A DNA stretch of 64,000 bases from Geosiphon pyriformis uo1 (GCA_016748015.1 JAAOMT010000690.1:186001-250000); one strand, 5' to 3'. Shown: positions 1 through 64,000, counted from the stretch's first letter. Program-made: numbers and translations. The notes: generated by a model not told the origin, from the letters alone.

Positions 1-184
1 CTACTCGTTTTTCTCATTAGTTTTGAATTTGGTAGATTGATATAAAGATTATTTCCCAGAACATTCATGGAATCTCAATGAAATTAAATTTTAAAATTTT
101 AAAATAGGGAATCTGCCAACCATTTATTCATGTTATTTAATGTAAGCTTGTGAAAACTTAATTTTTCTGAAATCAAAAATTGTT

Positions 185-450
185 TTAAAACTCCTGATGT
201 CTTTTGGTTTTATGAAATTGAACATTTAATGCATGTTCAACTCCAAAAGAGAATTTCCATAGAACATCAAAATTCTCAATATTTTGAGAAAACTTCAAAC
301 GCGATATAGCAATGGAAGCCAACTTTAGCCCTATTCGTTTAATGAAAGCTCTAAATTCTACCAACTTTTGTAAACCTGTATACGTAAAAAAAAGGTCAAC
401 TACGATCATTTGGAGGAATGCTTAGGGTGAAACCAATTGAGATGTTCACT
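185..450 (-). pseudogene. Possible decayed coding relic, weakly resembling an LTR-retrotransposon integrase core
   Basis: Fragments VNISIGFTLSIPP, MIVVDLFF and EFRAFIKRIGLKL lie in shifting frames and loosely recall the integrase ISMDFI.GLP, VVVD.FSK and EF..FC..LGIK segments. Resemblance is by eye only. Confidence 0.2.
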
Positions 451-1254
451 TCAATTCAACTGCTCATAAATTAATCATTTAAAATTTCATCCAGAGCGTC
501 CTGTAACTTATGATCAAGGTCTTTGCTAGCAAGTTTAAGGATATATTACCAGTGATGTAGATTATTTTCAGATGTCTATGTTTTTGGCTAAAATGGCAGC
601 CTTTTAGATTTTGAATTCACTTCAACTTCGATAGAATTCCTAGAGTGCTAGATATCCCTATTTATTTTTGGCTTATGGTTAAAAAGATCGGTTCCATATG
701 GATTTGGGACTGAATGTGAACTCGCCTCAATAAATCATATAATTTTGAATCGTCGCTTTATTACGTGGGATTTGATTTGTTATATTAAAGATCAATGGTG
801 GCCAATTGACTGTCGCGAAAATTTGCGACATAATCCTTTCAAGAAAATGTGTTCATTTTCGGCTCTCGACATATACAACCGCTCTTCCAAAGATTCTTAA
901 AATGAAATTGCTTCTAAGTAGTTTTTAAATAAAAATGAGTTGAAATTGTCGAAATATGATGCTAAAATTAAATTGTTGACATACCAACTGTTTATTTCTT
1001 TTTCAAAGTGTTTCGATGATCCCGGGTTCGATTAAATTAAATTTTGGATGTTATGATTTCAAGATTCTTTTCAAGGATTTTTTAATTAAGTTGGTTGCTT
1101 TGGGACTCGGAAACACCCGATCAATGCAGGATTTAACGAAGGGGCAAAAAGAGATCGAGTATAATATAATCATAGCAATCAAAGTAAAATGTCCTCTGAG
1201 AGATCCAGCTCATTCGACCAAAAAGTTCCAAATTTTGCCAACGCCTTTATAAAT

Positions 1255-1602
1255 CTATTCAGCTGTCGACATATTCTTCACCATTTCCACGATCTCATCC
1301 ATCTCATCCTTCTCCTGTATTGTGTGCGACTCGAAAATTTTCGCAAGTTCATCGATTTCAGCACTTAGCTCTAACTGGTACCTTTTTTGTATGGATGTTC
1401 TTGTCGAATTCATAAAAATTCGATAGGATGGTTCTAAAAATTTTCGTGACGACATTCGTCGAGGATTTGAAGGAATAATTCGGATCTTTGAGTAAAGTTT
1501 CTTCGACCACCAAAAATAGAATATTAAAGCTAAGGCGGAGGCAGTGAAAAACAATAAAATTTGACAAAAGCATGTGCGTATAATTGGAAGCGTTTGCTCC
1601 AT
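1255..1602 (-). CDS. Hypothetical 115-aa single-pass membrane protein
   Basis: ATG at 1602 (MEQTLPII...). One hydrophobic segment (ILLFFTASALALIFYFWW) is followed by basic residues and an acidic, helical-looking C-terminus (ELSAEIDELAKIFESHTIQEKDEMDEIVEMVK). GC is higher than the flanks. No family recognised. Confidence 0.55.
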   Translation of the reverse strand: MEQTLPIIRTCFCQILLFFTASALALIFYFWWSKKLYSKIRIIPSNPRRMSSRKFLEPSYRIFMNSTRTSIQKRYQLELSAEIDELAKIFESHTIQEKDEMDEIVEMVKNMSTAE

Positions 1603-2626
1603 TATTTGAAAATTTTTAGATAAGACGATAGTTGATTGGTGGCACGACGGGTTTCGAATAATGAACTTTTGATTGAAAAATTCTAAAAATTTCGAGTTTC
1701 TGTAAATTTTTTCTACCGAGTTCAAATAATTGGTCACTGAGTCAAAAAGTTATCAATTTTGAAATACCTTGAATTTTATACTTTCAAATATGTATGCTTT
1801 ACAGAGAGAAAGTATTTTGAACATTCCAAAACGAAATATGGTCGAATTTGGCAAACGATCACGAATTTTCGGCAGGTTTTGTTTAATTTTTGAGTATCGA
1901 TGAAGAGTGGACGACGGAATATTCAAAGGCAGTAGCAGTTAGTGGATGACGCTCACTTGGGGAAAAGACCTTTGTCAAATGCCTTAAATTGGGAATGGTA
2001 CAACGTTTAAAAATTGACATCTGCTGCAGATCGTTGAATCATGATCTGGAAAAAAATCATTGATTATAGTAAAAAGCTTCAATAATTGAAAATTTCCTAT
2101 GTTTTGGCTCATGGGTTTTAGAACAAAGTTAAGTTATTTTTGATTTAAGAGTAAATTGACAATTTGAAGTCATTTCAAGTAGGAGAAATCTGAAAAATTA
2201 TATGCTTTCAGTTATGGAAATATAAAAAGCAAAAAATTTGTATGCCAATTTATCAAATTTGAATTAGTAATTTTTTAATTTATAGTCAAGTTGGCGAATA
2301 TTTCTTGAAATTTACTAACATGTTCCTTTGCATAGAAAAATATTAATTTCAAAAGTAAAGATTAAAAATACCCAGGACAAATTAATTTGAATATTAATAA
2401 TATGAGCCAGAATTCAAAAAATGACATAAATATAATTTTATTTTTTAATTTCAAGTTATTTTTGTTGGAATTATTTTAAAACTTATTACATTTAAAATAA
2501 GTTTTTAGTTTCTATGCAAGAATTTTTTTATAATTATAAAAAAAAACTTTTACATTTTTTTTAAGAATATTGCTGACTTTGAATTTCTGCATAGAAATTG
2601 TAGTTTTTGAAATCAAGTATTAGTTT

Positions 2627-2668
2627 AATAATAATAACAATAATAACAACAACAACAACAACAACAAC

Positions 2669-2750
<82 letters not shown>
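2627..2750. repeat. Compound (AAC)n/(AAT)n microsatellite
   Basis: Read directly from the sequence. It explains the spurious poly-Ile/Val ORF 2561-2764. Confidence 0.95.
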
Positions 2751-4120
2751 TGCATACTTTGCATTGATATTTTTAAAATTTAATCAAATAAATAATTACA
2801 ACAATATCCTAAAAACTTAGTTATAATGATCTATTTAATTTATAGTATTTTTAACCAATTACGTAATTAAATTGATATAATTATTTATTTTTTAATTGCT
2901 TCCAAAATATAGGCTGATATTCCAAAGTTTTTTAGTCGAAATCAGTTTTCTGAGTTTTGAATATAGGGTTATTTTTTAAAAGTTAATTACAATGTAACTC
3001 ATGAAAAAAAAAACAAATCCTTGATTTCTATTTAAGATAAACAATATTCATTTAATAACTAAAATTTTTTAATACCAAAAATTATCAGCTTTTTTTTTTC
3101 GAAATTGGTATTTAATATTCTTTCTCTGATTAAAAACTAAATTAACTTTAAAAAAAAATGATACAATGTTATTACATGTTATATTTTACAAAACGAGTAA
3201 TGAATTCAAAATTGGAATTCGAGTGTAAAATTATCAAAATTGTAAAACCAGGATTTTTTATTTGTTTTTATCATCTATTTAAAATATGAAATTTTCTTAA
3301 AAAGCTTTTCAATGAAAATAATTTAACTATAAATAGCAAAAATAAAAAATAAACAATTAATTGCTTTAAAAATAATAACTTATAATTATACTTTGAAAGA
3401 AAATAATATTTTTTAATTAAATTGACAAATATATAGAGTTTTAAATAAAATTTTTCATCTTAAATAAAAATGCTAAAGTAGGGATTTGGCTTCACTTAGA
3501 AATAGATATGAAATCCATTCAATTTATCAAAAGTTAATCTCAAGAATAATTTAAAAAAAATTGAACATCATCAAAATCTTAAAGGGGTAGATCCTACACT
3601 TAAAAGAAAATTTAGCATTTCCATAAAAATCTTTATTCGAAATTTAATGTAAAACTGCACGCGAACTATTTAAAAAATTTTTTAAGTAAATAACCACTAT
3701 TTTTTCACCAGTATTTCCTCTCAAAATCTTTTTGGTCTGAAGCTTTGAATAAAGGAAAATAAAATTTGTAAGCTCCTTTTGGATCCAGTAATATTCTATA
3801 TGCACAAACCTTATGTCAAAATAAAACACTTGTTAATCATCCCTGATACACTAACTCAAACGAGATCACACTACATCACATGAATTGCGTTTTGTGGACG
3901 GGTTAAATAAACAAAATTAATTTTTTGTCACTAATTAATTTATCTTTACGACATCTAGGGTCTAAACCTTGGACGTTACAGATCGAATACTTTGAATTTA
4001 AATAAGTATCTGGAATTTAAAGTAAAACTTTTGTTCTGTGATATCAGTTAAATAAATCACTATTCTGGTAAAACCGGTTTGGAGATTAAAGGTTTCTAGA
4101 TGAAAACCTTTTATTAAGTA

Positions 4121-4145
4121 TAATAATAATAATAATAATAATAAT

Positions 4146-4200
<55 letters not shown>
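4121..4200. repeat. (AAT)n microsatellite
   Basis: Direct read. Confidence 0.95.
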
Positions 4201-4203
<3 letters not shown>

Positions 4204-6958
4204 CTTTTTGAAGGGATTATCCCAATATATTAATTAGATTAGGATCATACCATAAAACTTTTCAATAAGAGAGTTACTTTGGGCAACCACAAATTGGTTG
4301 AACTAATATTTTATTATATTCTGAAACATGGCTTTACTTTTCCTAATAAAAAAGCTCTGAAAGAAAATGTCTAATTATTTCATTTGTCTCTATTTAAAGT
4401 CCTAAAATAAAATTTTCGGTCACAGACAATTTTTGTATCTTGAAGAACACATTATAAAACTTGGGTATAAATTACCATTAAATAATTTTCGGGACTTTAG
4501 ATTACGTCAGAAAACAGGGTTTTCTCAATCTGTAAAAGCATGGCTAATTTTTTGGTCATACATTCAATGATTAATAGCTTTTGGATCGAAAAGGTGTATA
4601 TTGACTTCATATTTCAAAGTTTTGAGTTTTTATTTACTATCGACTCGTAAATGCCTTGTTTTAAAATAGTGTTTTCTTCCAGAAAGAATCGGCAATTAGA
4701 ATGATTAATTAAGGAATTTGACATTTTTTGCTGTCAAAAGTATACTTGCTTATGTAAGCCTCATGATGATTGATTATACAATCAATTCATTGCACAATAA
4801 TAAAGAAAGGCCAGGAGTTTATTTTCAGCTTCCTCGCATCTCTTTCGAACGTAGTTTCAGATTCCACTAAATGACGCCAAACCTGCAAACGAAACAATAA
4901 CCGTAACTTTAATTGACGCAATGAGTCAATTCATTTTAGAATATTTTTTATTTGAGATAATACAAGATAACCGGGATAAAAACTCAAATTCAGGGATTGC
5001 GCAAGGTTGTATCTTTGGAGCTGATGACCTCGAATAGGTAATAATTCGTACATGAATTGATTGTTTAGGATAGTGCGTATCAGCTGTTTTTTTTTTTTTG
5101 TACATTCGTTTCAAAATGATTGAAAAAACCCAAGATAACAACTTAATTGGGTAAAATTCCATATCTTTCTTAATTATGAGGGAAATATTTGTTGGCATGA
5201 TTTTAATTTTTTCTGATCATATCATTATTGCGAATAACGCTTGCATTAAAAATAAACACAGATTATGCGCTTCTAAGGATCATTAAATGAAATAACTCTT
5301 TAATGAATTAAATTAATTGATACCTGGATTTTTGATTACGCCAATATTGTTTATTGACCTTTTTGAATGTAAATATATCAACATTTTTTTTGGCATATAT
5401 ATTCAAAGAATTTTCCGAATAACAAGGAGCGATAATAAATATATCTTTTAATAACATTACAAGATATCAGACGAACTTTTGTAAGAAATGGTTTAATTAA
5501 AAACTTTGGGCTTAATATCAAAATTAAATTTAAAAATTTGAACCAGGATTTTGTTGATATTTAGGATTGTGTTCAAAAACGATGTTAATCTGTGACTTCT
5601 TTCAGTTATCGATTAATTTACAAGTAATTGTTAAAATCAGCTGTACAACTACGAAATGGTGAAACCTTTTCATTAAAATCTGATTTTTGTTAAAATAAGA
5701 TTTTGCTATAATATTTTTATGTTAGATAAATATTAACAATAAGCTAGGGAGTTGTGGACACTGTAAAAAAGCTAAAAGAGTGATCAATAAAAATTAAATC
5801 AAAATGAAATTTAAATAATTGTCCATATTTCCGAAATTAGAATTTGAATGAAAATTACATTTCTTTGATAAATTAACAACAGAAATTATAATATACGTAA
5901 TTTTTAGATTGCTTTTTATGTTTCATAAATAGGTAAGAATTTCTATCACGAAAATATTTTTGGATCAGTAAAATTTTCCAAAAAGCGTTTGTATAGATCA
6001 GGATTGCTAAAAATTTTCCCGATTAAGATATTATTAGATTTTCATTTTCAACAAAAATTTCATCCAAATAGTAGGACCATTTTTTAGCTGTCAATTATTT
6101 ATCATGTATAAAGGAGAGTTAAGGCGTTTTTGGATGCATAATTGTAATTAAATTTAATTTGCACCTGTTTTTTTTATTTTTATTTTTTTTTGGCTGAGTT
6201 TTACCTCAATTACATACTCAATTTTCAAAATTTTCTCATGTTTTAATGTGCATCATGTAACGATTTGTCAAACTCTACATTTTTCTTTTCACCTGACGCA
6301 ATTGTTGAAAAATCAGAATTGGTAATTTGGCGAAAAAAATTCAGAATAAGGAGAAAATCCGCAAATTTTGTTGCGAATAAGGAAATTTCTTGTTTTAAGT
6401 TTTTTCCCATGAGTTTATTATGCTAAAAATTTAGTTGATGCACAACTCAAAGTGACGAAATTTTTGAAAGTAGATAATGGTTTAAAGTGAATACGTAGAT
6501 AGAACTTTCGATTTTTAGACTTTATAAAGGGAGGAACGTCAAAACAATTAATTAAAAAATATATCGACAAAATTTTATGTTGAATCATTTTTTTATTGAT
6601 TAAATTATAAAATTTTAAAATTAGCATCATAATTATAAAATAATCGGAAGTTTTAAAGTTGTATTCAATGTAAAAAAAAAAATTTACTCGGAACAAAGTT
6701 TTGACGTTAATGAATATGAAATAATTTTTGCAGAAAACCTGTGTATTGAACAATTAATAATTTTTTCCTTAGTATTATTTCACCTTGAAAAAAACTAGAT
6801 ATAAAATTCAAAAAATATATCAAATTCATGAAGAACTATTAATTAATAGGTGACTCTTTTGAACTTGAATCTCAATTCATTTAGTAATTGTGGAGTCCAA
6901 TCAAAAAAAAATTTTTTTTCTAAACAGCTTTCAAAAAAATACAATAAATTCCCTGATT

Positions 6959-7144
6959 TCAAAAAATACGCCATTGAGAATCAAGCCAGGTGTTAATTGC
7001 AAATATCTCAGAACCTGATAGCTACCTGAACTTGGGATACCTATACCAACAACTATCTTTGGAATTAGGAGCAGTAATTTTCTCATCAACTGGAATATCG
7101 TCAAAATTAAGATTATCAAAGCTTTCTCGGATTTATTCGTTCAT
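6959..7144 (-). pseudogene. Decayed coding fragment of unknown family
   Basis: One frame reads MNE*IRESFDNLNFDDIPVDEKITAPNSKDSCWYRYPKFR*LSGSEIFAINTWLDSQWRIF*, a protein-like composition broken by in-frame stops. Confidence 0.3.
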
Positions 7145-7561
7145 TTCAAAAGTTATCAGCAAAATATTATAATAAAAAAATTGCTTAGAGATTTTGTATG
7201 AATTTTGATAACATTTTTTATATTCTAATCATCTATTGATAGATTTTTCAATTTAATTTAAAGTTTTATTGGGACCTTGAGCTTTCCAAAACAAAATTTT
7301 CAGCACCTTGCCCATAGAGTTCCTTAGATTGATAAGATGGTTCATTAATCCCAATTTAATTGTAGTTAATTCAAGTTGACCATCTTCCAACTACTTACTT
7401 AGAAATCACCCAATTTTTTTTGATGCTTATCAGGCTGCAAACTTGTAATTTATCTATGCCGAGCATATGCACGCCAGCTGATTGCAACCTTATCAAGTTT
7501 TCTTTTAAGCTAAAACTTGGTTTCACATTTGAATTTTTTGCTCTTTCTTTCTTTTTTTTTT

Positions 7562-7593
<32 letters not shown>

Positions 7594-8034
7594 TCAAATT
7601 GTGTAAGCCTGACATTTTGGTAAGAATCTGTGAGAATAGTTTCGAAAAAGTTTAGTATTGTTTTTAATATGATCCCAGTTCCACCAGCCCTTTAAAACAA
7701 TTCTTTAACCCAATCCTGTATCAAGCTTTATCTGGACAATAAATAAATATAAAAAATTACCTTTAAAAGCTACATAGCCAAAATACCATGATAATTATTT
7801 GATCTGAGAAAATTTTTTTGAGAATCAAGTTAAAACTTAAATATTCAGGGTGATAAAATCAAACTCCAAATATCATATTGTATAAAGTTCATTTTCATAG
7901 AGCCTAAGAAGGCATTTTAAGTAAAGTTTTTTTTATACAAACACGATTATAAAGTAATTTTTAAAAATTTACCCACTTGATTCAATTTCTAAAATTAAAA
8001 ATGGCCCTGAACTTTATTTTTCAGATAGAAAAAG

Positions 8035-8087
<53 letters not shown>
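8035..8087. repeat. (AAT)n microsatellite
   Basis: Direct read. Confidence 0.95.
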
Positions 8088-9302
8088 TTTTTCTTTCAAA
8101 GTCATTCAAAAGTCTTTAGTTTTGTTCAAATAACATGAGTAATTTTTGCAAGCAATGACAAAATCAAATAAAAATTTATATGACTCAAAGAAAATTTTGA
8201 TGAAGATTTATATAGACACACAGTAATTTTACATTTGGGTCTTTTAAATTTTTCTGAATTTAACTTTGAATAAAATTTCCAATATTAAACTTTTAAATTA
8301 ATTTGCATTAAAGCAGAATTTGTTCTCAAAAAAGAATAAAACTTTTTCAAGACAATATTTCAATGGTAAATGTATTTCTATTATCTTTCTTCATTTGAAT
8401 TATTATGAATTATTGTGTTCATAAAAGTACAGGATCTGATTATTAAATTTCCAGAACACTATTCTATTGTTTTTCAAAAAATAATTTGCATAAAATTTGA
8501 ACTCATAGATTCCAAAAACCTTAATTTTAAATTTTTGAAAATTGCTTTTTTACTACATTGCTGATAATTCCAGAGTCATGTTACTTTTTAAATAAGTTGG
8601 GAACATCCATATGTTGAATTAATCATAAAATTATTATTTTTTCATATCAATTTTTCACTTCGATGTCATGTAACTACCGTTAAACAATTCGTTTTCCATC
8701 AATCAAAACTTTTCCGATTTTATACAGATTATCACATGAAGCCATAAAGCCTCAATTTCAATTCTAGCAAGTTGGTAAAATCCCACTCAGCCAAAAAGCG
8801 TTTAGAACAGGATTTCATTCCTCATAATACACAAAGGCACGCGACTCATGACTGCACAGATATGCATATCACTGCACAGTGCACACACACATACATGCGT
8901 ACAATCTCAAGATGGAGGAAATAAAATTTGATTCTGCATAATATATAGTCAGTAACCAGTAAAAAAAAAATCTGTCCTAGCGTCAATGATGTCTTGTTTT
9001 CTACAAAAAAAATAATCAAGAAATGATCTACTCACATCAGGGGAGTTTGAACCATTATAGGGGACTGTAAAAGTGATACACGTGGCCTTTTCCAAATCAA
9101 ATTTTATTATTCAGATTATTTTTTTTCTTAAAAAACTTGCAAACACCGGTTATAATGATAAAATTTTTCAAGTTAAAAAGCAATGTAAGAAATATACTCG
9201 ATCTGTGTCCATTTTAAACTTTACTTTTAGTTTTAGTATTAACTAATACCCCAAGAACTCAAGAGTTCTAGTACAAAAAAGTCAAAAATCAAGAAAACCT
9301 TT

Positions 9303-9303
<1 letters not shown>

Positions 9304-9381
<78 letters not shown>
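9304..9381. repeat. Poly(A) run, 78 nt
   Basis: Direct read. Confidence 0.95.
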
Positions 9382-9382
<1 letters not shown>

Positions 9383-10673
9383 CAGAAAGGGTCCCAACAA
9401 AATTTCAAATCAAGTATCTCTCTGTGTTTTTATAATATTATTTCTTAATTCAAAATACTGAAACACTTATTGAGTTGTTTATCCCAATTGAGCTATTCAA
9501 ACAAATCATTTCTATTGAGAGCTTTTAAAAATTAAATGGAGATAATGCAGTTAGGAATTCATTTAATTTTTGTATGTTGCCCACACAATATAAAAGTGTT
9601 TATCATATTGATTGTCCCATGAAAAACTGAACTTAAATTTAAACGAACACATTTTAGTGAAAGTGTCCAGAGCCCGAACCAAAAATGACAATAGCATGTA
9701 TCTATAATAGCTCAAATCATGGGTAATCAAAAAGGTGGACTCCTAAATTATTAGATTCCGATTATCATTAAGAAGATGTTTAGTAGGTACTGGAATTTGA
9801 ACACCCAGATTTTTGAACATGGTAACTGACTGAGGGAAATGTGCTTAAATATAATGCAATTTTGAAATTAGCAAAAAAAGAAAGTTGAAATTACCAAATA
9901 AGAAAGATGAATCTTGAAATTTATTAAAAAACTAAATTGTGACAAAAAATAGTAAAATTAATGTTCAACTTTTAGAACGGTTAAAAAATATTTTTTGGTT
10001 CATAAGATAGATAGACGTTAATTAGGGTTTTTCTTTAAAAAATCCAAAGAAAGAATATTATCAATTTCGGGTCATTGAATAAGATTATAGAATAGATAAT
10101 AGTCATGAGATTACGGCGGGTAACCCTAAATTGGTATATAAGGCACACTGCGGATATGTGGTCTGTCTGCCACATATTCGCATATCTTTTCCATGAATGA
10201 TTTCTTTGGTGTTGAAGAAAAAGAAAATTGCTATAAACAGGTTTGAAAGGGTATGATAGATCTCTTGGTCATTTTCACAAGAGGTTAAAAGGATTTGAAT
10301 GCATGAGAGGTTCTATAAATTTCAGAACGCCGACAATTCTTTCTGTATATAAAATTCTAGCACGTGATATGCAAACTTCATGTTACATTTTCCTTGATTG
10401 GTAAAAAAGAATTTGAACTTTTGTGTGGACATTAGAAAAAAAGTTTTAAAAACATCAAACCAAAAAAAGAAAGGATAGAATCATAATAATTTTGCGATAA
10501 TTCAATTTGATTAGATCACAAGCCTTTTTTTTTTTTTTTTAAAGTTTAAAATCAATTTTAGGTAGTAATATTTATTTATTGTTTTTTTTTTTATTTATTA
10601 AAAAGAATTGGATAGGGATAGATCAAGGTGAAGGTCGTGAAAAAAATAAAAGAAAATTAACCGAATATTTCCC

Positions 10674-10706
10674 TTGAAGTAATTTGATTCTATCAAATTA
10701 CTTCAA
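10674..10706. repeat. Perfect inverted repeat, 15-bp arms, 3-nt loop
   Basis: TTGAAGTAATTTGAT-TCT-ATCAAATTACTTCAA. Confidence 0.9.
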
Positions 10707-12194
10707 TAACATTTATTTTGGAAAAATAATTCCGAAATAAGACATTGAAAAATTTTATTCCGGATCAAATTAAAATATTCCTCAAAAGGTTCAAAGCTTT
10801 TTGCGTAAATATTGTGATAATGAGTTTATTAATTTTGGAAAAATTCAAATATCTTTGAATGAATGAATGAGATTTAAAAAAATTATTTTATATCACATGT
10901 TTAAAAGGGAAAATTTTTTTAATACGATTTTCTTAGTACTTAAATACTTTTTTAATTAAATTCAAGACATTTAATCTATTTTGAAGAATATAATATATAT
11001 ATTCTCTTTTGTACAATCAGAAAAATATAAAATTAATTTTTACTAATATTATATTTTTCACCGAATTTCTAAAATAAAAATACAATTTAAATTTAGAATG
11101 AATTTTATGTTTCAAAATGAAAAAAAAAAATTAATTTAGTTTCTCAACCATTTTACTTTTGAATCTTTGAAATTTTATTATTCTTCTAAGCTGAAAACTG
11201 AAATTTTATGCACAATTCATCATGTTGTGAAACGAACGAACCAGCCAGAGCCAATAACATTTTAAATCATCGAATTTGGAATTAAGAAGAAAGAGAAAAT
11301 CTATCCTGAAATGATAAATTATTAGACATGGTGTTGGTGAAAATATAGATATTCTTTCAGAAAAAAAAATTTTTTTTTGTTCCAAATCTTGATACCTACG
11401 TTTAAACTTTTTCGCGAATAAAACAACGATACGCCATAAAATATTGCGATCGAGTTTAATTTTATATTTCCTGATTTCTGTTTAAATGTTGGCGTTTTGA
11501 AAAACAAAGATTGGGTTTCTTTAAATCGTTTTTTCTTTTTCTTTTTAGAGAATTATTATAGGGGTTACTGGTATGGTCATCAAAATACAAATAATAATAT
11601 TTTGATATTTGAAACTTTTTAAAAAAAAAAAATTTAATTGTGAGTTAGGCTTAAAAAAAAAAAAAAAAAAAATTGAAAATAGCAAATCCTGTGCTGACAC
11701 ATGTCTTGTGATTCAAATATTCTTATCATACTATAATGATAATAGTTTTTGAACTTGAAACTACCAAATCCTCTAACCGGATTTCATGTTTTCTCGGTGG
11801 TGTAATGGATGACTAAAAACTAAAAATAAATTAGAATGAATGAAATATTTATAATTCCCTGAATTGTTTTCTTTTGTGAAATATATGAAAATATGAAAAA
11901 AAAAACTATTATTTACTTATCTCTGTCAATATCTTTGCATAATACAATTATAAATATGATTTTTTGCCTCACAATGAAGCGCTTTATAAAATTCTGGTTT
12001 TTAACAAGACTACGATCAATTCTCTTTAAGATTTTCGAAATATCAATTACAAGAGTAACAATTTCTATTGTTCTTTAAATCTGTTACATGCAGTATTGAA
12101 AATAATGAGATAGAATCTATTTTCAAAATATATTTTTACATATGAGTTTTGTCTTGAGAAAGATTTTTATCATGCCTAAAATCAAAAATCAAAA

Positions 12195-12227
<33 letters not shown>

Positions 12228-25000: not shown

Positions 25001-26157
25001 TTGTGAAACTTGCTTTATTCTTTGTAATAGCAGCTTTTATCCTGTGTTTCGTTTTCTTTTTGAAAAAAAATAAAATAAAAAAGTTTTTTTTTATATATAA
25101 TACTATTTGTAATTATATAAAAAAAACGAAAATATTTAGCAATTTTCCGTTCCTTATGTATGCACCAAGAATAGTAGGGTATCCGAAAAGCTTGAATTTT
25201 TCCTAGAATCACATCAATTTTGTCAATACATGAATATAATACTGTTTGAAAGATCAACAAAACTTGTTTGGCCCATGCACATTTTTTTAATTTCACCTAC
25301 TTTTTTCTTGTTGTACAGAGTATAATACATGTTAATTAATCAAGGAATTGAGTAATTCGAAAAAAAAAACTTCATATTTGAATAAGGACAAATAAAGGTT
25401 TTTCTTTTAAAATATTCCTTTTATATCATGATTATTCTAAATGCAGTGTAGATTCTAAATTCTAGATTCTAGGTTCTAGATCCGGGTAACAACAACTGAC
25501 AAACCGCAAGAACAAAACTTGAAACTATAAGCAAATGTTGAATCTTTAAGTGGGATGTTGACATGTGTCGCCCGATTATACACAAGTCAAAAATGTACAA
25601 TAATTCAAATATTGAATATTGATTTATTGTTGTCAACGAGAAAACAAATTTATAGACTTTAATTGTAGACAATTAAAATGTACGCACACATACACATATA
25701 CACACATAAACACATACACACACACACACACACACGCACACAGACAGACAGACAGACAGAAAATTCAAAATAAATCTTTCTTTCAATTAAGCTTTGGGCA
25801 CAAGTATACAGAAAAATTTTATTTAAAAAATAATTTAACGCGTTTAGTAAGTTTTGAGTTTGAGATTAGTGATTAAAGTTTTTGTGTTACAAACAAATAA
25901 ACAGATAAATGAATTCCGTTTATTAAAGATGTGCATTTTTATAAATTCAAAGATCAAAAGAGTTTTAGAACAAAATCTAATTCTTGTTTTTTAAAATTTC
26001 TCATTTAAAATGTAAACTTTTTTATCAATAAGAAAATTATAGTCGATATGAAAGTTTAAATTTCTTTTTTGAAAAATTTTTAAAAATTTTCAATGAAAAT
26101 AATAAATTATCCTAATGTACATACATACATACATACCTACTTACTAGGGTACATATA

Positions 26158-26188
<31 letters not shown>

Positions 26189-27267
26189 ATGTTAAATAAT
26201 TTGTATGCGAAACAGAATGCATGACAATTTTTTAATAATATCTATTAAAATTTTGGTAACAAATATTTAGAGAAAAAGCACCCAAAAACTTTTAAAAACC
26301 GAGTTCTTGGTTCTCTTTCTTTTTACCGCTGAAAAGAGTTGAACTCTTGACTAATATGGTTATTATTCACGTGAATCATGATAGGTTGTAAAGAAAATGA
26401 ATATTTTTTATGCGTAAAATGATTTTCACCTATTTCAAATTAGCGGAAAAAGTTTTTCTTTTTTAAAATTTCAGATCATGGAAATTTTATTGTTTCCGAA
26501 TTAGGGATTGAATGTTGAAATGAATTTTTCTCATACGTATTCTAGGATTATTCATTTATTTATTAATTCATTCATTCATTCAAACAAAAAGATTTTGATA
26601 TTGGAGTTATTCGTATTAAAAAAGTATTTCAAGTGTCAAGGTAACAGATTAAAGCTTAGTTGATTTTTTTTTTCCAGAATCAACAAGATGCAGTCTGAAA
26701 ATCAACAAAGAATTTTTTTGAAAACTGGTGGTGTTTCATCGGACATTGATTATTAATCGAGACGATTCACAATTTTTCAGACTTGACAAACATATTTTTA
26801 TTTTTTGAATGTAATACGGTCATTTCTTTGAAATTAGATCTGAACTAAGTAAATTTAAAAAAAGAACTTGATCAGTTGATAATAAAATTATAACCAAAAA
26901 AAATTTGGATAAAGTTACTTACTCACTTACTTATTTACTTACTTACTTACTTACTTATTTACTTACTTGCTTGCTCGCTAACACAAGGAAAAATATCGAT
27001 TTGTTTAAATTGGATTTTATTTTGTCCACCTGGTCAAAAAACACCATTTTACAAATCGATCGATAATTTTATAATTATCGACTCGATTTCAAGCATAGGT
27101 CACATCCATAATATTCATTTATCGATTTAATAAAATGCTATTTTTTCAAATTTATTAAAAATCCCAATTGTAGTGCAACAGAAAATCTTATTTTTTATTC
27201 AAGAAATTAAATCTGCGCATATTTAACTTGAGTAAGTTAGTTATAGAAAACATATTTAGAAATATTA

Positions 27268-27303
<36 letters not shown>

Positions 27304-27977
27304 CTTTATTAAATTTGCATTTTTCAATAGAAACAAAGATTCCCATTATTTGATCATGGGAATTAATTAATGACAATGTTTATCGGACAACGAATTCCCA
27401 ACTATTCCTCGTTCTTTGATTTACATTTTTAGGAAACGAAAAAAAAAACGAAATTCTGTTGTGATTAATACATATTTTTTGGGGGCACACCAATTATATT
27501 TCATTTCTCTTGATAAAGTAAGCGAAAACTCTTTTTGAAATTAGTTTATTATTAGTTTGAATATATCAGAGAACAAAGGAAAATGTGATTATCTTTAAAC
27601 CAGATATAATTTTTTTTTCTTTTCCCATGTGAACATTTGTTACGATTTTCAAAAATCTCATGATTGAAAATGGCAAGTTTTAGAATTTGATATGCGGGAT
27701 GAATACAATTGTCAAGAATCCAAGAATTCACTAGAAACTAGTTCTCGAATTGTGTAATTGAAAAGAAGCCAATAATTACCTTTTTAAATTTAAACTCACA
27801 TTTTTAGTTTGGTGAGATTTTCAAAATGGCGAAAAAAATAAAAAAATAAAGAAATAAAAGTAAATTAACTAAATATACATTTATTTATTTTTTTCAAAGC
27901 GAATGAAAAAAACACGTGTATTATCACAATCTATATTTTTTTGTTTGTAAGAGCCGCAGTAAGCAGATTTTGAACAA

Positions 27978-28059
27978 TGTGTGTATGTGTGTGTGTGTGT
28001 GTGTGTGTTGTGTGTGTGTGTGTGTTGTGTGTGTTGTGTGTGTTGTGTGTCTGTGTGTG
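27978..28059. repeat. (TG)n-rich microsatellite
   Basis: Direct read. Confidence 0.9.
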
Positions 28060-28178
28060 TTTGGTCGATACTTGAAAGTGGGGGAAATGTAGATCTTGTT
28101 TCAACCTGCGGAGAGAAAATCTGTTCACTCTTTTTCATTATGTTGACGCGATACATACATCATATTAGCTTATCAGTA

Positions 28179-28221
<43 letters not shown>

Positions 28222-28580
28222 GATCTGCAACAATTTAATTAAAAAAATAATTTACCAGACTTGAAAACTTCTTAAAACTCAGTTTACCAATTGAAGATTT
28301 AATATGGTTTACCAAGTTTCTAATCATAAATTTAATATTTTTTAGTAATTTTATCTGAAGGTCTTTACAAATTGAACAGCACAGAACAAAACTTTACTTT
28401 AAAAAAGAAATTTCCACTAAGAAAAATTTCGTTCTACTTGGAACTGTTGATCAGAATCAGTATAACGATACTTTAATTTTTTTTTAATTTTCAGGTTTGT
28501 TAGAAGAATTATAATTCTTTAAATTTTTTAATATTCATTTTGTGTTTTGAAACTTATCTTTGTTTAAAAGAAAAAAAAAA

Positions 28581-28697
28581 CTCTGTTTAGATAGATTTGT
28601 TTGCTAACCAAGAATTTTATTAATCAAAAAAAAAAAAAACTCTGTTTAGATAGATTTGTTTGCTAACCAAGAATTTTATTAATCAAAAAAAAAAAAA
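28581..28697. repeat. Tandem duplication of a 45-bp unit plus its A-tract
   Basis: CTCTGTTTAGATAGATTTGTTTGCTAACCAAGAATTTTATTAATC occurs at 28581-28625 and 28640-28684, each copy bounded by A-runs. Confidence 0.95.
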
Positions 28698-29872
28698 GAA
28701 AAAAAAAGTAAATTTGAATCTAATAAAGAGAAATCTATAATAAAAAGATCTGAATGATTTCAAAAAACTTTTCAATAATAATAATATAATTTGTAAAAAA
28801 TGCACGTGAAAACTAAACTCGCTGAATGAATAATAAAGCTGATCTTTAATAAATAAAAAATTTAATATATTTTACTAATTAGTTTAAAAACTCCACCTAG
28901 TGAAAATCTAACAAATAGCATTTTTAAATTGAAAAACGAAAAAAGCGGAAAATAAAAAAAAGATATCAATCAAGAATTTTTAATTATCTTTTATTAAAAA
29001 AAAAAAAAAAAAGATTTTATTTCAAAAAACATTAAAATACATGTATTTAAATTTTGACAGTTTACCAAAAAAATAGTAACTGTAGCAAGACAGGCATGCG
29101 GTATACAATTTTTTTTTGGTTGATTGATGTAAAACTATCAGGTATTTTAATAGAAATAAATAAATAAATAAATAAATATATTTATTATTTTGACATTTGT
29201 TAAACCTCAACAATATAAAATATTTCTCTTTGGGTATCTTGTTTAATTAACATTTCTTTAAAATGTTTATAAAAATAATAGTATATATGATTTTTTTGTC
29301 CATATTATACTTTTTTTTCTTTCCAGTTACTTCTCTTTACATATTGTTAATCAACATATTTAAAGGGAGAGCAATCAATTAATGCATCCTTTTTCTCTAT
29401 TAATCACATGTGATCTCATATAATAAGGGATTGAAATGGGTCATAAAAGCTTTACACGACAGTGAAAAAAAAGCTAATTTTATTTGCATAAAATTGCGAA
29501 ATTTTGTTCAATATTATGTGTGGACATGGTTCTAGACGTTTGACAGTGGTCTCTTAATTGTTAGTCAAGTCAATCGGGAAAATTATAAATTAAAGGGTTA
29601 AAGGGTCTACCATAACAGTTAATACAATTAGACTTTTTTTCTGGTATCCAAAAAAATTTGAAGAGTAGAAAACATTTTCTGAAAATCGAAGGATCGAGAT
29701 ACCCTCGGTGATGTCCTTTGACTAATTTCGATTATAAGAAATGGCGTAAAACACTTTTTTGATGCATTTCTGTTTTCAATTGTTCCGCAAAAAAATTATC
29801 GCGCTGGTACGAGAACAGTTCGAGAATATAATCGGCGTTTAGAATATTTTTTTGGTATATTTCATTTTACCG

Positions 29873-29931
29873 CCTAACCCTAACCCTAACCCTAACCCTA
29901 ACCAAAACCAAAACCAAAACCAAAACCTTAA
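29873..29931. repeat. Interstitial telomere-like repeat, (CCCTAA) x~5 grading into (CCAAAA) x4
   Basis: cctaa ccctaa x4 ccaaaa x4 ccttaa. TTAGGG is the common fungal telomere unit. Confidence 0.85.
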
Positions 29932-30797
29932 AAATAAAATCTGTCAAATTGTCTAAAAAAACTTTTAAATTTATTCTTTTTGATAATGGTTTATTTTTTT
30001 TTGGGAAATTGGCAATATTCTTCAACATTCTAATGAAAAAAATTCATAAATTGTTAAACTCAAATTATGATTTTAAAACCTGTCTAAAATCCGTAACTTA
30101 ATTTCTTACGATATTCTATTTTAAATTCCTGTTTTTCGCAATGTTTCAGAATCGCTACTTTTTTGTTTAATAATTGCGCAATTTTTATTTAATGGTCAAA
30201 TTGAATGAATTTGTGATCATTGTAAAGATTAGGTATCCGCGCAATTATACATTATTTATTCAAGAAATTCTTGATTTTGAAATGAATAATATAAATCTAA
30301 TAATTCCGCATTCTATCATTTTATGTTTTTTACCCTTTGAGAAAACATTCCCTGCGTGAAATCATATAAAATTGACTGCAATAGTAATACAATTTTCACA
30401 AAAATCATGTCATCGCAAACTCATTCAAATTCTTTGAAAGCTATATTCAGCCCATACGCCAACTAGCATTACTTGCATGAATAGGGATCAATTTTTTATA
30501 GAAAAAGTTTAAATTTTTCATGCAGTGAAATAAAAGAAAATTTTTTTTATCATCCGCCGCCGCAAAACCTTTACATTATTGTTAAAAAATGAGAAATAGG
30601 AGTTCAGGCATATAGGGAATTTTTCAATTTCTATCACATGTATCAGTAAGAAATGATCAATTGTAATAATTAAGAATTTTAATGAGATTCAGAATTTTAA
30701 CATGCGACATTTGAAGTTTAAGATTTTTTTGTACATGTATTTTTTACTTTTGAATAAATACCATTCTGACGTTATTGTTCGATTCAGCCAACACGGA

Positions 30798-30828
<31 letters not shown>

Positions 30829-31053
30829 GGCAAATAAACTCTAGCATTTTTTATATTGATCATTTTGAGATAGATAGATAGATAGATAGATATAAATGTA
30901 GTTTGCACAAACTCTTTAAAAACATGGTCTTTTTCCCGATGGAATCTAGACTTACATATTTGAACTGTAATTTTATCATTCATCTATTTTAAACTTTAAA
31001 AAGAAAAGAATACATCAAGGTAAAACAAAAATTAGTTTAAATTTTAGTTTGCG

Positions 31054-31131
31054 AGTGTGTGTGTGTGTGTGTGTTTGTGAGTGAGTGAGTGAGTGAGTGA
31101 GTGAGTGAGTGTGTGTGTGAGTGTGTGTGTG
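31054..31131. repeat. (GT)n/(GAGT)n microsatellite
   Basis: Direct read. Confidence 0.9.
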
Positions 31132-33357
31132 TTTCATTCAAACGACATAAAAATTTGAAAAAATTATATAAACTAAAGTTTATTTTAATCCCGAGGGGTA
31201 GCGAATATGCACGATCTAGTTGATCGTATAAAGGAATTTTTTAAACTCCTCGATTGAATAATGTTAAAAAAATTTGGGAAATTTACACACACATATTGTG
31301 GCGTACATTTTTGAGTAACAAAAGTTTAGACAGCTGACAGGCACCAAAAGTAATACTTGCAGAATCAGCATAATCTTTCTGGGATTTTACAAGTGGAACT
31401 TGAATTTGAAAAAAAAAAAATCAGCCAAATTTACAAAAATAGTTTGGTTTTTAATTATTAATTGATTTTATAAATATTTATTTTTGCTATAAATTTTTTT
31501 TGGAAAATTCCGTATTGAAACGTATCTAATAATATAATCAATTTAATTTGAAGTATATATTAATTAGCTTTAAATTAAAAATATTATTATAATTTGAAAC
31601 CGTTTATACTTTAAAAGACAAAATTAGTGATACTGGTGGTGATGGTGGTGGTAGGGCAAAATCCCAATCTATTCGAAAAGTGTAAACCGCAACAAGGGGG
31701 GGGGGGGTGAGAGGGAGAGGGAGAGGGAGAGGGAGAGGGATAGGGGAAGGTTCAATCTCACAAATTTTAAGTAGTTTACCTTTTACACATGATTTTGTTC
31801 AGATCTTTTTAGATAATGCATGTATTTTTTTGAGGAACCCCCTAACCATAATTTTAGAAAATTTTAGCACATGCTTAGTTTCCTCTGGAATATTTTTAAA
31901 TTGAAAAGTGATATATTTTAGAATCCCAAAAAAAAATTTTGAATCACATCAAGCTGACGAAATCGAAAATTCGTCAAAATTTTGGGATTCAAATCGAGCC
32001 AAAAATATGACACGATTCTACAAGGATTTTAACGCTATAATACTTTTAATCAAGATAAAAATTCTATAAAGATTTTCATCAATTTTTTGAATTTATTATA
32101 TTTAATATATTCGATACAATCGCATAATATATTATGTTTTTAAATTTTTTTTCAAACGATAATAGCATTTAAAATCGTATAATATTTGATGCTTTTAACT
32201 TTTTTAGAAGGACAAAATAAATAAATTTCTTTAAACATTGTAAAAATTTTTAAGTTGAGCTTTTTTCAAAAAAAAAAAAAATTCTTGAAATTTTATTTTA
32301 GAAATTTTGAAGATTAGCACAGAAGTGAAATTAAAAAACTTTTTTTAATGTTAACAAATTAGATCAAAATCAAGTCTCAATTTAATTGAAATTTATATAC
32401 ATATTTGTATATAATTAAGTTTTAAGATTAAGATAATTCTATAAGCTGATTCATCATGAAATTCGAAAAAAAATTAAAATAATAAATTTAAATTTTTTTT
32501 ATTAAATTATTAAAATTTTATTTAATTACATGTTTTTTACTACTGAAAGTTAAAATTTATCTATTTTTATAATCAAATAATTGTATTATCAAACTTTATT
32601 TTTCTAGCCAGAATAAAGAAATAAATTTTTTTTGTAGTTTGATGAAAGCAATAAATTGAAATTAAAGATGATAATAATTGAAATTAAAGATGATAATAAT
32701 AAAACCGTTTCTTACTTCTAATCTTGATCTTATTTTCCTGGTAAATGTTAGTCTCATTTAATTTTTAAGACTTAAAAAAAAAATAAAAAAATAAACGATG
32801 AAATGCTAACGATAAAATCTTTCTATTAATTAATCAGTTTTCAAATTTCACATTATTAGTTAAAATCACTTTATTTATGCAAGATTCAAAAGTCCCAAAG
32901 AATTGATCCCCCTGAAATTGATAACTATTAAATGATAAAAAAGTCAATATTTTGGTTTAAAGTTTTTATTTTCTTTATATCATTAAATGCATTTCAAAAG
33001 AATTACATTCATTTAAAAAATATTGTTGAAATTTTAAAATATTAATATTAATCTTGTTTATGAAATTACAATTTTATTGAAAATTTCTGTTCTCTTGATT
33101 TTAATCAATTTTTCACATTTGACTCTTTTATTTCAAAGTAAATAAATGAAACTATTCAAGTTTATCTAATTCCTTATGCGTTTATATTTCGCTACTAGCT
33201 AATCATTATTATATTTTTTATTTAATTGTCTCGCAATCAAAATTAAAAAATTAATCAAATAATTTATTTTAAATAACTAATTGAAATTTAAATTGACAAT
33301 TACATGATCAAAGAAAATATTATTTTAAAGTAACATAATCATTAAATTGGTTTTAAA

Positions 33358-34442
33358 TTATGAAAAAGACAAGATAAAAACAACAAAGGCAAAAAAAAGA
33401 CTGCCACCTGAACACGTAGCCGTTGAACCAATATTAGAAGAGGGAGTTTTAGTAGTATTATTAGAAGAGGGAGTTATAGTAGTATTAGTGGAGGTTGAAA
33501 TAGTAGTTTTACTCAAACAATTATAAGACGTAATATTAGCTTTCAAATCATTGATTTCATTAACCTCTTCCAAAAATGGGCTATCAAGAGGATTTGTTTG
33601 AACATAGTCAAAATAAATGTTGGAAGTTTTCTGAAAATCTTCACCACAGACAATATCCCACGGCATATTTTCCACAGAATAAAGGCGGTCGTTTGACACA
33701 TAATAATACTCAATATAGGTTGATGGTGGAAAGCGGGAATTTCTAAAATAAGTCTTTGATTTATGTCCTCCAAAATAGGTTTTAATGAGATTATCAATTT
33801 CAAACCAGCTATAATAATCTGCAATTAAATTCCAAATTGATAGGTATTAGATTTATAAAAAATTCATCGTGTTATAAATACAATATTTAATAAAAATACC
33901 CACTTGATCTCGAACTTTTTGTGCACAAATTTTCATAATCTGGCTTTGCAAAATAGTAAACTGTGAATAAATTTTTGACTAGACGAGCTATATAATTTGT
34001 TCCTTGTATTTCCTTTTCACAAGCAAGTTGTATTTGTTTATATCCGCCTACTGAAACCGAGGATTGACATGGATTCAACTTAGAACAAAAATTTTCAATT
34101 TCAAGATTAAACAAAGTATCATTATCGTAAACAAATAATCTCGTTTTGGTCATGGGTGTCAATTCTATACATCTTAAGAAATCTTCCATGAGGATTACAT
34201 GTGTAATCATAATACTCGAGGATGTGGAGTGGGTAAAGAGTTTTAAGACAAGGTGTGCATGTTGTTACGTTATAGAATTTAGAACAGGGATCACTTGGCG
34301 TTGTATAATTAGAAGATGTTGTATTCTGAGAGGGCGTTGTATAATAAGAGGACGTTGTATGATAAGAGTTTGTTGAGGTTTGTGCAGAAACATAAATAAT
34401 GAAAAAAATTATTGATATTGGAATCAGTTTAGTTGAAGACAT
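33358..34442 (-). CDS. Secreted Cys-rich, Ser/Thr-rich, probably GPI-anchored surface protein with an apparent +1 frameshift at about 34122-34210 (possible pseudogene)
   Basis: Signal peptide MSSTKLIPISIIFFIIYVSA, followed by a Cys-containing domain split over two overlapping frames. Intron 33819-33903 (GTGGGT...CTAAT...CAG) puts the last exon in frame (YYSWFEIDNLIKTYF...). An S/T-rich stalk ends in the hydrophobic C-terminus SGGSLFFAFVVFILSFS. Confidence 0.75.
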
Positions 34443-35048
34443 GATTTGGTTTTCTGAATCTCAAGGAAAAGTCCAATTTTAATTGAAGTTTTGTATCTTT
34501 TACAAACAAGGTGTATTTATAATGTCGAATTCGTGATATATAACTAATGGAAAGTTTTAGTAATGAGAGAGTTTGGATACAAAAATAAAATTGTTATTTT
34601 TTATCCAAAACTCTAATCAGCCTAAAAGCGGTGGAAGCTTACACTCAATTTTTTAATTTTCCCAATTTTTTAATCACACTACCATAATAAAGAAAGTTTC
34701 TTGAATTGAAACAAGATATTTACAGTTATATTTGGGTAACGGAAGTTACCGAGAGAACACAAAATCTTAAAATGGTAGAATAAAGAGTCAAGTTTACCAA
34801 AAATTAGTTTTTAAAGTCTCAAAAAGGGAGAATACAGAGTTAAAGTTTGAAAAACTTTGTCGAATTCAAAAACCCGTTGAAACTTGCCTCTTTTTTGAAG
34901 CCACAAAAAGCTATTTTCGCACAAATGTTCAATAGTATTTATTCCACAAAAATTATCTTTGAAAATACTCGATAAAGTAAAATATAATCTTGATTTGAGA
35001 TGGTTGCTCCGAAGTAAAGTATCGAGTTTATTGATATATTTTATGTGT

Positions 35049-35079
35049 AATTTAGATGATAAGAATTATCATCTAAATT
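35049..35079. repeat. Perfect inverted repeat, 14-bp arms
   Basis: AATTTAGATGATAA-GAA-TTATCATCTAAATT. Confidence 0.9.
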
Positions 35080-35663
35080 GAATTTCTCACATCTCTTTAA
35101 TTTTTGTCTCTTGGAAATATTTCAAACTTGAAAACTTGAAAACTTGAATTGCTTGAACGAGCATTTTATTAGGTTTATTTCGAGTAGAAATCAAAATAAA
35201 CCTACAACCAACCAACCAACCAACCAACCAACAAACAAACAAACAAACAAACAAACTCTTAAATGTATTGACTAATTTGAATTAAAAAAAATTTCGTTTT
35301 TTACAGTATAACCAAATTTAGAAATTCTGCACTTCACAATAACCAGAAACCTCAATTTTTTTTTTAGCTGGATATACAAATTCGGGATCATTTAACACAT
35401 GTATAATCTTATTTTGAGATGTGGATCTTTTCAATGAGGAAGAATCCGGAAAATTAACCAAAAAAAATAATTGAGCATATTATTAACTGGATGGCTTGTC
35501 ATGTGTCAACGTGATTTAAATGGTATTATGTTACAAGGAAAAGGCTTAAGATAAAATATATTTTTATGACAGAATATCAAAATAATAAGAATAATTTTAT
35601 AATTCCACTGTAATATTGGAAAATTTTGATGCCACTTCAATTTTGCCTATTGAAAAGCTCTCG

Positions 35664-35731
35664 TAAATATTACAAAGTTAGAATTAAATGTCAGAGATTA
35701 CTGACATTTAATTCTAACTTTGTAATATTTA
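35664..35731. repeat. Perfect inverted repeat, 31-bp arms, 6-nt loop
   Basis: TAAATATTACAAAGTTAGAATTAAATGTCAG-AGATTA-CTGACATTTAATTCTAACTTTGTAATATTTA. Confidence 0.97.
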
Positions 35732-38700
35732 AACGTTTCTTTTAAGCAAAAAAAATATTTTTCCAATTTAACCTTGACAAAATTTAAAAGAAAAACTGAG
35801 TATTCAATTTTTAAATCAAAATTTGAAAATTTAAAAAAATTACATTTTGAACATTACTTGGCAGTCTGTCGTTTATCCACACAACCTAAAAAGTAGGTTT
35901 AGTTTTCTGGGTCGGTGCCAAACTATCGTCACTGACTACTTGGAAAAATATTATCTTAGAACATCCCATTTAATCAAGGATCATAGTTCAATTTACACGG
36001 GTTCCTAAATCTTCTATGATTTTAATTAAAATACTCGTTCAATTATTATTAATATGAGATGTGATGTTTTGCATCTATCTAAATATATCTAAACTAAAGT
36101 TCATGAAAGTATTGATCTAAGTTAATATCTTAAACATTTAATCTGAGTGGAAGTAATTAGGTTCATTTTTGAAGGATAACAACATGTTTCTTCTAAAAGA
36201 AATTTAACAGGGTATCAGTTTGATCTTTCACAGTTTCATATAATCTATTATGGTAGTAAGCAACATTCAATTTAAATTCTCGATATTTGAAATAGATGAC
36301 GTGCTGATGCTTAATAATAATCAAAGAATGGAATTTCAAATATTCAAAAAGACAGTGTTATTAGTTGCGCATAATTTTTCCGGCAGTGCATCACCGGGAT
36401 CAGCAATCAACAATAAGTTAGCTGAGTTATTGATTAGGAAATTGGTATCCTTGACTTAAAACAAATTGCGATATGATATATTGTGATACATGTATATATC
36501 CTCAATTATAAATCGAAAAAAAAAAGATGGGGAAATAACCTTAGCTAAATGTTCATCTCGAGAATAGTAGATTTTTCTTATCCCAAACTTTAAAAAGTTG
36601 GGTTTCTTGATTCTTCGATAAGCGGTATGCAGAAAATCAGATTTGAGTGGAATGCTAAAATTTTAAATGCAGATTTCAGGCAACACATGATACTTGAAAT
36701 GATTTTCAAGACATGAACAATTTTTGGTGAAATGAAAAATCGATGTGGAATTCGAGAATTCTATGATTGGCAAATATAGAAAATAAAGCGTACTTTATAA
36801 ATTATGCAATTTCATTATACTTGCTTGCTTGCTTTCATTTTTAAGAGTTTGGGTCATCAAGGGGTTATTCTCGAAATGCATACATGGTATGAGAAAAACT
36901 TTACCTTTTAAAACGCTGTACAGACACAATCTTTTAAAAGATTGAGGGTTTAAGAAATTATAGAGTAAATTACTTTATATTCAAAAAAAAAACTAGGGTG
37001 ACTCTAAAAAGGACTTGTGGATTTTTCTCCAAACAACCATCTTTTCTTGTGTCTTTATTTCAAAAAAGTGATTGGTATATTTTTGGTAATTAATTAGCTT
37101 TTACCCTTGTGGGTCGTTTAGATATTTGAGCAACCCTGTTATTCGATTCATGGAAAGTTAATGTATAAATTTTTGGGAAAACTGGATCGATCATCCCGAG
37201 GAATTATTTGTTAAAATTTTAAAAACCCTTTTTCAAGATTGATCAAGAATTTATTTTTTTATATACCAAAAATTTCTTTGTTTTAAGCTTTGATCCTTAA
37301 AATTGAATAAAAAAATTAAATATTTAGGCAAATTGCGGTGATTAATAATTTTTTGATACGATTCTTTTCAAAATTAGATATGTAATAATTCTTATAGCTT
37401 TGTAAATTTTGAATGTAATTAAGGTTATATCATGGTTTTTTCAAGATTTGATTTTACATGGTATAGAAATTTTGATTGTTCAATTTTTATTTAAAAAAAG
37501 AAAACTCAATAAATGGATATCTTATTTTTAAAAACACTCAAATAATTTATTGAAGTTCTTTAAAAATATGTTTCACAAAAGATTCTCGCACCATCCCAGC
37601 CTCTTTTATATAACCACGATAATCTTTTTAGCAGTGAGATTAAATTTTTACCTTGTCAAATAATAATGACCAATTTTTTTAAAAAAAACAAAAACATCTT
37701 AGTAATCCTAATATTTATAGAAATATAGAGATATAATATGTTTTAAGATGGCTAATCCTTGATCAATGACAAATTAAATATTTCAAGAATGGATAGTACG
37801 ATCAATAACGGAAAAACCTGGCGCCAACACGTTTAACCGTTTTAAAATATTTTAACAATTTTTCGAGTAAGCCTATTATTCACTTTTGAGTTTACAAAAA
37901 GTTGCAATCGAATCGAAACTATCAAGTTAATATCTTTGTCTAGTTCTATTTTTCTTGTTAAGCTTTCACTTTTTATGCTTTAATTTTTTCAGTACGTCAC
38001 AAGCCTTTGATGCATATTTAATCGTTACTTTTCTACACCAAAGCGGTGTCTATCTCAACAAGAATTGTAACGATATTTTATTGAATTCAAAATAATTGGA
38101 TCATCATCATTACTTGACAATAGAATAAAGTAATAGCTGAGAATTCTTGAGGGTGAATTGATAATCTTTATGCTCGAAAATTTGTCCCAGCTTTTTTCTT
38201 AAAGAAATTATTCGACTTAATACTGATCTTTTTAGACTAAATAAAAGGGCTCATTAGAAATTTCAAAAGTAAAAATTTAGTTTCAAAGAATTTAATTTTG
38301 TATTTCAATGATTCTATAATGACATAATCCATAAATTTCATAATTTCCTGATATTTTTTAAAACGAAATAACTTTCCATATTATCGTGGAAACTTTCTCA
38401 AATCAAAACATTGAATCGTATTTATTTAATAGCTCATAAAAACTTTACGAAAATATCAATAAAAATTCGAGAAAATTCCGAATTCAATACCAAACTGATT
38501 CATCTACTCTACTATCTTTTTGTATAAATTAAAATTTATAATTCCTTATGTATTTTTTTCTATGCTTTCACATTGATAAAGTCACAAAAACAGCAATCAA
38601 CTTGAGATTGAAAAACGAAGTAAAATTTTTTCTGATATTTGGAATATATATTACTATTCTGTTAAAGTAGATTTATTGAATCACTGATAACTATAATATT

Positions 38701-38896
38701 ATTGATTATGGCGAATTTCAGATCTGAATTTCTCGTTTTTAAAGTAAAAAAAACAAAATGTGAGATTGCCATATTTTTTTAATGTAATTTTCTAGAACAT
38801 TTGAATTTTAGCTATTTCAGAAATTCACTTGAGATTTACTCCTTTGTGAATTAACATAATTATACCCACACTTAAACGATTCTCGTGTTTTAAAAA

Positions 38897-40149
38897 CTAC
38901 TCTTCATTAGTCAAAGCCTTGGCAAAATAAAATGAAAGACCTAATTGAGGCTTCGTCGTTAAATGTACTCCATCCCAATATAAATAATCTTCAGGATTAT
39001 TACATGCAGGAACCTTTGGCCTTGCAGCACGATTTAAACAAGCGCTTTCAAATTCCGTGATCCCACCGTACTTTTCGGCGGCAGTGGTATTAGTGACAAA
39101 TTTGTTATAATCGGCTGTATATACTTTAACGTCAGGATTGGTACTTTTGAAATCAGTAATGGCATTTTCTAAAAATTCATTCTGTTTCAAATAGATTTGG
39201 AAAAATGTGTCAGCGAGTTCTGGCCTCCCAAGTTTAAACGCGGGAGTTGCTGATAGGTTAGGAACGGAAGGGACTAAGAAGTTTCGAACACCAATCTTGT
39301 AAAGAGTCGACCAAGTTTTGGCGATGCGTTGAACAACTTGTTCAGGTTCGGCAGTAAAATTGGTATAAAGGTAATCAGTTAAAATTGGCCCCCATGACTA
39401 ATTGATATAGGTGTTAGTGCCAAATTATAAATTTGATGTCATGGGAATAGATAAAAACAAAAGCAAGTTACTCACCACAACCAATGTCTTATTTAAATCA
39501 TCCCCAGGTTTAACAGTTTCTTTATAACTATCAACTTGCTGAGCAATACCAGGAATGTTAACTCGCGTCGAGTTTGTCTCGTCCGGAATATAACCTGTTT
39601 TCAACATTTAAAATTAATTAGCATTAAGCATTACACCGGAAAAAAGTGATTTAATAACTTATTCGATACCTTGAATAACGTCGCTACTATTCTCGTTCAA
39701 ATTAAAATTAAAATTAAAATGAAAGTAAGATTTTATTTCGCCGAAATAAATACTAGAATTTCCAACTTACTCTGTTGTTGCACCAATATAGGCGAAAATG
39801 TCAATCTCAGCACCTAAAAATCCTCCAAGGTATTCTGCCCATATAGGACCATTCGATGGTCGCCCTTGATAGTCGGACTCAGTTAGGAAACCTGTTGGCG
39901 CAATTTTCGCTGCGTTTCCTGCGTCTATTAAAGTAAAGAAAAGAATTTAAAAGGATCAATTTTCTCACAGAAGTAATGAAATGAAAATAGGGTAAACAAA
40001 AACTTCTTTGAGAAAGATTTACCTGAAAAAGAGTCGCCAAAAACTACCAACTTATTGTACTTTTTCTTTAGTCCCGGATACGATTCGATCAACGAAACGA
40101 AGGCGAGTAACGAAAAGATCAAGAAAATCAGATTAATTAGTTTCGACAT
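38897..40149 (-). CDS. Secreted GDSL/SGNH lipase-esterase (CE16-like), 305 aa, exons 40149-40023, 39924-39771, 39686-39670, 39594-39476, 39397-38897
   Basis: Signal peptide, block I VVFGDSFSDAGN, GRPSNGPIWAEYL, block II FAYIGAT and block V YLYWDGVHLT. All four introns are GT-AG and phase-compatible. Confidence 0.92.
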
Positions 40150-43100
40150 TTTGAGAAAAAAACTAATCTTTTACAAAAAGTTGGATTAAAGCTTTCAAAA
40201 TTTCTTTTTCTTGAAAGGTTTAAATAATGTTAGAGATTTGCAAATCGATTCCCAGACCCTAGAAACAGGAAAACTTTGAAGGAGACAAATAACAAAAATC
40301 ATAGCAAACATTATGAAAACATTCGAAAATTTTTGGATTACGAAGCATCATCAATTGTCAACAACCGATATTGTTTGGTGCTCCGGGGATTTCAAGGATC
40401 ACTTTCGACAAAATCGCTCTTAACTTTGGACAACAAAAACAAAATTAATAATAAATTTTGATTTTTAATCAAGATATACGAAAAAAACCCAATGATCGAT
40501 CGTTCATTTAGAAGCAATAACCTGATTGAATTGTTCTCTTGGCAAAGGACTCTGCTTTAATATATTTCCGCGTATCAAGAATCATTCTTCATAGGATAAT
40601 ATAGAATGTTAAAATAAAAGAGGTCCGAGATTCTTGCAATGATAGTAAGGCGTTATCACCTTAAATGATTTGTTCGATTGAATATTCTAAAAGAATCTTT
40701 AGCTATATTTTATAAAATGCTCACTTTGTTTTTTTTTGTGTAAAAGTAATTAAGAATATAGTATGAACAAATTTTGGTCTTTGATTAAAATAAAATTAAC
40801 TCTCTTTAAATCATATTTGCTGGTTAATTGAGAAATTATTTAGCCATTAAATAACTCATTCTGATTTACAAAAAAGAAAAAATACTTTTTTTATTAAATT
40901 TAGATATAACAAAAATTAAAAATTTTACTATATTTAAGCGTATTCAAGTACACTTTTAATTTTGATTCATTAGATATCTCAATTTATCATGTTATTTTAT
41001 CAAATATTTTAAATCATTGGAATTGAAAATCTAATTTATTATTTTTACAGATTTTTAAAAAATTCAATTTTCAATAAACGAATTAACAATAAAATTATAT
41101 ATATATACAATTTATTTATGTTTTTATATTATGTCAATTCATTGAATAATTGTAGAATTAATATATTAGTAATAAGATTTTACATTTTAATCATAAAAAT
41201 GGTATTTTTTTCACTTTTTTAATTGATCTAATTTTTATCTTTAAAGTTTTCATAAAATAAAAATTATTTCTTAATAAATAAAGTATAATTATTTTTTCAA
41301 CTTAATATCATTGTAAGATTTAGACAATTAGTTGTAAATTTTCAAAGTATTTTATTAATGATAAATGTAATAATTTCTTAATAATTACTTTTAAAACCAT
41401 TTTTTTTGGTAAAAAAAACATTGTTGTACATTTTTTTTTATGAATTATTATATTAAAAAATTAATATAACCATATTAATTTGGTATGTATATATAACCAT
41501 ATTAATTTAGTATGTATATATAAATTAATAATATATTTTTTTTCTAACACACATATGAAGTTTTTATCAAATTTTTAACAATTAATCATTAAATGATATT
41601 TTTACCTTTTAATAAATAAATTTATTAACTAATATAAAAAATAAAATTATTGAATCAAGAATTTACTTTTGTAAACAATTATTTAAATTTTACAAAAATA
41701 ATCAGACCAAATATTCTTACATTATAATAATTAATAAAAACAAGAATTTTGAAATTTTTTACTCCCAAAATATCAAGTCAAAATGTGACAGAAGAAAAGC
41801 AAAGATATTTTTAATTATCCTTAAAAAATATACTTTATAACTAAAATAAAACTTTGCTCTTTTGAATTGAACATAAAAAAATTATGACATCAGTTATGTA
41901 TTCAAATAATAATTTAAATAAAAAACTTTCTTTTGTTTATTTCAAAACATATCGAAAACAAAGTATTAATAAATTACACGTCACTATCATCTCTTTAGCT
42001 ATAATAACTTTGTTTCTAATTAGAATCAAAAATTTATTTATTTATAAATAAAACCAAAACCAAAATTTCAATTTAAAGTTTTTGACTGATATGAAAATTT
42101 TTTTAAATAATGATAATTTCAAAGCTTTTCTATCACGTTGCTGCCTCAAAAATTTGTAAACGTACATGATTTTGGCAATTTGAAACTAGATCATCTCTCA
42201 AACACTGATTCTTAAAAAGTATGCTTACTTTAATATTAAGATTTAAAATTAAATATTTTATGTTTGCAACACAAATATCAAAGAAAACTCAACTTCTCAA
42301 GTAAAATTGGATTTAAAGATAATTAAAATATCCACAGCAATCTCAGACGATAAAGAATTTTCCTTTTTTATCCTAATTTGGTTATATTGGGTAAATCATA
42401 ATTAAAGATTAGTCTTTTAGAAGAAATTCCAATTTTCACCTTCATCTTAGATTCAGGTTTAAAGTATATCGAATAATTATAACTATCAAAATTTATCAAT
42501 ATTAATGGTTTTTGATGTTTATCTCTATTTGAAAAAGGTGAATAAAATTTTTTAGACGAGTCATAAAAAATTTTCCATTTATTATCATTGCCAATGTCAG
42601 ATTTTTAAGCACAAAAATTTATGATAAGAAAGCTTAAGGTGGAACGCAACTGCAAAAGAAATTTTTTAAACACCTGATGATTCAAATTTCTATAGTTAAA
42701 TAAACGACCAGTTTGTTTCGTTAAGAATTTAAAAAACTTTAATATCTTTCTAGTTGAGATAAGAAATGAAAAATAACTAGGCTGTTGTTATTCTCGAATT
42801 ATTATGCTTAGAAATTATTATTCCTTTAAGCAAACAACTAGAATTTTTTCCGGTATCAAATTATTAAGGAGTTTTGGTAGCAAAGCCTCAAATTTTTAAG
42901 GAAATGGATTGTAAAGATTATTTTTTGTAATATTTTCACTTAAACTACAACTTAAATTAAAATTTAGGACAATGTGGCTTCCAATTAGAAAATTTGTGCT
43001 CATATTAAAAATATCTAATAGCCATAGAAATATGAAATTTTTGATTGAAGGGCATAAAAATGTAAAAAAGGCAAAAAACTTATGAAATAAAAAAGCATAA

Positions 43101-44127
43101 AATTATTAATGACTCAAGGAAAAAGGTAAACATGAAAATTTAATAGACAAAGATTAAATAGGAAGACTAAAAAATGATTTAATTTGAAAATAATCTTAAT
43201 GCCTTTTTTGCTAGTAATAGTAAAAAAGTGAATCTCATGGCAATCCATATACAAAATAAAAGATGTAAAAAGTAAGCGAAAGGAAAAATAGAATTATTTG
43301 GGAAGATACGGAATTTAGGATAGATGTTGCATCATAATTAAGTGCAAAGCCATAGGGAAAATTTAAAAGGCTGAATATAAAACTTTGGGAAAATAAATCA
43401 TTTGAAGATTTTGGATAGAAAGAGCGGGGTAAGTCTCGAGAACAGAATCTGAACAGAAAATATAGGAGACTTGAAGAAATCAACAGGAAGGAAAACTTGC
43501 TAGGATTTTAGACAATGAATATAGTTGAGAAAAAATATTAAAATATTAGGAAATTACTGTTTCGAAACGTGATGAGAAATTAAATTAAAAGAAAAACCGA
43601 TATCAATATGCCAAGTATTTAATAAGGAAAAGTCTGGTGGTTGATTAGTCCAAAGCTGTACGGTGATGGAGTGGTTATAAAATTCATATTTGGACATCTA
43701 ATTGTTAATCTTTTTGGCCTCCTGAGCTTTTCCTCGTAAAATATGTATTTACAATCGCAGCACCAAATTGGAAAGACAGCTATTATTAGATTAAAGCAAA
43801 TTGGGAAGAGACTTTTAAAATATATTAAAAAGTAATATCTCTATTTTGAATGAGATTCTTATTCCATGCTTTTCTTGCATATTATTGCATGCCTTACATA
43901 TTAAACCTTTTGGCAATTTCCATAAAAGTCTTAGTCTTGTACAAATCCCATCTCTACGAAAATTGATTTGCAAAAAATAAACAATACAAATGAATTTTGA
44001 ATATTTACCTTCTATTAAAAAGGGTTGACAGCTGCTGGAACACAAACATTGGATGCATGCGAGCCCAAATAGGATTGAATGAATGATGTATGATTATTAG
44101 AATGTGATACTATATATTATGTAGCTA

Positions 44128-47100
44128 TTAAGACTCAAAATTATTGCCCCAACCCCAATGCTGCGGATGATTTTGAGAGGTTGGAGAATGATTGGAATGT
44201 GGTTGTGAAGAATGCTGTTCTTGATGTTGATTTTGATGATGCTGATTTTGATGATGCTGATGCTGATGCTGTTCATGATGCCTTTCTATAATGTCCTCGT
44301 CACTACTATGATCAATCATTAAAGATCCTTCAGTAGGCGATGTAACAGGTGAAATAGGAGATATCATACCAGGTGCGTGGCTGTCGCTATTTAAAGTATT
44401 AATCCCTGGCATGTCCGTCACGATACCCGTCATTCGCGTCATGTTATTCCTTAAATCTGAACCCGAGTTCACCATTTCTCCACTGTTTAAATATGTCCCA
44501 TGTCCAAAATTCATTCCAATATTCAATGATAAATTCGTGACTGATTTCGGTGGTGTTTTAGGTAGATAAAATTGCTTTTGTGCTTGAATTGTCGAGTAGG
44601 GTTGTTGAGGTTGTTGTAATGGTGGATATTGTGGATAGGGCAAAACCATTGTGCCTGCTGAAGGATGGAACGAGAAATTTGAAGACGTTGGTGAAATTAA
44701 TCGTGGCAATGATGTTTGCGTGGAAATTGGAGCTTGGGCAGCCCGAGTATTAATATCAGATGATGAATTAGAGGTAGAACTCAAAAATGGCATCATCATT
44801 GTATCATTTCCATGAGGAGGGTTCGTCAATTGGTTTGATGAATGATGATTCGTCTGTGATGGTTGAGCTGGTGGCCATGAAAAATGATAGCCAGGTGGCC
44901 AAGGGGTATGAAAAGAAACTCCAGATCCAGAAGTTGGATTGTTTGATGTGGATGATGCATCAAACGACATGTCATTTTGCCGATGATTTTGTTGGGAAGA
45001 ATGCTGTTGGGTTTGATATTGCTGTTGATCACGATTAGATTGTTCTTGATACATTGGCATTTGATAGGCTGGAGCAGAAGAATTGTTACTTATATCTGTC
45101 GTATCTGAATTACTATCGTGGAAATTATGTTGCATTGGAACTGGGCGATTGATCGGCAAGAGCAAAGTTGGAGATGAAGTGAAAATTGGGTCTGCTTGCT
45201 CTTTATGATGTGGATTTGATTGTAGCCAAGATTCAGAAATGCCCGTGTTACCTGGGACATTAATCTCAGGTGAATTCTGTTGCGCCGCAGCCTGTGCCAA
45301 TAAATCTATTCCAGGTGGTGACGTTTGATCAGATGACATCCTCCCTTTTCTGCTATTGCCAATATCTAGTTGAGAATTTTTACCACGGTATGAGTCGCCA
45401 CTCTGCAATTCAGTAAAACGTGAGACATTTCGTGTCCCCGTGGTGGCTCTGCCAGTGGTGTCAGGATCAATCACACTACTTGACCCTATATCTATTACGT
45501 CTTTGTTTGTGGACGATGGATTTATCATCCTATGAGATACCAATGCCAGAGCAGCATTGACAATATTAATTGTATGTTCATCATTATCATCCAAATGTGA
45601 ACGTAATTGAGAAGCAAAAATGGCAATCCAGTTCCTAATATCTGAACTTATAAAATGCAAGGATGGGACTGCCTCGAGAAGTTGAAACCATCGCATGGTT
45701 TGTAGCGTCTTTTCTTTGGCATTTCTATAGAGTTCCGATTCTTTAGCTTCCTCTCGAAGATTTTGGATATGAACATAACCAGCATATAATGCACAGTGTG
45801 CAATAAATTGATTACTACTGATAATAGAGACAAGATGTTCGTTGAGAAATTCAGCGATTCGATTAGCTGCTTCATTGCAAATGGATTTGCTTCTTTCAAA
45901 ATGGATGTTTGGATGATGAATTCTAATTGTCGTGTAATGATATAAAATGCACTGGTAAATTCGTAAATGTTCAATTGTCGTTTCTTGAGAAGCAATTTCG
46001 AAAGTACGAATGTTGTCCAATTGAAGGAATGAAGGTAAATCATTTTTCCACTTATTCAATCGGTCTTCCAATCTCTTCATCGCAATATCCGAGCCATTTT
46101 CCGTGCCAAGGGTGAATTCCAGTATGTCGTACATTATTTTGGTAATTTTGAAATAGCTCAAGAAATATGCGGTGATCTTCATTTCATTATCATCAGCGTC
46201 TAACGCTGAATCCGATTTAGTTGTTAGTTCGATTGTACTATGCTTGTCTTCAAATACACTAAGCTGATTCAGAGATACGCATTGTAAATGATTCACGATA
46301 TTTATCGCCCACCATAGCTATCAATAGAAGGCAAATTTTGTTAATCATTTGAACTTTGAAAGTTTCGTGAATTACCCACAATGTTTTGAAAACCCACCTT
46401 GTTCCTTGCTTCCTTTTCCATCTCCGAAAATCCTTCTGAAGCACTTTTATCATGCAATCGCATAGTTACGGCTAATGTTGTTGCCATTCCAACATACATT
46501 CGACTTTTGAGACTTCTTAATGCGTCAAAAACTCCCAAAAGAAAGCATCCAGTTGCGGTGCTTAATCTGGGGATGTCAAAATTTTTTGTAATAAGGCCTG
46601 AAAATTTTGGCCTTTGGTTTTAATTTTCAAAAGAAAATAGAGTCATACGAAGAAAATTCCTTGATGCCATAGAAAAAATTCGAAATACCTTGAGCCTGTT
46701 CATAGAATCTTTGGCCAACTGTGGTTGGGTCATTCGGGTTTTTTCGAACAACCGGGTCATCCGAGAATTTTGAGCCAATTGCACACACTGCACTCAGGAG
46801 CAAATCGTTCATTGGTTTAGTGGGATCCCCCAATCGTTGCAAAAAATAAGCTCTATGTAAAACCGGGAAGATTATGTGAAAATTTCGAAAGTATAGGCTA
46901 ACTAAACTTTGGGTCAGCTGAGAGGATTGTGTTTCCACAGATCCGGACGGGGGCTGACGGGTCTCTTCTTTGGGTGGAATAATATATGGACTCAGTTCTT
47001 GTAAAATTATGCCTTCCTGCTGATTTGTCATTGAAGTCAAAAGTCCAACCGCGTAATCAAATTCACCCTTTTTAGAATCCACATTTGGCAGAATCTTGGG

Positions 47101-47903
47101 AACACGCCTTTTTAAGGGAGGAGTTTCTTGAGAATTTAATGTCGAAATTCCAAGAGTTGAAGTTGATACACTGGGAATCTTTAATTTTGGAGATGATTGT
47201 CGTTTGATGATGGATGAACTTCCTTTTCTTCCAGACTGTGACGCCGTAGAAATTGAAGACTTTTTTCCTGCGGTGCCACTTGATCTTAAGAGACTCTGAG
47301 TATCAATATTGCTGTGACTACGGGAGTGGGCTGAACTAGAACTTGAAGGTTGATTCCTTGAATTCACGTTTCTATTGCTATTCCTTGTATTTTGATTATA
47401 GGTGCATTCTAGTTGTACTGAAGTACAATAGGCGCAAGGAGTTTGTGCATAACCGTCTCCTTCACATCTTACCTTGATAAATGATATGGAAAGTAGTGAG
47501 TTAATAAAAAAAATATAACTTGAAATTCTATCTTTGGATAATTTTGGACAAGATCCAAAAAATTTCTGTATTCATTGACTTTAAAATAATGTTTTTTCTA
47601 CAGGAGACCACACAAAACAGAAAATAAAGTTTTCTAAAAATTTTACTGGTGGTCAAAGAACGAATTTTTTTTTTGATAATGCCAAGCAGTTTTAAATGAG
47701 CTATAACAGACAATTAAGTTTGCTTCTATCAAGATATTTTTCACTTGAACTTTTCATGGTTCAATGAATTTTTTTATATTATTAGTAAAAAATACCTTTC
47801 TTCTCCGGCAACGATCACAAGCGATTGTTTTGAGCTTTTTATCTTTGGGAGCAAGCTCATTAGATCCAGAGGGGGAATTTCTTTTTCCAGCTGGAGTAGT
47901 CAT
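44128..47903 (-). CDS. Zn(II)2Cys6 fungal transcription factor with middle homology region, 1093 aa, exons 47903-47796, 47472-46689, 46597-46398, 46317-44128
   Basis: Zinc cluster ACDRCRRRK/VRCEGDGYAQTPCAYCTSVQLECTY spans intron 1. MHR motifs LVSLYFRNFHIIFPVLHRAYF, LLLSAVCAIGSKF and EKEARNK/LWWAI are present. The tail is long and rich in S/Q/H/P. All introns are GT-AG and in phase. Confidence 0.95.
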
Positions 47904-48769
47904 AATTAGTTTTTAAGTATATAATATTTTGGAGTGTAAAAAAATTAATTTGATTATGTTTTGAATAAGATTTAAAAAGTTTTTTTATGAAAGGTTTGGT
48001 TGAAGAAGAGAGTAAAAACTAAATATTGTGGTTCGCGCTTGATAACTGGTTGAAGTCTTTTTTTCTTTCTAACGAAGCTATTTAGATGACGTGGTGGCTT
48101 ATTGTGATTTTTTTAAAATGCTCAATCGTTTGATTTTTTATGGATAAAATCAAATGTTTTTGGGCATGATAATAGGGTTGGTTAAGAAATGGTTAAATGT
48201 TTTCGTAGCCACACAAATAAGAGAAGTGAGAATTTTCAAATAAAATTTAGTTCCGTCAAGATGATAAGAAAAAAGAGTATCATATATTCATGGTCTTGAT
48301 TTATTGGAGAAGAGTAATGCTAACTTTTCTTAGGAAAATCATAAAAATGGTTAAAAATGGGTTAACTTGAAGCAAAAAGATTAGAAAAATTTTTGGGATA
48401 ATATATGGATTACTTTGGGAGTTTGTTTTTATTTTGTAAAAAGACCCCTGAAACTTGGTGAATGCTATTACGATTATTCACAGTATCGTTTTTGGGTATG
48501 TGATTTTGTCCTAATTGTGATATTTGTTACTTTAGAGTTTTCAAGAACTAAAAACGTGGCTAACCAAAAACTTGTCGAAACGGGTCTGGGCAAACAGTTC
48601 TACTCGCAAGCAAAATAAAAAAAGCTTATATAAAGAAATGAAATGCCACCTGATTGGTTTAGATTTTTTTTTTTATAAGTTCTTTTGATAAATTAAATTT
48701 CAAGTATAAAAGCCACGGGTCTACTTATCAAATTCTCGTTCTCATAATTCAAAAATGATATCTACGTTA

Positions 48770-48812
<43 letters not shown>

Positions 48813-51800
48813 ATATTTATATATAGTTATAGATATATGCTCTTTAAAACAATTGTTTGGGTTTTATAACTCGATTGACCTGAACAATGTCTTTTTTTCT
48901 CTAACAGTAATTTTATAACTGAAAAACCGTTTGTGATCATAGTAAATATATGATTAGATAGTTAAAAAATAATGCCGAGATTCACGAATAAAATAATTTT
49001 AAAACGGGGTTTCAATATTTTAAATTTCCCTCGTTTCAGTTTCAAATTGAGATTAAAATCGAAAGTAGAATAGTAGGCTAAAACATTTTCATAAAAAAAT
49101 TATATATATATATATATCCGAAGTTTCATTTGAACTTTTTTTTTATTTTTATTTTTTAAAGAATGAATTTATTTGAAATGAATGCATGGATTTATCTATG
49201 ATAAATTATTAGATGATGACACAATATCATAAATGATCTATAATATATATGTATGTATAAATAAAATATGTACGGTATTCCCGCCAAAAAATTTGAATGT
49301 TTGTAAACAAACTAGTTTTAGGTTAAAGGAACAAGTAATCAAAGCGATAAGAAAAGTAAGATCACCGAAAAAAGTTTTTGTACTCAAAGATTGTCACGAT
49401 ACATTTATCTATTATTAGCCTTTGTTATTAGTATAAATTTTTTTAAAAACTTTCCTTTTGCTACAAAACTTAAATGAGGTCAAAGTATTCAATACACTTT
49501 TTTTTTATGAAAGATAGTTTCTTATTAGAAAGGGATTTTTTGTTCCACTAGATCCTGTGATAAATTTGTGGCGTCAATCATATTAAAAGCCATTAGCATA
49601 ACACAACGTACACCGAAATAAATTTGTATTATTGCAGCGCATGCCATTTTAACCATTCAAGGATTTTATTTGGGTTAGGGTAAACCTATTAAAACGCAGA
49701 AAAATAGTCTATTTTAAAAAAAGCTGGCGAATGTTTTTGCGCGGATTTTTGTTCAAATATTTCATGATGTGCACTGATATGCATCAATAAGTTTTTTTTT
49801 TGAAATTTTGACCGGTATTGTACTTGGGAAAACCCAAGTTGTCTTTAATACGAATTAAAAAAAAATTTCCATCATGCGCAGGGTCCTGTGTCTCAGGGGG
49901 TAGTTAATTCAAAAATCCAAAAATTTCTCATGTAATATAAACCTTCACATTTGAATCGATTATCAATATTGCTCCAACCATATTCCTGCAGAGTGTAAAA
50001 AGGATTACATCCTTTTAACATTGAAATGCACACTTTTAAACGGATATCATAGTTCGTCATTGAAATTTTTACTGCATGCTTATTCAGAGATCGACTTTGC
50101 TTTTAATGACATAAAAATTCCGCGAAACCCTCCAAATGCATCACGATTTAAATCCAAATTTTTACCATATTGAAGTTTTTATTTGATGGACAAAAAAGAC
50201 GTTTACCCGATTTGTCCTCCTTTTTATTTGATATGTATTTTATATTATGACAATTCGTTCATCATTTTAATTCAAAGAGAAATGGTTGTTAATTCATTCA
50301 ATTATTAAATGGATGAGATAAAAAAGATTTCAAACGCTACAATTTAATGAAAAATTTGTACAATTTGATTAATTTAATGATATGATGCAGTTTTTTTAAA
50401 TAGAATACTTTTCATTTAGAGTTCCTAAAGAAATTATCGATGATTCAATCTTTTTTGGGTTAAACCGAACATTGATATCAGAGACCTATCAAAAAAATCA
50501 CGCAAATTTTTTCGAGACTTGATTATTTCGATCAATTTTTGATAAAGATAATATTAATTTTGATTACTTCTAATTTCCAACCATGTGTTTCCCTTAGGAA
50601 AGGCAAATATTTAATATTTGTACCGAGAAAAAAATTTACCAAGACTCGACCAAAAAATATATATATTTAATTTGTTCTTTGCTCCATCAGAATTATACGA
50701 TGCATAATGTTATCATAAAATAAACAAGTTTTAATTTTTGAATGCTTTAAAGTTGAACCTCTCTCTTTGGTCGATCCTTAATGCAAAAGCAGAACACCAA
50801 TAAAAATAAATGGTATAAAAAATCAAATCAAATACATTATATTTTTTCCGGTCGAATTAAGGTTTTTTTTAAAAAAATTTTGAACACAGTTTGCTCACTA
50901 TTCAAAGCACTTCTTTTTAACTAAGATTTCAATAGAGGAAAATGGTCTGAATTTATTTTAAAAAGTCAAACGTAAAGAACATTTTAATTTTCAATTAGAC
51001 GCTTTTGTTTTTGTTTTATTTGACGTAATTTAATGGATATAAATTAATATTTTAATTAATTTGTTTGCAATTCAAAAAAAAAAATAGAATTTCTAGTTAA
51101 TTTTTAAATGAATTAAAATTTTAAAATGTTAACTTTAAATTTAAATATCTTAAAAGTTAGAAGAAATAGAGTTCTAGAACTGACCAGAAAAATCGAAATT
51201 AAGAAGTTAAATTTGGAATATATTAAATTAAAAATCTTTTTTTCATCCCCATTCAGATTATAAAATATTATTAGTATCAAAGGCTTTTCAATGGGTATTT
51301 GGTCTCACTCTTTTTTCAAAAATTAAATAAGTTAAAAACTAGTTCCGTCTTTTATTTTTGATGTCCTAATATAATAAATTGATTGGGTTCTTCTAAATGA
51401 ATTGCATTAACTTTTTGGGATGGAATTTTTTTTTTGCATTTCATTCAGATTCTCAATGACTGTATCAAAACCATATGATGATTGGTCCCTCTAAAAAACT
51501 TTAGTTGGTGATCATGAGATTGAAAAACTTTTGGCTGAATCTCCATGATATGTTGTGAAACTAAATAATAGTTATTATGAACAACATTACATCATTTTAA
51601 TATTCACCTCCACATGAGACCTCTGCAGTAAATAATGAGTGTAACTATGAAAAATACCTAAATCGGGTTCCCAGGATTTGAAAAACCCAGTGATGCATAA
51701 CGTGCGACCAATACTACAAACATTCGGGAAAATTTTAAATATCTCGAAAAACGCTCGAGAATCTTGTGACGAGACTTTGATGTATCATAATTTTTTATTA

Positions 51801-54662
51801 TCATTATTACTATAATTGGTCGCGTGATTTTTATAAAGTTCAATGAAAAAGCGGATTAAAATGCCTACTTCTAAAAGTTAATCCATCTAATAGTTGTGAA
51901 GTTGTTATTCAGGAAATTCCAATTGAGGAAAAAAGTATTTTTTTATTCAATCTCCGATCATTGGAAAAATTTTTTGTTTGTAAATGAACCATTGTATCAG
52001 GAGATCAAGATTTCATGCAAATGATGAGATGTATGGAATTTTAGCTGATTTTCATCTTATTTGGGCCCATAAATTTGTAAAACATTTTATGAAATATTTT
52101 TCCTAATACCACATACATGTACATATCTTACATCATTTAATTATAGTTCACAATGATAGCATAAAATAAGACCAAAAATTTTGAACAAAATGTTTATCTT
52201 ATCAATATCATAAAACATGAGGGGTGTTTAAAAAATACAAGAACTTTTTTCATTCAATAATAATCATAATAATACTATTACTATTATTGTTATTATTATC
52301 ATTATTATTTGCTGAAATTTAAAATTTAAAATTTAAAAAATTACTTTAAAAACATATGTCACATGTTTCTACGTGTGTTTGTTTTTTTAAATAGATAAAC
52401 TTTGTGTTCAGTTTCAGTTTCAAATACATTTGCCTAGAAGAAATTCTATAAACTTTTTTAAACTAACAATCAATTTTTTCACATTGTTCTAGAGTTATTT
52501 TCATTTCATTGATGTATGCAATAAAATATAAAAGGTAACAGAATAAATACCACTAAAGATTTTTATTATTAAGCCTGCATAAAAATAAATGTATAAAATA
52601 TTCTTGACGTAATATCTCCTCATGAATCATTAAATTAAAAATTCAAGCTTTTTGTAAAATTCTATAGGTTATTCATAAGTAAATTTTAATACAAAATGTG
52701 ACTGTCAATTAGACCTTATTTTTTTGTTAATAATAAAATATCTCACCAATATCCAAATTCATACCTATAAAAGTTCAGATGCAAAGTTTGTCTCCCAGAA
52801 TATCCTTATTTGGTCTCATTAATTCTAGAGCTCGATTGTGCACCTTAAAAAGTCCACAAAGCTTGACAAAAAAGGAATTTGAAAGCAATTTTATAAATGA
52901 AAACCATTCAATGCTCGCTTGCTGCAATATAAGTTTGTCCAATCATATGAAGCAAGAAAATTCATTGGAAATCATGTAAAATAGCATAAATAAAAAACAA
53001 ACTCGCAAGATTCATCCACTTTTTAGTAATCTTTGTTACAAGTTTCTTCATTGGTCTTTCTAAATTCATTTATGTCGTGTCAATATTAAAGTGTATCACT
53101 GTATAACTTTTTCAAATTTGCAGCTTATTTTAATTAGTCATTCTCAAGAATCTCAAATATATTATCGAAGCGTCTATTATGCGAATGATATTAAGATTTT
53201 GGATTTTTCAATAATAATTATCAGGTTTTAGCTTGAAATCGAAAAGGCTGCCAGATTTTTACAGTTAAATTTTTTCAATTTACATATTAATTTTGTAAAA
53301 TTTTGGCATAAAATTCGATTATAAAGAAAAATGTTTGATAATTTCTCATTTTTGAACCAATAACTCACGAAAAGGAATGCTTTAATTTAAACTTTTGAAT
53401 TTTGAATTTTTTCCAACGACCTGAATGAAATTTAAAAATCTTAGATGAATACTTTCATGATGTTAAAATGATTTGGCGAGAATTTTTAATGGTTATATTT
53501 GAAATATTGCCAACGTTTCTTTACAATGCTAAAAGAAAATCTCATTATGCGCAAAGATAATTTTTTCCTTATTCAATTGCCGATATCCAAAAATTGGGTG
53601 CATGAATCATGTTTTTTGTGCAAACAGGATCAGCTTTGCATTCTTTTCTCATCAAGAGTAACTTACAGTTTGATGTGGTAATAATATACAAACTGCTCTT
53701 TTAGGTACATACAAACATATGCATGCTCAATTGCAAAAAAATGTTTAGTACTAAGCTTTTCCATTAGCATTAAGGTTATGAATATTTTTTCCATGACGTA
53801 GAGATCTTTTACTCACAAATGTTGTTTCTATCATAATTCTTCTGATTGCTCTTTGGAAAAATCGTTGAAATTACGTAAACATTAATATGATCCTTAAAAG
53901 ATTTTGAGTTACTAAAAAAACCTATGAGGAACCCTTTTTTTCGTTTATCAGTAAAACAAATTGATAATATCAATGGTAATAAACAAATTCTAGTTTTTGG
54001 TTTTGATGATTTGAAAATACGTATTTGCTTGAATATTTTTACGTTTTATAAAAATTCTAAGAATGATTTCTCTTTATGGTAATTATATTGTAATTAATAA
54101 TAATTGCATTTTTTTTCAAAAGTTATATCTAAATAACATAATGACATATGCCAAAAAAATTAAGTGTTTCAAGTTGAATATCATAAAAATAATAATTTAA
54201 TTAATACAAAATACAATCATTTGCAGCCTGTCTCTAACAAATGAAACCAAATTTTTATTCTAAAAAAAGCTTGGTTCATAAGTAAATAAACTTTTGGGTG
54301 TTTTAAATTTTGAACATGGTTATTATAATATTAAATTTAAATCTAACAGAATCTTTATTTCAAGCATATATTTTAAATTAAGTAACCATTAGCTAAAAAA
54401 AATGTTCTCATTGCTCTTGAAGTTTTTTAATAAATTATAACAGTTAATATCCCAATATTATAGTTGGCTATAATAAAATAAATAAACTCTATTTTTTTTG
54501 ACAATTATTCTGAAGCTAAAAATTTCATTGTTTGATCCAACATTTTTTGATAGTTTTTAAAATATGTCAAATTTTTATTCATGAATTTATAATTTTTTGA
54601 CAAATTTTAATAACTTATATTTATTTCGAAAAGAATTTGAGAATTGTGATTTGTAGAAAAAA

Positions 54663-54932
54663 ATGAGTTTTCAAAATAAACATGTTTTAGATGTGGGAAA
54701 AAAATTTTACACCGCTGAAAAAGGTAATCAAAAGACTCAATTTAATTTGGATTTAATGTATGACAAATGCCAAGGAATGGAAGAATCGTTTGAAGTGGTG
54801 ATAAACTGGTTTCGGGCGGCTGTTGAACAAAGTTATGCAAAAGCTCAATCCAATTTGGGTTCCATTTATGCTCAAGATCAAATAGTGAGAGAATATTTTG
54901 AAGTTGTTTCAGGCTGCTTGAAAAAGAATTGA
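54663..54932 (+). pseudogene. Degenerate Sel1-like repeat protein fragment
   Basis: AEKGNQKTQFNLDLMYDKCQGMEESFEVVINWFRAAVEQSYAKAQSNLGSIY matches the Sel1 consensus AEQG...AQFNLG.MY..G.GV.......A..WF..AAEQG.A.AQ.NLG..Y with several conserved Gly/Ala lost. Only about 1.5 repeats precede the stop. Confidence 0.7.
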
Positions 54933-57900
54933 CAGGGCGAAAAGGGCCAGGGATAAATCAACTGTTTGTTGCTTATTAAGAAAGTATACACTGCCTCTGG
55001 TGGACAATTTCATCCGAAATTGGAGAGAAAGCATGGGGAGTCCCTCTATATGCATGAAGGGTAATTCAAATACTTTATATTTCATTATTGTTTATTAAGA
55101 TATAATAACAAATATATGTATAAATTAAAATTGTTTTATTAGTTTTCTGATTTATTAATGGTATTTCTCAATTGAAAGGACATTATTTATGTTTATTGTA
55201 ATCATGAAATTTGAAACAAATTTTTATAATACAAAGTTTTGTTAATAAAATTGAAAAGCCCAAGAAAATATAAATAAGTAAAATTTTGGCCATTTTTACA
55301 TCCTTTTTAAAATTTTATTATTGAATTTCTTTTAATTGATATTAGGGCTGTTTTCAATAATTTTAATAAAATAGCTTTGCTGCATGTTCATTTATGATTC
55401 TTTGATTTAATCTAATATTTGAATTTTTTCCTTGATTTAAAAAAATTCAAAATCTAGTTTTTACCAAATTGGTGTTTTATTTGATGAGTTTAACATATTG
55501 AAGAATTCTAAATTCTTAAAATATAAGAGGTTTGGGCCATTTAAATAAAAAGACATTCTTTTCAATAGTAATCATTTTCGTGAAGCTTATAATACAGGCT
55601 GTCTTGCACAAGAGTTATCATAGATATTAAACAGGTTAAACAAAAGCTTCGACATTTTTATAAACTCTACCATAAATATTTAATTGTGGCATACCAATTT
55701 TTTGAAAAGAAATAGACATATTATCAAACTTGCAAAATATCATTTAACGCCCCATATTTTCAATATTAATTAAAACAAGTACAATTCAATGAATTATTTA
55801 TGTTGGAATTCTCTATCTGTTTTAGTTTAAGATGCACATATTTCAAGTAAAGAGTTTCTTGACAACAATTATATTTAATCACAATTAAAAACTCAATTAG
55901 AATGCCCTGAAAGCCACGTTTGTGACAATAATAGTCTTTTTCATCGCTCAGAAGATTCATAAAAGTATCAACTTGATAAGTGTCCCAACCGGATCTTTTC
56001 AGAATGCCTCTATAGATAGTTGGATTTGGTTGCGAATTTTGAATGCTATTAAAAGGGTTTTAAAACCTTAGATTTTGAAATGAATAACTTTTCCAGCTGC
56101 TTGGAATCACAAACTTTAAATTTACTTTTTATTCTTGCAATGAGGATGAGCATTTACAACTATAGCTTTTGGCTATATTTTTTAAGAGACAATGAATTCA
56201 GCGGTAATGTAATTTATTAAAGTGCAAAACAGAGACAGATTTTTTAAGAAGTATGAAAGAGCTGGCACTGAATTCTTTTTTAAATTATTTTTTAAAAAAG
56301 AAATATTTTATGCCCTGCACACTGACAGCTTCAATTAGGATCAGAAAACAAAAAACAAATATATGAAAACTGATATTCTTCATTTTATTTTGCAGGGTTT
56401 TAAAACATCAAACTTTAAAGAAATTATTGATTCAAGATATCTCTTTTTATATTGATGTTAACCATTGATATGAAAATATGTCTTAATCTGTTATGAAGGA
56501 AGAAAAAACACCTTTAAGTCTCAGACAAAATATTATTATCGGCTTTCTATATCTATGATCCTAATTAAATTAAGTAATTTTATCCATAAGAAATAATTTC
56601 TCTTAATGGTCAATTACTCACGTTTGCTTAAAAAATTTTAAGCCAGGATTAAATTCATTTTTCATTCATTTTTTCTACTATCTATCGCTTTCCAATGTTG
56701 CTTGACAGGTATCTTGTCTTTAAATAAAGATTATTGTTATTTCAAAAATTTTGAATTTCATCAAATTAATCGATTTTGAATGTTTCTAATATATAATTTT
56801 ATTTGTTGTTTTATTAGGCAGATTAGTAATACATGAATCTATTTAGCAAAGCATTATTAAATTAAAACTTTTTGATGACCATTCATCGAAGTTTTATGAC
56901 ATGAAGCGTTTTAGAACAATTATTTTGCATAAATGAAAGAAGCTGAAAATTTGTAAGGAAATTAAGATTGTATATGTTTCACCAAAAATCTACTTTAATA
57001 AAATATTATAGTCAAGACTTTCGTTCCAAATAAAAAAATTAAAATATTTGTTAAAAATACAAGTTATAAAATAAAATACTTTTATATAAAACAATTTAAA
57101 CTTTAAAATTGATCATTAAAAGTAAAATTATCATCAAGAAATAAACTTAACAAAAACAAATGGTCTTAGAATTTACATTTTTGGTGTAAGTCAATTCAAA
57201 CAAAAGCGGTTTTTGAAAAGATTTTACTCTTAAACTATGCCTTTGAAAAAAACGGTACAATAAATATTCACTTTGAAAAATTCTTTTAATGAAAACATGA
57301 ACAATAATTTTGATTGTATAGAGATTTAATTTTTAAAACACAGAATTAAAAATTCAACTTATCTAACATCTATTTGTCTATTTATTGTGAATTAAATATA
57401 TTACATTAATTTTAAATTTTTTTATTATATGTTTGAAAATATAATAATAGCTTTGAAATTGAAGGCACTATATATAACTATAAGCTCAAAAACATAAAAC
57501 ATAAAAAATTGAAAATTGAAAATTCGCTTTTTTATAAAAGAAACCTATTCTAATACCATATACTTAAAATAAAATGTATTTTTTATATTTTCGAAAAAAA
57601 TTTTAATAAGAAATTATTGAGTATGTGAAATTTCAACACCTTTGTAAAAATTTTTAGCTTGGAATAAAGTATTGGCTATATTCTCTATTGAATTTTTTGG
57701 TTGCGCAATTGAATATTTTGAAATTTCTCTACTTTCTACCAATGAGCTTTTTAGAAATTTTTTACTTAGATCAAATTAGTAATGATATACCCATAAATTT
57801 AAAATAAATAAGATAATTATTAGATTTATGAAAAAATGAAAAATTATGTAAAAAATGCATTCAAGGATTTGATTTATTAATCATTTATAGGAATCTTATG

Positions 57901-58493
57901 AAATATTTAAAAATCAGATGATTATTTATATGATAAACACTTTATTTTATGAAAATTTATGTACATGTCTTTTAAGTAAAATTTTAACCAAAACTTTTTA
58001 TTTTTAATTAAGTTTATAATTATCATGTGGAATATTCAGTAATTTTTTGAAATATTTGTATCAATTACAAATATTTTAATGTTGTATTGATTCCTAATAT
58101 TTGAGCAACTAAATTCAAAAAAAATTTAAGTTGAATTATGTTATACAAGCACATTTACACAAAAAGATTTATTATCATCATTTCTATTGTTTTTGAGAGC
58201 CCTGCTTTGTAGCAAAAAATACTAAAGAGTTTAAAAAATTGATAATAAAGGCACGACCTTTTCTTATAGAATTGAGCAATTTTATTTATTTTCAAAAATT
58301 AATAATTTCCGGTCTGCAAGATTTTAATTTTAATGTGCTGACATTCTCTAATGAAATCAAGTTACATTATAAAAATTTTTCGCCATCAGATGAATAAATT
58401 TGGTTAGGTAACCTTATTAAAAAATTATAAGAAAATGCTAATGAATAGGTACTCATATAAAATTAGCAGGGCAAAAATAGTAAATAGATAATC

Positions 58494-59712
58494 CTATTGA
58501 GCTAAAGCTTTGAGAAAAACAAAGGCGAGACCAAGGTGAACTTTTGTAGTTAAATTTAAGGGATCCCAAAAGAAGTATTCTTCAGGATTAGAGCAAGGTT
58601 TCGCCGATTTGTCTATAAGATTATTCAAACAGGCATCTTTTGTATTTGTGATACCAGCATACTGCTCTAAGGCCGTTGTATTCCTCTGGTATTTATTAAA
58701 ATCGGCTGTGTAGATCGTGGCATCAGGATATTTTGTCGTAAAACTGGCGATGGAATTTTTCAGGGCTTCATTATGTTTAAGGTAAATTTCGAACAATATT
58801 GGTTTTAAATCCTCAAAATACAATTCAACGGCAGGAAAGAGAGAGAAATCCGGAAGACTTGGTACAAGGATATTTCGGACTCCGATTTCGTATAAGCTAA
58901 CCCAGATTTTAGAAAGTCTTTCTACAACTTCCTCAGGCACTGCCATAAAGTTAGAGAATCTATAATCTGCTCCACCAAGCCATGTCTATAAGAAAGGAAA
59001 ACCCTTAGATTTAATGATAACTTTCTCTGATATTGCTTAATATTCATCTGTTAAAAAAGAAAATAACTCACAACTACTAAGGTTTTATTTGAATCAATCC
59101 CAGATTTTGACGTATCTTTGTATAATTCGAATTGTTGCCTGAGCCCTGGTACCTCAAATTTCGTTCCGTTCACTTCGAGAAAACCTATCCAAATAGATGC
59201 ATACAAATTGTTATTGGTTATAAAAACTCTTAAATTCAAATAGAAAATTTAGAATTTTAAATTTATTTAATTACCTTGAATCACTTCATTGCTTTGGTTT
59301 AATAAAAGCCAAGTTTAACGAATTTGTTTAAAAATTTTATCAATAAAGATCGATCTCTTTCTTATTACATACTCTGAAGGTGCCGCAGCATAAGCAAAAT
59401 CTTTAATCTCCGCGCCTAAAAAACTAGCAAGATATTCTGGCCACACTAGACCATTTGAAAAACGGCCTTGGTAGTAATCATCGGTAAGAAGGTCAGGTCC
59501 TGCCAGCTTGTAAGAATTTCCATTATCTAAAACAATAGATTATTTCCTCAATTTGTTTACTAGGATGAGACTTTTTCATTTCCACACTCACCTGAAACTA
59601 CATCACCGAATACTACCAGCTTATTAAATTTTTTTTTTAACGCAGGAAAGCCATCTGTCAATGAGGCACAAGCGAAAAGGGATATGAATAATGCAAAAAA
59701 GTATTGATTCAT
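58494..59712 (-). CDS. Secreted GDSL/SGNH paralogue lacking the catalytic residues (predicted pseudo-esterase), 298 aa, exons 59712-59592, 59526-59373, 59291-59275, 59184-59072, 58985-58494
   Basis: Same exon structure and intron phases as 38897-40149 (exon 2 is 154 nt and exon 3 is 17 nt in both). Signal peptide and GRFSNGLVWPEYL are retained, but the blocks read FGDVVSD, FAYAAAP, WLGGADY and FWDPLNLT. Confidence 0.9.
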
Positions 59713-60659
59713 GATGATAATTCGAAATAAACTTTGAATTTTGATATAGTTTCTCTCTTTAAGCACCGAGAGATTTTATATAATTCTGGTAAAATTTCTT
59801 ATGGTCATAATAAGTGTTATCAGGTCAAAATATATGTGTTTTATCAAAATCTTTCATTTGTTTTAATGAAGAAAATATTGTTGTCCTATATCGTACTAGC
59901 TTGTCGAAAGACTCGTAATTTCAACAAACAACATTCAATGATAGATCGAAATGTTTTAATGATATTAAAAGTTAATCTGATAAAACAAAATGTTGGATTT
60001 GAAATCAAAATCACCTTCAATAATAATAATTGGAACGACTTATCAATAATTTATTTGCCCACGAGTTAGATGTTATCTCTTAAATATTGAAGCCTTTTAT
60101 GGTGTATTTTTTACAACAAATCAAAAAATTAATTGAATCTGAAGCTAAGATTTATCTGTCTTTGTTGCCAAATAATTCTCTGTCAAATTAACCTATTGAT
60201 TTAAAGTATAAGACTTTTCTTTGTCAATTAATAAGCGATTTCTCTGCTGAAATAACTTAAATCTCGATCAAAATTTGATTTTCTAATACGTAGAGTTTCA
60301 ATTTGATATGAAACAAATATTGAGCGACAAGATTAAGCTAATATTTATACGAACAAAAACCAATTAGACGGAATTTTTTCGATATAAAAACATTCCAACT
60401 TGAAGATCGGGTGACCAAAAAATATCAAGTATAAATCTTCCGGATTGCAGCTATTGATCAAATTATCTTTATATGGCAGTATGAAATAGAAATGTGTATT
60501 TGTAATTGCATGTCTCTCATTAAATGCCTTCCAAATGAAGGATTCCAGTTAATAAAGCTAAAATATTAAATCAATAAATTATATATTGAGTTAACTTTCG
60601 TTAAACCGAAGATAAATAATTCGAAGATTATTTTAATAATTAGCCACTATAATTGATCA

Positions 60660-60693
60660 TTTAATCCGAAGATCAGTAAAACTTCGGATTAAA
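60660..60693. repeat. Inverted repeat, 12-bp arms
   Basis: TTTAATCCGAAG-N10-CTTCGGATTAAA. Confidence 0.85.
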
Positions 60694-63600
60694 GTGCCAA
60701 AATAAAAGCTTTTTGCCCTCAACAGAGTCAATACTTATGATAAACAAAACATCTATAGCTCCTCTCGACATTATGGATTTAATTACTATATTGTGCAATC
60801 TTGGAATTCTGTCAACTCTGGTTCAATTTGTAAAAAACAGAAATTTTACATTTAGTGAATATTCTCTTATTTGATGATAATACTATAGATAAATCATCAG
60901 ATATAAAAAAATGATGCAACATATAATTAATCAACTTACAATTGATAATCTTTATTTGGTAAAGAATATTTTGAATTTGATTCTACTTTACGAATCAAAG
61001 TCATGAAAAAATCATTAAATTTGTTGATGGTGTAAAAGATCCTGAAAATTTAAAAGAAATTAAAGAAGTTAAAAATGTTGTAAATTTAACACAAAATGAG
61101 GCAATTATTGGTTTTGCATTGTACTTACAGATATTAAAAAAGAAAATTGTGATGAAACAGTAAAACACTTTCTAGTTTCAAAGTCAATAACTTGAAAAAC
61201 AGATAAATGAATTAATTTCTTAATTGTAATAATTTTATATTTTGAATTGGTTAAATTTGTTAAATTTGATTAGTATTAATATATATTTTTAACTATTCTC
61301 TTTTTCTTATGTATACTTTTTTGGTAAATAAAACTTAGGGTAAAATTTTCTTATTAGCAATTTGCTAAACTTTATTTTTTACACATTAATAATTTTGATT
61401 TTAAACAATAAAAAATTGTTTTCACAATAATTATATACAAAATATTATAAGATGTAGATTACAAAAATATCCAAATTATTATAAACTTTCAATAGCTAAA
61501 TTTTATTGGTTATAATTATTGCAAAAAATATGTTTAGCTTATTTTTTTGTAAGAATTTAAACATTTGAATGTTAAGTTTTTATTTTTTCTAATAATTAAT
61601 TAGATTTATCAATAAAATTTTCAGGTCTTGAATTCAATTTATTAATTTCAATAAAGTCATCGATTTTAAAGTTATTAGATTTCACCCAAAGAAAATAATT
61701 TTCAAAATAATTTTTGTTTTTCTTAATTATAATTCACGCCAAAAAATTTGTTTGGTTCAAATAATAATCGTTTAAAATTTGTTTTAAATCTAGAACTGAA
61801 TCTTGTTTTTCAGCTTAGTTCTTATCAAAATTGACATTGCCTGTTGTTATTTTTATGTTATCTAATTTTATGACTTTGTTTGACAAAATTGTTTTTTTTA
61901 TTATACGACAATTTTTCATTAGATCTGAAATTTTTCACATGTTTAATTCTATTTTATTGATTCTGTTTTCTTGACAATTGAGTTTTTATATTTCTATTTT
62001 GTTTAGTATTAAAATCAATTTGTTTTTATGTTTTATATTTTCTGAATTTAGAGCTGTTGAATTTTATGAAAGCTATTATTATTTTTGCCAATGAATATAA
62101 CCAAGTTCATTTTGACTTAAGCATTTAAGTTTTATTCAAAGCATTAAAACATAAAATAATACTACTAGCTGTTGGAATAATTTTATAAGTTTTTGTTTAT
62201 ATTTTAAAATCTAGCTTGTAAACAAATCAAATATATTTAAATCTAAAAATAATGCCTAATAGATTACAACCAATGTGATACTCAAATACAACTCCGAACC
62301 ATATAGCTAGAACTGATATAATAATTATTTTTATGTTACCAATTCCTTTTTTATTTAAAACTAACAAATTGAAATTGAACCAAAAATTAGTATAAATTTT
62401 ATTTTTGATTCATTTTATTATTTATAACCCCATTTGCAATGATTAGATCATGTATCATTTTAAGCTTTTAAGCAATTTAAAATTTACTAAAATTTGAATA
62501 GTTTTGAAAATGACTTTTTTAACAAAACTTTAATAAAACAGTTAAAATATATGAAATTAAAAATTTAACTAAAAATTCCTGAAAAATGAATTGCTTTCTT
62601 AAAGTATTTAACATTTAAATTGCAAATAGGTTTAAATATTTAGTATTAGCACTATATTAAATTTGCTAAAACAATTAATAGAAAAAGTTTTATTATATAA
62701 TTTTCAAAAATTATTGTCACAGATTAAACGATAAGTTAAATAATAACCGAAATTAAAAACAACATTTTTATGGGTCAAAGTAACACAATAATAGATAGCA
62801 AAAGAGAACAAATATTGTATGATAAGAAAACAAACAAAAAGAAAATTTATTTTTATAATTAAATTGAATTTGTAGGAATTTAATATGCAAAATTAGTCAC
62901 AATTACTATCTTTTTCAAAAGAAACAAGAGAATCTGAAGGTAAAAAGATAGTCAGTACTTTTAATAAAAGATAATACAGCTGCTATAATTTTATATTTTA
63001 TGTTAATGCTTTTAGAATTAAAATAACAGATATTATTTGTATTTTTTAGTAATATATTTCATAAAAGTTAAAAATATACAAATTAAAAGGAAAAAAGAGA
63101 AAAAATAATAATTAAAATTATATTGAAATTGTTGCATTAATTTTTTAACTAATTAAATGATTCAAATAAGAACTTTTTTCTACAGTTTTACTTATATATT
63201 TTTTAAAAAAGACTAATAATTAGATTGGTAATTATATTAACAATTAATTTTTAAATAAAGTAACTAATGTATGTAAATAAATATAATTAAATATTTAATA
63301 AAACTAAAAATTCAATTTTAACATAATTTTTTCCAAAAAGATCAAAGCTTTGGGAAAAAATTTACTAAGAAAAATTTTAGGTTATTTATTTTAAAACTAA
63401 TTTACTGAAGCTTTTGCTAACAAAATATATAATAACTGTGGTAATATAAGTTTTAAATTCATAAAACCAAATTTTTATATAGGCATTTTGACTTTTTTTG
63501 TAATAATTAAGACTTTTGAGACATTTAATTATATAATATTTAAGATTTTCATCTGAATTTTTAAAGTTATTTTCTTTAAAAGATTTATATCATTAATGAT

Positions 63601-64000
63601 TTTACCAAGTCATTCATATTATTAAAGTTGTTTTTCATATAGCAAGTTTTTATTAATAAGTAAAACTTTTTAATTATTCTTCTAATTGTGGTAAAAAGAA
63701 AAAATATTTTAGCAGTCATGTATTTAAGCTGTTTAATTGAGTTTTCGTTTTTATTAATAGATATTGCAAATTTTAATATGTTCTGTTATGTTTTTTTAAG
63801 ATTGTTCAATAGTATTATGCTAATGTTTTATTAAAAAGTCAGTGTATATATTGTATATTACAATTTTTTCCGAATTAAAATATTTTTAATATGATTTGTT
63901 TTAACAAATTAAAATAGAAATTTGATTATTTCACAAATTTTCTCTTTGCTGCTAGTTATATTTTATTAAATATGGTCTTTTACTCAAAAATTTGATACAG

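Follow-up and report, generated by a model that had tools for sequence, protein, structure and literature searches.

A small clade of putative non-catalytic, probably secreted SGNH-fold proteins in a tandem gene family of the fungus Geosiphon pyriformis

The gene G9A89_022993 of Geosiphon pyriformis encodes a GDSL-type protein in which all four S-G-N-H positions have been replaced within an otherwise intact frame, and we consider it, with a probability of roughly 0.7, to be a maintained non-catalytic protein that is probably secreted. The evidence supports its placement beside G9A89_022996 and G9A89_022998 as one of three SGNH pseudoenzymes that make up a small clade and are both expressed and maintained. 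G. pyriformis belongs to the Glomeromycotina and has the cyanobacterium Nostoc as its partner; it forms no root mycorrhiza and is the sole member of its group with a cyanobacterial partner. The premise of a mycorrhizal fungus, on which the original prediction had based its suggestion of an effector or lipid-uptake protein, therefore does not apply to this organism.

Results

Gene structure and transcription of G9A89_022993

The window, i.e. the whole stretch of 64,000 nucleotides analysed here, corresponds to C785:186001-250000 of a 128-Mb assembly. Direct reading and a rebuilt splice model placed the gene on the minus strand at 58494-59712, divided into five exons by introns that all have GT..AG borders (Table 1). 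The coding sequence of 897 nt specifies 298 codons and a stop in an intact frame, and its spliced product is identical to the database protein P0151, i.e. NCBI G9A89_022993 of G. pyriformis, annotated as "hypothetical protein", so that the splice model agrees with an independent annotation. The same database record was used for the whole-protein searches described below. By this model and its identity to P0151, the five exons, the 298-codon frame, the C-terminal Cys pair and the scaffold motifs are intact as the original prediction had it, and the two codons that it had cited, GTA at 59601-59599 and AAT at 58556-58554, proved correct on reading. The latter (codon 279, Asn) also creates an N-L-T sequon. 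The mature protein is predicted to comprise ~280 residues. A scan for bacterial promoters and terminators, which is not applicable to a fungal gene, returned fewer sites than shuffled sequences.

Table 1. Positions in the window of the features of G9A89_022993 and of its in-window paralogue.
Feature	Position	Strand	Content and basis
Exon 1, 121 nt	59592..59712	-	Start codon, predicted signal peptide, block I GDVVS; splice model
Predicted signal peptide, codons 1-16	59712-59665	-	A-C-A before likely cleavage site
Codon 38, GTA (Val), position of the nucleophile Ser, block I	59599..59601	-	Codon reading and family alignment
Exon 2, 154 nt	59373..59526	-	DNGN, GRFSNGLVWPEYL loop, block II FAYAAA; RNA contig over 59373-59423 including block II
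Codons 87-88, GCT GCG (Ala Ala), position of the block II Gly-Gly (oxyanion hole)	59384..59389	-	Codon reading and family alignment
Exon 3, 17-nt micro-exon	59275..59291	-	Splice model; letters sit between both joints of the RNA contig
Exon 4, 113 nt	59072..59184	-	Splice model; RNA contig with 0 mismatches
Exon 5, 492 nt including stop	58494..58985	-	Block III GGAD, LYEIGVRNILVP, Cys254/Cys266, block V DPLN, terminal helix
Codon 141, GCA (Ala), position of the block III Asn (oxyanion hole)	58968..58970	-	Codon reading and family alignment
Codon 279, AAT (Asn), position of the block V catalytic His	58554..58556	-	Codon reading and family alignment
3' untranslated region, at least this far	58442..58493	-	RNA contig from 58681 to 58442 without mismatch
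In-window paralogue G9A89_022990, 305 aa	38897..40149	-	Five-exon plan; model identical to P0156

The RNA evidence comes from one public run of uncertain library type, which is available as contigs only and is silent on expression level and life stage. Its contigs skip introns at GT..AG borders, and the run therefore contains spliced RNA, even though automatic classification had put it down as DNA. A spliced contig of 277 nt aligned with 0 mismatches to 58890-58985, 59072-59186, the letters of the 17-nt exon and 59373-59423, thus spanning blocks II and III, and its joints (58985 to 59072, 59184 to 59275-59291 and 59291 to 59373) connect exons 2, 3, 4 and 5 exactly as modelled. Another contig, likewise with 0 mismatches, covers 58442-58681 including block V and the 3' UTR. 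A third contig, with 17 mismatches, spans the homologous first junction and encodes GDSYSD there; it stems from a sister copy that has kept the Ser. The contigs of G9A89_022993 itself cover parts of exons 2-5 and the 3' UTR, with exon 1 and the first junction lying outside. The gene is thus transcribed and is spliced as modelled over exons 2-5, which confirms the spliced cDNA over that range and disposes of the absence of a transcript, the outcome that the original prediction had named as speaking against it.

Replacement of the catalytic residues

G9A89_022993 reads GDVVSD in block I, FAYAAAPSD in block II, GGAD in block III and DPLN in block V. When the protein was aligned with the solved Vibrio thermolabile hemolysin, V38, A87/A88, A141 and N279 fell under the Ser of GDS, the GG pair, the Asn of GLND and the His of DVTH, respectively. 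Block I consequently offers GDV in place of GDS, with Val38 at the nucleophile position; block II has Ala87-Ala88 where relatives have Gly-Gly; the oxyanion Asn of the block III GxND motif is Ala141; and the block V DxxH motif keeps Asp276 and has Asn279 in place of His. The Val38 codon GTA is at least two base changes away from any Ser codon. Across 109 aligned family representatives, these columns contain Ser in 103/109, the second Gly in 96/109, Asn in 95/109 and His in 104/109, so that the four-site replacement is not due to chance, and the motifs are as they had been read originally. The protein retains residues D37, D142, D276, C254 and C266 together with the GRFSNGLVWPEYL and LYEIGVRNILVP motifs.

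In the SGNH lipase SrL, replacement of Ser, Asn or His by Ala abolishes activity in each case, and replacement of Gly by Ala does not (PMC10779480), which makes the block II Gly the weakest of the four sites. Since Ser, Asn and His are all gone and no replacement base has become fixed, hydrolysis by G9A89_022993 appears very unlikely. The protein could still be an enzyme if other residues had taken over, e.g. Ser40 of GDVVS together with another base, or if it carried out non-hydrolytic chemistry, and Ser40, Asp37, Asp142 and Asp276 are indeed invariant in 8/8 paralogues compared. Ser40, however, is the ordinary second Ser of the GDS-x-SD motif and occurs in 78% of active relatives, and so did not arise anew; neither a His nor any other base has become fixed at or around position 279, where G9A89_022993, G9A89_022996 and G9A89_022998 have among them N, G and S; and the oxyanion Asn and Gly are missing as well as the residues that the SrL mutants show to be indispensable. 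We regard retained enzymatic activity as very improbable.

Fold, family and secretion

The whole protein matches the Pfam profile PF00657 (Lipase_GDSL) over residues 32-285 with 45.3 bits against a gathering cut-off of 23.6; when exons were searched singly, exon 5 stayed below threshold (18.3 bits) and the short exons gave no match. An AlphaFold (AF2) model, run with the 109-sequence alignment, reached a pLDDT of 93.4 and a pTM of 0.90, low confidence being confined to the first 20 residues. Foldseek returned matches with a probability of 1.00, at TM scores of 0.72-0.81 to ChoE and PlaA and of 0.76 to TLH by the model's length. Structure prediction, one of the checks proposed at the outset, thus confidently assigns the protein to the three-layer alpha/beta/alpha SGNH fold and to its lipid/choline-ester branch.

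The best sequence matches among solved structures were Legionella PlaA, Vibrio hemolysin/phospholipases and Pseudomonas ChoE (E 1e-16 to 1e-11), led by PlaA (E 1.5e-16) and TLH (E 3e-16). The L. pneumophila PlaA (PDB 8a24-8a26), the closest of these by sequence and matched by Foldseek at TM 0.71-0.75, has the GDS-x-SDNGN and GRFSNGPVW loops in common with G9A89_022993, but it is an active bacterial lysophospholipase A with the full S-G-N-H set and is only ~25% identical. The top structural matches were P. aeruginosa ChoE (TM 0.75-0.81) and the Vibrio proteins TLH and VvPlpA (0.76 for TLH by the model); these differ in being active bacterial esterases or phospholipases, and TLH has an extra N-terminal domain. 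Among the NCBIfam models the highest-ranking were those of PlaA, PlaC and an SseJ-type effector, all far below their cut-offs. The nearest named model, the PlaA equivalog NF045906, scored 101.7 bits against a cut-off of 450, and G9A89_022993 is not a member of it.

Membership of CE16, the family label initially attached to the gene, was considered and rejected. The fungal CE16 acetyl esterases (PDB 7ztn, 8p1g) share the SGNH fold (Foldseek TM 0.76 by the model), but in sequence they resemble G9A89_022993 weakly and only in part (E 2.6e-4, confined to residues 28-152, as against 1.5e-16 for PlaA and 3e-16 for TLH), and they superimpose with an rmsd of about 5 Å; they are more distant than the lipid/choline-ester enzymes PlaA, TLH and ChoE. 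G9A89_022993 descends from PlaA/TLH-like lipid esterases, and, with the family grouping alongside the PlaA/TLH type, an ancestral substrate other than acetyl-xylan is likelier.

The N terminus (residues 1-16) consists of MNQ, a 13-residue hydrophobic core and A-C-A, the core (residues 4-16) having a mean Kyte-Doolittle value of 2.24. C254 and C266 are the only two Cys of the mature part and are near-invariant in the family. Judged from these features, G9A89_022993 is probably secreted and disulfide-bonded.

Stepwise loss within a tandem expansion

Searching the assembly with exon 5 revealed 17 paralogous loci, 9 of them on the same contig. The exon plan 121/154/17/113/~490, or a close variant of it, is present in 7 paralogous loci, and seven paralogues have the 17-nt exon. 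In database searches no protein outside the five close genes exceeded 52% identity, and none outside Geosiphon was above ~40%.

A protein tree with Ambispora, Funneliformis, Podila, chytrid and bacterial relatives as outgroups resolved a Geosiphon-only clade of seven genes (support 100/98). Within it, G9A89_022993, G9A89_022996 and G9A89_022998 form the dead trio (100/94), and G9A89_002656 and G9A89_023002, both of which bear Ser and His, form the pair sister to it (98/94); next outward of trio and pair stand the in-window G9A89_022990 and the G9A89_022999-like L007. The trio is only moderately resolved in a codon tree (85.3/74), and the two trees disagree on the branching order within it; gene conversion among tandem copies could distort both trees and rates. 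Transfer from cyanobacteria was also considered, as Fischerella proteins are 33% identical, and was rejected: the fungal sequences (Geosiphon, Ambispora, Funneliformis, Podila and a chytrid) are separated from the bacterial sequences at moderate support (89/87) and hence give no sign of a recent transfer.

The block III Asn is missing in 7/7 copies of the clade (A, S, A, S, S, T, G). The nucleophile codon is TCA or TCT in four copies and ATA, ATA and GTA in the trio; the codon of the catalytic His is CAT in four copies and AAT, GGT and AGT in the trio. G9A89_022996 and G9A89_022998, in which Ser has become Ile (ATA) and His has become Ser or Gly, belong to the same clade as G9A89_022993, lie with it on one contig, follow the same five-exon plan and are 80-81% identical to it; G9A89_022993 differs in being the sole copy with both the block II Gly to Ala and the His to Asn replacements. 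The claim that exactly these four sites had been lost in this gene therefore holds for the replacements themselves and fails for their exclusivity, since the Ser/His-bearing sisters lack the Asn and the first Gly as well. The paralogue in the window that had been taken for the active copy, G9A89_022990 (52% identical), has kept Ser and His (GDSFSD and DGVH), as presumed, but its block III reads ILTD and lacks the Asn.

The second-position T shared by ATA and GTA, together with the single-step chain CAT-AAT-AGT-GGT, is consistent with one loss of Ser and His in the ancestor of the trio, followed by drift. The catalytic residues were lost stepwise within the Geosiphon-only tandem expansion. The Asn was the first to go, its absence being common to the whole seven-gene clade; Ser and His were lost later, in the ancestor of G9A89_022993, G9A89_022996 and G9A89_022998; and from then on the trio has kept open frames, expression and a scaffold under purifying selection, with free drift at the former catalytic positions.

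Constraint on the scaffold and relaxation at the active site

Pairwise dN/dS within the trio ranged from 0.37 to 0.42 (bootstrap upper bounds 0.57-0.61), about equal to the value of 0.35 for the Ser/His-bearing pair. A maximum-likelihood codon model of the trio alone, with kappa profiled, gave an omega of 0.46, which represents only moderate constraint, and rejected omega = 1 (2dlnL = 19.95). The dN/dS test envisaged by the original prediction thus came out in its favour, with the caveat that introns have diverged less (K 0.12-0.18) than synonymous sites (dS 0.25-0.28) and that dN amounts to 0.6-0.9 of neutral when measured against introns. Short AT-rich introns are a poor neutral yardstick and leave this comparison ambiguous, and because intron K lies below dS and near dN, the argument from selection rates is weakened, its outcome depending on the yardstick.

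On the lineage of G9A89_022993, counted where the other four close copies share one codon, we found 7 synonymous and 4 non-synonymous changes against a neutral expectation of 73% non-synonymous (P = 0.011), and among the five close copies this lineage is the most conservative. About 3.9% of the point mutations in its coding sequence would produce a stop, which corresponds to a chance of ~0.006-0.03 of staying open along a neutral branch of 0.10-0.15 substitutions per site; the gene has no stop or frameshift. The coding sequences of the trio have 0-1 in-frame indels, as compared with 8-17 gapped positions in a total of ~320 nt of intron sequence, and at a separation of dS ~0.25-0.28 each of the three copies still has an open frame, its four splice-site pairs and the micro-exon of 17 nt.

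Among the 59 sites that at least 70% of the wider family conserve, 45 are retained by every member of the dead trio. Changes confined to the dead copies affect Ser38, Gly88 and His279, joined in one copy only by R62H and Y143F, and Asp37, Ser40, Asp41, Asn44, the GRFSNG-VW loop, Asp142, Pro186, His206-Asn207 and FWD274-276 are untouched. All five ex-catalytic positions differ among the three dead copies (hypergeometric P = 0.0017), and the 12 positions that are different in all three include 3 catalytic ones (P = 0.0005). Constraint has been lifted from the catalytic machinery but persists on the scaffold.

A functionless duplicate that has simply not yet acquired a stop would be expected to drift at its catalytic positions, as is seen here, and an omega of 0.46 that is not very low, together with an intron divergence close to dN, could be read in the same way. 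Such neutral decay is nevertheless largely refuted, and we hold it to be very improbable, for the codon model rejects omega = 1, frames, splice-site pairs and micro-exon have survived in three copies at the divergence given above, a neutral branch would rarely have escaped a stop, the family-conserved sites are mostly retained and G9A89_022993 is transcribed and spliced. Maintenance of the protein after the loss of catalysis is the reading we prefer, and transcription, omega, open frame and fold all lend support to the idea put forward originally, namely that catalysis has been lost and the scaffold has been selected for a non-catalytic role. With its catalytic residues replaced, its expression seen in one run and purifying selection apparently continuing after the loss, G9A89_022993 has three of the properties by which a pseudoenzyme is recognised.

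Discussion

As a maintained non-catalytic protein, G9A89_022993 would be unable either to form an acyl-enzyme or to activate water and so would not act as a hydrolase. Outside the cell it would instead bind, hold or mask an acyl-ester-type ligand or a partner, and such binding would use the retained substrate loops GRFSNG-VWPEYL, LPDFS-P and FWD. Ligand binding as the specific role is suggested by these retained features, and we propose it tentatively, at somewhat less than even odds. Variation within the trio is highest at the pocket positions, which suits a relaxed or diversifying pocket better than one conserved ligand at the old active centre, and which may leave room for a decoy or a diversifying-recognition role.

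Pseudoenzymes can act as decoys for their own paralogues: in Phytophthora sojae the inactive paralogue PsXLP1 shields the enzyme XEG1 from a host inhibitor. By analogy, the dead copies could be co-secreted with G9A89_002656 and G9A89_023002 and absorb an inhibitor or partner of these sisters, or occupy their substrate uncut. The copies are 76-81% identical and have a common leader, transcripts of the GDSYSD type occur in the same run, and hypervariable pocket positions are what an arms race would be expected to leave behind. No inhibitor or partner is known, however, and we know of no esterase inhibitors described in cyanobacterial hosts; the Ser/His-bearing sisters themselves lack the oxyanion Asn, so that their activity is putative, and five sequences (n=5) give no power for a single-site test of positive selection. 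A decoy or competitor role is on balance unlikely.

A role in the secretory pathway or the cell wall that involves no lipid binding, comparable to that of ERMO3/MVP1/GOLD36 of Arabidopsis, is a little less likely still. It has in that protein a documented precedent (PMC3498303; PMC4757993), a signal peptide shows entry into the ER only and not export, and a hypervariable pocket would suit a function elsewhere on the surface. Yet the C terminus of G9A89_022993 is the last helix of the fold and carries no retention signal, and three diverging tandem copies resemble a fast-evolving extracellular family more than a housekeeping factor.

The Arabidopsis protein (At1g54030) has Gly in place of the block I Ser, is described as having no lipase activity and a new cellular role, and is needed for the organisation of the ER and Golgi; 3/116 Arabidopsis GDSL sequences are called dead enzymes (PMC4757993; PMC3498303). 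Compared by these published descriptions, the two proteins are alike in belonging to the GDSL profile, in having lost the block I Ser and in having been retained for another function. They differ in that ERMO3/MVP1/GOLD36 is a plant protein of the endomembrane system for which only the Ser change is reported, whereas G9A89_022993 is fungal, probably secreted, altered at four SGNH positions and part of a three-gene clade; they share, on the same descriptions, no close common ancestry. In the open-access literature on GDSL proteins of AM fungi, SGNH pseudoenzymes and Geosiphon lipases or secretome we found no description of dead fungal GDSL proteins or of this fungal family.

Dead GDSL proteins being already known in plants, the trio taken alone is a modest addition. 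A single tandem array here documents a stepwise route to a pseudoenzyme, with Asn going first and Ser and His later, and the Ser/His-bearing sister pair provides a built-in comparison for the dead trio. The interest of the finding rests mainly on its possible link to lipid handling in a symbiont that is auxotrophic for fatty acids. The Glomeromycotina, Geosiphon included, are missing FAS1 and FAS2 (PMC11134847) and take up the lipids that they are unable to produce. A maintained, expressed and probably secreted clade with a lipase fold that no longer cuts would offer definite candidates for proteins that capture or mask lipids or recognise a partner. More broadly, and as a speculation that we think unlikely to hold, Geosiphon may have turned lipase folds, the PlaA-like GDSL clade among them, into secreted families that handle lipids without cutting them. 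If so, such proteins would capture or ferry acyl lipids of Nostoc or recognise its surface, and the three dead GDSL proteins would belong to a system of lipid uptake or recognition specific to the symbiosis.

Catalytic-residue losses in paralogues and other SGNH/GDSL proteins

The original prediction took G9A89_022990, the other GDSL gene of the window, as the putatively active counterpart of G9A89_022993. Its block III lacks not only the oxyanion Asn but also the Gly that precedes it in the family motif. Two open frames lie between these two GDSL genes, and the window also contains two runs of N, which are assembly gaps or masked stretches (see table).

Residues of three more distant GDSL paralogues elsewhere in the Geosiphon genome (L015, L016 and L012) were read from six-frame alignments, in which these loci likewise miss catalytic residues; judged from these alignments, the losses look like independent events. 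Such losses are not confined to Geosiphon, an example being the Ambispora gerdemannii protein P0006 (CAG8491045.1), in which GDS is retained and block V reads DWLN. In the database protein P0083, Ser is replaced by Gly and His by Thr.

Features of the window and paralogous loci elsewhere in the genome
Feature	Location	Strand	Description
G9A89_022990, GDSL paralogue	window 38897-40149	-	Ser and His kept; ILTD replaces family GxND
Open frame with fungal-specific transcription factor domain	window 46630-47367	-	PF04082, E 6e-9
722-codon open frame	window 44131-46296	-	no match in Pfam
N run	window 17487-17541		55 bases
N run	window 18200-18219		20 bases
L015	G000:C777:589786-593235		GDIYS, GAD, DLYC
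L016	C777:582094-585390		His to Asn; block III without ND
L012	C602:26221-29655		block V Asp and His both to T

Paralogue transcripts

Contigs of the public sequencing run X1 covering window 59417-59688 and 58883-59446 carry 8-17 mismatches relative to G9A89_022993 and show transcription of at least two of its paralogues in that run, including a Ser-keeping copy with the motif GDSYSD. Contig depths are higher for these paralogues than for G9A89_022993.

Cyanobacterial relatives and the Asn279 sequon

Among named non-fungal proteins, the best word-sharing matches were cyanobacterial SGNH/GDSL hydrolases (32-33% identity, E ~1e-24), which is notable given that Geosiphon is a fungus hosting Nostoc. 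The SGNH/GDSL hydrolases from Fischerella, Nostocales (P0158, P0161-P0163 and P0166) fall in the bacterial group of the tree and all fungal sequences are separate, with moderate support (89/87); the placement of the Fischerella proteins gives no sign of a recent transfer from cyanobacteria.

The His-to-Asn replacement in G9A89_022993 creates an N-L-T glycosylation sequon at codons 279-281 (codon 279 at window 58554-58556, minus strand), which coincides exactly with the position of the former catalytic His. The two sister copies, G9A89_022996 and G9A89_022998, have G and S at this position and the sequon is absent from them. If the sequon of G9A89_022993 is used, a glycan would occupy the old active site.
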